A stretch of 64,000 nucleotides of DNA from Oscillospiraceae bacterium (GCA_015067185.1 SVMZ01000012.1:2928-66927), one strand, 5' to 3'; positions 1-64,000 are shown, numbered from the stretch's first letter. Made by a program: numbers and translations. The notes: a model not told the origin generated them from the sequence alone.

Positions 1-526
1 CCAGCGGGGTACAGCCCAAATCCATCGCCGCCTCCGGCATGGCTTTGTCCATCTGCTGCAGCTTGGGCAACACCTGCAAAATCACGTAGGGTGTGCAGAA
101 GGTAATATGGGCAATCAGCATAGTGCCGAAATTAAGGCTGGTGGAAGCGCCGAACAGGCGTCCGACAAACACAAACATCAGCATCAGCGAAATACCGGTA
201 ATGATATCCGGATTGATCATGGGGATATCGGTGACGGTGTTCATAGCCGCCCGATACCATTTGGAACGCAGCTTGTTGATACCCATGGCGGCAAAGGTTC
301 CCAGCGCCGTGGATATCGCCGTGGCAGATGCCGCAAGAAGCAGTGTGTTTTTCAAAGCTCCCAGCGTGTTTCTGTCCAGAAACAGCTCCTTATACCATTT
401 CAGTGAAAACACGGAGAAAACCGAAAGGCTCTTCGCCTCATTGAAGGAAAATATCAGAAGCACCGCAATGGGGGCAAAGAGGAAACAGAAGATAATTCCG
501 CTGTATATTTTAGCCGATAATTTCAC
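1..526 (-). CDS. potC: spermidine/putrescine ABC transporter permease PotC (3' end cut by window edge)
   Basis: This minus-strand open frame is absent from the ORF track because it runs off the window. My translation from GTG at 526 reads VKLSAKIYSGIIFCFLFAPIAVLLIFSFNEAKS...TFCTPYVILQVLPKLQQMDKAMPEAAMDLGCTPL, a typical PotC N-terminus and EAA loop. It starts 2 nt after the potB stop. Confidence 0.8.
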   Translation of the reverse strand, partial: MKLSAKIYSGIIFCFLFAPIAVLLIFSFNEAKSLSVFSVFSLKWYKELFLDRNTLGALKNTLLLAASATAISTALGTFAAMGINKLRSKWYRAAMNTVTDIPMINPDIITGISLMLMFVFVGRLFGASTSLNFGTMLIAHITFCTPYVILQVLPKLQQMDKAMPEAAMDLGCTPL

Positions 527-527
527 C

Positions 528-1412
528 TCAGTCACCTCCGTATACACAACGTGCCGTCACATATTTGATCAATGCCATTACTGTCAGCAGAATCACCATC
601 AGGATAAAGGCGATTGCCGCTGCAAAATGCAGATTGTTGGCCACATACTGTCCTTCAATGGCATCACCAATGAGGAAAAACTTTCCGTTACCCAGTTTCT
701 GAGAGATGTAGAAGGTGCTGATGGAGGGAATCAGAACCATATTGATTCCCGAGATCACACCGGGCATACTCAGCGGGAAGATAACTCTGCGCAGTACCGA
801 AAAACTTCCGCAGCCCAGATCTCTGGCGGCCTCCAGCAGTCTTCCGTCCAGCTTGGCCAAAATGGAGTAGATGGGCAGAACCATATAGGGGAAGTAGTCG
901 TAAACCATACCAAGAATAACCGCCGTTTCCGTTCCGATGATGTGGATCTCACCCAATCCCAGTCTGGCAAGAAAACCGTTGATGATACCGGTATCCTGCA
1001 GGATAGTCATCCATGCATAGGTGCGGATCAGGAAGTTCATCCACATGGGAATCATAATCAGCGTGACCATCGTCTTCTGGGTCTTCTCTTTGGCCCTCGC
1101 CATAATGTAGGCAATGGGGTATCCCATCAACAGACAGACTGCGGTTGAGATCACCGCCAGCTTCAGCGAGCGCATGAAGATCAGCAGATAGGTGCGCACC
1201 TCCTGCGTGGATCCATCATCCTGTACCAGGTTGCTGGTTGCTGTAAAAAAGCGGGTAATGTTTTCTGTGGTAAACTCAAAATTGTTATCGGTAAAGGCAT
1301 AGAACGCAATAAAGATCAGCGGGACGAGAACAAACAAAACCGACCACGCAGAATACGGCGCCAACGCTATCCGATAGGTGTTGTGAGACTTGCCTGCAGC
1401 AGATGCCTTCAT
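528..1412 (-). CDS. potB: spermidine/putrescine ABC transporter permease PotB
   Basis: 294-aa multi-TM protein with a binding-protein-dependent transport EAA-type loop ([27 protein letters not shown]). It overlaps the potA stop by 4 nt, the usual potABC order. Confidence 0.9.
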
Positions 1413-2527
1413 TCTTCGTCCTCACCTCCCGGGTTGGACAGCTCTTCCAGTTCGTTGGAATAGGAGGAGTAGTCCCCGAACATACCGGAATACTTGGACT
1501 TTTTCATAATATGGATGGCATCCGGCTCCAATGTGATGCCGATGTACGCGTTTTCCTCCACATGGTCGGTGGTCTGAATCATCCACTTGAAACCGCCGAT
1601 ATCCACAATTGCCTCGTTGTGGACGCCCATAAAGGTGACGGAGGTCACATTACCACAGAGCATACCCTTTTCCGGTGCAACAATGTCTACGTCTTCGGGA
1701 CGAACAACCACATCCACCGGCTCGTTGGGAGCAAAGCCGGTATCCAGACATTCAAAGGTATGTCCGCCAAAACGTACACGGTAGTCTGACAGCATCACAC
1801 CATCAATAATATTACTCTCGCCGATAAAATCTGCAACAAAGGCATTGACAGGCTCGTTGTAAATATCACTTGGGGTACCAATCTGCTGAATCTTACCCTC
1901 GCTCATGACCACGATGGTGTCGGACATGCTCAGTGCTTCCTCCTGATCGTGGGTGACAAAGATAAAGGTGATCCCTGTATTTTTCTGAATTTTCTTCAGC
2001 TCCTGCTGCATATCCTTACGCAGCTTCAGGTCCAGTGCTCCCAAAGGCTCATCCAGCAGCAGCACCTTCGGCTCGTTGACCAGCGCTCTGGCAATGGCAA
2101 CACGCTGCTGCTGACCGCCGGAGAGACTGGTGACACTGCGGTCGGCAAAACCGGAGAGCATAACCATCTTCAGCATATTGTCTACCTTTTCTTTAATCTC
2201 ATTCTTGGGAACCTTGCGCTGTCTGAGACCAAAGGCTACGTTTTCAAACACGTTCAGGTGGGGGAACAGTGCATATTTCTGAAACACGGTATTGACATGA
2301 CGCTTATGGGGCGGAACATCGTTGATCCTCTCGCCCATAAAGATTACATCGCCCTGGTCGGGATGTTCAAATCCCCCGACAATACGCAATGTCGTGGTCT
2401 TACCGCATCCGGAGGGACCAAGCAGTGTAATAAATTCGTTGTCATAAATATCCAGACTCATATTGTCCAGAACTGTTTCACCATCAAATGCTTTGGAGAT
2501 ATTTTTCAGTTCAATAATTTTTTCCAT
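1409..2527 (-). CDS. potA: spermidine/putrescine ABC transporter ATP-binding protein PotA
   Basis: Walker [13 protein letters not shown] signature [15 protein letters not shown], Walker B LLLDEP, and a C-terminal TOBE-like domain. I prefer the ATG at 2527 (MEKIIELKN), which follows GGGGAG, over the ORF-track start at 2551. Confidence 0.93.
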
Positions 2528-2551
2528 TCTCTGTTCTCCCCATCTTTTCAT

Positions 2552-2994
2552 TTCTCTGAAGCAAGCAGAACCATGAACACAAAAAAAGCGTCACGCTGCT
2601 CTTTGCAACATGACGCTTGTTATACGATTGAGATTTTTCCAAAACAACACGTTGTGCCAACAATCCTCATTTTTCGCACCAAGCTGCAAAACAGCCCGCA
2701 GGAAAGTTTAACCCAACATAAATTCCATCGAATCGCAATCAGATCAGAGTCTATATAGCAAAGATTACTTTTACTACTCTTATTGACCATTTCACAAGTT
2801 CATGCCCAAAGCACATTTGGTTATAAAGTAACCGACTCATAAAACTGAGCTTCTAACTCAATCAATAAAGCAACAGAAGTTGCCAACCGCAAAGCGGCAT
2901 TCGGCATTCGACCCGGCTGTCCGTATGGCCTTAGCCGATGATTTCATCGGCGGTCGTGCAATCCTGCTTTGGAAAACTCTTTCCAATTGAGATT
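2552..2994 (-). promoter_or_regulatory. long untranslated leader of potABC (candidate riboswitch/attenuator or separate sRNA)
   Basis: About 410 nt lie between a consensus promoter (3001-3029) and the terminator at 2581-2618. I found no credible ORF with an RBS. Internal hairpins include CCGAUGAAAUCAUCGG. Confidence 0.4.
2581..2618 (-). terminator. intrinsic terminator/attenuator about 55 nt upstream of the potA start
   Basis: The minus-strand RNA reads AAGCGUCA-17 nt-UGACGCUUUUUUUG, a GC-rich stem followed by a 7-U tract. No promoter-like sequence lies between it and potA. Confidence 0.55.
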
Positions 2995-3000
2995 TAATTT

Positions 3001-3029
3001 ATTATACTATAGTTTTCAGGAAAAGTCAA
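3001..3029 (-). promoter_or_regulatory. sigma-A type promoter (TTGACT-17-TATAAT) driving the pot leader
   Basis: The reverse complement reads TTGACT tttcctgaaaactatag TATAAT, with a -35 at 3024-3029 and a -10 at 3001-3006. Confidence 0.6.
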
Positions 3030-3089
3030 TACATACTTCCGCCGAATTCCCGCTGTCATTTTCGTCTCTTTCCCGAAAAACACCCTCAG

Positions 3090-3124
3090 AAAAACAACCT
3101 GCCCGGCTGCTTTTCCGGACAGGT
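3090..3124 (-). terminator. intrinsic terminator after the htrA-like gene
   Basis: Minus-strand RNA ACCUGUCCGG-AAAAGCAG-CCGGGCAGGU followed by UGUUUUUCU. Confidence 0.7.
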
Positions 3125-3179
3125 CTGTCTTACTTTTTATTTCTCATCGGGCACCCCTGTGCCCATCGTTTTGTTCCCG

Positions 3180-4943
3180 TCAATCGGCCAGATCCTGTAC
3201 CAGACTGATCTCCGCCTCAAAGGTGGAAGCTGCGGAGGTCTTTGTTGCGGGACGGTATACGGTCAGCGTTACCTTGTCTCCCGCCTTGAATACCGCCAGC
3301 TGCTCGGATACACCGTTGAAAGAGGTTACCTCTTTTCCGTTGATATGGGTAATGATGTCGCCCACCTTCACGCCGCTGTCGATCATGCTCTGGTTAGTGA
3401 TATCCACAATGTACATCCCCGGTTCCACACCGTTATACATGGCATTGGCCGGGGTGATCAGCTGTGCCGTAATCCCCAGCTGAATTCTTCCGGTTACTCT
3501 GCCGTAACGAATCAGCTCATCAATAATCGGCTGTGCATGGTTAGAGGCAATGGCAAAACCGATTCCCTCGAATCCCTCCACCGCAATCTTCGCGGAGTTG
3601 ATACCCACAACCTGACCATATTGGTTCACCAATGCACCTCCGGAGTTGCCCGGGTTGATCGCCGCATCGGTCTGGATGCAGACAAGCGTACTGTTGTCGG
3701 TACGTATCTCACGGTTTACCGCCGACACCATACCGTAAGTAACGCTGCCCTGCAGGGAAAGTCCGCCCGGATTGCCAATAGCAATGACAAACTCACCCAC
3801 CTTCATCTGATCGGAATTTCCGAATTCCGCAGCGGGAAGCCCTTTCGCTTCGATGCGGATCACAGCCAGATCGGTAATGGTATCGGATCCTACCGTGGCT
3901 GCCGGATATTCACTGCCGTCGGAAAGGGTCACCTTAATGGCATAAGCACCCGCCACAACATGAGCATTGGTGATGATATATCCATCCTCCGACATAATGA
4001 TTCCGGTTCCCGATCCTACCGGTGAAACACCTTCCTCCTGCGTAAAATCTTCCAGATATATCTCAATGCCAACCACTGCGGGAGACACCTTTTCGGCAAC
4101 CTCCACCGTCCACGGCAGCACCACCTCTCCGGTGCCTTCCTCTGCCGGCCGGTCTTCTATTGCAATACCGCTGTGTTCCCGGTCGATCTCTATTCCCATA
4201 TCCGCTGCTGAGGACTGGAAACCGGACTCACCGTCCTGCTCCTCCTCATCACCGCCTACGGGCGGCAGCTCATAATAGCCCTCTCCGCTCTGTTCTTCGG
4301 ATTGCTCCAGTTCTTCTCTGCCCAGCATAGACCAGACGCCGTATCCTGCAAAACAGACCAGCGCCAGCACGATCACACCGCAAAGGATACCCGCAAAAAT
4401 CTTGACCCCATTGCTTTTCCTGGGTTTGCGCGGATATTCACCGCCGGGATAACCGCCGTCACTCGGGTAGCCGCCGTTGTTCCCGTTTTCACGGTAACCG
4501 TAACCACCCTCGTCGGTTGTTTCGGCAGAAGAGCGCCGTTTCCCTTCTCCGTCAAACCCCTCGTAACTGTTGAAATTCCACTCATTATTACTATATGTAT
4601 ATTTTCTTTCCTGCCTGTATTCACTGCCGGACGGCTGTTCTGTATGCTGCACACCGTTGGGCGCATATTTTCCCTGACGGTACTGCGGATTCTCCTCCGT
4701 GGGAACAGCACCGATCTCTGCCGTATTCTCTGCAAAAAACGGCTCTGCCGCAGGTGCAGCTGTCTCTGCACCGTTCTCCTCAGTCGGCGGCTCTTCCGAA
4801 ATCACCTCGAACTGCTGCGTCTCACCGTTGCAGTAGCTATATTCGCTGTCTGTGCCGCTGCGCCATCCGCTTGTATCCTTTTCCGCAGACACCTCTGGCT
4901 CTTTTTCCGGGTTACTTTCTCTTTTTTCGTTATTTTCTATCAT
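3180..4943 (-). CDS. HtrA/DegP-family serine protease (trypsin-like S1C domain plus C-terminal PDZ) with a long disordered N-terminal region and one TM helix
   Basis: Motifs TNAHVV, DLAVIRI and GNSGGALVN (catalytic Ser), plus a PDZ-like C-terminus. TM segment IFAGILCGVIVLALVCFAGYGVW. About 190 aa of E/G/Y/N-rich sequence precede the TM. Confidence 0.9.
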   Translation of the reverse strand: MIENNEKRESNPEKEPEVSAEKDTSGWRSGTDSEYSYCNGETQQFEVISEEPPTEENGAETAAPAAEPFFAENTAEIGAVPTEENPQYRQGKYAPNGVQHTEQPSGSEYRQERKYTYSNNEWNFNSYEGFDGEGKRRSSAETTDEGGYGYRENGNNGGYPSDGGYPGGEYPRKPRKSNGVKIFAGILCGVIVLALVCFAGYGVWSMLGREELEQSEEQSGEGYYELPPVGGDEEEQDGESGFQSSAADMGIEIDREHSGIAIEDRPAEEGTGEVVLPWTVEVAEKVSPAVVGIEIYLEDFTQEEGVSPVGSGTGIIMSEDGYIITNAHVVAGAYAIKVTLSDGSEYPAATVGSDTITDLAVIRIEAKGLPAAEFGNSDQMKVGEFVIAIGNPGGLSLQGSVTYGMVSAVNREIRTDNSTLVCIQTDAAINPGNSGGALVNQYGQVVGINSAKIAVEGFEGIGFAIASNHAQPIIDELIRYGRVTGRIQLGITAQLITPANAMYNGVEPGMYIVDITNQSMIDSGVKVGDIITHINGKEVTSFNGVSEQLAVFKAGDKVTLTVYRPATKTSAASTFEAEISLVQDLAD

Positions 4944-5053
4944 CTTGGGCTACCGGACAGGTTATCTTGTCCGCTCCTTCCGTCTTTCAAATCAATCACA
5001 TACTTACACTATCATATGCTGCGCCGGTTTATTTTATCTCTGCTCTGCCGCTT

Positions 5054-6526
5054 TTATTTTACACCGCCGTGCAGCTTGGAGGCTTCTTCCGTTCCCGTTT
5101 TCATTCTGTTTGCGGGAATAGAAAACTCAAACTCCGTGAATTCACCCTGAATACTCCGCGCCCGTATCTCGCCGCCGTGCAGACCAATCACGGTTCTTAC
5201 GATGTAAAGCCCCAATCCCACACCGTTTTTATCCAGACTGCGGGACCGGTCGGTTTTATAAAAGCGATTAAACAGCTTGTTCATCTCGTTCTCCGGGATT
5301 CCTTCGCCGGAATTACGCACCGATACATAGACCATCTTGCCGTCGCCGTTGAAATTAAATTCGATATAGCCGCCTTTGTCGGTAAACTTTACAGCGTTAT
5401 CAACCAGATTGTATATCACCTGATGGATCAGATCCTCATCTGCCTCCACCATGATTTTCCCAACATCCAGTCCGCGGATTTCCAGTTCTTTTGCCTCAAT
5501 GCCCTGTTCAAAAGCAAACACTGTCTGCAGCACCGTATCATGAATATCAAACTGGTTTGCAATAATCTGCCTCTCTCCCGCTTCGATTTTGGAAAGCTGC
5601 AGCATGGCTTTTACCAGTCTGGCCAGACGTTTGACCTCTTCCGAAACAATGGTGAGGTAATATCTGTGCTTTTCCTCCGGTATAGTTCCATCCAGAATAC
5701 CGTCAATGAATCCGCCAATGGTGGTCATGGGTGTTTTCAATTCATGGGAAACGTTGGCTGTAAAACTTCGGCTGGAGGATTCCAGCTCTGCCAGCGATGT
5801 TGCCATCTCATTGATAGACGATGCCAGCACACCGATCTCATCCCTGCTCTCCACAGGAACTCTCACCGAAAAATCACCGTTGGAAAAAGCTCTCGTCGCA
5901 TCCACCATTTTGCGGAGCGGCCGCACCATTCTGCCAATCATGAAATAGATGCAGATAAAAGCAATTATCAGCACCACCGTAGCACTGATCATAAACATCC
6001 CGATCATCTCGAACAGGAAACCTACCATCGTATTGGCGGAAGCCGAAACAAACACCGCTCCCATAGGCACACCGTCGCTGTTTGTCAACACCAGTGCAAC
6101 GGTATAATGTGAGCTGTCATATATTCCGCCAAGTCTGCCCACCTCAGAATAGCTTCCCTGGCTGAACAGCATTGTCATAACACCTTCGGGGAGATTTTTA
6201 CCCTTGTGGACACAGTTGGTCGAATCCGAACATACCAAGGTCTCCCCCTGCGTATTCACCAGAAATACCTCAGTCTGGCTTGCATCCGCCAGGATGGCAT
6301 AACCCGATTTTAAAACCCACTCATCTACTCCCAGATCATTGTTGCCTGAAAGATTATTCTTTGTCAGATTAACCGCATACTGCGCATTGCGATATAAAAG
6401 CTGCTGCTTGTCCGTGCGGAAATACTGGGATGCAAACAGCATAAACACAACACCCAAAAACAAAATACAGGACAATATAATCGCCGCAAAAGCAGTAAAA
6501 TATTTAAACAGAATACTACGTCGCAT
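5054..6526 (-). CDS. two-component sensor histidine kinase (2 TM, HAMP, HisKA, HATPase_c)
   Basis: H-box SHELKTPMTTIGGF, N-box NLVDNAVKFT, G-boxes NSGEGIP and GVGLGLYIV. A HAMP-like segment follows the second TM. Confidence 0.9.
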   Translation of the reverse strand: MRRSILFKYFTAFAAIILSCILFLGVVFMLFASQYFRTDKQQLLYRNAQYAVNLTKNNLSGNNDLGVDEWVLKSGYAILADASQTEVFLVNTQGETLVCSDSTNCVHKGKNLPEGVMTMLFSQGSYSEVGRLGGIYDSSHYTVALVLTNSDGVPMGAVFVSASANTMVGFLFEMIGMFMISATVVLIIAFICIYFMIGRMVRPLRKMVDATRAFSNGDFSVRVPVESRDEIGVLASSINEMATSLAELESSSRSFTANVSHELKTPMTTIGGFIDGILDGTIPEEKHRYYLTIVSEEVKRLARLVKAMLQLSKIEAGERQIIANQFDIHDTVLQTVFAFEQGIEAKELEIRGLDVGKIMVEADEDLIHQVIYNLVDNAVKFTDKGGYIEFNFNGDGKMVYVSVRNSGEGIPENEMNKLFNRFYKTDRSRSLDKNGVGLGLYIVRTVIGLHGGEIRARSIQGEFTEFEFSIPANRMKTGTEEASKLHGGVK

Positions 6527-6634
6527 CTCATCCGCTCTTTCCGGAAAAATATCGCGGGATCCTTCAGTTCTTTACTCTTCTGTCTTTGCGACAGAGTCTC
6601 TCCCGCTCCTCAAACAATCCTTAATAAATAACAC

Positions 6635-6677
6635 GATGATGACCGACCGGAGAAGAGCTCCTCCGGTCAATCATCAT
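6635..6677 (-). terminator. strong hairpin between the response regulator and kinase genes (possible partial terminator)
   Basis: Minus-strand GAUGAUUGACCGGAG-gagcucuu-CUCCGGUCGGUCAUC, about 15 bp including two G-U pairs, followed by AUCGUGUUAUUUAUU. It lies in an unusually long 188-nt RR-HK spacer. Confidence 0.4.
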
Positions 6678-6714
6678 GACTTTTTCAGTGAATATTCTCT
6701 TTTGCTTTGTTCTG

Positions 6715-7407
6715 TCAGTCTCTGACTTCAAACTTATAACCGACACCCCAAACAGTCTTGAGGGTCCATTTGTCGGATACACCCTCCAGCTTTTCACGCA
6801 GACGTTTGATGTGTACGTCAACAGTACGGGAATCGCCGTAATATTCAAAGCCCCATACCTCGTCCAGCAGCTGATCACGGGTATAAACACGGTTGGGATT
6901 GCTGGAGAGATGGAACAGCAGCTCCAGCTCCTTCGGCGGGGTATCCACGATGCGACCGTCAACCTTGAGCTCATATTTTGTCATATTGACAACCAGTTTA
7001 TCGTAGGAAACTTCCTTGGGATCATTCTCTTCCGAACTCTTGCCGGTACGGCGGAGAACCGCTTTGATTCTGGCAACAATCTCTTTGGTGTCAAAGGGCT
7101 TGACCACGTAGTCATCCGCACCCAGTTCCAGACCAAGAACCTTGTCAAAAGTCTCACCCTTGGCGGTGATCATAATGATGGGGCAGTCAGAGCGCTTGCG
7201 CAGCTCACGGCATACCTGCCAGCCATCCAGTTTGGGCATCATAACGTCCAGCAGAACGATATCGGGGGTATCCAGCGCAAACCTGGTAACAGCCTCTTCG
7301 CCGTCGTTTGCAATCACTACGGAATAACCATCTTTTTCAAGATAAAGTCTCAGCAGCTCGCATATGTTTTTATCATCATCCGCAACAAGAACTTTTCCGA
7401 TAGACAT
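6715..7407 (-). CDS. OmpR/PhoB-family response regulator
   Basis: Receiver domain (VADDD..., LLDVMMPKLDG, MITAKG) plus a winged-helix output (RTVDVHIKRLREKL, WGVGYKF). Confidence 0.93.
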   Translation of the reverse strand: MSIGKVLVADDDKNICELLRLYLEKDGYSVVIANDGEEAVTRFALDTPDIVLLDVMMPKLDGWQVCRELRKRSDCPIIMITAKGETFDKVLGLELGADDYVVKPFDTKEIVARIKAVLRRTGKSSEENDPKEVSYDKLVVNMTKYELKVDGRIVDTPPKELELLFHLSSNPNRVYTRDQLLDEVWGFEYYGDSRTVDVHIKRLREKLEGVSDKWTLKTVWGVGYKFEVRD

Positions 7408-7641
7408 ACTTCTATTCCTCCTTAAACATCCTTACATAATTATATATCAAAATCAGTGCAAAAAACAACCCTTTTGCGCGTTTTTCGTCGCACACTTTCC
7501 ACTGAATTCTTCTCTTTGTATTAATTATACAATATTCCCCTTTTTATTGGTTAATAATTTTTGAAACTTTTCATTTCATTGCGTTAATTTCCTTTCAACT
7601 TTTCTTGAAATTGCGATCATTTTTTAAATTGGAAAAAACTA

Positions 7642-7670
7642 TTGCCCAAAAGCTTTATTTGGGTTATAAT
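7642..7670 (+). promoter_or_regulatory. putative ychF promoter (TTGCCC-17-TATAAT)
   Basis: -35 at 7642-7647 and -10 at 7665-7670, about 70 nt upstream of the ychF ATG. Confidence 0.45.
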
Positions 7671-7742
7671 TAATAAGATAAAATGTGATAAATTTTGCTC
7701 TGCCTTCACGGCAGTGACATAATTCGAAGGGAAATCAGCACT

Positions 7743-8837
7743 ATGAAACTTGGTATCGTCGGACTGCCGAACGTCGGCAAAAGCACACTTTTCAACGCTA
7801 TCACCAATGCGGGAGCACAGGCAGCTAACTATCCATTCTGCACCATTGATCCCAACGTGGGCACCGTACCCGTACCGGATGAACGTCTGGATGTCCTTGC
7901 AAAAATGTATGATCCGGATAAATATACCCCCGCAACCATTGAATTCGTGGATATCGCAGGTCTTGTCCGCGGTGCCTCCAAGGGCGAGGGTCTGGGCAAC
8001 CGCTTTCTCTCCCACATCCGTGAGGTTGACGCCATTGTTCACGTTGTCCGCTGCTTTGAAAACGGCGAGATCATCCATGTTGACGGCAGCATTGATCCGC
8101 TGCGCGATATCGATACCATCAATCTTGAGCTGATCCTCTCCGATATCGAGGTTCTGGAGCGCCGCATCGACCGTGCCTCCAAATCCGCCAAAGGTGACAA
8201 GAAATATGCTGTTGAAGTCTCTGTTCTTGAGGGATTAAAGGAGCATCTCTACAACAACCAGCCCGCCCGTGCATACACCCGCAATGATGAAGAGAACGAA
8301 TTCATTGCTCCCCTCTCCCTGCTCTCCGACAAACCCGTTATCTATGCCGCTAACCTGAGCGAATCCGATTTCACCAACGGCATCGAATCCAACGAAGCGT
8401 TTGCCGCCGTTAAAAAGCTGGCCGCCGAGGAGGGCGCCGGATGCCTTCCCATCTGTGCCCAGATCGAAGAAGAGATCGCCGACATGTCCATGGAAGACAA
8501 AGCCATGTTCCTGGAAGAGCTTGGCCTTGAGCGTTCCGGTCTGGACCGTCTGATTCAGGAATGCTACACGCTGCTGGGTCTCATCTCCTTCCTCACAGCA
8601 GGAAAGCAGGAGGTTCGCGCCTGGACCATTACCCGCGGCACCAAAGCTCCTCAGGCTGCAGGAAAGATTCACACCGACTTTGAACGCGGCTTCATCCGTG
8701 CCGAGATCGTTGCTTACGATGATCTTATTGCCTGCGGAAGCATGGCTGCTGTCAAGGAAAAGGGTCTGCTCCGTCTGGAAGGCAAGGATTATGTCATGTG
8801 CGACGGCGACGTTACACTCTTCCGTTTCAACGTTTAA
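7743..8837 (+). CDS. ychF: redox-regulated ribosome-binding ATPase YchF
   Basis: [22 protein letters not shown]1 motif, a full-length OLA1/YchF-type sequence, and a TGS-like C-terminus (GFIRAEIV...). The ATG at 7743 fits the family N-terminus better than the ORF-track start at 7695. Confidence 0.95.
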
Positions 8838-8857
8838 TCTTCAAATTCACTTTAAGG

Positions 8858-8892
8858 ATATCCGCCATTCCTTGAGTTTGGCGGATATTTTC
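8858..8892 (+). terminator. intrinsic terminator after ychF
   Basis: ATATCCGCCA-11 nt loop-TGGCGGATAT followed by TTTC. Confidence 0.6.
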
Positions 8893-9018
8893 AAAGTATT
8901 TTTCTGATACTCTGAGAGACGTTGCTGAAGCCGGCATTTTGAGTCAAACCCCACCTGCACCAAACTGCCTGTTCACTCAAGCACAACCGTTTTTTACTTT
9001 TTGCGGAGGAATCATACA

Positions 9019-9729
9019 ATGAATCAGGTAAAACGCTATACTCCCGAACAGATTCACCATGCAGGCATGACTACAATCACTGCACACTCTGCCTGTGAAG
9101 GAACGGCTCCCAACAGCCGCGAACACATCCTCGCCGCCATCGCCTCCGGTGCCGAGTTTATTGAAATTGATGTACGCTCCGACGGGGAACAACTCTACCT
9201 TTCCCATGATCTTCCCCAGGATTTCTCAAGCTGTGTCACCTTTGAGACCTTGCTGGAACTGATTTCTCCTTATCCTACACTCTTTGTGAACTGTGATGTA
9301 AAGACTGAGGGACTTTTGAAACCGATCATGGCGGCAGCAGCCCGTTATCATATGGTACACCGCATCCTTTTTACCGGCCAATGCAATGCTGACGGTAAAG
9401 AAATCAAAGCGTTGGGAGGCACTCTCTGGCACAGTCTTTGGTACTCTCCCGATTTTGAAGATGCCATCAAGCGCGCCGTGGTATTTTGCAAAGAGACAGG
9501 GTGCACTTACATCAACCTGGATAAACGCATGGTAAACGAAGCCAATATTGATTACGTTCAGGCAAACGGTCTCAATTATTCGGTTTGGACGCCGGGAGAG
9601 GAAAAGATGCTTCGCTTTCTGCTTGAAAAACATGTGGCCAACATTACCACCAGAGAACCCCTGCTTGCCCTCAGGCTGCGCCATGAAATTCAGGGTACGC
9701 CGGAGGAAAACGTTTCTTACTCAAGATAA
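9019..9729 (+). CDS. glycerophosphodiester phosphodiesterase (GDPD) family protein
   Basis: ITAHSACEGTAPNSREHILAAIASGAEFIEIDVR...LSHD matches the GDPD N-terminal signature. A GGAGGA RBS lies 8 nt before the ATG at 9019. Confidence 0.75.
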   Translation: MNQVKRYTPEQIHHAGMTTITAHSACEGTAPNSREHILAAIASGAEFIEIDVRSDGEQLYLSHDLPQDFSSCVTFETLLELISPYPTLFVNCDVKTEGLLKPIMAAAARYHMVHRILFTGQCNADGKEIKALGGTLWHSLWYSPDFEDAIKRAVVFCKETGCTYINLDKRMVNEANIDYVQANGLNYSVWTPGEEKMLRFLLEKHVANITTREPLLALRLRHEIQGTPEENVSYSR

Positions 9730-9765
9730 AAACCAATCTGTTCCCTTGCAGCAATATTAATCCAC

Positions 9766-9807
9766 AAAAATGAGGCAGCATCTTATAGATGCTGCCTCAT
9801 TTATTTT
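9766..9807. terminator. bidirectional terminator between the GDPD gene and aspS
   Basis: AAATGAGGCAGCATCT-tat-AGATGCTGCCTCATTT, a perfect 16-bp palindromic stem flanked by A and T runs. Confidence 0.8.
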
Positions 9808-9811
9808 CAGT

Positions 9812-11593
9812 TTATTCTTCGTCTTTCTTGATTACAGCAATGCCGAGGTCAATCAGGCTCTTCTCGTCTACTTCTGCAGGGCAGGCGGACATGAGCTCGC
9901 TGGCGTTCTGTACCTTCGGGAAGGCGATGACGTCGCGGAGACTGTCGGCCTCGCACATAACCATAGCCAGACGGTCAAGACCCATACCGGAGCCGCCGTG
10001 GGGAGGTGCTGCATAGCGGTAAGCATCCACCAGGAAACCAAACTTAACCGCAATCTCCTCATCGGTGAGACCGAGGAGCTGGAACATTCTCTGCTGCAGT
10101 GCAGGATCGGTAATACGGATGGAGCCGGAAAGCAGCTCAATACCGTTGAGAACCAGGTCGTATGCCTTGGCGCGGACATTCTCCTTGTCGCTCTCGAGAT
10201 AGTCGAGGCACTCGTCCATGGGCATGGTGAACGGATGGTGCATGGCGTTCCAGACTTCGTTCTCGTCATCCCACTCGAAGAAGGGGAACTCGGTGATCCA
10301 CAGGAACTTGTAGCCCTTGGGAATGATATCCAGCTGCTTGGCAACGGTGAGACGCAGAGCGCCCAGTACCGGCAATGTTACCTTGTTCTTGTCGGCAACG
10401 ATAAAGGCAACGTCGCCCTTTTCGCAGCCAAGCTTTGCCATAATGGCATCCAGCTCGCCCTCAGCCATAAACTTGCCGAAGGAGCAGGTGGGGGTGTCAT
10501 CGTTGTATCTGATATAGGCAAGTCCCTTGGCTCCAATGCCTTTGACCTGCTCTGTCAGCTTGTCAATTTCCTTACGGCTGATCTTCGCAGCTGCGCCCTT
10601 GGCAACAATACCGCGTACACTTCCGCCGTTCTGAACAGCACCGGAGAATACAGAGAATCCGCTGTCCTTCACGATGTCGGAGATATCGGTGATCTCCATG
10701 CCGAAACGGGCATCCGGCTTATCGGAGCCGAAGCGGTTCATGGCATCGCGGTAGGTCATGCGCTCGATGGGCTGTACCTCTTCGCCGAGAACCTCTTTGA
10801 ACAGCTTGCGGATAAAGCCTTCGTTCATTTCCATAACGTCTTCGGCATCCACAAAAGACATCTCAAGGTCGATCTGTGTGAATTCCGGCTGACGGTCTGC
10901 ACGGAGGTCTTCGTCACGGAAGCAGCGTGCAAGCTGGAAGTATCTGTCGTAACCGGAGATCATCAGCAGCTGCTTGTAGATCTGCGGGGACTGAGGCAGT
11001 GCATAGAATTTACCGTTGTGAACACGGGAGGGAACCAGATAATCACGTGCACCCTCCGGCGTGGATTTGATCATCATCGGGGTCTCGATCTCGAGAAAAC
11101 CGTTGGCGCTGTAGTACTCTCTTGCTACGCGGGCAATCTCATGACGCATGATGATGTTGCGCTGAAGAGAGGGACGGCGCAGATCCAGATAACGGTATTT
11201 AAGGCGCAGCTCATCTTTGACATTGGCATTATCGCTGATCTCAAAGGGGGGAGTCTGGGCGCGGGAGAGAATACGCAGCTCGGTAACAAAGAGCTCGATC
11301 ATACCGGTGGCGATTTCCTTGTTGACGGATTCACGGCGGCGAACGATACCTTTTGCCATAATAACAGCTTCGCTTCTGACGGAAGCAGCCTTCTCAAACA
11401 CCTCGCGGTCGGTGCTGTCGTCAAATGCCAGCTGAACGATGCCGGTTCTGTCGCGCAGATCGATAAAAATCAGGTTACCCAGGTCACGCTGCTTCTGCAC
11501 CCAACCGGCAGCCACAACCTCTGCGCCGATATCGTTTTCGGAGAATTCTCCGCAGTATTTTGTTCTTTTCAGTCCTGCCATTGTGTCGGCCAT
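9812..11593 (-). CDS. aspS: aspartate--tRNA ligase
   Basis: 593 aa with an OB anticodon-binding N-terminus, class II motifs (FRDEDLRADRQPEFTQID, GGSGMGLDRL) and a GAD insertion. Confidence 0.97.
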   Translation of the reverse strand: MADTMAGLKRTKYCGEFSENDIGAEVVAAGWVQKQRDLGNLIFIDLRDRTGIVQLAFDDSTDREVFEKAASVRSEAVIMAKGIVRRRESVNKEIATGMIELFVTELRILSRAQTPPFEISDNANVKDELRLKYRYLDLRRPSLQRNIIMRHEIARVAREYYSANGFLEIETPMMIKSTPEGARDYLVPSRVHNGKFYALPQSPQIYKQLLMISGYDRYFQLARCFRDEDLRADRQPEFTQIDLEMSFVDAEDVMEMNEGFIRKLFKEVLGEEVQPIERMTYRDAMNRFGSDKPDARFGMEITDISDIVKDSGFSVFSGAVQNGGSVRGIVAKGAAAKISRKEIDKLTEQVKGIGAKGLAYIRYNDDTPTCSFGKFMAEGELDAIMAKLGCEKGDVAFIVADKNKVTLPVLGALRLTVAKQLDIIPKGYKFLWITEFPFFEWDDENEVWNAMHHPFTMPMDECLDYLESDKENVRAKAYDLVLNGIELLSGSIRITDPALQQRMFQLLGLTDEEIAVKFGFLVDAYRYAAPPHGGSGMGLDRLAMVMCEADSLRDVIAFPKVQNASELMSACPAEVDEKSLIDLGIAVIKKDEE

Positions 11594-11642
11594 ATGTCAC
11601 AACTCCATTTTAAAGTTATTTTCACTCTTCATCTGTATGGGC

Positions 11643-12959
11643 TCAGCCGCCGAAATCCTCGGCAGCACCGGCAGCGTCATCCAAAGCATCCGCCACCATG
11701 CGGTCATACATAAACTGGCACATACCATCCAGCTCCACCTCATAGGTTTCGCCGTTCTTCATGTTTTTCACTCTGACCATGCCGTTGGCCTGCTCGATCT
11801 CGCCGATGATACAGCTGTATTTGGCGCCGATCTTATCGCAGTATTTCATCTGCGCCTTAACGCTTCTCACCATCACATCTCCTTCGGCCTTGAATCCTTC
11901 GGCGCGGAGATCGGAGATGATGCCGGCAGCAGCAATCGAAGCACTGTCACCTGCGGAACCCACATAGATATCGCATCTGTCCACCTCGGGGAACTCACAG
12001 CCGGTCTGTTCCATCAGCATGAGGATACGGTTGAGACCCATACCGAAACCGAGAGAGGGTACGGAAGGTCCGCCCAGAGATTCGGAAAGTCCATCATAGC
12101 GTCCACCGCCGCAAACAGTGCCCTGAGAGCCCAGTGCATCGGTGACAAACTCAAAAACGGTGCGGTTATAGTAGTCAAGACCTCTTACAATGCGGGAATT
12201 TTCCACATATTTGATGCTGGTCTTGTCCAGTCTTGCCTTCAGGCCGTCAAAATGAGCGCGGCAGTCGTCGCAGAGATAATCCAGTGTTCTGGGTGCGTTG
12301 GCGGCAATCTCTTTGCAGATGGGGCTCTTGCAGTCCAGAATTCTCATAGGGTTCTTTTCCAGTCTGCCCAAACATGTCTCACAGAGCTGATCGCTGTAGC
12401 TGCGGAAATACTCTCTGAGCGCCTTATAATATTCGGTCCTGCACTTGGGACAGCCGATGGAGTTGATCTCCAGGTGTGTCTCCTTGATGCCAAGGCTATC
12501 CAGAATATACTGAACATAGCAGATGAGCTCAGCATCAGCAGCAGGTGCTGCAGAACCGTAAAACTCGGACCCAAACTGTGTATGCTCACGATAACGCCCC
12601 ATCTGCGGCTTCTCATAGCGGAAGCAGCTTACAAAATAATAAACCTTGAGAGGGAGCGCATCCCCCAGCAGACCGTGCTCAATGGCACTGCGGCATACGC
12701 CAGCAGTACCCTCCGGACGAAGGGTAATGGAACGTCCGCCCTTATCTTCAAAGGTATACATTTCCTTCTGCACAACATCGGTGGTATCACCGACGCCGCG
12801 GTTGAATAATTCGGTGTGCTCAAAGGTGGGAACACGCATTTCGCGGAAACCAAATTTGGAGGCAGCGTCCCTGAGCACAGACTCAACATACTGCCATTTG
12901 TAGCTTTCGCCCGGAAGCACATCCACGGTGCCTCTCGGAGCCTTTGTCAGAATAGCCAT
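11643..12959 (-). CDS. hisS: histidine--tRNA ligase
   Basis: MAILTKAPRGTVDVLPGESYKWQ N-terminus, class II motifs (FRYEKPQMGRYREHTQ, GGGRYDGL) and a C-terminal anticodon-binding domain. The ATG at 12959 follows AAGGAT. The ORF-track start at 13049 would overlap the terminator and promoter. Confidence 0.95.
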   Translation of the reverse strand: MAILTKAPRGTVDVLPGESYKWQYVESVLRDAASKFGFREMRVPTFEHTELFNRGVGDTTDVVQKEMYTFEDKGGRSITLRPEGTAGVCRSAIEHGLLGDALPLKVYYFVSCFRYEKPQMGRYREHTQFGSEFYGSAAPAADAELICYVQYILDSLGIKETHLEINSIGCPKCRTEYYKALREYFRSYSDQLCETCLGRLEKNPMRILDCKSPICKEIAANAPRTLDYLCDDCRAHFDGLKARLDKTSIKYVENSRIVRGLDYYNRTVFEFVTDALGSQGTVCGGGRYDGLSESLGGPSVPSLGFGMGLNRILMLMEQTGCEFPEVDRCDIYVGSAGDSASIAAAGIISDLRAEGFKAEGDVMVRSVKAQMKYCDKIGAKYSCIIGEIEQANGMVRVKNMKNGETYEVELDGMCQFMYDRMVADALDDAAGAAEDFGG

Positions 12960-12992
12960 GATCGTTACATCCTTTTTTGCTGTATAAATAAT

Positions 12993-13021
12993 AGTATAAC
13001 GCAGAAAGCCGTTACATTCAA
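12993..13021 (-). promoter_or_regulatory. putative hisS-aspS promoter (TTGAAT-17-TATACT)
   Basis: The reverse complement reads TTGAAT gtaacggctttctgcgt TATACT. It leaves only a short leader before hisS. Confidence 0.5.
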
Positions 13022-13048
13022 AAATGGGAACCCGGAAACGAGTTCCCA
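13020..13048 (-). terminator. intrinsic terminator after mgsA
   Basis: Minus-strand GGGAACUCG-UUUC-CGGGUUCCC followed by AUUUUUG. Confidence 0.75.
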
Positions 13049-13079
13049 ATTTCTTTTCTTATATCCGGGGATTCATCGC

Positions 13080-13496
13080 TCAGCGGCGGTGTACACCCTT
13101 GGGATTGACAATTTCTCTCCAGTCGAGATCTCCTCTCTCCAGCGAATGGATGAGTGCCTCTGCCGTTGCAATGTTGGTTGCAACAGGAATATTATATACA
13201 TCGCAGAGTCTGAGCAGCTCAGCCTGATCCATTTCATAGGCCTTGGAGGTCATGGGATCACGGAAGAACAGCAGGGTATCTATCTCATTGCAGGCAACGC
13301 GCGCACCTATCTGCTGATAGCCGCCCTGTTTTCCGCTGAGAAAACGCACGATTTCAAGTCCGGTGGCTTCCGATACCAGCTTTCCGGTTGTACCGGTGGC
13401 GCAAAGGTTGTGCCGGCTGAGCACGCCGCAATAAGCGATGCAGAACTGCACCATGAGCTCTTTCTTTACGTCGTGTGCGATGAGAGCGATATTCAT
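13080..13496 (-). CDS. mgsA: methylglyoxal synthase
   Basis: 138 aa. [19 protein letters not shown]...ATGTTG...GGYQQIG...DP matches MgsA throughout. Confidence 0.93.
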
Positions 13497-13597
13497 AAAT
13501 TAACTCCGTTTCTCGGCGACATTATTTTGTTAAGCATCCCGCCACATCGCCGTCAAGCGGGAATATGCCAAAATACAAATTCTTATTCCAAAAGACC

Positions 13598-14338
13598 TTA
13601 CAGCTTGTCAACAAGCAAAGGCACCTGTTTCCCCATCAGCCGCTGTGCAATATTCATTGCCGCCTGCCCGCCGGGGGAATTGACAATGGGAGCGGTTCCG
13701 TGCTCACAGGCAGCCCGGAGGAACCTGTCCATCGGCACCACACCGAGCAGCTGTGCCCGGACATAGTCCACAATCTCGTCAAAATCCGCAAAGGGCATCA
13801 CTTTGATACTCTCTTTGTCTGCTTTGTTGATGATAAAACGCTTTTCCACATTGGCATATTTATCAATCAGCTGGGACATCTTTGCCGCATCCCGCACGGC
13901 TGCCGTCTCAAGAGAAGAGACAATCACCGCCATATCGGCAGCACAGATGGCAGATATCAGATTTTCTCCCATTCCCGCAGGGCTGTCAAGTATTATGTAA
14001 TCGTAGTAGAACTTGAGTCCGCTGCAGAGACGGATCAGATCGGTCCGCCTGATCCGGTAGCTTTCATCAAAAGGTGCTGCAATCAAGTGAAGATCATCGT
14101 TGTGAGGACAATGGTAGATCGCTTTTATCATCTCACAGCTGCTGTTGAAAACATCCGATATATCAAAAACAATCCTGTCCTGCACATTCAGCGGGATATC
14201 CAGTGCACGAAGCCCGGAATCGGTCTCTATCAGCAGCGTTTTTTTACCGCTTTTTGCAAGAAAATGCCCAACTGATGCACTCAGTGTGCTTTTTCCCGTA
14301 CCGCCCTTACCGGATGTGAACAAGATGACCTTAGACAT
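13598..14338 (-). CDS. MinD/ParA-family P-loop ATPase (MinD-like)
   Basis: Deviant Walker A SGKGGTGKST with the signature lysine, and Walker B IILDSPAG. It occupies the position of minD downstream of mreBCD-PBP2. Confidence 0.8.
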   Translation of the reverse strand: MSKVILFTSGKGGTGKSTLSASVGHFLAKSGKKTLLIETDSGLRALDIPLNVQDRIVFDISDVFNSSCEMIKAIYHCPHNDDLHLIAAPFDESYRIRRTDLIRLCSGLKFYYDYIILDSPAGMGENLISAICAADMAVIVSSLETAAVRDAAKMSQLIDKYANVEKRFIINKADKESIKVMPFADFDEIVDYVRAQLLGVVPMDRFLRAACEHGTAPIVNSPGGQAAMNIAQRLMGKQVPLLVDKL

Positions 14339-14514
14339 GGCATCGACACCCTTTCATTCACCCTATATTTTAGCATATTTTTTAAATTTATTCAATCTTT
14401 TTCGCAGGATTTCAGCAGAAATTTTATCAACACTTTTGTAAAATTCCGCCAGTTTTTCCAAATATACAACTTCACACTTCTTTTTGCCGCCGTTGTCGTT
14501 CCCTTTTTCCGCCA

Positions 14515-16554
14515 TTATCGAAGCAATTCGTCCGTTTCGGCAGAGACCGTATAGGAGCCGGAACCAAAGAAATATTCATCCAGCACAGCCTTTGCCACCG
14601 GTGCCGCCCAGTAGCCGTGTCCTGCGCCCTCAATCACCACGGCTACGGCAATTTCCGGATCATCTGCCGGCGCATAACAGATAAATACTGCGTTGGGGAC
14701 AGCATTGGTCTCCGGTGTACCGGTTTTGGAGGCCACCAGAATGGGATAATTATCAAACTCATGGTGGGCGGTTCCGATATATCCATTCTGACCGGAAGCC
14801 CGGATCATGGCTTCACGGAGGGTATCAAAAATTTTAGGCTCCACGCCTCCGTCTTCCACCATATCATAGACCACTTCCGGCTCATGCTCATAAAGGGTTT
14901 CTTCCGAGTTGTAGCTGAGGATGCTTTTGACCACACTGACCTTCATTCTCTTTCCGTTGTTTGCCAGTGTCGCCGCATAGTTAGCCAGCTGAATGGGGGT
15001 AAAGGCATTATCCGACTGACCGATGGCAGACTGTACCACATCGCCGGCCTGCCAGGGAGAACCATTGATTTTTTCCCGGTACTCCGGCCCCGCTACCACA
15101 CCCTTGGCTTCTTTCAGTTCAATTCCTGTTTCTTTTCCCAATCCAAACATATCCGCATAGCTGTTAATCAGTTCATAGCCCAGCTCGCGGCCGAGGTCGT
15201 AAAAGAAGATGTTGCAGGAAACACGGATAGCATCCATCACGTTGGTTGCCCCATGAATTCCCATGCAGGTAGGCTGATAGACCGGGAAATAGGTATAAAC
15301 CCCCTCACAGGTGACGGTATTATAACGTGTAATCAATCCTTCATTTAATCCTGCCGTGGCAGAAACCAGCTTATAGGTGGAACCGGGGGCATAAGTTCCG
15401 TTCAGCACACGGTTAAACAGCGGACGCAGCTCATCCGTCACCAAATCCGCGTAATCCTCATAATAGGTGGAAAGATTATAGGTCGGCACACTGGCATTCA
15501 CCAACAGTTCGCCGGTTTTGACAGCAATTGCCGCTACTGCTCCCGCTTTCGCCTCCGAACCTTCATCCGGTGTCTCTCCCTGCTGAAGCAGAGCAATCTG
15601 ATCCTCCAGCGACTGCTGTGCCACCTTGTTCAGCTCGCTGTGGATGGTCAGAACCACGGTATTTCCCGGTTCTGCTGCCTTGCTCTCCACCACATCGATA
15701 ACCTCGCCATCGGTGTTGATGTAGACGATCTGTTCACCGTCCTCACCGTGCAGATAGCTCTCGTATTCCTTTTCGATACCGCTTTTGCCGACATCATCAT
15801 CCATGTTGTAGCCCTCTTCAAGAAGAGCGATATCATCCGTGGTGATCGGGCCGGTAATCCCTATGATATGGGCCGCCACATCCCCCGCGGAATATTCCCG
15901 GATGGGCACATTTTCAATGGTAACACCGGAGAGCTCCGATATATTCTCGGATATCTTGGTCACCGTCTCAATAGAGATATTTTCGGCAAAGGTATAGGGA
16001 TTCTTCATAGAAAAATCCTTACGGTACATCTCATACCGCACTCCGGCAATAATTCTGAACTGGGAATCACTCATCTCGTGGAGATCAAACTCCTCTTTCA
16101 GCCAGTAAATTGTATCCTCCACCGAAGCATACTGCTCAATGCCGAGAAAATTTTTCAGCGCCTTGATCTCTCTGTCATGGCCATTCTTAAACACAAAGGG
16201 AGCTGTTTCCGTAATCGGCAGATTATCGATCCACTCCTCTTCCGCTTCCAGCAAAATTCCCGAAAGGCGCAGAATCATTTCATTGATCGTCTCCTCATTC
16301 AGGAATGCCTTGTTAAACACCACATCGTACCCGTTGATATTTACCGCCAGCGATTTTCCATAGCGGTCCATAATTTCTCCGCGGGCTCCTTTGATCCGCT
16401 GTGTTCTTGTATAGACAGTTTGGGTGCGCTGCTCATAGTAATCACCGTTCACCACCTGAATATCCATCAGCCGGAACCCGAACAGAGAGAATATCATAAC
16501 AACAGCAACCACAAGCTCTATGATTCGTCTTTTCAGAAGTTTTGGTTTCATCAT
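14515..16554 (-). CDS. mrdA: penicillin-binding protein 2 (elongation-specific class B transpeptidase)
   Basis: N-terminal TM and PBP dimerisation domain. Transpeptidase motifs STYK (APGSTYKL), SCN (RVSCNIFF) and KTGT (SKTGTPE). The start is uncertain (16554 versus 16581). Confidence 0.9.
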   Translation of the reverse strand: MMKPKLLKRRIIELVVAVVMIFSLFGFRLMDIQVVNGDYYEQRTQTVYTRTQRIKGARGEIMDRYGKSLAVNINGYDVVFNKAFLNEETINEMILRLSGILLEAEEEWIDNLPITETAPFVFKNGHDREIKALKNFLGIEQYASVEDTIYWLKEEFDLHEMSDSQFRIIAGVRYEMYRKDFSMKNPYTFAENISIETVTKISENISELSGVTIENVPIREYSAGDVAAHIIGITGPITTDDIALLEEGYNMDDDVGKSGIEKEYESYLHGEDGEQIVYINTDGEVIDVVESKAAEPGNTVVLTIHSELNKVAQQSLEDQIALLQQGETPDEGSEAKAGAVAAIAVKTGELLVNASVPTYNLSTYYEDYADLVTDELRPLFNRVLNGTYAPGSTYKLVSATAGLNEGLITRYNTVTCEGVYTYFPVYQPTCMGIHGATNVMDAIRVSCNIFFYDLGRELGYELINSYADMFGLGKETGIELKEAKGVVAGPEYREKINGSPWQAGDVVQSAIGQSDNAFTPIQLANYAATLANNGKRMKVSVVKSILSYNSEETLYEHEPEVVYDMVEDGGVEPKIFDTLREAMIRASGQNGYIGTAHHEFDNYPILVASKTGTPETNAVPNAVFICYAPADDPEIAVAVVIEGAGHGYWAAPVAKAVLDEYFFGSGSYTVSAETDELLR

Positions 16555-16656
16555 AACCCCGACCCGTTTTTCAAAATACAATCCATAATTTTATAATCGC
16601 GAAAAACCAACCCGCAGTCTTTCGCGATTTCTGTCAGATTCATGCCGTCTCCGGCA

Positions 16657-17172
16657 TCATATCTCAATATCAAATTTACGTCTGATCCAGGTTACCAGCG
16701 GATAAAACAGCAGCACAAACACCACCGAATAAACCGCCACCGGCAGCAGCCTGTCCCACAGAATATAACCGGCACCGGTATAGTTCCACATACCGTATTT
16801 GAAGTAATACTCAATCAATGCCCGTCCAACCGATGCCGCCAACACCGTCAGCAGCACTGTCCACAGGTTGCGGCGCACCAGATAGATCATCAACAGCGCA
16901 GCCCCAACACAGAACAGAAAACAAAGCAGCGCATTGGCCCCAAACAGCATCTCTGAGCTGAAATCGCACAGAACACCGCAGAAAAAACCAAATATCCCGC
17001 CAACAAGGGTTCCTTCACACACGGCAATGCAGAGCACAAAAGTAAATGCCAGCATCGGCTTTGTCCCCGATATTTCCAGCAAAAACGGCGTTGTTTGAAT
17101 ACAGTAAAGCAATAGGGTAATGCAGAAATAGAGGGAAAATTTGATGATCTTACGTCTTGTTTCTCTTGTCAT
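16657..17172 (-). CDS. mreD: rod shape-determining protein MreD
   Basis: 171-aa polytopic membrane protein immediately downstream of mreC. Confidence 0.8.
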   Translation of the reverse strand: MTRETRRKIIKFSLYFCITLLLYCIQTTPFLLEISGTKPMLAFTFVLCIAVCEGTLVGGIFGFFCGVLCDFSSEMLFGANALLCFLFCVGAALLMIYLVRRNLWTVLLTVLAASVGRALIEYYFKYGMWNYTGAGYILWDRLLPVAVYSVVFVLLFYPLVTWIRRKFDIEI

Positions 17173-17213
17173 CGATCAATATCCCCTCCCCTTTTTCTCC
17201 ATTTTCGTTTTTG

Positions 17214-18197
17214 TTATTCCTCTTCAGAGCTCTCTGCCAGTTCGGCTTCTTCCTGCGCCTTCTTCTTATTCTGGTGTTCCAGATACATCTTATCGATAGC
17301 CAGACTCTCGTCGTCGGTGATATCCCATTGCCCGTCAAACGAGGTTATGACAAACACCTCTTTTGCATTGGTGATGGAGGCATAGGGTTTCACCTGTGCA
17401 TAGAGCGAAACACCGTCTTCCTCCGCGTGGATGGAGATGATCGTGCCAATCACCAGATTCCGCGGAAAGATACCGCCGCCGGAGGTGACCACAAGATCTC
17501 CGTTGGCCGCACCGCTGTCACGGGAGATATACTGAAATTTGCAGAGACCCTCCTCCAGCAATTCCAAGTCGCCCACCAAAATGCCCGAATCTGCCGTCCG
17601 CACATCGTAGCAGCCTACATTGAGTGAAGGGTTCAGAATGGTCATAACCTTGGAGTAGTTGGCTCCCGTTTCATACACGACTCCCACCAAACCATCCGCG
17701 GTTATCACCGGGTCTCCCGTCTCAATGCCGCTTCTGGTTCCGGTATCAATCACAAAAGAATAATAACGGTCATTGGGGTCGCGTCCGATCACCGTTGCCG
17801 TTTCAAAGGTATAGTCCGGATTTTCCTCTTTCAATTCAAGATAATCCCGGAACTGTTCATTTTCTCTTTTTACCGTTTCATAGTCTATCAGCTGCTCATT
17901 CAGCTCATTTATCTTCTGCCGATATTCTTCATTCTGCTCATAGACCTCATTGACGTGGACAATTCTCTGAAAAAATTCCGTCGCTCCGTCGGAGATCTTT
18001 GTTGAGAGCTTCATAATCGGCGTTGTAATTACACCGACCGATTGCTCGAATATCTCTCCGAAGCCGCCGGAAGCGGCTGCACGGAGCATAATCGCCAGGA
18101 TAAAAACAAGCAGAGCAAGCAGGACCTTGAACCGCCATCCCTTAAAAAAATCCTGCATTTCCGCACCCGCCTTGCCGAAATTCCTATCATTCAACAA
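17214..18197 (-). CDS. mreC: rod shape-determining protein MreC
   Basis: N-terminal TM, a coiled-coil (NEEYRQKINELNEQL) and a beta-rich C-terminal domain (GDPVITADGLVGVV...GIFPRNLVIGTI). The acidic/lysine-rich tail is unusual. The start may instead be the internal Met at about 18158. Confidence 0.88.
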   Translation of the reverse strand: MLNDRNFGKAGAEMQDFFKGWRFKVLLALLVFILAIMLRAAASGGFGEIFEQSVGVITTPIMKLSTKISDGATEFFQRIVHVNEVYEQNEEYRQKINELNEQLIDYETVKRENEQFRDYLELKEENPDYTFETATVIGRDPNDRYYSFVIDTGTRSGIETGDPVITADGLVGVVYETGANYSKVMTILNPSLNVGCYDVRTADSGILVGDLELLEEGLCKFQYISRDSGAANGDLVVTSGGGIFPRNLVIGTIISIHAEEDGVSLYAQVKPYASITNAKEVFVITSFDGQWDITDDESLAIDKMYLEHQNKKKAQEEAELAESSEEE

Positions 18198-18271
18198 TAC
18201 CTCTGAAAAATACCGCTGTCAGGTATCTTTCAGAGGTATCGCCTGTTTACTTCTGTATGGACAGCATCAAC

Positions 18272-19288
18272 TCAGAGGATGCGTCCGTCATCGGTCAGGA
18301 TATCTTTGAGCTCACTCAGGTTATCCAGAACCATACCGGTTCCCATCGCTACGCAGTCCAGCGGATTTTCCGCAATGTGAACGGGCATACCGGTTTCAAT
18401 GTTGACCAGCTTGTCAAAGCCCTTGAGCAGCGCACCGCCGCCGGTGAGGGTAATGCCGTGGTCGATGATATCCGCGGAGAGTTCGGGAGGAGTACGCTCC
18501 AGAGTAGATTTGATTGCCTCAATCACTGTAGCCACCGGCTCCACCAGTGCCTCTCTGATTTCGTCCGGGTGAATAAATATGTTCTTGGGCAGACCGTCCA
18601 TCAGGTTGCGTCCCTTAATTTCCATCTCCTCTTCTCCCTCATAGGGATAAGCGGAACCGATCTGCATTTTGATCTGCTCTGCGGTGCGTTCACCGATGAG
18701 CAGGTTGTATTTCTTTTTAATGTAACTGACAATGGAGGAATCGAATTCATCGCCGCCCACACGAACAGACTTGGAGGTTACGATGCCGCCCAGAGAGATA
18801 ACGGCAACTTCACTGGTACCGCCGCCGATATCCACAACCATACTGCCGGTTGCTTCCGCTACAGGCAGACCTGCACCGATTGCCGCAGCCATGGGCTCTT
18901 CAATAACAGCAACATACTTGGCGCCGGCCTTCATGGTGGATTCCTTAACCGCTCTTCTCTCAACCTCTGTAACACCGGAGGGGATGCAGATGACGACGCG
19001 GGGCTTGGACCAGAAAGAATTGTTGACTGCCTTCTTGATAAAAATCTGAAGCATGGAGCTGGCAATATCAAAATCTGCGATAACGCCGTCCTTCAGCGGA
19101 CGTACCGCCACAATAGAGCCGGGCGTTCTTCCGATCACTTCCTTAGCTTCTGTTCCTACATATTTGACCGTGTCCTTTCTTGTGTCCACCGCAACGACGG
19201 ACGGCTCACGGATAATAATTCCTTTTCCCTTTAAAAAGATCAGTGTGTTGGCTGTACCGAGATCGATACCGATATCCTTTGAAAACAT
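18272..19288 (-). CDS. mreB: rod shape-determining protein MreB
   Basis: [36 protein letters not shown]: an actin-like ATPase conserved over its full length. Confidence 0.97.
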
Positions 19289-19428
19289 TTTTAACCCTCC
19301 CCAGCTGTTTTGCTGAAATCTATACTTTTATATTATAACCCTTATCGCGCTATTTCTCAACAATAATTCATGAATTTTAACACAAAAAACAAAAATACTC
19401 TGCTGTTTGTGTTTTTCCTTCTCTGCCA

Positions 19429-20007
19429 TCACGCTTTTGCCTCTTTAAGCTGTTCGTTCAGCTCCCGGTACAATCTGGCAACGGGCAATCCCATCACATT
19501 GAAATAATCCCCTTCAATCCCTTTTACCAGTACACAGCCTTCACCCTGAATTCCGTACGCACCGGCTTTATCAAAAGGATCTTTGGATTGAATGTATTTC
19601 CAAATCAGTGTTTCTTCCAACTCATAAAAGGTCACGTTAGTGGCTTCGCAGAAAACCCGCTCCTGTCCGTCTGCTGTAAGCAGCGCAACACCGGTATATA
19701 CCGTATGCGTGCACCCGGACAGCATCTTCAGCATACGGTATGCATCCTGTTCATCCTTTGGTTTTCCAAGCATCTCCCCTCCTGCAGAGACAATGGTATC
19801 TGCAGACACCACCATCGCACCGCTACAGTCGAACTGCTCCAGTGCCGCTTTGCCCTTGATTTGCGCCAACAGCTTTGCCGCTTCATCATGGGCAATTCCC
19901 GCTGGAACAATCTCTTCTGCCTTTGGGACGAGCACCTCAAATTCTGCTTCAATTCTCTCAAAAAGTTCTCTTCTTCTCGGCGATGCCGAGGCCAGTATAT
20001 ATCTCAT
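19429..20007 (-). CDS. maf: Maf-family nucleoside triphosphate pyrophosphatase
   Basis: MRYILASASPRRRELF...DTIV...GKP...AGAYGIQG, a typical Maf sequence located upstream of mreB as in many Firmicutes. Confidence 0.93.
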   Translation of the reverse strand: MRYILASASPRRRELFERIEAEFEVLVPKAEEIVPAGIAHDEAAKLLAQIKGKAALEQFDCSGAMVVSADTIVSAGGEMLGKPKDEQDAYRMLKMLSGCTHTVYTGVALLTADGQERVFCEATNVTFYELEETLIWKYIQSKDPFDKAGAYGIQGEGCVLVKGIEGDYFNVMGLPVARLYRELNEQLKEAKA

Positions 20008-20136
20008 TTTGATATCGCCTCATTCAAAAATCATATACAAAGAATTTTATCACATATTTGCCTTAAAAGCAATTATACTGTTATGAGTTTTCAATAAAAA
20101 AATTTTTTCCTTCCACCAAACTTTTCCTTTTTTAAT

Positions 20137-20165
20137 TTGACAAACAAAATAGTTTGTGATATGAT
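20137..20165 (+). promoter_or_regulatory. putative atp operon promoter (TTGACA-17-TATGAT with a TG extension)
   Basis: -35 at 20137-20142, TGa at 20157-20159 and -10 at 20160-20165. Confidence 0.55.
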
Positions 20166-20188
20166 TGAAATAATTTGAATTTTTTGGA

Positions 20189-20533
20189 ATGGAGTATACT
20201 CCCATGGTCGATATTCTGCTTGGAGGCGGTCTCGCACTCCTTTTCGGAGCCGGATTGTCGGTGGGAAACTATTTTCTCACAAAAAAGCTCATCAACAGAC
20301 AAAAGAACACTTCACCTCTTGCCGTTATTTCTTTTCTGCGACAGACGTTTAATATAGCGTATCTTGTCGCGATTTATTTTTTATCAAAGGTGCTGCCCTG
20401 GCCGATGGAAGCCATGCTGATCGGTGCGGCACTGGGGATCACGATTCCCTCCTTCCTTCTCTCCGCAAAACTCTCCCGCAGTCTGGCTTCTCCGCCGTCC
20501 AAAACAACCGGCAGCGACGAGGCTGAAATCTGA
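20189..20533 (+). CDS. AtpI/AtpZ-like small membrane protein of the ATP synthase operon
   Basis: 114 aa with 3-4 TM helices, the first gene of the atp cluster. The start may be the ATG at 20204, after GGAG. Confidence 0.55.
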   Translation: MEYTPMVDILLGGGLALLFGAGLSVGNYFLTKKLINRQKNTSPLAVISFLRQTFNIAYLVAIYFLSKVLPWPMEAMLIGAALGITIPSFLLSAKLSRSLASPPSKTTGSDEAEI

Positions 20534-20564
20534 CATCACCATACAAAGAAAGGACTGATCATAT

Positions 20565-21242
20565 ATGGGAGAAGCCTCCCCCACCATTATACCGATTTTC
20601 GGCATTCTCGACGTCACCGGTGAAGTGGTAACAATGTGGATTATCATCACCCTTGTCGCCGTTCTCTCTCTGATTGTCACCCATAACCTCAAGGAACGCC
20701 CCGGCAAATTTCAGAACATGATTGAATTTGCACTGGAGTATCTGGAAAACTTCTTCTCCGGCATCATCGGCAAAAAGAAGACCCGGCAATACTTCACCTT
20801 CCTGGGTTCGCTGTTTATCTTTATCATCCTGGCCAACTATTCCGGCATCATTCCCGGCGTGGGTCTCACTGACTATGTCAAAGCCCCTACCGCCTCCCTC
20901 TCGGTTACAGCGGGACTGGGTCTCACCACCTTCCTCATTCTGCAGATCTCCGGTATGCGCTGCGGCGTCAAACACTATTTCAAGCGCTTTGTCAAGCCCA
21001 TGTTCTTTATGCTTCCGCTGTTGGTACTGGATGAGATTATCAAGCCCATCTCCCTCGCCCTTCGTCTCTACGGAAATGTTTTCGGCGAGGAGACCGTCAT
21101 CGAACAGCTCTATGAGCTGCTCCCCATCGGCGCACCGATCATCATGATCGTGCTCAGCCTGCTCTTCTGTGCCCTGCAGGCCGTAGTATTCACCATGCTC
21201 ACATCGCTTTATCTCGACGAGGTCACCGAAGTCGAAGAATAA
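20565..21242 (+). CDS. atpB: F0F1 ATP synthase subunit a
   Basis: 225-aa polytopic protein with the conserved Arg region LALRLYGNVFGEE. Confidence 0.93.
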   Translation: MGEASPTIIPIFGILDVTGEVVTMWIIITLVAVLSLIVTHNLKERPGKFQNMIEFALEYLENFFSGIIGKKKTRQYFTFLGSLFIFIILANYSGIIPGVGLTDYVKAPTASLSVTAGLGLTTFLILQISGMRCGVKHYFKRFVKPMFFMLPLLVLDEIIKPISLALRLYGNVFGEETVIEQLYELLPIGAPIIMIVLSLLFCALQAVVFTMLTSLYLDEVTEVEE

Positions 21243-21284
21243 AATAAAAACACAAAATCACCCAATAAAAAGGAGAAACAAATT

Positions 21285-21515
21285 ATGTCTACAGAAGCTA
21301 TCATCGCACTCGCAGCCGCATTCACCATCTCTTTCTGCACCATCTTCCCCTCTATGGCTCAGGGCTCCACCTCTAAAACCGCTATGGAAAGCATTGCACG
21401 CCAGCCGGATGCCGCAGGCGATATCCGTTCCACCCTGATCATCTCCCTCGCACTGATGGAAGCCCTCACCATCTACGGCCTTCTCATCGCATTCATGCTC
21501 ATCTCCAAGATCTGA
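21285..21515 (+). CDS. atpE: F0F1 ATP synthase subunit c
   Basis: 76-aa hairpin with the loop ESIARQPDA and the carboxylate in [13 protein letters not shown] strong AAGGAG-type RBS precedes it. Confidence 0.95.
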
Positions 21516-21534
21516 TCGGAGGTTGTAACCACGC

Positions 21535-21951
21535 ATGAACATTCAGCTATCGGTCATCCTGTGGACCATCATCTGCTTCTGCATCCTCATGCTTGTACTT
21601 GACCGGCTTCTTTTCCGTCCCATGTTTACCTTCATGCGGGCACGTCAGAAGAAGATCGATGCGGCAGCGGCGCAGCGTGCCGCTGTTCAGCAGCAGCTCC
21701 TTGATGAAGCCAGACAACGCAGCGAGGAAGAGCTTGCAGCAAAACAGTCTGAACGCGCCCGCACCGCAGCTGCTGTTACAGAGGCTCATATCCATGCCGA
21801 CAACAGCATTGCCGAAGCTTCCGCGCGTTTTGAAAAGGAACTGGCTGAAAGCAAGGTTAACCTTGAAAAGGAAAGAGACGCCCTCGAATCCGCCCTTGAA
21901 CAGGCGCTTCCCGGTCTCGCCGCCGCCTTTGCCGACAAGCTGGTCTCCTGA
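21535..21951 (+). CDS. atpF: F0F1 ATP synthase subunit b
   Basis: 138 aa with one N-terminal TM followed by a charged A/E/R/K-rich helix. A GGAGG RBS precedes it. Confidence 0.85.
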   Translation: MNIQLSVILWTIICFCILMLVLDRLLFRPMFTFMRARQKKIDAAAAQRAAVQQQLLDEARQRSEEELAAKQSERARTAAAVTEAHIHADNSIAEASARFEKELAESKVNLEKERDALESALEQALPGLAAAFADKLVS

Positions 21952-21971
21952 AAATTATTAACCACTAACTA

Positions 21972-24221
21972 TTGGATCGGAAAAAAGAAATGGGACTTCA
22001 TTTTTTATATTCCTGCATAAATACGCTGATTCTGGCCGCCATTATTTTTTTGGTCGGCCGAAAGGCAATTGCCAAAATGTTCCGCACCCGGCGGGAAAGA
22101 ATATGCCGCGAACTGGATGAGCTGGAACAGCCTCCGGTACTGCCTGAGTTGCCCACCCCCGCTCCCGAAGCGGAGGCGGCCGCCGCAGACCCGCAGCACC
22201 CCGACGATGCCGCTGCCAAAATTACCGCTGCTGCCGAGGCCGAGATCGCTCTTCTTGACAGACAGCACCAATATCATATCCATGATCTCCGCCGGGAGAT
22301 GCTTACCTCTGCCCGCGCAGATTTTCTTCAGAAACTTCGCGACAAGGTAGCTGCGCTTATGGCGGAAGAACCGTATCGCTCTTTGCTGCGTGCCAAAGAA
22401 AGTATCATCGCCGATAAAATTATCCAGGTGGCAGATCTCACCCCCGGCGATATCGCCTATCTCGAAAGCAAGGATGTACTCTATGTTACCCTCACTTCCG
22501 CTTTTCCTCTTCCGCAGGATATTGTGGATAAGATCGGTGATCGCACCTCCAAGCTGCTTTATGATATTGGTGGAACCCCCTCTTACTGGGTCAGGGTGGA
22601 TCCCACTTTGATCGGCGGTCTGCGTCTGCGCATCGGCGACACAATCTACGATTACACCGTTGATAATATGCTTTATCGTGCGGTCAGACAGCTCAATGCT
22701 TCTCCCATGCCCCATGATATCGCCATTCAGTCTGTCATTGAAAAACTTACCAGCGAGATTCAATCTCTTTCTGATGATATTGATGAATTTCAGCTGGGAC
22801 GCGTTATCAGTGTTTCCGACGGTATCTGCTGGCTGGATGGTCTCTCCGACATTATGTACGGTGAGCTGGTGGAATTCGAATGCGGTGAACGCGGTATGAT
22901 CCTTGACATCGAACCCAGCCGCATCGGCTGTATCGTCTTCGGACGTTACGAACACCTGGAAAGCGGCAGCAAAGTGCGCCGTGTTGGACGCATGGCAAGT
23001 GTGCCGGTTGGTGAGGAACTGCTGGGACGCATTGTTGATCCCCTCGGTGTTCCCATCGATGGCAAAGGCAATCTCTGGACTCTCAAAACCAGACCCATTG
23101 AACACAGCGCTCCCAGCATTCCCGATAGAAAATCCGTCTCCCGCCCTTTGCATACCGGTATCAAAGCGATCGATGCCCTTGTGCCTATCGGTCGCGGTCA
23201 GCGTGAACTTATCATTGGTGACCGTCAAACCGGTAAATCCTCTATTGCCATCGATGCGATTATCAACCAGAAGGGCAAAGATGTCTTCTGCATCTATGTG
23301 GCCATTGGCCAGAAGGAGACCACCGTCGCTGAGATTCGCTCCAAACTTGAGAAATACGGTGCCATGGATTACACCGTTATTGTCAGCGCCACCGCTTCCA
23401 GCTCTGCTTCCATGCAGTATATTGCCCCCTTCTCCGCTACCGCCATCGGTGAATATTTCATGTATGCCGGCCGTGATGTACTGATTGTCTACGATGATCT
23501 CTCCAAACACGCCGTCAGTTACCGTGAGCTTTCTCTTCTGCTCCACCGTCCCTCCGGACGTGAAGCTTACCCTGGCGATATCTTCTATCTGCATGCCCGT
23601 TTGCTGGAACGCAGCGCCCGCCTTTCCGAAGAAGCCGGCGGCGGTTCCATGACCGCCCTGCCCATCATCGAAACGCAGGCCGGAGATATCTCTGCCTATA
23701 TTCCCACCAACGTTATCTCCATTACCGACGGTCAGATTTTCCTGGAGACAGATCTTTTCAACGAAGGACAGCGCCCTGCCATTAACGTGGGACTTTCCGT
23801 CTCTCGTGTCGGCAGTGCTGCTCAGACCAAACTGATGAAGCAGGTTTCTTCTCAGCTGAGAATGACCCTTGCCCAGCACCGCGAACTGGCCTCCTTTGCT
23901 CAGTTCGGTTCCGACCTGGATGATGTCACCCGCCGTGTACTGGATTCCGGAGACCGCATGCTGGCCGCCCTGCGCCAAGGCAGATATAATCCGCTTTCCG
24001 ATGCTCATCAGGCACTTATCATCTTTGCCGTCGGCAACGGCTTTGCCGATACGGTAGCACCTGCCGATATCGAACGTTTTGAAACCGCTTTGTTTGAGTA
24101 TTTCGATATAGAGTGCCCCGGGATTATGGCAGAACTGGAGACCGGAAACCGAATGTCCGATGAGTTCATCACTTCTCTGCGTGAAAAAATCAGTCTGTTT
24201 CTGACTGTTTCCGGGTTTTAA
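21972..24221 (+). CDS. atpA: fused ATP synthase polypeptide: b'-like TM/stalk segment, delta (OSCP) C-terminal-like segment, and full alpha subunit
   Basis: Residues about 8-30 form a TM helix followed by a charged helix (b-like). Residues about 150-240 resemble the delta C-terminus (LTSAFPLP...VDPTLIGGLRLRIGDTIYDYTVDNML). From about 250 a complete alpha subunit follows (Walker A GDRQTGKSS, YDDLSKHAVSYRELSLLL, ITDGQIFLE). No in-frame stop and no RBS occur at the junction (about 22690-22720). The true start may be the ATG at 21990. Confidence 0.85.
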   Translation: MDRKKEMGLHFLYSCINTLILAAIIFLVGRKAIAKMFRTRRERICRELDELEQPPVLPELPTPAPEAEAAAADPQHPDDAAAKITAAAEAEIALLDRQHQYHIHDLRREMLTSARADFLQKLRDKVAALMAEEPYRSLLRAKESIIADKIIQVADLTPGDIAYLESKDVLYVTLTSAFPLPQDIVDKIGDRTSKLLYDIGGTPSYWVRVDPTLIGGLRLRIGDTIYDYTVDNMLYRAVRQLNASPMPHDIAIQSVIEKLTSEIQSLSDDIDEFQLGRVISVSDGICWLDGLSDIMYGELVEFECGERGMILDIEPSRIGCIVFGRYEHLESGSKVRRVGRMASVPVGEELLGRIVDPLGVPIDGKGNLWTLKTRPIEHSAPSIPDRKSVSRPLHTGIKAIDALVPIGRGQRELIIGDRQTGKSSIAIDAIINQKGKDVFCIYVAIGQKETTVAEIRSKLEKYGAMDYTVIVSATASSSASMQYIAPFSATAIGEYFMYAGRDVLIVYDDLSKHAVSYRELSLLLHRPSGREAYPGDIFYLHARLLERSARLSEEAGGGSMTALPIIETQAGDISAYIPTNVISITDGQIFLETDLFNEGQRPAINVGLSVSRVGSAAQTKLMKQVSSQLRMTLAQHRELASFAQFGSDLDDVTRRVLDSGDRMLAALRQGRYNPLSDAHQALIIFAVGNGFADTVAPADIERFETALFEYFDIECPGIMAELETGNRMSDEFITSLREKISLFLTVSGF

Positions 24222-24278
24222 TTTGTATCTTTACCCCTATCACCATTAACCGCTTTAAGGAGGGCACGGCAGCAGCCT

Positions 24279-26593
<2,315 letters not shown>

Positions 26594-26619
26594 TTTCACA
26601 CTCTTAACGGAGGGATTCC

Positions 26620-26922
26620 ATGCCGGAAACCAACACACAACCCAAACAGCTGAAACTGCGCATCGTTACCCCTGCAGGTCCTGCTGCTGACCTTTTCTGC
26701 GCTTCTGTCCGTCTGGATATTCTTCCCGCCAAAGACGGTACCGGCGGAGGCAAATTCGGAATCAGACCGGGACACCTTCCCGCCATGCTCTCTCTTGGAA
26801 ACGGGAAAGTGACAGCCTATTCCCACAGTGCGGCACTGCTTCTGGAAAAAGAACTGCAAGGCGGCTTTGCCACTGTTGCCGACGATGTTGTTACCGTTTT
26901 AACCAGCAGTATCACCGAATGA
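26620..26922 (+). CDS. atpC: F0F1 ATP synthase subunit epsilon (beta-sandwich domain only)
   Basis: 100 aa. LKLRIVTPAG...GIRPGHLPAMLSLGNGKV matches the N-terminal domain. There is no room for the usual two C-terminal helices. Confidence 0.85.
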   Translation: MPETNTQPKQLKLRIVTPAGPAADLFCASVRLDILPAKDGTGGGKFGIRPGHLPAMLSLGNGKVTAYSHSAALLLEKELQGGFATVADDVVTVLTSSITE

Positions 26923-26940
26923 CCATTTCCGCTTCTCTTT

Positions 26941-26980
26941 ACAACTGTTTTCGCTTCTGCCGAAAACAGTTGTTTTTTCT
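26941..26980 (+). terminator. intrinsic terminator of the atp operon
   Basis: ACAACTGTTTTCG-cttctgc-CGAAAACAGTTGT followed by TTTTTTC. Confidence 0.85.
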
Positions 26981-27252
26981 CTTTCTTTTTATTTTTCCCC
27001 GCATTGACTATTGTACACCCATAGGTGTATAATAAAGGCAGCGGAAACGGATCCTTTTTCCGTTTTTTGGCCAGAGGCTGTATCCGATCTTTCATAAACA
27101 CTCCTCCCTCTTCCTTTCTGCATTAAAAACGCCTCTGTGTTGTTTCAATAAAAATATCTGTTGCAATCAAGTGCGGTTCCGGCAACTTTTCGGATGGTTC
27201 AAACGAGCCATTCCGGATGCGGCACCGCGTTTTTGCACCAAGGAGCGCAGAT

Positions 27253-28176
27253 ATGAATCTGGTTCATCTGAAATATGCGGTGGAGATTGCCAAAACCAAC
27301 TCCATCACCAAAGCGGCAGAAAATCTCTATACCACCCAGCCGCACATCAGCCGTTCCATCCGTGAACTTGAAGCTACCCTCGGTGTGGAGTTGTTCCGCC
27401 GTACCCCAAAAGGGTTGTACCTCACTCCCCAGGGAGAAGAGTTTATTGGCTACGCCCAAAATATCATCTCTCAAGTGGAAACGGTGGAATCTCTCTATCG
27501 CGGCGGAAGACAGGCTGCACAGCAATTTTCCATCTCCGTTCCCCGCGCAAATTATATCTCAACAGCATTTACCGCCTTTGTCAAACGATTGGATCCCTCT
27601 CTCAGAACAGAGATCTTTTATAAGGAAACCAATTCCGAGCGTGCAATCATCAATATCTGTGAGTCGGATTATAAACTTGGTATTCTTCGATACCAGGAAT
27701 CCTACGACCGTTATTTCAAAAATATGCTGGAAGAAAAGGGACTTCATGCCGAACTTATCTATGAGTTCAGCTATCGTCTGATTATGTCCAGAAAACACCC
27801 TCTGGCAACCAAAGCCGAAATCACCATCGATGACCTCACCCCTTATACCGAAATTGCCCACGCAGATCCCTTTGTTCCCTCTCTTCCGCTGAGTACGGTA
27901 CGTAAGAATGAGGTTGTCGATAATGTGTATAAACACATTTATGTTTTTGAAAGAGGCAGTCAGATGGATATCCTTTCGGAATCTGACGAAGCCTTTATCT
28001 GGGTCTCCCCCATGTCCGAAGAAGCGTTGGAGCGCTTCGGTCTTGTAGAACGTGTCTGTGCCGAAAACAAGAAGCGTTACCGGGATATTCTGATTTATAA
28101 AAAAGACTACACACTATCCAATCTGGATCTCATGTTCATTGATGAACTGAATCATGTAAAAGCACAGCTCACATGA
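27253..28176 (+). CDS. LysR-family transcriptional regulator
   Basis: MNLVHLKYAVEIAKTNSITKAAENLYTTQPHISRSIRELE HTH plus a substrate-binding domain. ATG at 27253 after AAGGAG. Confidence 0.9.
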   Translation: MNLVHLKYAVEIAKTNSITKAAENLYTTQPHISRSIRELEATLGVELFRRTPKGLYLTPQGEEFIGYAQNIISQVETVESLYRGGRQAAQQFSISVPRANYISTAFTAFVKRLDPSLRTEIFYKETNSERAIINICESDYKLGILRYQESYDRYFKNMLEEKGLHAELIYEFSYRLIMSRKHPLATKAEITIDDLTPYTEIAHADPFVPSLPLSTVRKNEVVDNVYKHIYVFERGSQMDILSESDEAFIWVSPMSEEALERFGLVERVCAENKKRYRDILIYKKDYTLSNLDLMFIDELNHVKAQLT

Positions 28177-28323
28177 TTTCCGGACGAATCCCTGCTCATA
28201 AACTTGCTGCAGAGTAAGTTATGCCGCCGTTCTCCGCCTTACGCATGGAAACAAATCCCCTGCAGCTATCCTTCCAACAATACATTTTATTAACCTGATA
28301 TCATTTCTACGGAGGTCAATATC

Positions 28324-28863
28324 ATGAAACTGATGATCGCATCCGATATTCACGGCTCCTCTTATTACGCCGCCGAGCTTCTTGCGCGTTTTGCCGAAGA
28401 ATCCCCTGACAAGCTTGTTTTGCTGGGTGACATCCTTTATCACGGTCCCCGCAACGATCTGCCCAGAGATTATGCCCCCAAAAAACTGATTGAAATGCTC
28501 AATCCCCTCGCCGATCAACTGCTGTGTGTTCGCGGCAACTGCGATACCGAAGTGGATCAAATGGTGCTGCAGTTCCCCATTCTTTCCGACACCGTCCTGA
28601 TTTTTGACGGTATCCGTATCCTCACTGCCACCCACGGCCATCATCTGGATACCGTCTCCGCTCCCATGAAGAATGGCATCATCCTTTACGGCCATACTCA
28701 TATTCCCGACAATACCCTCAAAGACGGCATCCGCTACATCAACCCCGGCTCTGTTTCCATTCCCAAAAACGGCTCCGTTAACAGCTATCTGATTTATTCC
28801 GACGGCCTGTTCCAGTGGAAAAACGTTTCTACCGGCGAAGTTTACAACAGTTTTCAGCTTTAA
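28324..28863 (+). CDS. yfcE: YfcE-type metallophosphoesterase (phosphodiesterase, MJ0936 family)
   Basis: MKLMIASDIHGS...LGDILYHGPRN...VRGNCD...GHTH aligns along its length with E. coli YfcE as I recall it. Confidence 0.85.
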   Translation: MKLMIASDIHGSSYYAAELLARFAEESPDKLVLLGDILYHGPRNDLPRDYAPKKLIEMLNPLADQLLCVRGNCDTEVDQMVLQFPILSDTVLIFDGIRILTATHGHHLDTVSAPMKNGIILYGHTHIPDNTLKDGIRYINPGSVSIPKNGSVNSYLIYSDGLFQWKNVSTGEVYNSFQL

Positions 28864-28896
28864 TCTTTCCTCGACTATCATCAAAGGAGATTCATT

Positions 28897-29424
28897 ATGG
28901 ATTTCATTCATCTCAGCAATACCCGTCAGAGCTGCCGTAATTTCAGCAGCAAACCTGTTTCTAAAGAGGATCTTCTCACCTGTCTGGAGGCAGCCCGCCT
29001 TGCCCCCAGCGCCTGCAACTCTCAGCCTTATCACATCTATGTCTGTACCGGCGAGACAGCCGCCGCAGCTGCCAAAACTACCCAAACTGCCGGCATGAAT
29101 AAATTCACATCGCAGGCTCCCTGCCTCCTGGTCATCACAGAGGAAAACTATAATGCCACCGCTGCCATTGGCAGCCGCAGAAAAGATCAGGATTACCGCA
29201 GTGTGGATATCGGTCTTGCTGCTGCCCAGATTTGTCTCTGCGCCACCACTCTGGGGCTTTCTACCTGCATGGTCGGTTGGTTTAACGAGAAAGAACTGTC
29301 GGCACTGCTGAATACCAAATCCCGCATCCGTCTTGTTATTGCCCTTGGCTATGCCGCAGAAGAAGATAAACTGCGCACCAAAAAACGCAAATCTCTGGAT
29401 GAGCTTGTCTCCTTTGTTCAATAA
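28897..29424 (+). CDS. nitroreductase family protein
   Basis: RQSCRNFSSKPVSKEDL...APSACNSQPYHIYV is a typical nitroreductase N-terminus. 175 aa. Confidence 0.8.
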   Translation: MDFIHLSNTRQSCRNFSSKPVSKEDLLTCLEAARLAPSACNSQPYHIYVCTGETAAAAAKTTQTAGMNKFTSQAPCLLVITEENYNATAAIGSRRKDQDYRSVDIGLAAAQICLCATTLGLSTCMVGWFNEKELSALLNTKSRIRLVIALGYAAEEDKLRTKKRKSLDELVSFVQ

Positions 29425-29442
29425 CCCCTTCTCATTTCTCTC

Positions 29443-29482
29443 AAGAACAGCTGCCGATAACCGGACAGCTGTTCTTTTATTT
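29443..29482 (+). terminator. intrinsic terminator after the nitroreductase gene
   Basis: AAGAACAGCTG-12 nt-CAGCTGTTCTT followed by TTATTTC. Confidence 0.75.
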
Positions 29483-29749
29483 CTCTGCATCCAATTTCCA
29501 TCAATCACATTTATTTTTCTTTTTTATCCCCTGTTTTTGTCTCTGTTATTTTAAACTATTCGTATATTTTCCCTTTCAAATTATATTTAAACCGTTTTCA
29601 CCCTCCCTCATCTTCCAAAACTTCCCTCTCTCTTCTTTTTTTGCATAAATATTTCAATTTGTTGTATTTTTTTACATGCAACAAAATTTATATACACCTT
29701 TCATTACAAAAAAACATAACTTTTGTCGATTATTCATATCTAAAATTTC

Positions 29750-29778
29750 TTGACAAAGAGTATAAATAGCATTAAAAT
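29750..29778 (+). promoter_or_regulatory. putative rny promoter (TTGACA-17-TAAAAT)
   Basis: -35 at 29750-29755 and -10 at 29773-29778, in an AT-rich 430-nt intergenic region. Confidence 0.55.
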
Positions 29779-29876
29779 ATATATGTATGCTTTTATTTGA
29801 TATATTTCGGGTATCCACCCTTGTATAGACGGAAAAGAATACGCAAATATTATGATTGGAGGATAATGATTTACAA

Positions 29877-31436
29877 ATGGAAGTAAGCATTTTCTGGTGT
29901 ATTATCGCCGGATTTTTGGGCTTACTCGTGGGTGGCATTTGCTTCTTTTTCATCGGCGTCTCCTACAGACGCAAGGTTGCGGAGGCGGAACTTGGCTCTG
30001 CAGAGGAAGAGGCAAAGAAAATTGTTTCAGACGCAATAAAAACAGCTGAAAGCAAGAAAAAAGAAGCTTTGGTAGATGCCAAAGATGAAATCCACAAGCT
30101 CAAACAGGAAAACGAGCGTGAGCTCAAGGAACGTCGTTCCGCTATTCAGAAGCAGGAACACAGATTACAGCAAAAAGAAGAGTCTCTCGACAGAAAACTT
30201 GACAACTTTGAGAAGAAAGAAGAAGTTCTTCAAAATAAACTTAAAGAAGCTGAAGGTTATCTCGAGGAATCCAAACAATTGAAAGCCCGTGAGCTTGAAA
30301 TGCTGGAACGCATTTCCGGTCTCACCATCGAACAGGCCAAAGAGCATCTTCTCTCCATCCTTGACAACGAACTCAGACATGAGAAATCTGTCAAGATTGC
30401 CCAGTATGAGCAGCAGCTCAAAGAAGAGGCAGAGGAAAAAGCGAAACAGTACATTTCTCTGGCTATTATGCGCTGTGCTTCCGACTATGTGGCAGAAGCC
30501 ACCGTATCGGTTGTACCTCTCCCCAACGATGAAATGAAGGGACGCATTATCGGTCGTGAAGGACGCAATATCCGCGCCATCGAATCCCAGACTGGTGTCG
30601 ATCTCATCATCGATGATACCCCCGAAGCAATCACCCTCTCCAGCTTTGATCCCGTCAGACGTGAGATCGCCAGACTCTCTCTGGAACACCTCATTCAGGA
30701 CGGCCGCATCCATCCCGCCAAGATTGAGGAGTCTATCGAGAAATCCCGCAAGGAAGTGGAACAGAAGATCAAGCAGGACGGTGAACGTGCTATCATTTCC
30801 ACCGGTGTTCACGGTCTCCATCCCGAAATTGTCAAACTGCTTGGACGCATGCGTTATCGTACCAGCTACGGTCAGAACGTTCTTGCCCATTCCATTGAAG
30901 TTTCTCAGCTTGCCGGCATGATGGCATCCGAAATCGGTGCCGATGCCAACCTGGCCCGCAGAGCCGGCTTGATCCACGATATCGGTAAGGCTCTTACCCA
31001 TGAAGTAGAAGGTTCCCATGTCAACATCGGCGTTGAAATTGCCAAGAAATATAAGGAATCCGCTGATGTTATCCATGCTATCGAAGCTCATCACGGCGAT
31101 GTAGAGCCTAAAACGGTTGTTGCCTGTCTCGTTCAGGCTGCAGATGCTGTTTCCGCAGCAAGACCCGGCGCCCGCCGCGAGAATCTTGAAAATTACATCA
31201 AGCGTCTTGAAAAACTGGAGGCTATTGCCAACGCTTATGAGGGCGTAGATAAGTGCTTTGCTATTCAGGCAGGACGCGAGATCCGCATCATTGTTAAACC
31301 GGAAGTTGTTCGCGATGATCAGATTTCTTTTGTTGCACGTGAGATTGTCAAGAACATTGAAAAAGAATTGGATTATCCCGGTCAGATTAAGGTTCATGTC
31401 GTGAGGGAAAGCCGAGCGATAGAATACGCTAAGTAA
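29877..31436 (+). CDS. rny: ribonuclease Y
   Basis: N-terminal TM, coiled-coil, KH domain ([13 protein letters not shown]) and HD domain (HSIEV...LIHDIGKA). Confidence 0.97.
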
Positions 31437-31442
31437 TCAGCA

Positions 31443-31469
31443 AAGGCCCCTTCGGGGGCTTTTTGTTTG
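31443..31469 (+). terminator. hairpin with U-tract between rny and ymdB (probably a partial terminator)
   Basis: AGGCCCC-TTCG-GGGGCT followed by TTTTGTTTG. Confidence 0.6.
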
Positions 31470-31506
31470 TCTTCCATTTCAATCCTAAGCGGAACGGAGT
31501 TTTGTT

Positions 31507-32274
31507 ATGCGAGTACTTGCCATCGGAGATGTTGTCGGCAGCTGTGGTTGTCAGCGCCTTAAAACTGCTCTTCCGGAACTTAAAAAATGGAGCAAAGCAG
31601 ATCTTACCATTGTAAACGGAGAAAACTCTGCCGACAGCAACGGGATATCCCGCAGCTCCGCTTCGCTGATTTTCAGCTGCGGTGCCGATATCATCACCAC
31701 CGGCAACCATGTCTATCGCCAACGCGAAATTTACGATGAGCTGGACCGTGAAGCCGGCATCATTCGTCCTGCCAATTATCATCCCGATGCTCCCGGTACA
31801 GGCAGCTATCTCTTTGAAAAAGGCCGTTTCCGCGCCTTGGTCGTCAACCTTTCCGGACAGCTGTTTATGGAAGCCTATGAGTCCCCCTTCGCCTGCATCG
31901 ACCGTCTTCTTGCCAAAAATAATGTCCGCATTGTCATTGTGGATATCCATGCCGAAGCGACATCTGAAAAAACAGCCCTTGCCTGCCACCTTGACGGGCG
32001 TGTTTCCCTTGTCTTCGGCACCCATACCCATGTTCAAACCGCTGACGAAAAAATCCTCCCCGGAGGAACCGGCTATATCACAGATCTCGGCATGTGCGCC
32101 GCTGCCGACTCCGTGCTTGGAATGAAGAAAGATCTGGCTGTACGCCGTCTCATTACCAAAATGCCGGAACGCTTTGAGCCTGCCTCGGGCAGTTGCCTCA
32201 TTAACGGTATCTTTGCCGAAATTGATGACAATACCGGAAAAACCATTCATATTGAGAGAATCAATCTGATTTAA
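31507..32274 (+). CDS. ymdB: YmdB-family metallophosphoesterase (2',3'-cyclic-nucleotide 2'-phosphodiesterase)
   Basis: MRVLAIGDVVG...NGENSA...TTGNH...DIHAEATSEK...GTHTHVQTADE, in the conserved rny-ymdB pairing. Confidence 0.92.
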   Translation: MRVLAIGDVVGSCGCQRLKTALPELKKWSKADLTIVNGENSADSNGISRSSASLIFSCGADIITTGNHVYRQREIYDELDREAGIIRPANYHPDAPGTGSYLFEKGRFRALVVNLSGQLFMEAYESPFACIDRLLAKNNVRIVIVDIHAEATSEKTALACHLDGRVSLVFGTHTHVQTADEKILPGGTGYITDLGMCAAADSVLGMKKDLAVRRLITKMPERFEPASGSCLINGIFAEIDDNTGKTIHIERINLI

Positions 32275-32294
32275 ACGTTGCAGGAGGATTTTCC

Positions 32295-33884
32295 TTGAAA
32301 ACAACACTTCATTTGATTGCATCCCTTCTTACTGTGTGCCTGCTTCTTGCCACGCTCTGCGGCTGCCATACCGACCTTTCATCGGAAAGCGGCTTTCAGG
32401 CACTTTTTAAACTGAATACCGAAGAGGAAAGCGTTCCGCCTCCCCGGGAACCGGAACAACTCACCGAGCTTTCTCTCCCCTATGATCCCACCGATACCGC
32501 AAATCTCTCCAAAATGCTGGACCCCTACTCCTCCCAAACCTTTGCCAACCGTTACATCTGTCAATTGATCTATGACCCGCTTTTCCGGATCAACGAAGAA
32601 ATGAAAGCCGAACCCTGTATTGCCTCTTCGGTCAAATATTCTTCCGTTGTCGTTTCGGAATATGAAACCTCCTATTTTTGTGTTATGACGTTGACAGAGG
32701 GACTTTTTTTCTCCGACGGCTCCGAAATCACCGTCTCCGATGTACTCTATTCCCTCTCTCTTGCTATAAAGAATGATTCCATCTACCGTGACGCCCTTGC
32801 CAATGTGATCAGCTACAACAAAAGCGGTGATAATCAAATCACCTTTAAACTTTATCAGCCGGACAACCTGTTTGCTTCTCTTCTTGATATTCCCATCGTC
32901 AAACGCAATACCGATGCAGAAAACGAGTTCTTTATCGGTTCCGGCCGCTACCGCCCCCTGCTTGTCAGCGGCAGCATCCATCTGATCAAAAACGAAAACT
33001 ATTACGATGTTAATAACAGCATGATCTCCCTGATCAACCTCATCGAAGTGGAAGACGGCAATATGCTGATGTATAACCTGAAAACAGGCATGATCGACTT
33101 TGCTTTCTTTGATTTTGACAGCGATACTCCCTATAATGCCGCAAGCGGCACCCAGTCGGTACAGCTGAACAATATGCTTTTCCTCGGTTTCAACGGAAAT
33201 ACACAGCCGGTCTCCTATACCGCCGTCAGAAAAGCCATTGCACTTACGCTGAACCGTGCACCTTACCTTGCTTCCTATTCCGGCATGGCCACAGCCGCCT
33301 ATACGCCTCAAAATCCGCTCTTCGGCCCTCTGAAACGTTATACTCCCGCTGAACCCGATGCGGAGGCAGCAGCTTCTCTTCTGCTTGAAGCAGGATATGA
33401 CACCCGGGATCCCTCCGGTGTTCTCCTCCGGAAGAACAGACGGCTTTCTCTGAATCTGTTGGTGAACAAAGAGGATGCACGCCGTATCGCCGTAGCAGAA
33501 CAGATTAAAGAACAGCTTACACCGCTGGGGTTTGAAATCGTCATTGAATCCCTCTCTTTCAGTGACTATACCTCCCGCCTTGCTTCAGGCGACTTTGATC
33601 TTTACCTCGGCGAAGTGAAACTGAAATACAATATGGATATTTCCGCATTGCTGGCAGGCGGTTCCATCGCATACAATACCCCTACCTCCCCCGAATTGCA
33701 GGAAACTTACACCGCCTGGCGTACCGGAGGTTCTCTCTCTGCCTTCAACAAAGAGTTTGAAAACACCCTTCCTTTCCTTCCTCTCCTGTTCCGCTGCGGT
33801 CAGGTTTCCTTTACCCGTGATCTCTCCTATAATATCGTCTCAATTGAAAAGGATATTTTTTATAATATTGCAGATTGGGAATAG
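32295..33884 (+). CDS. family-5 (peptide/nickel type) ABC substrate-binding lipoprotein, orphan
   Basis: Lipobox LLATLCGC after the signal peptide. SBP_bac_5-like core (TFANRYICQLIYDPLFRINEEMKAEPCIASS). TTG start 6 nt after AGGAGG. No permease or ATPase gene is adjacent. Confidence 0.75.
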   Translation: MKTTLHLIASLLTVCLLLATLCGCHTDLSSESGFQALFKLNTEEESVPPPREPEQLTELSLPYDPTDTANLSKMLDPYSSQTFANRYICQLIYDPLFRINEEMKAEPCIASSVKYSSVVVSEYETSYFCVMTLTEGLFFSDGSEITVSDVLYSLSLAIKNDSIYRDALANVISYNKSGDNQITFKLYQPDNLFASLLDIPIVKRNTDAENEFFIGSGRYRPLLVSGSIHLIKNENYYDVNNSMISLINLIEVEDGNMLMYNLKTGMIDFAFFDFDSDTPYNAASGTQSVQLNNMLFLGFNGNTQPVSYTAVRKAIALTLNRAPYLASYSGMATAAYTPQNPLFGPLKRYTPAEPDAEAAASLLLEAGYDTRDPSGVLLRKNRRLSLNLLVNKEDARRIAVAEQIKEQLTPLGFEIVIESLSFSDYTSRLASGDFDLYLGEVKLKYNMDISALLAGGSIAYNTPTSPELQETYTAWRTGGSLSAFNKEFENTLPFLPLLFRCGQVSFTRDLSYNIVSIEKDIFYNIADWE

Positions 33885-34017
33885 ATTTTTTCAAAGTATT
33901 GTAGTATAATATTAAATGAGGCAATTATGACATGGTGCAGGAGGGTTGTTTTTGCATCTTTCTGCATCTCAGTTCCCTATAAAAATAAATACCAATGAAT
34001 GAAAGAGGGATGTATAG

Positions 34018-34383
34018 ATGATCCGTGTAGAAAATCATCTGGGCGTAATCGAAATTTCTCACGATTATTTTTCCAAATTGATCGGTCACGCTGTCTCCGA
34101 ATGCTTCGGTGTTTCCGGAATGGTTGCTACCTCTCCCAGTCAGGAGATAAACTCTTTTGTCTTCCGCCGCGATTCCATTGATAAAGGTGTAAGAGTCCGC
34201 TCGTCCGGCGGCAAGCTCTATATTGATCTGCATATTGCGGTTAGCTACGGTTTGAACATTGCCGAGATCGTCAAGAGCATAATCAACAAGGTCAGATATG
34301 TTGTTGAGGACACAACCAACCTTCAGGTAGAAAAAGTCAATGTCTATGTAGACACTATGAAGGTCGCAAATTCTGATGCCTGA
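34018..34383 (+). CDS. Asp23/Gls24-family envelope stress protein
   Basis: 121 aa. GVIEISHDYFSKLIGHAVSECFGVSGM...VYVD is a typical Asp23 sequence, paired with a DAK2 gene downstream. Confidence 0.88.
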   Translation: MIRVENHLGVIEISHDYFSKLIGHAVSECFGVSGMVATSPSQEINSFVFRRDSIDKGVRVRSSGGKLYIDLHIAVSYGLNIAEIVKSIINKVRYVVEDTTNLQVEKVNVYVDTMKVANSDA

Positions 34384-34438
34384 TATGGCAAAGTTTAGAG
34401 CTTAGACGCTCGCATAGTTGGAAGGATGAGCTAAAAAA

Positions 34439-36094
34439 ATGATACAAGGAAACACTCTAAAGAATGCGTTTATCTCCGCTTATAATAACATAGCAAATGT
34501 AAAACAGAAGGTGGACGAACTCAACGTATTCCCTGTACCCGACGGCGATACCGGAAATAATATGTCTATGACGATGTCTGCCGCTGCTCGTCAGCTTGAG
34601 CGCGAAAACAGTGATTCTGTTTCAGATATTGCAAATTCCGCGGCTTCTGCCATGCTCAGAGGCGCCCGTGGAAACTCCGGTGTTATTCTCTCCCTTCTCT
34701 TCCGCGGCTTCTCCAAGGGACTTGCCGGAAAAGAAACGGCCTCCGGAAAAGATCTTGCCAAAGCGCTGACTCTCGGCGTGGAAGCTGCCTACAAGGCCGT
34801 TATGAAGCCCACCGAGGGCACCATACTTACCGTTGCCAGACTGGCCGCCGAAAAGGCCGTCAAATTTTCCGAGACCACCGATGATGCTGTCGCTGTCTTT
34901 GAAAAAATATATGAAGAGGCCAGGTCCGCCCTTGCCCTCACTCCCGATATGCTCCCTGTCCTGAAAAAGGCGGGTGTTGTAGATGCCGGCGGACAAGGTC
35001 TTGTTGTCATTCTCGAAGGAATGCTCTCCGTTATCCGTGACGGAAAATTTGTAGAGATTCAGCTGACAGAATCCGCTCCCTCCACACCTCCTCCCAGTGC
35101 CGCCCGTGATGCTGAATTTGATATTACATTCCTCTACTGCACAGAGTTTCTGATCAACAAATCCAATCCCGACGCCGATGCTCTCAAGCTTCGTGCTTTC
35201 GTAGAATCCATCGGTGACAGCGCCGTCGTCGTTGACGATACCGATATCATTAAATGCCATGTTCATACCGATAATCCCGGTCAGGTGCTTGATTTTGCCG
35301 TTAAATACGGTATGCTCTCTTCTATTAAAATTGAGAACATGTATGAGCAGCATCAGCGTCTGCAAAAGACCGATGCTCCCAAGGCTCCGTCTAAACCCAA
35401 AAACGTCTTTGAATATGCTTCTGTCGATCCCAGTGTAGACTTCGGTTTTGTTGCTGTTTCTGCTGGTGATGGTATTTCCACCATCTTCAAAGAACTGGGT
35501 GTTAACCAGGTGGTAAGCGGCGGTCAGACAATGAATCCCTCTACGGAGGATCTGCTCAGTGCTATCCAGGCTACTCCCGCGAAAACAGTTTTTGTTCTCC
35601 CCAACAATAAAAATATTATTATGGCTGCAGAACAGGCTGTTAAGCTTGCCGACCGTAATGTCTGCGTTATCCAGACCAAAAATATTCAGCAGGGCATCTC
35701 TGCCATGCTTACCTTTGATCCCGGTCTCCCCGCAGAACAAAATTGCCTTTCTATGACCAAGGCCTTTGAAGCAATCCAGACAGGCAGCATCACCTACGCT
35801 GCCCGTGACAGTGACTTTGGCGGACTTAAGATTCACGAGGGCGATATTATGGCCCTGGAAAACGGTAAAGTTTCCTTTATCGCTCCCAATCTGACCAAGG
35901 CCTGCACCAAGCTGATCCGCCAGTTATTGAATAAAGGCGGCAGTTATATCACCATGTATTATGGCTCCTCTGTCTCTGAATCTACTGCCAATGAGATTGA
36001 AGAGGCTGTCAGAGAAAAACTTCCCGAAGACGTGGAAGTTGTTATGGTAAGCGGCGGTCAGCCGGTATACTATTTCCTCATTTCTGTTGAATAA
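34439..36094 (+). CDS. DAK2 domain-containing protein (YloV-like)
   Basis: [14 protein letters not shown] and [11 protein letters not shown] motifs of the Dak phosphatase domain, plus a C-terminal DegV-like domain. Confidence 0.9.
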
Positions 36095-36126
36095 TTTCAG
36101 AATATAAAAAACATCGGAGGTCAACT

Positions 36127-37377
36127 ATGAACAGCTTTGCAGACTATTCTATCGATTTCATTAAAGAATTCGATCCCGAAGTTGCGGAAGGTATGGATCT
36201 TGAACTCAAACGTCAGCGCCGCAACATCGAACTTATTGCTTCCGAGAACATTGTCTCCCCCGCAGTTCTTGCTGCAATGGGAAGTGTTCTCACCAACAAA
36301 TATGCTGAAGGTTACCCCGGCAAACGTTACTACGGCGGTTGCGAGTGCGTTGATATTGTTGAAAACATTGCACGCGACCGTGCCTGCAAACTCTTTGGTG
36401 CTGAGCATGCCAATGTACAGCCCCATTCCGGCGCCCAGGCAAACCTTGCCGTATACTTTGCCCTTCTTGAAACCGGCGATACCGTTCTTGGCATGAGCCT
36501 TGCAGCAGGCGGTCACCTCACCCATGGTTCCGGTGTCAACATGTCCGGTAAAAACTACAACTTCATCTCCTACGGCGTTGATGACAACACCGGCATGATC
36601 GACTATGACGATTTCCGCCGTATTGCCATTGAAAACAAACCCAAGCTTATCGTAGCCGGTGCCAGTGCCTATCCCCGCATTATTGACTTTGCTAAAATTC
36701 GCGAAATCGCAGACGAAGTCGGTGCCTATTTCATGGTAGATATGGCCCACATTGCCGGTCTTGTTGCCGCAGGTCTTCATCCGTCCCCCGTTCCCTATGC
36801 AGATGTTGTCACCACCACCACCCATAAGACCCTCAGAGGCCCCCGCGGCGGTATGATCCTCTGCCGTGAAGAACTTGCCAAAAAGATTGATAAGGCTATC
36901 TTCCCCGGTACTCAGGGAGGTCCCCTCATGCACATCATCGCAGCCAAAGCTGTCTGCTTCGGCGAAGCTCTTCAGGACAGCTTCAAAGTCTACCAGAAGA
37001 ATATTGTTGATAACGCTAAGGCTCTTGCCGATGCTCTTATGGCTAAAGGTTTCGATCTCGTCTCCGGTGGCACCGATAACCACCTCATGCTCCTTGATCT
37101 GCGCAGCATGAACGTTACCGGTAAAGATCTCGAGGCCCGTCTTGATGAGGTCTATATCACTGTCAATAAGAACGCTATTCCCAACGATCCTCAGAAACCG
37201 ACAATCACCAGCGGTGTCCGCATCGGTACCCCCGCTGTCACCAGCCGCGGCATGAACACCGAGGATATGAAAGAGATTGCAGAGTGCATCTACCTTGCAG
37301 CAACCGACTTTGAGAACAGCGCCGATGCCATCCGTGCCCGTGTTGTTGCTCTGTGCAACAAATATCCTCTTTATTGA
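36127..37377 (+). CDS. glyA: serine hydroxymethyltransferase
   Basis: [27 protein letters not shown] and the PLP site [14 protein letters not shown]. Confidence 0.98.
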
Positions 37378-37435
37378 TTCTTAGCTCAGAAAGAGCATTT
37401 TATAACTTTAAATTTTTCTCAAGGAAGTGTTTTAA

Positions 37436-38506
37436 ATGCAGGAAATCAGCATTCAGTTGACCACTACTCCCAAACAGAAACCGCTTGACGAATCCAAGCT
37501 CGGTTTTGGTAACATCTTTACCGACCACATGTTCCTCATGAACTACAAGACCGGTGAAGGCTGGATCAACCCCCGCATCGTTCCTTATGGCCCCATCGCT
37601 CTGGATCCCGCCGCTATGTGCCTGCACTACGGCCAGGAGATCTTTGAGGGCATGAAGGCTTACCGCGCCGATGACGGCCGCATTCTCCTGTTCCGTCCGG
37701 AAGAGAACTTCAAGCGCATGAACGATTCCAACGCCCGTCTTTGCATCCCCCCCGTTGACATCGACTTCTGCATCCACGCTCTCAGCGAGCTGGTCAAGAT
37801 CGATCAGGAGTGGATTCCCCACATGAAGGATACCTCCCTCTACATCCGTCCCTTCGTATTCTCCATTGACCCGCATCTCGGCGTACGCGCTGCCAATGAA
37901 TACATCTTTGCCATCATCCTCTCCCCCTCCGGCTCCTACTATGCTGAGGGCCTTAAACCCGTTAAGATTTATGTTGAGCACAAATATGCCCGTTCCGTTA
38001 AGGGCGGCACCGGTATGGCTAAGGCAGCCGGCAACTACGCTACCTCCCTTATCGCTCAGGAAGAGGCTCATGCACAGGGTTATTCTCAGGTTCTCTGGCT
38101 GGACGGTGCTCAGAAGAAGTATGTTGAAGAAGTTGGCGCTATGAACATCTTCTTCAAGATCGGTGATGAGATCGTTACTCCGGAGCTGGGCGGCAGCATC
38201 CTCCCCGGCATTACCCGTAAATCCGTTCTCGAACTGCTCAGAAGCCTTGGTTACAATGCAACCGAGCGTCTTCTCCCCATGCAGGAGATCGTTGATGCTT
38301 ACAACAACGGCAAGCTGGACGAAGTTTTCGGCACCGGTACCGCTGCTGTTATCTCCCCCGTTGGCGTTCTCAAATATGATGATCTCGTCATGAATATCAA
38401 CGAAGGCAACATCGGCCCTGTTTCCCAGATGCTGTATGACAAACTCACCGGCATTCAGTGGGGACGTGAAGAAGATACCTTCGGCTGGACCCGTGAAATC
38501 AAATAA
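37436..38506 (+). CDS. ilvE: branched-chain amino acid aminotransferase
   Basis: 356-aa class IV aminotransferase: FEGMKAYR, SLYIRP, GGTGMAKAAGNYA, EVGAMNIFF, GTGTAAVISPV. Confidence 0.95.
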   Translation: MQEISIQLTTTPKQKPLDESKLGFGNIFTDHMFLMNYKTGEGWINPRIVPYGPIALDPAAMCLHYGQEIFEGMKAYRADDGRILLFRPEENFKRMNDSNARLCIPPVDIDFCIHALSELVKIDQEWIPHMKDTSLYIRPFVFSIDPHLGVRAANEYIFAIILSPSGSYYAEGLKPVKIYVEHKYARSVKGGTGMAKAAGNYATSLIAQEEAHAQGYSQVLWLDGAQKKYVEEVGAMNIFFKIGDEIVTPELGGSILPGITRKSVLELLRSLGYNATERLLPMQEIVDAYNNGKLDEVFGTGTAAVISPVGVLKYDDLVMNINEGNIGPVSQMLYDKLTGIQWGREEDTFGWTREIK

Positions 38507-38524
38507 GTATTCCAATAATAACAA

Positions 38525-38566
38525 GACCGACGCCGTCGCAAAAGCGAAAGCGTCGGTCATTTTTTC
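38525..38566 (+). terminator. intrinsic terminator after ilvE
   Basis: GACCGACGC-16 nt-GCGTCGGTC followed by ATTTTTTC. Confidence 0.75.
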
Positions 38567-38681
38567 TCAAAACAAAATCCTCACATCACACAGGAAGTAT
38601 AGAACCGTGAAACCGCTCCCTATGGTAACCAGATATCATTTTTACAGCAGGCAACCTCTTTCATACACACATTGGGGATTA

Positions 38682-39521
38682 TCATGCAAGAAATTTTTCA
38701 CTAAGCATATAATCACATGCCGTGCGTATAAACACAAGTTTTGCCTCCTTGATAGGCATGGGTGCATTACGCTCACCAAGGATTTCCAAATTAAACAATC
38801 CCTTGTAATCCACATCATGCAAGGCGCTCAAAACCTCTTTCCAGTCCACACCGTAGCGTGCACTGAACGGCATCTGGTGGGTATCTCCGATACCGTTGTT
38901 ATCGGCAATATGCAGGGCTTGCAGCAGATCTCCCGCCTCTAAAATAAACTCCCGATGGCTCTGTTCTGTCAGCTTGTTTACTCTGCTGAGATGCAAATGG
39001 CCTGTATCCAGACAGATGGCAAGATTTTTACCACCGGCATCCTTTATGATGGATTTGATCTGAGTTGCCATACAGCACTGCGGAACAGAAAACAGATTTT
39101 CAATACAAAGCGTTACCCCTGTGCCTTCCACATATTCCGACAACCTGCGGATATAATGAATCCAACGGTCATACCTCTCTTCTTCCGTCAGTTTTGCACC
39201 GCCGCTTGTATGCAGAATTGCCTTTCCGATTCCGGCAGCGGCAAACAGATCCAGTTCCGGCTTCAACCGCTCCAGTGCAGAATCATCGCACAGACCGCAA
39301 TCAAAGCTCAGGTGTCCCTGCGGAATGATGTATTCATAGCTGTCCGCACATTGCCGCAGGGCTTTTCCCTCTGCTGTAGGGTTGCCCTTTTTCATCAGCT
39401 GCGCAAGGTGGGTAAGAGAAAGCTCACCATGGGTAAATCCGGCTTTCGCCAACCTGGAAATCGCTTCCTCTACAGGCAATTCCTCAAAATAATCAATCCA
39501 TACAGAAGCAGGAATTTTCAT
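38682..39521 (-). CDS. sugar phosphate isomerase/epimerase (xylose isomerase-like TIM barrel)
   Basis: 279 aa with LCIENL, ICLDTGHLH and HIADNNG..DTHQ, metal-ligand motifs typical of AP_endonuc_2/TIM-barrel isomerases. Confidence 0.75.
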   Translation of the reverse strand: MKIPASVWIDYFEELPVEEAISRLAKAGFTHGELSLTHLAQLMKKGNPTAEGKALRQCADSYEYIIPQGHLSFDCGLCDDSALERLKPELDLFAAAGIGKAILHTSGGAKLTEEERYDRWIHYIRRLSEYVEGTGVTLCIENLFSVPQCCMATQIKSIIKDAGGKNLAICLDTGHLHLSRVNKLTEQSHREFILEAGDLLQALHIADNNGIGDTHQMPFSARYGVDWKEVLSALHDVDYKGLFNLEILGERNAPMPIKEAKLVFIRTACDYMLSEKFLA

Positions 39522-39579
39522 AGCAATACCTCCGCGTTATATCTTCATCCAATGGTTTTATGATAAAAAATAATCTATA

Positions 39580-39615
39580 CAAAATCGGCACAGCAGTTTA
39601 TTCTGCTATGCCGAT
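39580..39615 (-). terminator. intrinsic terminator after the Peripla_BP_2-type SBP gene
   Basis: Minus-strand AUCGGCAUAGCAG-aauaaa-CUGCUGUGCCGAU followed by UUUUGUAU. Confidence 0.7.
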
Positions 39616-39652
39616 CAACAGTCTTATCAATTTATCCGGCTTCCTTTTTCTC

Positions 39653-40669
39653 TCAGTCTGTCTGAGCAGCTGTCTGCAGCTTTACCAGTTCTTCCACAAC
39701 ATCCACCAGCTTTTCAAACATTCTCAGTCCCTGACGCTCAAAACAAACCATATCCACCCGGATAACCCGCTTCTGTTTTACGGCAGCAGAATTGGCATAA
39801 ATTTTGCTTTTTTCCAACTCAGTCTCGGTAATTTCCTCATCCGCAATAATCATATCCGGCAAGAGATTTTCCACATCATCCTCAGGATAACTCCATCCAC
39901 CATATTTTTCTGCGGCATTCTTAAAACCCAGTTTCGTTATCAATTCGCCTTCCAGCGTATCCGCTGTTGCAACCGTCAGCGCAGCCAGCCTCAGGTAGAT
40001 CACCTTTTCAACGCCTTCCAAATCTTTGGCTTTTTCACTCGCTTTATCCAGCAAAGTCATGCATTTATTCCAATGCTCTTCACTGATTGCTGCTCCGCTT
40101 TCCGCCCCCGCAGAAAACAGCGCAAGATTCTTATAGAGCTTTTCCAGCTCTGCCAGCCGTATGGCCGGTGCAAACACAATCACTTCAATATCCGCCTGCT
40201 GCAGCTGCGTCAATTCCTCTTCCGGCAAACCGGCAGAAGTAAACAAATACTGCGGTGCCAGCGCCCTGATCGCCTCTACATCCGGCACCAGTGCGGTGCC
40301 GCACTGCGGCAGCTCTGTCATAGCCGCAGGATAATCACAGTAGTTTCCCACTCCGACAATCAGCTCTTCAAAGCCCATATCGTCCATAATCTCGCACAGC
40401 GATGGGGACAGCACCACCACACTTTGGGGCTGTTCCTCAATAACAATTCCATTCACCGTAACAGGCCATTCCTGTGGCTCCGGTTCACTGCTCTCTTCAA
40501 CAGCAGAGCTCTCCGATTCCTCCGATTCCTCCGAACTCTCCTCTGAGACAGCTTCACTCTCTTCTCTGTTGATGAATCCCTCTATTTGTTCTATGATATC
40601 GCAGCCTGAAAACAGCAAAATAATAAGCACCAGTGCAAATGCGACGGTCATTTTTATATATCTGCTCAT
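39653..40669 (-). CDS. iron-siderophore/cobalamin-type (Peripla_BP_2) ABC substrate-binding lipoprotein, orphan
   Basis: Lipobox LLFSGC, acidic S/E linker, then VVVLSPSLCEIMDDMGFEELIVGVGNYCDYP, typical of BtuF/FhuD-like binders. No cognate permease or ATPase lies nearby. Confidence 0.75.
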   Translation of the reverse strand: MSRYIKMTVAFALVLIILLFSGCDIIEQIEGFINREESEAVSEESSEESEESESSAVEESSEPEPQEWPVTVNGIVIEEQPQSVVVLSPSLCEIMDDMGFEELIVGVGNYCDYPAAMTELPQCGTALVPDVEAIRALAPQYLFTSAGLPEEELTQLQQADIEVIVFAPAIRLAELEKLYKNLALFSAGAESGAAISEEHWNKCMTLLDKASEKAKDLEGVEKVIYLRLAALTVATADTLEGELITKLGFKNAAEKYGGWSYPEDDVENLLPDMIIADEEITETELEKSKIYANSAAVKQKRVIRVDMVCFERQGLRMFEKLVDVVEELVKLQTAAQTD

Positions 40670-40857
40670 TTGTTTCTCCGATACAGTTGATATAAATCAT
40701 TATATATTTTACAACTTTTACAGCTGTATGTCAATTCCGCCGTTGTTTTCTTGCAAAAAAACTCTTTTTCTCATTTCCTCCTGTCTTTCCCGTTGAAAAA
40801 AAACTCAAAATGGTGTATTATGTAAAAAGCACCTACCCATACTCTTCTTTGAAAGGT

Positions 40858-42171
40858 ATGACCCGAACCATGCAAGGTTACGATTATTTTTATTCTCTCT
40901 CTAAATTCGGTTCCCGTCCCGGACTGGAGCGCGTCTCACGCCTGGCCGAGCTCTGCGGACGGCCCGATAAAAAACTGAATATTATCCACGTCGCAGGAAC
41001 CAACGGCAAAGGCACCACCGTTTATTCTCTGTCCGCGATCCTCACAGCCGCCGGATACAAAACAGGCTGTTTCATGTCCCCATATGTGCTGGATCCGCGT
41101 GAATGCCTCCTTATTAACGGTATTCCTCTCACACGGGAACAGTTTGATAATGCCATCCTCGCCGTCAAGCCCTATGCCGACAGCATGGGAGCTGACGGTC
41201 CGACCGAGTTTGAATTACAATGTGTTGCTGCCCTGAAATATTTTTATGACCAGGGCTGCGATACCGTCTGTCTCGAAGTGGGCATGGGCGGATTGCTGGA
41301 TGCCACTAACTTTATTGATACGCCATTACTCTCTGTCATCTGCGCCATCTCCATCGATCATACCGCATGGCTCGGCGAAAGTGTCGCTGAGATTGCTGCC
41401 CATAAATGCGGTATTATCAAAGAAGGCGGAAAGACTGTCGCCTATCCTGTTCAGCCGGATGATGCCATGCAGGTTATTCACGCCACTGCCGCCGCCCGGC
41501 ACAATCTTCTCGAACTCCCTGACCTCTCCGCTGTGTCAGACCTGACATACGATACCGCCCATCGCGCCTCCTTTTCCTATAAAGGGCTTTCCTTCTCCTT
41601 AACTATGCCGGGAGAACATCAACTGTACAACGCTCTGACTGTCACCGAAGCCGCTCTTGCGCTCCGCAATACCCATATTGAAATATCAGACAAAAATATT
41701 ACAGACAGTATAAATTCCACTCATCTTCCCGCCCGTGTGGAAATCATCGATTTTCCCGCTGCCAATACCGCACCCGTCCGCCGTGTCATCATCGATGCCG
41801 GACACGATCTTCAGGGGATAGAAGCCTTGTGCTCTGTGCTGGATTCTATGCAGTTTGATCGTCCGCCTGTCGCCGTCGCCGGTATGCTCTCTGACAAGGA
41901 TTATACCGCCTGCGCCGCCCTTCTGGCCAAACGCTGCCGCTCCATTCATGCTGCCCCGCCAAAAAGTCCGCGGGCCCTCCCAGCCGAATCTTTTGCTGCC
42001 GCAGCCAAAGCTGCCAAGGCCAATTGCTGCATCAGCTGCCACGGAGACATCTTTACTGCCCTCGCTGCGGCGGAAGCCGAGCTGCTGCCCGGTGATACGC
42101 TTTTAATCAGCGGTTCCTTCTATGTCGCCATGGAGCTGCGCCGCATCATTTTGGAAAAAACAAAGAATTGA
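40858..42171 (+). CDS. folC: bifunctional folylpolyglutamate synthase/dihydrofolate synthase
   Basis: P-loop HVAGTNGKGTT and Mur-ligase-type middle and C-terminal domains. The start is uncertain (40810, 40858 or 40870). Confidence 0.9.
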   Translation: MTRTMQGYDYFYSLSKFGSRPGLERVSRLAELCGRPDKKLNIIHVAGTNGKGTTVYSLSAILTAAGYKTGCFMSPYVLDPRECLLINGIPLTREQFDNAILAVKPYADSMGADGPTEFELQCVAALKYFYDQGCDTVCLEVGMGGLLDATNFIDTPLLSVICAISIDHTAWLGESVAEIAAHKCGIIKEGGKTVAYPVQPDDAMQVIHATAAARHNLLELPDLSAVSDLTYDTAHRASFSYKGLSFSLTMPGEHQLYNALTVTEAALALRNTHIEISDKNITDSINSTHLPARVEIIDFPAANTAPVRRVIIDAGHDLQGIEALCSVLDSMQFDRPPVAVAGMLSDKDYTACAALLAKRCRSIHAAPPKSPRALPAESFAAAAKAAKANCCISCHGDIFTALAAAEAELLPGDTLLISGSFYVAMELRRIILEKTKN

Positions 42172-42195
42172 CGACAACACACCGTTGCCTATAGC

Positions 42196-42234
42196 AAAAA
42201 ACGAGAGAAGTCCGGCAGACTTCTCTCGTTTTTT
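42196..42234. terminator. bidirectional terminator between folC and the G5/3D gene
   Basis: AAAAAACGAGAGAAGT-ccggcag-ACTTCTCTCGTTTTTT. Confidence 0.85.
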
Positions 42235-42309
42235 GCTATGATTTTGTCAGTTTATCGAAACCAAATTACTCTTTTCCCACCTGGAAACATTTACTAATTG
42301 TATTTAAAA

Positions 42310-43362
42310 TCACGGAGTTTCCAGTATGTATATATTCAATCTTCGATATCCGTTTAACACACTTTCAATGTAGGTAGAGTAGAAGAGATCCACCGTACCG
42401 TAACCGGACATCAGTGCTGATCCGGAATCTGCTGCTATGGCATACCCATAGACAAACTTACCGTCCGCAGAAGTAATGTACATCTTGGTTCCCAACGGAA
42501 TCTTTTCATAGTTTACCGCCACATACCCGGGAGCCGCCTTCCAGCCGCCCAATGTTCCCGCTCCGGGCGGTGCAGAATAACCGGTGGCAACACCCTCGCT
42601 GATCAAATATTCGTATTTCACCGGCACATTGTTTACAACCGGATACTCCTCAAACACCAACGGCGATACCGGCACCCCGGCTTTTCCCACCAGTGTTTCT
42701 TTTGCAACCGGCGCTCTTATCACATCATCTGAGATCAGCTCGGTGGAGAGAATTTCTCCGTCCATAGTGACGTTCATATAAGTAAGCATTCTTACTCCGT
42801 CCACACCGGAACTGAGCATCCGTGTCCGCCCATTTCTCATCAGAGAAGTATAGCGCACGTTTGTCTCAAAGGGGACCTCCACTTCCTCATATGTAAGGCT
42901 GTATTCCATCCGTGTGACTATAATATAGTCTCCGTCGTTCACCTGTTTCCACAGCTTTTTGCTCACCAGATCATCACTGTCAATATCAATGTTTGCAGCA
43001 GCGAGCGCCTGTCCTACTGTGCCGCCATATACATTCATGGTTCTCTCCACACCGTCAGCAAGGATCGTAATCTCTTTCGCTTTCAACAGTGTAATTTCGG
43101 CCACCTTTCCCACATATCCGGTATAAACAACCGTGTCAGTGGGTTCCGGTTCCACCTCAAAATGCACAAGCAGTTCTTCCAGTGACATTTCCGGGAGAAT
43201 TTCCAGTCTCGTTCCGTTTTCATCTCTGTAAAAAACGGCATTATTGCTCCAGAATACAAAGTACACCATCGCAGCCACCGCAGCAGACAGCAAAGCAGCA
43301 GCAAATCCGCAGGACCTGATATAGCACGGTATATTCAGAAGCGTCTGCAGCAGTTTTCGCAT
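42310..43362 (-). CDS. YabE-like cell-wall protein (N-terminal TM, G5 domain, C-terminal 3D domain)
   Basis: G5-like segment (VEVPFETNVRYTS...RMLSSGVDGVRMLTY...G) and a 3D/MltA-like C-terminus (GVATGYS...VAVNYEKIPLGTKMYI...ADSGSAL). Confidence 0.75.
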   Translation of the reverse strand: MRKLLQTLLNIPCYIRSCGFAAALLSAAVAAMVYFVFWSNNAVFYRDENGTRLEILPEMSLEELLVHFEVEPEPTDTVVYTGYVGKVAEITLLKAKEITILADGVERTMNVYGGTVGQALAAANIDIDSDDLVSKKLWKQVNDGDYIIVTRMEYSLTYEEVEVPFETNVRYTSLMRNGRTRMLSSGVDGVRMLTYMNVTMDGEILSTELISDDVIRAPVAKETLVGKAGVPVSPLVFEEYPVVNNVPVKYEYLISEGVATGYSAPPGAGTLGGWKAAPGYVAVNYEKIPLGTKMYITSADGKFVYGYAIAADSGSALMSGYGTVDLFYSTYIESVLNGYRRLNIYILETP

Positions 43363-43391
43363 AAGACTTCCTTTTTCAAAATCAGTTTTAC

Positions 43392-43426
43392 AAAAATGAA
43401 AGCGACTTATATTTCAAAGCCGCTTT
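43392..43426 (-). terminator. intrinsic terminator after the CNNM/CorC gene
   Basis: Minus-strand AAAGCGGCUU-ugaaauau-AAGUCGCUUU followed by CAUUUUUG. Confidence 0.65.
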
Positions 43427-43436
43427 ATGTGTGAAA

Positions 43437-44861
43437 TCAATCGTCGTCTTCGTTCTCTGTCTTCTCTTCTTCGATGTGCAGCTTGTGTGCTCTTACACGA
43501 AGAATACGACGATCCTCTGCTTTTTCCACCGTAAACTCTACGTTATCGGATACGACCGTCGGATGTTCATCATCATCCGGGATATAGCCAAGCAGATCCA
43601 ATACCAGTCCGCTGAGTGTATCGTAATCCGGCTCCTCATCCTCCTCTGTAAAGGGGGAGAAATCCAACAGCTCAATCACATCTTCCAACATGGCGCCGCC
43701 ATCAATGGAATAGGTATCTTCGTCAATCACCGAAATCTCTTCTTCTTCATCGTCATATTCATCCTGAATATTTCCGACAATTGATTCGATGATATCTTCC
43801 ATGGTGACAAGGCCGGAAGTTCCGCCGTATTCATCCACAACAATTGCCATGTGTATTTTCTTCTGTTTGAGAAGCACAAACAGCTCACGGCAGCTATTGG
43901 ATTCCGGCACATAGAGTACCGGGCGGATAAAGTTTTTCAGTTCAAACAATTCGGTTGTTTCTTTAGCCAACAGGCGCAGCAGATCCTTGACATATATGAT
44001 ACCGATAATATTATCGATGGTATCGTCATAGATCGGAACACGGGAATACCCCTGTTCAATTGCCACCTCTGTTACATCTTCCATTGTTGACAGCATATCG
44101 CAGGCAACAATATCGATGCGATGGGTCATAACATCTGCAACCGTCTTATCATCAAAGTCAAAGACGTTGTTTATCATGTCCTTGGCGCTTTCTTCGATGA
44201 CTCCTTTTTCCTCTCCTACATCCACCATCATACGGATCTCTTCTTCCGTAACGTTCCCTTGACTTTCATCGGACTTGATTCCGAACAGTCTGGCAACAAC
44301 ATTGGTGGAACCGGCAAGCAATGCCACAAAGGGTTTTCCAACCGTATAGATCATCAGCAGAATTCTTGCAACACCAAATGCAACTTTCTCCGGGTACTGC
44401 ATTGCTATACGTTTCGGCACCAGCTCACCAAAAACAAGGTTAAAATAAGCGAGCAGGAGAGTTATCAAAACCAGCGACACTGCCCTGACCAGAGCAGGCG
44501 AAATGTTGACATTGGCAAACCATGCCACTACCATCTCGGTAAAGCTGTCAGCCGCAACTGCGGATGATAACAATCCAGCAAGGGTTACTCCGACCTGTAT
44601 TGTCGCCAAAAATTTTGAAGGCTCCTTGGTCAGACGAAGAATCACAATCGCTCCCTTATTGCCCTCCTCAGCCAATTTACTCAACTTTGCATCGTTAAGA
44701 GAGATGATTGCAATCTCACTCATAGCAAAGAAAGCGTTGATAAAGATAAGTACTGCGAGGACCAACAGCTTGAGAAACGCATTGTCCCCTGCAAGAGCGG
44801 TCGGTGATGCTGCTTGTGCAGAAAGCAGGTTCATGATAAAGTGACTACCGTCGGGATCCAT
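43437..44861 (-). CDS. hemolysin-family/CNNM transporter protein (DUF21-CBS pair-CorC_HlyC)
   Basis: DUF21 TM domain (FFAMSEIAIISL), CBS pair, and a CorC C-terminal domain with an acidic tail. The ATG at 44861 is preceded by GGAG; the upstream GTG at 44948 has no RBS. Confidence 0.88.
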   Translation of the reverse strand: MDPDGSHFIMNLLSAQAASPTALAGDNAFLKLLVLAVLIFINAFFAMSEIAIISLNDAKLSKLAEEGNKGAIVILRLTKEPSKFLATIQVGVTLAGLLSSAVAADSFTEMVVAWFANVNISPALVRAVSLVLITLLLAYFNLVFGELVPKRIAMQYPEKVAFGVARILLMIYTVGKPFVALLAGSTNVVARLFGIKSDESQGNVTEEEIRMMVDVGEEKGVIEESAKDMINNVFDFDDKTVADVMTHRIDIVACDMLSTMEDVTEVAIEQGYSRVPIYDDTIDNIIGIIYVKDLLRLLAKETTELFELKNFIRPVLYVPESNSCRELFVLLKQKKIHMAIVVDEYGGTSGLVTMEDIIESIVGNIQDEYDDEEEEISVIDEDTYSIDGGAMLEDVIELLDFSPFTEEDEEPDYDTLSGLVLDLLGYIPDDDEHPTVVSDNVEFTVEKAEDRRILRVRAHKLHIEEEKTENEDDD

Positions 44862-44978
44862 TATAAACTCCAATTCTCGGTGACAAAAATATTTTTCAAA
44901 AATGTGCTCTGTCACCGTAAAAACACATTCCGGCAGATATTCCGCCACGCATTGTGTGGGTATACCTGCATAGTGTAT

Positions 44979-45007
44979 ATTATAACGAAACCCATCGCCA
45001 TTGTCAA
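44979..45007 (-). promoter_or_regulatory. consensus sigma-A promoter (TTGACA-17-TATAAT) for the CNNM gene
   Basis: The reverse complement reads TTGACA atggcgatgggtttcgt TATAAT. Confidence 0.65.
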
Positions 45008-45049
45008 TCTATATTTATGTTTTGTCTGTTAATTATTACCAGATATCCA

Positions 45050-45766
45050 TTAAAGCAGGCATTCCACTGCCTTGGCCAAATTTTTATAATCATCCACGGT
45101 AATAAAATCGAAATCAGACTTATAAACCGACTCATCATTGCCGCCAATGCCATAATCATCTCCGATAAACACTACATCGTCATGGGTGTAGCCTTCCTCA
45201 CGGCAGAATCTGTCCAGAGCATAATACTTGTTATAAGGGGCAGGAGCCATATCAAAGGAAGAAGATCCTCCGATGAAAACATTATAATCCGGAAACATAT
45301 CGATTACGGTATCATACATCGGGCGGCGTTTTTCTCTGGTGGGATCAAAAGCCAGCTTATCCTCTATTTTCGCCTTGGTTCCCAACAGTGCAATGGTAAC
45401 GGCACCGGATTCATGGAAATCCACAGACTCGCCTGCATATTCGGTATATCCAAACTGCTTTCTCAGCACATCCGTGCGCTGATTGACCGAATCCCTGTCG
45501 CACTCCACTTTATCGGAATACACGATCTCCAGGGTTTCTTTTTCATAATTGTATTTGGCAAACTGCATGCCGTAGCAGCCAATGATATCAATGGGGAAAT
45601 TTTTCAGCTGCTTCCATATTCTCATGCAGACACCTGCACCTACGATCATTAATCTATATTTTTCAGCCAGCTTTTCAAGTACGGCCTTGTTTTCATCTCC
45701 GACCTCAGTTCTATGCTGTGTAATCGTTCCGTCCAAATCCATTGCTATAATCTTTTTTTCTTTCAT
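45050..45766 (-). CDS. HAD-IIB (Cof-type) family hydrolase
   Basis: MKEKKIIAMDLDGTIT motif I and GDDYGIGGND motif IV. Confidence 0.8.
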   Translation of the reverse strand: MKEKKIIAMDLDGTITQHRTEVGDENKAVLEKLAEKYRLMIVGAGVCMRIWKQLKNFPIDIIGCYGMQFAKYNYEKETLEIVYSDKVECDRDSVNQRTDVLRKQFGYTEYAGESVDFHESGAVTIALLGTKAKIEDKLAFDPTREKRRPMYDTVIDMFPDYNVFIGGSSSFDMAPAPYNKYYALDRFCREEGYTHDDVVFIGDDYGIGGNDESVYKSDFDFITVDDYKNLAKAVECLL

Positions 45767-45877
45767 ATTTATTCTCCTTGCATATTATCCTTCTCATTAT
45801 AGCCTTTTCCTCTGAAAAAATCAAGTTTTTTAATTTTTCGGGAGTATCAGGCTCCGTTTCTCCGGACAGAATGATGT

Positions 45878-45906
45878 TTGACAGCCATAACAGAATATGC
45901 TATCAT
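45878..45906 (+). promoter_or_regulatory. putative promoter (TTGACA-17-TATCAT) for the small membrane protein cluster
   Basis: -35 at 45878-45883 and -10 at 45901-45906. Confidence 0.5.
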
Positions 45907-45944
45907 AGAAATACTTATTCCGAAAAGAAAAGGCTGTTGAACCT

Positions 45945-46379
45945 ATGAAAGACAAACTGCTAAAAGGAAAAATACAACAAAAGCTGATTACTCTGGCAAT
46001 CTTGGCCGGAACAGTCATTCTTCTTTCGGTAACCGGTATCGGCTGTCTGAATCGATTTTTGTTTGGTTTTCCCTGTCCCGGCTGCGGCATCACAAGAGCC
46101 TGCATGGCTGCACTGCGGGGCGATTTTATCGAAGCCCTTCGCTGGCACCCTTTGTTCTGGATCGCCGTTCCCGGCATACTTTATATCTTTTTGGGAGAAA
46201 AACCATTATTCGGCAAAGAAAAAATCGAAACAATTTTTATTGTCGCAATAGCCCTCTCTCTTTTGCTTGTTTGGATAATTCGTATATTTTGGGCTGAATA
46301 TTTCGGCTTATTCAACATTGACGGCGGTACAGGTTTTATGGTAAAATTAGTAAAGCAAATATTTTGTGAGGTGTTTTGA
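45945..46379 (+). CDS. DUF2752-like membrane protein
   Basis: A CPGCGITRA motif after the first TM, and 4 TM helices. Confidence 0.7.
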   Translation: MKDKLLKGKIQQKLITLAILAGTVILLSVTGIGCLNRFLFGFPCPGCGITRACMAALRGDFIEALRWHPLFWIAVPGILYIFLGEKPLFGKEKIETIFIVAIALSLLLVWIIRIFWAEYFGLFNIDGGTGFMVKLVKQIFCEVF

Positions 46380-46380
46380 A

Positions 46381-46734
46381 ATGATCGAAAAAAGAAATTG
46401 GGTAACAGCTCTATTGCTCTCCATCGTAACCTGCGGCATCTACGGCATCATTTTCTTGTACAAGTATGTTAACGATGTCAATAAGGTCTGCGAAGGCGAT
46501 GGAAAGACCACACAGAACTATATTGTAGCCATGCTGCTCACTGCCATTACCTGCGGAATCTACGGCTTCATTTATTACTATGGAATCGGCACCCGTCTGG
46601 AAGAGGCAGGCAAGCGTTACGGCATCAGCTGCCAGTCTGGTATTGTTTACATGATCATCATGTTCGTTCCGATCTACAGCTTCTATTATCTCTGCGATAA
46701 TATGAATAAGTTCGCTGATGCAGTAAATGCCTAA
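46381..46734 (+). CDS. DUF4234-like membrane protein
   Basis: Repeated TCGIYG(I/F)I(F/Y) motifs in TM helices. The ATG at 46381 lies directly after the upstream stop. Confidence 0.65.
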   Translation: MIEKRNWVTALLLSIVTCGIYGIIFLYKYVNDVNKVCEGDGKTTQNYIVAMLLTAITCGIYGFIYYYGIGTRLEEAGKRYGISCQSGIVYMIIMFVPIYSFYYLCDNMNKFADAVNA

Positions 46735-46744
46735 GTAAAAAATC

Positions 46745-46777
46745 ATCCCGCCGATGATAACGTCGGCGGGATTTTTC
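46745..46777 (+). terminator. intrinsic terminator
   Basis: ATCCCGCCGA-8 nt-TCGGCGGGAT followed by TTTTC. Confidence 0.75.
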
Positions 46778-46808
46778 ACATTCGCATACTTGAAAAAGGA
46801 AGAGACAG

Positions 46809-47087
46809 ATGATATACTTTTTTGCAGGCTATATTATTCTCGCATCGGTTTTGGGCTACATTCTTTGTGCCCTGGATAAATCCTATGCGAAAAAGCCGGG
46901 ACACAGAAGAATTCGGGAACGAACGCTTTTCCTGACTGCAGCAGTGGGCGGTTCCATTGGTGTATGGATCGGAATGTATTCCCTCCGCCATAAAACAAAA
47001 CACATGAGTTTTGTGATAGGAATTCCTGCTATTTTGCTTGCGCAGGTTGTTCTTGTTCTGTTTCTGATGTATTTTAACGTATTATAA
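46809..47087 (+). CDS. DUF1294-like membrane protein
   Basis: DKSYAKKPGHRRIRERTLFLTAAVGGSIGVWIGMYSLRHKTKH is the characteristic core. Confidence 0.7.
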   Translation: MIYFFAGYIILASVLGYILCALDKSYAKKPGHRRIRERTLFLTAAVGGSIGVWIGMYSLRHKTKHMSFVIGIPAILLAQVVLVLFLMYFNVL

Positions 47088-47104
47088 ACAGGAGGTTGTT
47101 CATA

Positions 47105-47332
47105 ATGGCATTTGATGTAAAGGCAAAAATCAATGAGGTATGTGAAAAACTCAAGAACGACGATAAGCTTCTTGAAAAATTCAATAAGCAGCCCGTGAAG
47201 CTTTTGGAAGAACTGATTGGTGCAGATCTCCCCGACGATAAGATAGAGCCGCTCATTGATGGGATCAAAGCCAAGCTCTCTCTGGAGAAGCTCGGTGGTC
47301 TGGCCGGCGGACTGTTCGGCAAAAAGAAATAA
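47105..47332 (+). CDS. small hypothetical protein (75 aa, helical, lysine-rich tail)
   Basis: An AGGAGG RBS lies 9 nt upstream of the ATG at 47105, with a terminator hairpin downstream. I recognise no family. Confidence 0.55.
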   Translation: MAFDVKAKINEVCEKLKNDDKLLEKFNKQPVKLLEELIGADLPDDKIEPLIDGIKAKLSLEKLGGLAGGLFGKKK

Positions 47333-47363
47333 TTGCCCCAAACCAACAAAATATCTTCAGAAA

Positions 47364-47402
47364 CCAAAGAGCCGCAATCAGTTTCCTGATGCGGCTCTTT
47401 GG
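47364..47402. terminator. bidirectional terminator hairpin
   Basis: CCAAAGAGCCGCA-13 nt-TGCGGCTCTTTGG between convergent genes. Confidence 0.65.
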
Positions 47403-47491
47403 CTGTGTTTGAGGGTCTATACATGAAGAAAGAAGTAATCGGGAGATTTTTATCCGTATGCTCCATTCAAATATTTCTGAACAGATAGCCA

Positions 47492-48061
47492 TCACATATC
47501 TTTTTCAACAAGATAACTTGCTTCAATATCGGCAAGATGCAGCTTAACAGCAATCGGATATCGGTCAAAGGCATGGTTGATCGCATATTCTCCGCCCTTA
47601 GCAGCGGAATCAAAGCCGCCCATATGCCAACGGATCGCCACCGCCTCGGCGGGCTTGAGTTTAAGGAAACGTTCAATGAGAAAAACGGATTTTTCTCCGT
47701 GACCGTAAGGAAAACTGTCTTCGATGGTGTAATACGGCACGGCTTCCCATCGACCGGTCTCGTTGTTTTTCACGTTGCGTGTGGCAGATTTATAAAATCC
47801 GGCTTTGCAGACATCATGAAGCAATGCGCAGATAGCAAAGCTCTCCTTACTGTCGGTCTCTGGGTCAAAATGGTGTTTCATCATAACATTATATACATTG
47901 AGGCTGTGCATAACAAGACCGCAATCGCAGGCACAATGAAATTTCGTACTTGCGGGGGCGGTGAAAAAATCAGTTTTCCCAAGCCACTCCAAAAGCTGAG
48001 CGGCCCCGCTGCGCTCAATATTTTCGCGATATATACGGCTGAATTCTTCTTTATAATCCAT
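47492..48061 (-). CDS. HD-domain phosphohydrolase
   Basis: FHCA...H...LLHDVCK (HD motif) ... HMGGFD. ATG at 48061 after GGAGG. Confidence 0.75.
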   Translation of the reverse strand: MDYKEEFSRIYRENIERSGAAQLLEWLGKTDFFTAPASTKFHCACDCGLVMHSLNVYNVMMKHHFDPETDSKESFAICALLHDVCKAGFYKSATRNVKNNETGRWEAVPYYTIEDSFPYGHGEKSVFLIERFLKLKPAEAVAIRWHMGGFDSAAKGGEYAINHAFDRYPIAVKLHLADIEASYLVEKDM

Positions 48062-48118
48062 AGTTTCCTCCAAAAGTAAACGGCGAAAGATGCTTGATCA
48101 ATCTGCCCTGTTTGTTTT

Positions 48119-48616
48119 TTACAGCAGATAACTGCTTGCAGATACAAGTGCAGGGAAATCCCATTGGCGCAGCGTTTCGTAAACAGCAATTGCAACCGAG
48201 TTGGAAAGATTGAGACTTCGCGCATCAGAAATCATAGGAATCCGCACACAGCTTTCTAAATTCTTCTGCAGAAGCGCTTCCGGAAGTCCGGCATCCTCAC
48301 GCCCAAAAAAGAGATAGCAGTTGTTGGAATAAACAACATCAGTATACCTTTTGGGTGCTTTTGTGCTGAAAAAATGATATTCTCCGGGATTCTGAGAGAA
48401 AAAATGCTCCAACCCATCATACCATGTAATATCAAGCATATGCCAATAATCCAGTCCCGCTCTTTTGAGTTTGGTGTCATCCACCACAAATCCGGCAGGA
48501 CCGACAATATGAAGTCTTGCCCCTGTAACAGCACAGGTCCTTGCAATGTTTCCGGTATTCTGCGGAATCTGCGGCTCCACTAAAACAATATTGAGAATGT
48601 TGTTTTCTGCAGTCAA
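48119..48616 (-). CDS. trmL: tRNA (cytidine(34)-2'-O)-methyltransferase TrmL (SpoU family)
   Basis: LNIVLVEPQIPQNTGNIARTCAVTGARLHIVGPAGF and the SPOUT knot motifs. 165 aa, TTG start. Confidence 0.85.
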   Translation of the reverse strand: MTAENNILNIVLVEPQIPQNTGNIARTCAVTGARLHIVGPAGFVVDDTKLKRAGLDYWHMLDITWYDGLEHFFSQNPGEYHFFSTKAPKRYTDVVYSNNCYLFFGREDAGLPEALLQKNLESCVRIPMISDARSLNLSNSVAIAVYETLRQWDFPALVSASSYLL

Positions 48617-48639
48617 AGATATTTTACCCTCTTTTGCGT

Positions 48640-51240
48640 TTATTTAAGACGGAGTGTTCCCAAAAGGGATATGATCACGGTCCAGCAAATCTGATAAATC
48701 AGAACAAAAACAGCGCTCATGCTGGAAATGCCGCCAATAAAGGAGAAAAACGTTACCAGCGCACAGCCAATCACCATACCTACCAGCTGCATCATAACCG
48801 CAGCAGAGACTTTGTTTTTCACAGAAGTGGCAGTATTGAGAACATAAGCTTCGGAAAGGAGGGTGCCGTCGGTAGCAGCTTTGGCGGGAAGCTGCTCCTT
48901 TTCATCACAGATAAGCTCAAAATCATCCTGATATTTGGAAGAGACGATATTGATTTTGTCTGCAGGATACTGGAAAAGATCCGAAAGCAGCTTGGCAGTG
49001 ATATTGGGGTCAGTGGAATTGATGGCAAGGGTGACACCGCGGCGTTTGAGCAGAGAGAATGTCTCTTTCATCTCAGCAGAAGGTTTGTAGCTGAGAATAA
49101 ACATGGCGGTAAGCTCACCGGAATTGGAAAGATAAATGACATTCTGCCCAAGACGGGTATATCGGTTTTCATATTCGAGATCGGGTGTTTCAATACCGTG
49201 ATGCTCCATCAGCATACGGTTGCCGATGAGAACACGCTTGGAATTTACCCAGGCAGAAAGACCCATACCGTCTTCATAGATAAGGTTGTCAAATTTTTTG
49301 AGCATGGCTGTGTTGCCTGAGATAACCTTATCGAAAATAAAGTTTAGAGTGTTTTTCACCTGACAAATCACACTGGCAGCATCCAGCAATGCCTCATCCA
49401 CGCGTCCGCGGGAGAAAGTTTTGATGGCGTGCAGCTCAATATCATCGGCTTTGAAAAGCTCTGTGGCATCCATAAGCACAACATTGGTCTCAGCCACTTC
49501 CTCTGCTGCAGCATAACCGGAAAGCATTGCGCCTTTGCCGAGCAGATCAGCACAGACAGAACCGATTGGCAAAGCGGCAGCCAGTGTTGAAGTGAAGGGG
49601 GCTGCAATGGCCATCATGGCTGCAAACACTGTGAATCCAAGAAAAACATCCTTGTTTAACAAGCCGACAATAACAGCCACCAACAGGGAGGCCGCAATTG
49701 CAATGGGTGCTGCTGTACGGTGAATATTGTCTGCAAAATCATCGTCATAGGAGATATCCAGGAAGTCGGAGAGATGGTGCACACGGGCGGCACCGACAAT
49801 TTTCCCGGTGGTATCCTTATAAATACCGGTCAAACGCTTACGAAGATCCGCATCCTCAACAAGATTGAGGGCATTCTTTTTACCCTGTGCTGATACATAG
49901 GCAAAGTTAGCGGCAATGCGCTTGAGCATAAAGAGTTTTCCCACGGTGTTCATTGCAAGAGCCAATATCGGCAGCCAGAAATACATGTTGGCTGCACTGA
50001 CAGTAATTCTTTCTGCAAGCACAATCATGGATACCGCATGCATAAGCGACGCTATCAAACTGACCGAAATTAGCGTATCGCTGTTGGCTTTTAGTTTGAA
50101 AAGCGAAAGCAAACCGCCGCCAACAGGAACATGACAAATCAAAACAGCAGCGCAGAGCACCAGAACATTGAGCACATAGAAAAGGGCATTTCCACCGTCG
50201 TTAAAAGCCACCGCTTCGGGAAGTGCAACTGTACCGGCTGCATTGAGAGAAAGTACGATCAAAACAACAAAAACCACTGCTGTAAAAATGAGTCGCATAA
50301 TCAGAGAAGATTTTTGCCGGCTAAAATCTTTGAGAATGCTTTCAATTTGATCCTGAGAGGTATATTCGGTGATATCCCCATTCTTTTCCGCTGCTCTCCG
50401 CAGGGATTCTTCATAGCCTTCCCTGGCGCGTACGGTGGAGGGTGTTTCAGAAACCGGAAGAACCGGCGGAACCGGATCCGCAGGACGTTCTGCAGCAGGT
50501 TCAGGCGTATGGACGGATTTTCGGATCTGGGTAAAGTCGGAATCTACCCCCGATTCACTGTTTTCCAGCGAAAAGCTGTTGACCTTATGAGAACGCTGAC
50601 GTTTCAGCTCTTCATAATTGGTGGCCAGTCTCTGCCCGTTCTCCTGTGTATGTGCGGAATAGACCTTTACATCCTCTTCCTTTGCGGAAGGAACCGTGAC
50701 CGGTATGGAGTCATCCTCCTCCAAATCCTCCGCCACACTGAACACACCCGGACGTGCTGCACGCTGATCGGCAGATTTCCTTAGTCTTTTTGCTTCTTTC
50801 GGCTCCAATTCCTTCGGGCGGAAAAAATCCTGAAGTGTATCGTCGATCTGTATGCGGCGGTTGGCCATAGGCTCATCGCGGTATTCATCCGTATAGGTCG
50901 GCACAGCCGCACGTGATTTTTGCGCCATTCTTGCCGATTCGGGAATGTATGAATCAACACGTTCCGGCTCGGGCTGTTTAACGCGTTCCTCAGTCGGCTT
51001 CCGCACAGAAACCTGCTCCTGCGCAGCAGCACTCCGGCTCTCTGCCTGCACCTCTTCCCTTTCCGCGGTCTCTGTCGGATGAGCTTCGCGTTTCGGCATA
51101 TATTCCTCATCAGATACTCGGGAAGCAGTATGAGACGGCTTCGGATATACCGGCATATCGTGGGGATCGCCGGCCTGCTTTGCGCTTTTTTTGCGTTTTA
51201 TTTCATTAAGTATATCATCTACATTGTATTTATTATCCAT
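48640..51240 (-). CDS. large membrane protein with a disordered N-terminal third and a degenerate P1B-type ATPase-like core (catalytic motifs absent)
   Basis: About 300 aa of charged low-complexity sequence, then multiple TM helices. A P/N-domain-like region aligns by eye to CopA-type pumps but has APF in place of CPC, LMDATE in place of DKTGT, NSTDPN in place of TGDN, and ATDGTLLSEA in place of GDGINDAPAL. ATG at 51240 after GGGGAG. Confidence 0.8.
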   Translation of the reverse strand: MDNKYNVDDILNEIKRKKSAKQAGDPHDMPVYPKPSHTASRVSDEEYMPKREAHPTETAEREEVQAESRSAAAQEQVSVRKPTEERVKQPEPERVDSYIPESARMAQKSRAAVPTYTDEYRDEPMANRRIQIDDTLQDFFRPKELEPKEAKRLRKSADQRAARPGVFSVAEDLEEDDSIPVTVPSAKEEDVKVYSAHTQENGQRLATNYEELKRQRSHKVNSFSLENSESGVDSDFTQIRKSVHTPEPAAERPADPVPPVLPVSETPSTVRAREGYEESLRRAAEKNGDITEYTSQDQIESILKDFSRQKSSLIMRLIFTAVVFVVLIVLSLNAAGTVALPEAVAFNDGGNALFYVLNVLVLCAAVLICHVPVGGGLLSLFKLKANSDTLISVSLIASLMHAVSMIVLAERITVSAANMYFWLPILALAMNTVGKLFMLKRIAANFAYVSAQGKKNALNLVEDADLRKRLTGIYKDTTGKIVGAARVHHLSDFLDISYDDDFADNIHRTAAPIAIAASLLVAVIVGLLNKDVFLGFTVFAAMMAIAAPFTSTLAAALPIGSVCADLLGKGAMLSGYAAAEEVAETNVVLMDATELFKADDIELHAIKTFSRGRVDEALLDAASVICQVKNTLNFIFDKVISGNTAMLKKFDNLIYEDGMGLSAWVNSKRVLIGNRMLMEHHGIETPDLEYENRYTRLGQNVIYLSNSGELTAMFILSYKPSAEMKETFSLLKRRGVTLAINSTDPNITAKLLSDLFQYPADKINIVSSKYQDDFELICDEKEQLPAKAATDGTLLSEAYVLNTATSVKNKVSAAVMMQLVGMVIGCALVTFFSFIGGISSMSAVFVLIYQICWTVIISLLGTLRLK

Positions 51241-51300
51241 GCTCAAATACTCCCCGTTTCTCGGAATGTTTATTTCAGATGGTTATTCATTGCTGTCGAT

Positions 51301-52068
51301 TTATCTTTTGCCGGCTTTCAATTTGCGTTGGCGAGCCGCTTCATACATAATAATTCCCGCCGCTACCGATGCATTGAGAGAATTGACACTGCCATACATG
51401 GGCAGCGAAACAACTGCATCGCAATTATCTTTCACCAGTCTTCCCACACCTCTTCCCTCGGAACCGACAATAATACCGACCCCGCCGCTGTAATCAGCCT
51501 GATTCCAATCGGTTCCGCCGGCGTCTGCCGCAAACATCCAGAGCCCCTGCTTTTTCAGTGTCTCCATCGTCTGCACCAAATTTGCCACACGGACAACAGG
51601 AAGATGTTCCACCGCACCAGCAGAAGCTTTGCATACAGCCGGTGTCAATCCTGCGCTTCTGCGTTTGGGAATAATAACACCATGGGAACCGCAGGCTTCC
51701 GCAGAACGAATAATTGCACCAAGGTTATGGGGATCCTCAATTTCATCGCAGATGATGACAAAAGGAGCTTCTCCCTTACTTGCGGCAAGATCAAAGATAT
51801 CCTGCAGCTCGCTGTATCGGAATGCGGCTGCCACAGCCACAACGCCCTGATGGGATTCCGTTCCGCTGAGTTCGCGCAGTTTTTCCGCCCGTGTTTCCTT
51901 GACGGGAATTCCTCTCGAGCGTGCAATGGATATAATCTTCAACGCACTACCGGCAGGTTGCGAGCCGATATAAAGGGTTTCAATCTCTCTTCCTGCATTC
52001 AATGCTTCCATAACGGGATTGCGCCCGTATATAATTTCACTTTTAAGGTTATCATCCCGCTCAGGCAT
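51301..52068 (-). CDS. rlmB: 23S rRNA (guanosine(2251)-2'-O)-methyltransferase RlmB (TrmH group 3)
   Basis: IYGRNPVMEAL N-terminal substrate-binding domain and the SPOUT motifs DEIEDPHNLGAIIRSAEA, GSEGRGV and SLNASVAAGI. Confidence 0.9.
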   Translation of the reverse strand: MPERDDNLKSEIIYGRNPVMEALNAGREIETLYIGSQPAGSALKIISIARSRGIPVKETRAEKLRELSGTESHQGVVAVAAAFRYSELQDIFDLAASKGEAPFVIICDEIEDPHNLGAIIRSAEACGSHGVIIPKRRSAGLTPAVCKASAGAVEHLPVVRVANLVQTMETLKKQGLWMFAADAGGTDWNQADYSGGVGIIVGSEGRGVGRLVKDNCDAVVSLPMYGSVNSLNASVAAGIIMYEAARQRKLKAGKR

Positions 52069-52404
52069 AATATACTCTCCATATTACGATTTTGAAATTT
52101 ATTTTATAATTAGTTTTATTATAACATACTCTGTTCGAAAATGAAATAGTGTAACATTTATTTTACGATTATTTCTTATTTTAACAAACCTCAAACCGGA
52201 CTGCACCACTTTACGGAAAAACAGACGGTCCACCGGCTGCTGCAGTAAAGTTTTCCGGAAATATTCATTTCATTATCCTGCTGTCCTCTTCTCCCGCCAA
52301 TTATAAAACAAAAGACATGGTTGCTCCTCAAAATCGACACGTTCCCCTTGACTATTTTCCTGTTCTGATGTACTCTTTACAATAGAGAAAAAGGAGTGTC
52401 TTTT

Positions 52405-53532
52405 GTGAATACGAAACGTGTATTTTTGATTGTACTTGACAGTTTTGGCATTGGTCATGCTTCGGATGCCGAAAAGTACGGTGATGCAGGCAGCAATACC
52501 CTTGCCGCGCTGATGCGGGAAAAGGGCTTCTCTCCCTGTAATTTGGCGAAGCTTGGGTTATTCAACATAGACGGCGTGGAAGCTGATGAAAGAGAGCCGT
52601 CTCCGGCAGGCGCGTTCGGAAGAATGCGGGAGCTTTCTGCCGGAAAAGATACCACCATCGGACACTGGGAGCTGGCGGGAATTGTCAGCGACCGCCCGCT
52701 GCCCACCTATCCGGACGGATTTCCGGAAGAAGTTATCGCAGAATTTGAGCAGCTCACCGGGCGGGGTGTCCTTTGCAACAAGCCTTATTCCGGCACAGAG
52801 GTAATCAAAGACTACGGCCGGGAACAGATTGAAAGCGGAAAGCTGATTGTATACACCTCTGCGGACAGCGTATTTCAGATTGCCGCTCATGAAAAATATA
52901 TCGGTCTGGAAGAGCTGTACCGCTGCTGTGAAGTTGCCCGTGATATGCTGCAGGGCGAGCACGGGGTAGGACGCGTGATCGCAAGACCGTATATCGGTGA
53001 ATATCCCGATTTTGTGCGCACCGCCAACAGGCATGATTATTCTCTTCTCCCCCCTGCACAAACACTGCCGGATATCCTGACCAAAGCGGGAAAGCAGGTG
53101 ATCTCCATAGGAAAAATCCATGATATTTTTGCCGGCAGAGGGATCACCCAGAGTTATCCCACCAAAGGCAATGCCGATGGTATGGCAAAAACAACTGCCA
53201 TTGCCAAAACGGATTTTAATGGTCTTTGCTTCGTTAATCTTGTGGATTTTGATTCTGTATACGGACACAGAAACGATGCAGAAGGATATGCCGCTGCCAT
53301 TATGGCGTTTGACCGCTGGCTGGGTGAATTTTTACCGGTACTCCGGGAAGATGATCTCCTGCTGATTACGGCGGATCACGGCTGTGATCCCTCCACCGAA
53401 AGTACCGATCATTCCCGGGAGTGTGTACCGCTGCTGCTCTACGGTAAAGGAATAACGGCGGGAGAAAATCTCGGAACACTGGATGGCTTTTTCCATGTAT
53501 CCCGGATTGTGCAGAATGCTCTTTTGGGATGA
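52405..53532 (+). CDS. deoB: phosphopentomutase
   Basis: KRVFLIVLDSFGIG, GKDTTIGHWE, DFDSVYGHRND, ITADHGCDP. GTG at 52405 lies 8 nt after AGGAG. Confidence 0.95.
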   Translation: MNTKRVFLIVLDSFGIGHASDAEKYGDAGSNTLAALMREKGFSPCNLAKLGLFNIDGVEADEREPSPAGAFGRMRELSAGKDTTIGHWELAGIVSDRPLPTYPDGFPEEVIAEFEQLTGRGVLCNKPYSGTEVIKDYGREQIESGKLIVYTSADSVFQIAAHEKYIGLEELYRCCEVARDMLQGEHGVGRVIARPYIGEYPDFVRTANRHDYSLLPPAQTLPDILTKAGKQVISIGKIHDIFAGRGITQSYPTKGNADGMAKTTAIAKTDFNGLCFVNLVDFDSVYGHRNDAEGYAAAIMAFDRWLGEFLPVLREDDLLLITADHGCDPSTESTDHSRECVPLLLYGKGITAGENLGTLDGFFHVSRIVQNALLG

Positions 53533-53557
53533 CCAGAAAATAAAAAGCTGAATAAAA

Positions 53558-53615
53558 GCAAAAAGCAGGAACATCATCGCAACCCGAAGATAACGATGGT
53601 ATTCCTGCTTTTTGC
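53558..53615. terminator. long bidirectional terminator hairpin shared by deoB and rnpB
   Basis: GCAAAAAGCAGGAA...TTCCTGCTTTTTGC: a 14-bp outer stem with an inner CATCATCG/CGATGGT-type extension and U-tracts on both strands. Confidence 0.7.
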
Positions 53616-53958
53616 TGCGACCAGACAATAAGCCGAGTTCTGTAATTGACGACAATCTATCTATTCCATTCGTCGCCGAATGGATAAAGCCATACTTTCG
53701 GAAGACGCCGGGCAAGCGTATCCTTCCACTTGATGTTGCTCCGGATAGGGTTTACAGGGCCGCACAGTCTCCTGTGCGCCGGTGAGCTCTTACCTCGCCT
53801 TTCCACCCTTACCACACGGCGAACCGCATGGCGGTATATCTCTGTTGCACTTTCCCTGGGGTCACCCCCGGCTGCCGTTAGCAGTTATCCTGCCCTGCGG
53901 AGCTCGGACTTTCCTCGTACACGGTCTCCCGTGCCCGCTGCCGTCTCGTCTGCTCGCA
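53614..53958 (-). ncRNA. rnpB: RNase P RNA (bacterial, type A-like architecture)
   Basis: The minus strand contains GAGGAAAGUCCGAGCUCC (P4 5' strand), GGGAAAGUGCAACAGA, GGUAAGGGUGGAAAGGCGAGGUAAGAGCUCACC, GUAAACCCUAUCCGGAGCAA and ACAGAACUCGGCUUA (P4 3' strand). The P1 pairing is GCGAGCAGAC/GUCUGGUCGC. A promoter lies directly upstream and a terminator downstream. Confidence 0.95.
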
Positions 53959-53964
53959 AGAACA

Positions 53965-53993
53965 ATTCTATCACAGTTTTGCGCACAGGTCAA
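53965..53993 (-). promoter_or_regulatory. rnpB promoter (TTGACC-17-TAGAAT with a TG extension)
   Basis: The reverse complement reads TTGACC tgtgcgcaaaactgTGa TAGAAT. The predicted TSS coincides with the start of helix P1. Confidence 0.65.
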
Positions 53994-54182
53994 GCGGAAA
54001 AGGGAAATCGCATCGTTTGTCCGCCGGCTGTTTCTTTCCTCAATATCTCTTGTTTTTGCACAAAGACAGCCTTCTCCCATCCTTGCTGCAAGTCCCTAAA
54101 ATAAAAAATTTTTATTCATTTTTTATATCTATTTCAAATAGTTTCTAATTCCTGAATGTTGCATATCTTTTTGCGAATAATC

Positions 54183-54212
54183 ATTGACCCCGTCAAAAGG
54201 TTAGTGTTATTA
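54183..54212 (+). promoter_or_regulatory. putative promoter of the seven-gene paralog array (TTGACC-18-TATTAT, extended -10 TGt)
   Basis: -35 at 54183-54188, TG at 54204-54205 and -10 at 54207-54212. It is the only promoter-like element before the array and lies in an AT-rich spacer. Confidence 0.5.
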
Positions 54213-54248
54213 TTATAGTAACATTTTTTATTAAAAGGGGTATTTGTT

Positions 54249-55562
54249 ATGAATCAACATCTCCTTGTCGGCGTTGGCCGTGAAATTGTAACTCCACCCA
54301 TCGGTGGCCTGCTTATGGGATACTCTCCACCCCGCGCCTCCGAAAGTGTCAACGATGACATTCATATCACTGCTTTTGCCTTCGAATACAACGGTGTCCG
54401 TTCCCTCATTGCCTCCGCCGAACTCTGCTCTTTGCGCGGCATTCAGATCAAGGATATTCTGGAAGCTGTTTCTGAATCTTCCGGCATTCCTGTGGGACGC
54501 ATCATTCTCAGCACTGTTCATACCCATTCCGCACCATATACACTGGTCTCTCCTGATGAAAGACCCAACTATATCTATGATCAGTTTATCCCCTCTGCCC
54601 GTAAGGCTGCTCTCGACGCCGTAAACTCTCTTCGTCCCGCAGTTATGGGGGTCGGCACCACCCAAAGCGATGTTGGTGTCAACCGCCGTGTCCTGCAGGA
54701 GGACGGAACTATTACCCACGGTCAGGATCCCACCGGCATCTACGATCCCACCATGACCATCATCTCCTTCCGTGAACCGGACGGCACCGCCATCGGCAAC
54801 CTCATTCACTACGGTGCCCACAACACCGCCTCCGGCATCAACACCGAAATCACCCGCGACTGGTGCGGTGTTGCCATCGACCGTCTGGAAGAACTCTCCG
54901 GCGGTGTCACCGCCTTTTTCAACGGCGGCGGCGGAGACTGCGGCCCCCGTCTTCCCAACGGAAGAACTACCGGCACACTAAAAGAGGCTCTGGAGCTGGG
55001 TGGACGCGCTGCCTCCGATGCCGTCCGTGCTTGGCGTTCCATCACCGAATGGCGGGAAGTGGACATGCACGTCCTCACTGATAATATTACCCTGCCCCTC
55101 CGCCCCTTTCCCCCACTGGAAGAGATGGAAGCCAAGCTGGCAGCCATGGGCGATCCCTCCAAACTGACCGGTCTCCGTGTCTCTGCACACCGCAACCTGA
55201 TCCAACGCATTGAGTATATTCGCTCCGGCGCCATACCTCCCACCACCTTTGATATACTCACCCCGGCCATTGCTGTCGGTCCCGTTGTCTTTCTTCCCAT
55301 CCCCTTCGAACCCTTCTCCATCATTCCGCTGCGCATCAAACAGTACAGTCCCTATCCTTATACCGTTTCCATCGGTTATGCTAACGGCGGCTATAGCTAT
55401 CTGCCTTCCATGGATCAGATCTGCCGCGGCGGTTATGAGGTGTGGATGTTCACCTCCATGAATCTCGTCCCCTTTGGCGATGAGTCGGAGCAATATTTTG
55501 TAACCGGCGCCACCCGCATGATCCGCGAGTTGTACCAGAAAACCCACGGCGACAGCCTTTAA
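54249..55562 (+). CDS. neutral/alkaline ceramidase N-terminal-domain-like hydrolase, paralog 1 (most divergent)
   Basis: LLVGVGREIVTPPIGGLLMGYS, VHTHSAP, VGVNRR, IHYGAHNTA, GGGGDCGPRL, IPFEPFS, RGGYEVWMFTS. No signal peptide. Confidence 0.85.
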   Translation: MNQHLLVGVGREIVTPPIGGLLMGYSPPRASESVNDDIHITAFAFEYNGVRSLIASAELCSLRGIQIKDILEAVSESSGIPVGRIILSTVHTHSAPYTLVSPDERPNYIYDQFIPSARKAALDAVNSLRPAVMGVGTTQSDVGVNRRVLQEDGTITHGQDPTGIYDPTMTIISFREPDGTAIGNLIHYGAHNTASGINTEITRDWCGVAIDRLEELSGGVTAFFNGGGGDCGPRLPNGRTTGTLKEALELGGRAASDAVRAWRSITEWREVDMHVLTDNITLPLRPFPPLEEMEAKLAAMGDPSKLTGLRVSAHRNLIQRIEYIRSGAIPPTTFDILTPAIAVGPVVFLPIPFEPFSIIPLRIKQYSPYPYTVSIGYANGGYSYLPSMDQICRGGYEVWMFTSMNLVPFGDESEQYFVTGATRMIRELYQKTHGDSL

Positions 55563-55586
55563 TTTACAAATAAAGGAGAATCAACT

Positions 55587-56903
55587 ATGAACAGCAAACT
55601 TCTTGTTGGTGTTGGTCGTCAGGATATTACACCCGGCATTGGTGCCGTTCTGCAGGGTTATGCCCCCGGCAGGCCTGCAGAATCCATCCACGATCACCTC
55701 AACCTCACAGCCTATGCTTTTGAGTATGAATCTTTGCGCTCCATTGTAGCAGCTGCAGACCTTCTGCTGCTCAGCGAGCCCTTTGTATCCGAAATCCGCC
55801 AGGCCATGGCAGAGGCCTCCGGTATCCCCTTTGACAATATTATCATCTGCACCACCCACACTCACTCCGGTCCCGTTACCAGACGCTCCCCCGGTGAGTA
55901 CCCGGTGGACAATGATTACCTTTACAATCATCTTGTTCCCGCTGCTGCCAAAGCCGCCGCAGATGCTGCCGCCTCTCTTCGCCCCGCCCTTGTCGGAATC
56001 GGTACCACCCACAGCGATGTGGGCATCAACCGCCGGCAAATCAACGAGGATGGTTCCATCTCTCTCGGACAAAACCCCTACGGCAGCTATGACCCCATCA
56101 TGACCGTCATTTCCTTTCGCGAACCGGACGGCAAGCCCATTGGCAACATGATCCACTACGGCGCCCATAACACAGCTTCCGGCAAAAATCCGGAGATCAC
56201 CCGCGACTGGTGCGGCGTTATGATCGATCGTCTGGAAGAACTCTCCGGCGGTATCACCGCTTTCTTCAACGGCTGCGAGGGCGACTGCGGTCCCCGCCTG
56301 CCCAGCGGCAAAACCACCGGCAACCTGCAGCAGGCACTGGAATTGGGCGGTCAGGCTGCTACCGATGCTGTCCGCGCCTGGTGTTCCATTAAAGAGTGGC
56401 GCTCCGATTTTGATATGCGTGTAATCAGCGGCACCGTACAGATGCCCCTGAAAAAGCCGGCTTCTCTCCCCGAACTGGAAGCGGAACTGGCCACCTTTGA
56501 AGATCCTTCTGCCATCTCCGGACTCAAACTCACCCATTACAAGGTGGTGCAGGAGCGAATAGAAGCTGTCAAATCCGGTATGCAGTTCAAGGATTTCTCC
56601 GATATGCCCATTTCCGTGGTGTCGGTCGGTCCTGTTGCTTTCCTTCCCATCCCCTTCGAGACCTTCTCTGTCATCACACTGCGCCTGCGCAAATACAGCC
56701 CCTTTACCCATACCCTTTCCCTGAGTAACGGCAACGGCTCTATTGAATACTTCCCCTCGCAGGATCAGCTGATCCGCGGTGGCTATGAGGTATGGATGTT
56801 CACCTCCATGAAGCTGCAGCCCTATGCCGACAACTCCGAACAGTGTTTTGTCTCCGGCTGTACCGAGTTGCTCAGAAAACTGAAAAACAATAAACCTTTA
56901 TGA
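55587..56903 (+). CDS. neutral/alkaline ceramidase N-terminal-domain-like hydrolase, paralog 2
   Basis: The same motif set (THTHSGP, INRR, HYGAHNTA, GCEGDCGPRL, IPFETFS, RGGYEVWMFTS). AAGGAG RBS. Confidence 0.85.
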   Translation: MNSKLLVGVGRQDITPGIGAVLQGYAPGRPAESIHDHLNLTAYAFEYESLRSIVAAADLLLLSEPFVSEIRQAMAEASGIPFDNIIICTTHTHSGPVTRRSPGEYPVDNDYLYNHLVPAAAKAAADAAASLRPALVGIGTTHSDVGINRRQINEDGSISLGQNPYGSYDPIMTVISFREPDGKPIGNMIHYGAHNTASGKNPEITRDWCGVMIDRLEELSGGITAFFNGCEGDCGPRLPSGKTTGNLQQALELGGQAATDAVRAWCSIKEWRSDFDMRVISGTVQMPLKKPASLPELEAELATFEDPSAISGLKLTHYKVVQERIEAVKSGMQFKDFSDMPISVVSVGPVAFLPIPFETFSVITLRLRKYSPFTHTLSLSNGNGSIEYFPSQDQLIRGGYEVWMFTSMKLQPYADNSEQCFVSGCTELLRKLKNNKPL

Positions 56904-56925
56904 TATCAGGGGGGAAACACGCACT

Positions 56926-58230
56926 ATGACTTCATCACTTTCTGTCGGCATCGGCCGTCAGGATATTACACCGCCACTTGGATCCTGGCTGATGGGCTAT
57001 GCCCCTGCCCGCCGTGCGGAATCGGTGGGTGATCCTCTTCACATCACTGTTTTTGCCTTTGAATATGCCGGTGTACGCTCTCTGCTTTCCACTGCGGATG
57101 TCTGTCTGATCGGCAATCCGCTCTCCACAGAGATCCGCCGGGAGATGTCTGCCGCCTCCGGTGTCCCCTTTGATCACATCATTCTCTCTGCCACCCACAC
57201 CCATTCCGGTCCTCCCATGCGTGCCACCGCCGGCGAAGCCCCCGTGGATCCGGAATATATCAACCAACTTTTTATTCCTGCCGCCAAAAAGGCGGCTGCC
57301 GAAGCGGTTGCTGCCCTGCGTCCCGCTTTGGTGGGGGTAGGTGAAATCCACAGCGATGTGGGTGTCAATCGCCGCGGTATCGCTCTTAATGGCAGCATTA
57401 CCTTGGGACAGGATCCCTATGGCACCTATGATCCCATCATGACCGTTGTCTCTTTCCGTGAACCGGACGGCAAAGCCATCGGTAACCTCATCCACTATGG
57501 CGCCCACAACACCGCTTCCGGCAAAAATCCGGAGATCACCCGCGACTGGTGCGGTGTTGCCATCGACCGTCTGGAGGCAGAATCCGGCGGCATCACCGCC
57601 TTCTTCAACGGCTGCGAAGGCGACACCGGCCCCCGTCTTCCCAACGGGCAGACTACCGGCAACTATCAGATGGCACAGGAACTGGGCGGACGTGCCGCCA
57701 TCGATGCCGTCAATGCCTGGCGCTCCATCAAAGAGTGGCGTGCCGATCTTCCCATGAAGGTCACCACAGAGGATATTACTCTCCCCCTGAAACCTCTTCC
57801 CGAAGAAGAAACACTCATACAGGAAATTGAATCACTGGGCGATCCCGAAAAGCTGGTCGGCCTTCATTATTCGGGTTATGCCCTCCTGCTTGACCGTCTT
57901 GAACTGATACGCAGCGGCGGCGGTAAACAATCCGAACCTGTCAGCACCACCGTCATTTCAGTCGGTCCCGTTGCTTTTCTTGCTGTCCCCTTTGAAGTTT
58001 TCTCCCGTATCACCCTTCGCATCAGGCAATACAGCCCCTATCCCTATACGCTCTCCCTCTCCAACGGTAACGGCAATCTCTTCTACTTCCCCTCTCAGGA
58101 TCAGCTGATCCGCGGCGGCTATGAAGTATGGCTGTTTACCTCTTTTAAAACGCAGCCCTTCGCCGATGATTCTGAGCAGCATTACGTTGTTGGTGCTGTT
58201 GATTTACTGAATAACCTGAATAAACAATAA
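56926..58230 (+). CDS. neutral/alkaline ceramidase N-terminal-domain-like hydrolase, paralog 3
   Basis: The same motif set, except GCEGDTGPRL in place of GDCGPRL. Confidence 0.85.
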   Translation: MTSSLSVGIGRQDITPPLGSWLMGYAPARRAESVGDPLHITVFAFEYAGVRSLLSTADVCLIGNPLSTEIRREMSAASGVPFDHIILSATHTHSGPPMRATAGEAPVDPEYINQLFIPAAKKAAAEAVAALRPALVGVGEIHSDVGVNRRGIALNGSITLGQDPYGTYDPIMTVVSFREPDGKAIGNLIHYGAHNTASGKNPEITRDWCGVAIDRLEAESGGITAFFNGCEGDTGPRLPNGQTTGNYQMAQELGGRAAIDAVNAWRSIKEWRADLPMKVTTEDITLPLKPLPEEETLIQEIESLGDPEKLVGLHYSGYALLLDRLELIRSGGGKQSEPVSTTVISVGPVAFLAVPFEVFSRITLRIRQYSPYPYTLSLSNGNGNLFYFPSQDQLIRGGYEVWLFTSFKTQPFADDSEQHYVVGAVDLLNNLNKQ

Positions 58231-58247
58231 AGCAAAGGAGCTTTTTC

Positions 58248-59555
58248 ATGTCCTCTTCTCTTATGGTTGGTATTGCCCGTCAGGATATCACCCCTCCCAT
58301 TGGTGCATGGCTGATGGGTTACGCCCCCGGCAGACGCGCCGAATCGGTTGGCGATCACCTCAATCTCACCGTTTATGCCTTTGAATCTGACGGTATCCGC
58401 TCTCTTGTTGCCACTGCCGATGTCTGCCTTATGGCTAATCCTCTCTATATCACTGTCCGTGAAGTAATGGCAGAAGCTTCCGGTGTCCCCTTTGATCACA
58501 TCATCATCTGCACCACCCACACCCATTCCGGTCCTGCACTCCGGGGAACTCCCGGCGGTGTCCCTCAGGATACAGAGTATATCGACCGCATCTTTCTTCC
58601 TGCCGCCAAAAAGGCGGCCGCTGAAGCTGTTGCTGTTCTGCGTCCCGCTTTGGTCGGTATTGGCGAAATCCACAGCGACGTGGGTGTCAACCGCCGCGGC
58701 ATGAAGCTTGACGGTTCCATTGTACTCGGACAGGATCCTCATGGCACCTATGACCCCATCATGACTGTCGTCTCTTTCCGTGAACCGGATGGTAAGCCCA
58801 TCGGCAACCTGATCCACTACGGCGCTCATAACACCGCCTGCGGTAAAAATCCGGAGATTTCCCGCGACTGGTGCGGTGTTGCTATTGACCGTCTGGAGGC
58901 AGAATCCGGCGGCATCACCGCTTTCTTCAACGGCTGTGAAGGAGACTGCGGCCCCCGTCTCGCCAACGGTCAAACCACCGGCAATTATCAGCTTGCTCTG
59001 GAACTGGGCGGACATGCTGCTATCGATGCCGTCAACGCCTGGCGCTCCATCAAGGAGTGGCGTGCCGATCTTCCCATGAAGGTTATTGCCGAAGATATCG
59101 CCCTTCCCTTTAAACCGATGCCTTCTGAAGCAGATCTTATTAAGGAAATAGAAACCATGGGCAATCCCGAAAATCTGGTAGGGCTTCAGGTTCTCTCCTA
59201 CAAAGCACTGCTTGGCAGACTGGAACTGATTCGTTCCGGCCAAAAAATTGAAAGTGAAAAACTTTTCCATACCACGGTGGTTTCCATCGGTCCCCTTGCC
59301 TTCTTCCCCATCCCCTTTGAAATTTTCTCCCGCATTACCCTTCGCATCCGTGAGTTCAGCCCCTATCCTTACACCCTTTCCCTCAGCAATGCCAACAATT
59401 CCAATTTCTACTTTCCCTCGATAGATCAGATCATCCGCGGCGGCTATGAAGTCTGGGCATTCACCTCTTTCAATGCCCAACCCTTCGCAGATGATTCCGA
59501 ACAACATCTTGTGGAAGGTGCTGTTCGCCTGCTGAACACATTAAATCAAAAATAA
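58248..59555 (+). CDS. neutral/alkaline ceramidase N-terminal-domain-like hydrolase, paralog 4
   Basis: The same motif set. AAGGAG RBS. Confidence 0.85.
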   Translation: MSSSLMVGIARQDITPPIGAWLMGYAPGRRAESVGDHLNLTVYAFESDGIRSLVATADVCLMANPLYITVREVMAEASGVPFDHIIICTTHTHSGPALRGTPGGVPQDTEYIDRIFLPAAKKAAAEAVAVLRPALVGIGEIHSDVGVNRRGMKLDGSIVLGQDPHGTYDPIMTVVSFREPDGKPIGNLIHYGAHNTACGKNPEISRDWCGVAIDRLEAESGGITAFFNGCEGDCGPRLANGQTTGNYQLALELGGHAAIDAVNAWRSIKEWRADLPMKVIAEDIALPFKPMPSEADLIKEIETMGNPENLVGLQVLSYKALLGRLELIRSGQKIESEKLFHTTVVSIGPLAFFPIPFEIFSRITLRIREFSPYPYTLSLSNANNSNFYFPSIDQIIRGGYEVWAFTSFNAQPFADDSEQHLVEGAVRLLNTLNQK

Positions 59556-59602
59556 TTATCCAATTATCCATTATTTTAATTACATAATAAGGAGAAATGA
59601 TT

Positions 59603-60910
59603 ATGTCCAGTACTTTGCTTGTCGGCGTTGGCCGCACTGATATCACCCCTCCCATCGGCGCATGGCTCATGGGATATACCCCAGCAAGACGCGCTGAATC
59701 CATCGGTGATCACCTCAATTTCACCGCATATGCTTTTGAATCTGACGGTGTTCGCTCCATCGTTGCCACCGCCGATGTCTGCCTCATGCGTGATCCTCTC
59801 GCCTCAGAGGTTCGTCAAGCAATGGCCAAAGCCTCCGGTGTCCCCTTTGAAAACATTATCCTCTCCACCACCCATACCCATTCCGGCCCCATTCTTCACG
59901 ATAGCATCGGCGGTGTTACCCCCGATCCCGACTACATGGAAAACACCCTGTTTGCCGGCGCTGCCAAAGCCTGCGTGGATGCCGTTGCAACACTTCGTCC
60001 CGCTCTCATGGGCATTGGAGAGATCCACAGTGATGTGGGCATCAACCGCCGTCAGATGCTGCAGGACGGCACGATCATCCTTGGACAGGATCCCCACGGC
60101 ACCTACGATCCCATCATGACCGTTGTCTCCTTCCGTGAGCCGGACGGCAAACCCATCGGCAATATCATTCACTATGGTGCCCACAACACCGGCTCCGGCA
60201 AAAACCCGGAGATTACCCGTGACTGGTGCGGCGTTGCCATCGACCGTCTGGAAGCAGAATCCGGCGGTATTACCTCCTTTTTCAACGGCTGTGAGGGTGA
60301 CTGCGGCCCCCGTCTCGCCAACGGCAAGACCACCGGTAACTATCAGCTGGCTTTGGAACTGGGCGGACGTGCCGCTATCGATGCCGTCAATGCCTGGCGC
60401 TCTATCAAAGAATGGCGTGCCGATCTTCCCATGAAAGTCATCACCGGCACCATCGAGATGCCTCTGAAAAAACTGCCTGCCCCGGAAACCCTTGAAAAGG
60501 AAATTGAAGCTCTGGGTGATCCCTCTCAGCTTCAGGGTCTGAACCTGACCTCTTACAACAGACTGAACGAGAGACTGGAATACATCCGCACCACAGAAGA
60601 GATCCCCACTACAGAGACCATCCAGACCACCGCTATCTCTGTCGGTCCTCTCGCCTTCTTCCCCATTCCCTTTGAAATTTTCTCCCGCATTACCCTGCGC
60701 ATCCGTGAATTCAGCCCCTATCCCTATACCCTCTCCCTCTCCAACGGCAACGGATCCCTTTTCTATTTCCCCTCCATGGATCAGCTCTGCCGCGGCGGTT
60801 ACGAAGTCTGGCTGTTCACCTCCTTTAAAATTCATCCCTTTGCCGATACTGCTGAACAGTACTATGTAGACGGTGCTGTTAAGATTCTTCGTGACCTCAA
60901 TGACAAATAA
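59603..60910 (+). CDS. neutral/alkaline ceramidase N-terminal-domain-like hydrolase, paralog 5
   Basis: The same motif set. The ATG at 59603 lies 7 nt after AAGGAG; the ORF-track start at 59597 is too close to the RBS. Confidence 0.85.
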   Translation: MSSTLLVGVGRTDITPPIGAWLMGYTPARRAESIGDHLNFTAYAFESDGVRSIVATADVCLMRDPLASEVRQAMAKASGVPFENIILSTTHTHSGPILHDSIGGVTPDPDYMENTLFAGAAKACVDAVATLRPALMGIGEIHSDVGINRRQMLQDGTIILGQDPHGTYDPIMTVVSFREPDGKPIGNIIHYGAHNTGSGKNPEITRDWCGVAIDRLEAESGGITSFFNGCEGDCGPRLANGKTTGNYQLALELGGRAAIDAVNAWRSIKEWRADLPMKVITGTIEMPLKKLPAPETLEKEIEALGDPSQLQGLNLTSYNRLNERLEYIRTTEEIPTTETIQTTAISVGPLAFFPIPFEIFSRITLRIREFSPYPYTLSLSNGNGSLFYFPSMDQLCRGGYEVWLFTSFKIHPFADTAEQYYVDGAVKILRDLNDK

Positions 60911-60936
60911 TCTATCAACTTTGGAGGAATTTTATT

Positions 60937-62241
60937 ATGACAAACACGCTTCTCGTCGGTATCGGACGCCATGACATTACCCCACCCCTTGGCGCCTGGC
61001 TGACAGGCTATGCCCCTGCAAGACAGGCGGAATCGGTTGGCGACAATCTGAACCTCACTGCTTTTGCCTTTGGTTACAACGATCTCCGCTCTCTCCTTGT
61101 CACTGCCGATGTCTGCCTCATCAAGGCTCCCGACGGTGATCGCGTACGCCGCGCTATGTCGGCCGCTTCCGGCATTCCCTTTGAGCATATCACTCTTTCC
61201 ACCACCCACACCCATTCCGGTCCCGCTACCTTCCGTACCGGCGGCGGTGCTGATATGGATATGGAATACTTTGATAACATCTTTATCCCTGCTGCTGAAA
61301 AAGCTGCTGCCGAAGCCGTTGCTGCTTTGCGTCCTGCTGAAGTTGGCGTAGGTGAAATTCACAGTGACGTCGGCATCAACCGCCGTCAGATGCTGCAGAA
61401 TGGCACCATCATCCTCGGTCAGGATCCCCACGGCACCTACGATCCCATCATGACTGTTGTCTCCTTCCGCGAGCCGGACGGCAAACCCATCGGCAACCTG
61501 ATTCATTACGGCGCTCACAACACCGGTTCCGGAAAGAACCCGGAAATTACCCGCGACTGGTGCGGCGTTGCCATTGACCGTCTGGAAGCCGCATCCGGCG
61601 GTATCACCGCATTTTTCAACGGCTGTGAGGGTGACTGCGGTCCCCGCCTTGCCAATGGTCAAACCGTCGGCAATTATCAGCTGGCTCTGGAACTGGGCGG
61701 CCGTGCCGCCATTGATGCGGTCAATGCCTGGCGTTCTATCAAGGAATGGCGTTCCGACTGCGATATGCGCGTTATCTGCCGTACCGTCAAACTCCCCTAC
61801 AAGATTATGCCCACCAAGGAAGCCCTGCAGGCTGAGATCGACGCTATGGGCGATCCCGACAAGCTGATTGGTCTTGCTGTCCTTCAGTATGAAAGCCTGA
61901 TCCAGAGGATGGAAATGATCTGCTCCGGCGAGCCCATTGATGACAACCTCTGCCTTGAGCTTCCCGTCATCTCGGTCGGTCCCGTGGCCTTCTTCCCCAT
62001 CCCCTTTGAGATTTTCTCCCGCATCACCCTGCGCATCCGGGAGTTCAGTCCTTATCCCTACACCCTCTCTCTGAGCAATACCAACGGTGCTTATCAGTAC
62101 TTCCCCTCCATGGATCAGATCTGCCGCGGCGGTTATGAGGTCTGGGTATTCACCTCCCTTACCGCTCACCCCCTTGCCGACGATTCCGAGCAGCATCTGG
62201 TTGACCGTGCCGTTGAAATTCTGAAAGAACTGAAAGCCTGA
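60937..62241 (+). CDS. neutral/alkaline ceramidase N-terminal-domain-like hydrolase, paralog 6
   Basis: The same motif set. GGAGG RBS. Confidence 0.85.
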   Translation: MTNTLLVGIGRHDITPPLGAWLTGYAPARQAESVGDNLNLTAFAFGYNDLRSLLVTADVCLIKAPDGDRVRRAMSAASGIPFEHITLSTTHTHSGPATFRTGGGADMDMEYFDNIFIPAAEKAAAEAVAALRPAEVGVGEIHSDVGINRRQMLQNGTIILGQDPHGTYDPIMTVVSFREPDGKPIGNLIHYGAHNTGSGKNPEITRDWCGVAIDRLEAASGGITAFFNGCEGDCGPRLANGQTVGNYQLALELGGRAAIDAVNAWRSIKEWRSDCDMRVICRTVKLPYKIMPTKEALQAEIDAMGDPDKLIGLAVLQYESLIQRMEMICSGEPIDDNLCLELPVISVGPVAFFPIPFEIFSRITLRIREFSPYPYTLSLSNTNGAYQYFPSMDQICRGGYEVWVFTSLTAHPLADDSEQHLVDRAVEILKELKA

Positions 62242-62273
62242 ACCCGATGTCTTTCGATATAGAGGAAAACAAT

Positions 62274-63575
62274 ATGAAAAATAAGCTTTTAGTCGGCGTT
62301 GGCCGCCATGATATTACTCCTCCCATCGGTGCCTGGCTGACAGGATATGCTCCCGCCAGAAGGGCGGAATCGGTCGGCGACAACCTGAACATTACTGCGT
62401 TTGCCTTTGAATACAACGGTCTGCGCTCTATGGTTGTTACCGCAGATGTCTGTCTGATTCGTGCAAACTACGCGGAACAGGTGCGTAAACTTATGGGTAC
62501 CGCAGCCCATATTCCCTTTGAACATATTACCCTTTCCGCCACACATACCCATTCCGGCCCTGCCACCTTCCGTACCGGCGGCGGCTCTGAGATGGATATG
62601 GAGTATTTCAACAACATTTTCATTCCTGCCGCTGAGAAAGCTGCAGCCGATGCTGCAGCCTCTCTCCGTCCCGCACAGTTGGGCGTAGGGGAGATTCACA
62701 GCGACGTGGGTGTCAATCGCCGCGGTATGAAGCTTGACGGATCTATTGTACTCGGACAGGATCCTCACGGCACCTACGATCCCATTATGACCGTTATCTC
62801 CTTCCGCGAACCGGACGGCAAACCCATCGGCAACATCATTCACTACGGTGCCCATAACACCGCTTCCGGCAAAAACACCGAGATCACCCGTGATTGGTGC
62901 GGCGTTGCCATCGACCGTCTGGAGGCAGAATCCGGCGGCATCACCGCCTTCTTTAACGGCTGCGAGGGTGACTGCGGTCCCCGTCTTCCCAATGGACAGA
63001 CTACCGGAAACTATAAAATGGCACTGGAACTGGGCGGACGCGCTGCCATCGATGCCGTCAACGCCTGGCGCTCCATCAAGGAATGGCGCGACTGTGATAT
63101 GCGCGTTATCTGCCACACTGTCAAGCTTCCCTATAAACCGCTCCCCACTAAGGAAGCCCTGCAGGCTGAAATTGATGCCATGGGTGATCCCTCTCAGCTG
63201 GTTGGTCTCAAAGTGACCCAGTATGAGGCTCTCATCCAGAGAATGGAGCTACTCTGCTCCGGTGAACCCATTTCCGATGGACTCCCCATGGACCTCCCCG
63301 TCATTTCTGTCGGTCCCGTGGCTTTCTTCCCCATTCCTTTCGAGATTTTCTCCCGCATCACCCTGCGGATCAGACAGTTCAGTCCCTATCCTTACACTCT
63401 TTCCCTGAGCAACACCAACGGTGCCTACCGCTACTTCCCCTCTATGGATCAGATCTGCCGCGGCGGCTATGAGGTCTGGGTCTTCACCTCTTTTGCTGCA
63501 CAGCCGTTTGCCGATGATTCCGAGCAGTATCTTGTGGAAGGTGCCGTCAATATTCTGAATGAGCTTCATTCCTGA
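62274..63575 (+). CDS. neutral/alkaline ceramidase N-terminal-domain-like hydrolase, paralog 7
   Basis: The same motif set. The ATG at 62274 (MKNKLLVGVG) aligns with the other copies and follows AGAGGA. Confidence 0.85.
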   Translation: MKNKLLVGVGRHDITPPIGAWLTGYAPARRAESVGDNLNITAFAFEYNGLRSMVVTADVCLIRANYAEQVRKLMGTAAHIPFEHITLSATHTHSGPATFRTGGGSEMDMEYFNNIFIPAAEKAAADAAASLRPAQLGVGEIHSDVGVNRRGMKLDGSIVLGQDPHGTYDPIMTVISFREPDGKPIGNIIHYGAHNTASGKNTEITRDWCGVAIDRLEAESGGITAFFNGCEGDCGPRLPNGQTTGNYKMALELGGRAAIDAVNAWRSIKEWRDCDMRVICHTVKLPYKPLPTKEALQAEIDAMGDPSQLVGLKVTQYEALIQRMELLCSGEPISDGLPMDLPVISVGPVAFFPIPFEIFSRITLRIRQFSPYPYTLSLSNTNGAYRYFPSMDQICRGGYEVWVFTSFAAQPFADDSEQYLVEGAVNILNELHS

Positions 63576-63619
63576 TTCCCCGTTCCCACAGATTATAAAT
63601 TTTAGGAGATACATGCTTC

Positions 63620-64000
63620 ATGTACAATTATGATGTTATTGTTGCCGGCGGCGGCACCGCAGGTGTTACTGCTGCCATTGCTGCCGCAAGAAACGGAGCC
63701 AAAACCCTCATCATTGAACAATACGGTCATTTAGGCGGAACCGCCGTTACCGGTCTTCCCTTTCTCGGGGTTTACGACGGCTGCGACAAACGTGTCAATG
63801 CCGGTCTTGTAAAAGAAATTACCGAGAGAATGAAAACAGAAAACGGTTCCCTTGACGGTGTTTTCGGCGCCACCTGGAATGACGGACGCTACCGTTTTTC
63901 TATCACTCCCTACGATGAAGAAATCTATAAATATGTCGTTCAGGAAATGGCACTGGAAGCAGGCTGTGAAATTCTCTTCCACTCCTTCGTCATCGGTGCC
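63620..64000 (+). CDS. FAD-dependent oxidoreductase (N-terminal part; continues beyond the window)
   Basis: MYNYDVIVAGGGTAGVTAAIAAARNGAKTLIIEQYGHLGGTA is a Rossmann GxGxxG dinucleotide-binding motif. A GGAGA RBS precedes it, 44 nt after paralog 7 with no terminator in between. Confidence 0.8.
   Translation, partial: MYNYDVIVAGGGTAGVTAAIAAARNGAKTLIIEQYGHLGGTAVTGLPFLGVYDGCDKRVNAGLVKEITERMKTENGSLDGVFGATWNDGRYRFSITPYDEEIYKYVVQEMALEAGCEILFHSFVIGA

Follow-up and report, generated by a model that had tools for sequence, protein, structure and literature searches.

The array and its putative operon

The window analysed here, a stretch of 64,000 nucleotides from an Oscillospiraceae bacterium, contains seven plus-strand open reading frames in tandem, each encoding a protein of 433–438 amino acids (Table 1); the host is an uncultured gut/rumen Clostridia bacterium. 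All seven were found where the original prediction, made from the sequence alone, had placed them, and their products align end to end as it proposed, with pairwise identities of 54–82%. Alternative ATG codons lie upstream of copies 5 and 7 (at 59597 and 62247), but Shine-Dalgarno spacing favours the starts at 59603 and 62274; gene callers on other contigs give 435 and 433 amino acids for these two copies, the 433-residue product of copy 7 being called identically on four independent contigs. The spacers between copies are 17–47 nt long. A Shine-Dalgarno sequence, expected in each of them, is clear in five (AAGGAG, GGAGG or GAGGA); between copies 2 and 3 there is no more than a run of G.

Table 1. 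Features of the array and the gene that follows it, numbered from the first nucleotide of the window
Feature	Position	Strand	Remarks
Promoter-like element	54184..54213	+	TTGACC-18 nt-TATTAT, extended TG; 10/12 consensus matches, best score in the region
Copy 1	54249..55562	+	437 aa; most divergent copy, older subfamily; PF04734 24.6 bits
Copy 2	55587..56903	+	438 aa; PF04734 44 bits; between-strain pN/pS 0.04
Copy 3	56926..58230	+	434 aa; copy 3-7 clade; PF04734 44.1 bits; between-strain pN/pS 0.04
Copy 4	58248..59555	+	435 aa; copy 3-7 clade; PF04734 33.7 bits; between-strain pN/pS 0.15
Copy 5	59603..60910	+	435 aa; copy used for modelling; PF04734 50.4 bits
Copy 6	60937..62241	+	434 aa; copy 3-7 clade, nearest to copy 7; PF04734 45.9 bits
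Copy 7	62274..63575	+	433 aa; adjoins FAD gene; PF04734 53.6 bits
FAD-dependent oxidoreductase, 5' part (126 codons)	63621..64000	+	442 aa in full; extends past the window

An eighth gene, preceded by AGGAG, starts 45 nt after copy 7. It encodes an FAD-dependent oxidoreductase (Pfam profile PF12831, E 3.7e-103) and is present whole in two other contigs, L006 (2382-3710) and L091 (11347-12675). The model of its product shows a two-domain flavoprotein fold of generic type (TM about 0.5 to any solved structure), which would suit amine oxidation, C=C reduction or another redox reaction equally well. The pairing of a ceramidase-like gene with an FAD gene recurs in loci L012 and L093, whose FAD proteins are respectively 71% and 79% identical to that of the window. 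We note that a 65% identical homologue of the FAD protein lies beside a TctABC carboxylate transporter and a GntR regulator without a ceramidase-like gene, an arrangement that counts against the function preferred below.

The promoter-like element, so called purely from its match to the consensus, sits 36 nt 5' of the copy 1 ATG, and strain L091 and contig L001 have exactly the same sequence from 54184 to that ATG. Other promoter-like matches in the region occur at chance frequency (11 seen, 7.7±3.3 expected), as do terminator-like matches (10 seen, 9.4±2.4 expected). No terminator was found in the spacers of the array, all plus-strand terminator-like matches there falling within coding sequence; those at 54900, 61598 and 62934 are the homologous codons for SGG(V/I)TAFFNG in copies 1, 6 and 7. 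A strong 16-bp terminator hairpin lies 3' of the FAD gene (L091 12692-12729) and is followed by a convergent gene. The common strand, the short spacers, the one upstream promoter-like site and the hairpin after gene 8 suggest a single putative operon, which, given the position of the FAD gene, would comprise eight genes over ~10.8 kb. The original prediction of a seven-gene operon of ~9.3 kb placed its seven genes correctly but ended the gene string too early.

The longest exact run common to any two copies is at most 50 nt. Copies 1-6 are found at 99.96% identity on a JGI contig (L001), contigs L002-L009 span the junctions of copies 4-5-6 and 6-7-FAD, and an ENA contig of 174.8 kb from a different sample (L091) is colinear at 98.4% identity and has the same seven genes. 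The seven-copy array is therefore not an assembly artefact, and the predicted copy number is backed by gene order in independent metagenome contigs and in strain L091.

Fold and active site

Six of the seven copies pass the PF04734 gathering cut-off of 32.1 bits (33.7-53.6 bits), although the matches reach no further than about positions 2-258 of the 509 in the profile; copy 1 falls below it and keeps every family-invariant catalytic residue. Among PDB entries the profile matches just two, 2zws and 4wgk. In Foldseek searches of the PDB, the AlphaFold2 model of copy 5 (pLDDT 92.7, pTM 0.92) aligns over its full length to the neutral ceramidase structures 2zxc, 2zws and 4wgk (E 2.4e-27 to 5.3e-26, TMq 0.70-0.74), and nothing besides neutral ceramidases scored above TM 0.2. 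An alignment of 27 diverse family members has 64 invariant columns, among them copy 5 H91/H93, R149, H194, E358, Y388 and Y400; the alignment of the C-terminal segment to ceramidases is not significant alone and agrees with the fold match. The homology to the neutral ceramidase catalytic domain recognised in the original prediction is thus borne out by profile and fold, and most of its motif series (THTHSGP, NR(R), HYGAHNT, IPFE and two C-terminal tyrosines) aligns to ceramidase catalytic residues. Its inclusion of GD(C/V)(G/S)P as a ceramidase motif, on the other hand, masks a true difference, as the serine position of GDxSPN (human Ser354) is an invariant glycine (GDCGPR) in 27/27 aligned members, and details of the active site may therefore differ from those of ceramidase.

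The Pfam profile search gave no match to the C-terminal Ig-like domain (PF17048) at E ≤ 1 in any copy, and the best score against the NCBIfam neutral ceramidase equivalog NF041649 is 19.3 bits (cut-off 1200), two copies having no match to it at all. A simple hydropathy test found no signal peptide or hydrophobic segment in the N-terminal region (maximum 15-mer hydropathy ≤ 1.07), and in alignments to the crystallised ceramidases, residue 5-6 of the copies is already paired with residue 5-6 of the mature enzyme. The proteins are thus most likely cytoplasmic, and the leaderless character first ascribed to them stands. Lacking the signal peptide, the Ig-like domain, the serine and all but about 19 of the 1200 bits, the copies have the neutral ceramidase catalytic-domain fold but are not canonical ceramidases.

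Divergence of the copies and their wider family

Each copy is intact and under purifying selection, with dN/dS among copies of 0.11-0.34 and between-strain pN/pS of 0.04-0.15 across all seven (0.04 in copy 1), in keeping with the earlier view that selection rather than decay has shaped them. That view had left diversity and dosage as alternatives, of which dosage is unlikely given the identities among copies and their saturated synonymous sites (dS 0.9-1.9). Copy 1 is 54-59% identical to the others and forms a separate clade in trees; copies 3 and 4 are 75% identical, and copies 6 and 7 are 82% identical with a dN/dS of 0.11. Copy 2 groups with the FAD-linked genes of L093 and L012, to which it has 71% and 65% identity, respectively; it, and not the FAD-adjacent copy 7, is orthologous to the lone ceramidase-like gene found before the FAD gene in other species. 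Copy 5 has an 84% identical, single-copy orthologue in another species (L090), and orthologues from other species nest within the copy 3-7 clade. By these relationships the seven are old, anciently diverged paralogues, and the array is not one homogeneous expansion, copies 1 and 2 being members of older subfamilies. Divergence peaks at residues 61-70, 101-110, 281-345 and 381-390, whereas residues 140-270 are 85-92% identical among copies. Segment 101-110 directly follows the HxH motif and segment 381-390 directly precedes the zinc-ligand tyrosine, an adjacency in the primary sequence that would place variable segments near the catalytic pocket.

With 39-84% identity from one end to the other, the copies are unexceptional full-length members of a short (about 430 aa) family consisting of the ceramidase N domain only. 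It comprises 2,695 clusters (50% identity, E ≤ 1e-30), of which the top matches span profile positions 1-434, and 918 word-indexed homologues at E ≤ 1e-5, nearly all of the 120 listed being about 425-440 aa long. Its members, about 430 aa, occur in Oscillospiraceae, Acutalibacteraceae, Lentisphaerae, Victivallales, Kiritimatiellae and Planctomycetes and carry the database name [quoted passage not shown], so the short form is far from the obscure type implied at the outset but a very large, already annotated family. A literature search found no published function for it or for a seven-copy array, in agreement with the original statement, which named no characterised member of the short form and no description of such an array. 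Within ±10 kb at 80 other loci, one copy is present in 71/80, two in 7/80 and three or four in the rest, and none of the 80 has seven; tandem multiplication itself recurs elsewhere, with up to four copies per locus.

A DegT aminotransferase gene (PF01041, E 2.9e-71) is found near 41/80 of the species loci and in 34 of these 41 lies directly downstream (≤300 nt, mostly 3-17 nt). Most other loci are DegT-coupled and not FAD-coupled; no DegT gene is present in the 64-kb window. The DegT-coupled loci belong to a subfamily further removed from the window copies, with which it shares 39-44% identity. Other recurrent neighbours at the 80 loci are AraC regulators, IolE-like TIM barrels, Gfo/Idh/MocA dehydrogenases, sugar ABC and GPH transporters, GH78, GH3 and SGNH esterase. 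The array itself lies amid housekeeping genes, and neither a transporter nor a glycosidase gene adjoins it, so any inference of a sugar substrate is carried over from relatives.

Proposed function, alternatives and known systems

The best explanation, to which we give a probability of about 0.5, is that the locus encodes seven paralogous N-deacylases of N-acylated amino sugars or related amines together with an FAD enzyme in an eight-gene putative operon. Because the zinc ligands (two His, Glu and Tyr) and the catalytic His, Arg and Tyr are all kept, each copy most likely hydrolyses an N-acyl amide bond, and it would do so by the ceramidase mechanism with a zinc-activated water. The usual position of the family among sugar-breakdown genes makes N-acyl amines other than ceramide the probable targets; to judge by its conserved neighbourhood, the most likely ones are N-acylated amino sugars, glycosides or related small amines taken up by the cell. 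As the copies differ mainly in loops beside the catalytic motifs, each probably takes its own substrate in a division of labour, and the FAD enzyme would then process the freed amine or the leftover scaffold; in most other lineages its position is filled by the translationally coupled DegT-type PLP sugar aminotransferase. The array is an extreme example of a large family that is usually found among sugar-breakdown genes.

The sugar-gene neighbourhood of distant relatives might not hold for the window subfamilies, DegT coupling being limited to subfamilies that share only about 40% identity with the copies in the window. It is conceivable, if rather doubtful, that the proteins are amidohydrolases acting on nitrogen compounds other than sugars, for instance acetylated polyamines, N-acyl amino acids or peptides, or nucleobases or nucleosides with an N-acyl group. 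Upstream of the array lies a phosphopentomutase gene and downstream of it a convergent gene for an inosine-uridine nucleoside hydrolase, a xanthine/uracil permease gene adjoins the close relative in L013 and a beta-lactamase-family hydrolase gene that in L015, and the TctABC and GntR neighbours of the FAD homologue point the same way. Neither flanking gene recurs beside family members at the 80 other loci, however, the flanks are either convergent or have an RNase P RNA gene between them and the array, and other close relatives (L014, L039, L041 and L050) have sugar-type neighbours. That the copies are true ceramidases or glycosphingolipid amidases is improbable. Ceramides would then be imported or scavenged from gut/rumen Bacteroidota, protozoa or plants, seven copies would suit different chain lengths or head groups, and the FAD enzyme or DegT aminotransferase would oxidise or deaminate the released sphingoid base. 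Neutral ceramidases are indeed the only relatives of known function by structure and sequence, with fully conserved catalytic residues, and amine-acting partners and neighbouring glycosidases would suit glycosphingolipid breakdown as well; but the proteins are cytoplasmic in all likelihood, with no membrane or lipid-handling features, the missing Ig-like domain, the equivalog score, the glycine at Ser354 and the low identity to ceramidases (see below) all argue against it, and the nearby transporters are of sugar type (SBP_bac_1, MFS_2/GPH), not lipid type.

It is more improbable still that the multiplicity reflects dosage or assembly, with seven proteins of the same activity or an obligate hetero-oligomer. 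The near identity among copies of the catalytic residues and the 130-residue core would suit such a role, as would a tight co-linear layout expected to yield roughly equal expression, but the overall divergence, the saturated dS and the long retention across species splits are unlike a dosage amplification, and a single copy per locus suffices in most species. Solved neutral ceramidase entries, to our knowledge, give no hint of hetero-oligomers, which also counts against this role.

The deacylase function preferred here has parallels in NagA, LpxC and LmbE/PIG-L, metal-dependent N-acetyl-sugar deacetylases of sugar catabolic or remodelling pathways in which a metal-activated water hydrolyses the amide of an N-acyl amino sugar. 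Their folds are unrelated to that of the copies, and Pfam, NCBIfam and Foldseek searches found no sequence or structural similarity between them, so the likeness is offered as a functional hypothesis only.

Pseudomonas aeruginosa CerN (2ZWS, 2ZXC) has the same catalytic-domain fold as the copies (E 2.4e-27, TMq 0.70-0.72); the TM normalised to the target is only ~0.50 because of the extra length of CerN, which includes its Ig-like domain. CerN H97/H99, R160, H204, E411, Y448 and Y460 align to invariant residues of the family, and the two tyrosines are spaced 12 residues apart in both. CerN, however, is secreted, is about 646 aa long and has an Ig-like domain at its C-terminus, whereas the copies end at ~435 aa without one; sequence identity to ceramidases is only 18-19% (19% to CerN), the serine of the CerN motif GNLSPN is replaced by glycine in GDCGPR, and the CerN substrate is ceramide, that of the copies being inferred only.

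Human ASAH2 (4WGK) also has the fold of the copies (E 3.5e-26, TMq 0.73-0.74). This ectoenzyme is anchored in the membrane and has disulfides, N-glycans and an Ig-like domain; in it an additional 30-residue subdomain makes a deep hydrophobic pocket and Ser354 positions the catalytic Arg257 (PMC6952831); the copies differ in their probable cytoplasmic location and in lacking both the Ig-like domain and Ser354. ASAH2 H194/H196, R257, H303 and E540 align to residues of the copies, and each of its critical residues His196, Arg257, Tyr579 and Tyr591 (PMC6952831) has a conserved counterpart in them.

Organization and divergence of the array

The array contains seven + strand genes whose 433–438-aa products align end to end without large indels (mean column identity 76%), and all seven open reading frames lie exactly where the original prediction placed them. 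Amino acid identity ranges from 54 to 82% over all pairs and is highest between copies 6 and 7 (82%); apart from that pair copies 3–7 are mutually 69–75% alike, copy 2 is 61–64% identical to copies 3–7, and copy 1 is 54–59% identical to every other copy. The longest exact run common to any two copies is not above 50 nt, so the copies are resolvable by short-read assemblers, and the count of seven is upheld by independent contigs and a second strain. JGI contig L001 carries copies 1–6 at 99.96% identity, eight more contigs from other samples link copies 4-5-6 and 6-7-next gene, and L091, a 174.8-kb ENA contig from the second strain, carries these seven genes too and is colinear with the window across 11.7 kb (98.4% identity). 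This agreement, with the shortness of the shared runs, excludes an assembly artefact or collapsed repeat. We note that the array genes stand slightly apart in base composition (GC 0.550, GC3 0.60; 33 other long window ORFs, GC 0.497±0.025, GC3 0.54±0.05), a difference for which their amino-acid content or a foreign origin may be responsible.

The predicted 17–47 nt spacers are present, but a Shine-Dalgarno sequence (AAGGAG, GGAGG or GAGGA, suitably spaced from the ATG) is carried by most rather than all of them. The single promoter-like element expected upstream lies 36 nt 5' of copy 1 and is the region's highest-scoring sigma-70-like match (TTGACC-18-TATTAT, extended TG); it is unchanged in the second strain, and operator-like repeats 5' of the array amount only to AT-rich chance matches. 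Internal terminators, which the prediction had denied, are ruled out: terminator-like matches are about as common as chance predicts (10, versus 9.4±2.4 in shuffled sequence), coincide with homologous coding positions and never fall in a spacer. Three such hairpins share one homologous position, SGG(V/I)TAFFNG, in copies 1, 6 and 7, and are protein-level conservation mimicking a regulatory motif.

The operon was predicted to have only these seven genes, and an eighth + strand gene was missed, which begins 45 nt past copy 7 and exits the window. It is whole on contigs L006 and L091, and its 442-aa product belongs to the FAD-dependent oxidoreductases (PF12831, E 3.7e-103); on L091 a hairpin with a 16-bp stem and A-rich and T-rich flanks lies 3' of it. 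The eighth gene and this hairpin make it likely that eight genes, ~10.8 kb in all, form one putative transcription unit. Between the array and a phosphopentomutase gene lies the gene for RNase P RNA, which has a promoter-like site of its own.

Features of the window and of the region beyond its end (window positions unless contig L091 is named)
Feature	Position	Strand	Remarks
RF02440 match (SpF59 sRNA / ldcC RNA motif)	2901-2956	-	70 bits; gathering score 37
868-aa ORF	48640-51246	-	By eye: long low-complexity charged N-terminal half, membrane P-type-ATPase-like C-terminal half
RNase P RNA class A, bacterial	53614-53956	-	RF00010, 273 bits; directly 5' of array
Listed ORFs	53730-54104	+	Spurious translations of RNase P RNA gene
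Promoter-like site of RNase P RNA gene	53993-53965		
Copies 1-7	54249-63575	+	
Terminator-like hairpin, copy 1	54900-54914		
Terminator-like hairpin, copy 6	61598-61610		
Terminator-like hairpin, copy 7	62934-62948		
FAD gene	starts 63621	+	
Inosine-uridine nucleoside hydrolase	L091 12780-13697	-	Convergent; PF01156 + Sde182_NH-like domain; beyond window end
AraC-type regulator	L091 13884-14627	+	After nucleoside hydrolase; beyond window end

Synonymous sites are saturated between copies (dS 0.9–1.9; dN/dS 0.11–0.34), which rules out recent amplification or gene conversion. Every copy is under strong recent constraint between the two strains (pN/pS 0.04–0.15 per copy, 0.06 when 140 synonymous and 27 nonsynonymous changes are pooled), and all seven are intact as claimed, with lengths and stops kept in both. 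In neighbour-joining trees without bootstrap, whose groupings are indicative only, copies 3–7 form one clade with single-copy orthologues of other species nested inside it (L090, 84% identical to copy 5, and L010, 75–76%), copy 2 clusters with the single ceramidase-like genes of loci L093 and L012, and copy 1 represents a third, older clade; these clades suggest that the array, rather than arising in a recent burst, unites at least three subfamilies and has been maintained for a long time. Separate tandem duplications appear in other lineages in the same indicative trees (L050 b/c/d, L041 a/b, L039 a/b). The copies diverge mainly at residues 61–70, 101–110, 281–345 and 381–390 and in the C-terminal tail, two of the divergent segments adjoining zinc ligands in the linear sequence, and residues 140–270 are 85–92% identical.

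Fold and active site

The predicted relationship to the ceramidase family is borne out by Pfam, in which PF04734 is the sole meaningful match, above the gathering score in six of the seven copies, and by structure. The only PDB entries returned by a profile search with the copies were two neutral ceramidases, 2zws from Pseudomonas and 4wgk from human, with E values of 2.9e-13 and 1e-11, respectively, for deeper profiles. The AlphaFold2 model of copy 5 (pLDDT 92.7, pTM 0.92) matches three neutral-ceramidase entries in a Foldseek search of the PDB (E 2.4e-27 to 5.3e-26, query-length TM 0.70–0.74), all other matches being noise (TM <0.2); the target-length TM is only ~0.50 because the query is without the C-terminal Ig-like domain. 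No closer structure was found in the PDB as of April 2026, nor was an NCBIfam model for the short family, the ~430-aa proteins with the ceramidase catalytic domain only to which the copies belong.

The PF04734 alignment is confined to the model's first half, and PMC4443539 ranks such half-domain matches as Pfam's commonest "unbounded partial". The stand-alone N-terminal sub-domain proposed for them in that paper is excluded here by the whole-protein fold match and the C-terminal Glu/Tyr/Tyr ligands, and judging from the model the half-length match is a limit of HMM sensitivity, the domain not being truncated.

Residue correspondences were counted along profile alignments to the ceramidase structures. 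The THTHSGP motif corresponds to Pseudomonas H97/H99 and human H194/H196, NR to R160 and R257, HYGAHNT to H204 and H303, and IPFE to E411 and E540, respectively, while YFPS and GGYE correspond to Pseudomonas Y448 and Y460 and lie outside the human alignment. These His, Arg, Glu and Tyr residues are invariant in 27 short-family members, down to 46% identity.

For the FAD protein, modelling (pLDDT 92.8) gives a generic two-domain flavoprotein fold whose best TM to solved structures is ~0.5; at that level its matches spread over reductases, monooxygenases, halogenases and sarcosine/glycine oxidases and do not distinguish the chemistry.

Genomic context of the short family

An exhaustive short-family profile search of 50%-identity clusters gave 21,951 clusters at E ≤ 1e-3, 12,261 at E ≤ 1e-10 and 2,695 at E ≤ 1e-30, the weaker tiers of which will contain canonical long ceramidases. 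Top matches are mostly full-length (~430 aa), with shorter fragments and a few multi-domain proteins. Five giant multi-domain proteins of 905–2098 aa (P0215, P0229, P0224, P0222 and P0258) carry the short ceramidase-like domain, some in up to three matched stretches, so that fused or extracellular forms of the family may exist.

Neighbourhoods were surveyed at the best 80 loci, taking one genome per species (GTDB) and calling neighbour ORFs with a simple in-house script. Nearly all of these loci belong to uncultured Oscillospiraceae, Acutalibacteraceae and other Clostridia from gut, rumen or digesters, and a minority to Lentisphaerae, Victivallales, Kiritimatiellae and Planctomycetes. One copy is present within ±10 kb at 71 loci, two at 7, three at 1 and four at 1. 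A DegT/DnrJ/EryC1 PLP sugar aminotransferase gene occurs at 41 of the 80, at 34 of them immediately downstream on the same strand with gaps of mostly 3–17 nt, and AraC regulators at about 18–20; other neighbours encode IolE-like TIM barrels, Gfo/Idh/MocA dehydrogenases, sugar ABC binding proteins, GPH-type transporters, GH78 rhamnosidase, arabinose-isomerase-like proteins, GH3 and SGNH esterase. Coupling to DegT is a feature of the more distant members (39–44% identity); in closer relatives the neighbourhood is more varied and includes a xanthine/uracil permease and a beta-lactamase-family protein. No DegT gene was found anywhere in the 64-kb window. An FAD gene also lies directly 3' of the ceramidase-like gene at L012 and L093 (proteins 71 and 79% identical, respectively). 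A 65% homologue of the FAD partner (L094–L096) closes a tctB-tctA-tctC transporter string beside a GntR regulator, where there is no ceramidase-like gene; this setting hints at carboxylate-bearing substrates for this PF12831 clade.

Possible function and relation to neutral ceramidases

The best-supported reading of these sequences is that the array encodes seven paralogous cytoplasmic zinc amidohydrolases which, with the flavoenzyme, would act on imported N-acylated amines. The neighbourhoods seen across the family suggest amino sugars or glycosides as substrates; the liberated amine would be processed by the PLP aminotransferase or flavoenzyme encoded directly downstream. More broadly, and with a probability of only about 0.3, the short family may be an unrecognised class of cytoplasmic N-deacylases opening an amide to free amine to carbonyl catabolism of N-acylated amino sugars and similar amines in gut anaerobes, in which deamination would be by DegT aminotransferase (most lineages) or PF12831 flavoenzyme (this lineage), interchangeably, and seven specificities gathered in one operon would give this species a broad-spectrum deacylase set.

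A rival reading, genuine (glyco)sphingolipid hydrolysis, would suit the neutral-ceramidase fold; signal peptide and anchor are absent from the copies, in line with the cytoplasmic location originally proposed. The substrates might instead be non-sugar amides, including nucleoside-related ones, a thought prompted by the array's own flanking genes; the nucleoside hydrolase and phosphopentomutase do not recur across the 80 loci and are ruled out as conserved partners. Finally, the seven copies might serve dosage or a hetero-oligomer.

If the N-deacylase proposal is true, thousands of "ceramidase N-terminal domain-containing protein" genes in gut and rumen genomes would be mislabelled as to substrate, and would belong to an uncharacterised step in degrading N-acylated glycans or other amines. 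The operon is a natural panel of seven diverged active sites on one scaffold in one organism, suited to mapping the substrate determinants of the ceramidase fold, and the well-known "partial" PF04734 matches are seen, through the modelled fold, to be complete catalytic domains beyond HMM reach. The analysis also provides an initial functional lead on the PF12831 flavoproteins, which are near-absent from the literature: no functional study was found in open-access full text, and the IsmB preprint concerns an unrelated Fe-S flavoenzyme.

Open-access full text likewise yielded no characterised short-form member and no description of such an array, and to that extent the claimed novelty stands. 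The short form is not the obscure family it was taken for, being abundant and annotated in databases already, with tandem copies elsewhere. Compared with the canonical enzymes, the copies lack the Ig-like domain, are 18–19% identical, score at most 19 of 1200 bits against the NCBIfam neutral-ceramidase equivalog and, like the rest of the short family, have an invariant Gly (GDCGPR) at human Ser354; on several defining points they thus depart from true members of the ceramidase family. The two active-site tyrosines are 12 residues apart in the short family, as in the Pseudomonas enzyme. Judging from the conserved site, the copies probably share the ceramidase mechanism. Since the family is abundant, annotated and elsewhere tandem, the array is a remarkable extreme, useful as a starting point, rather than a new kind of system.
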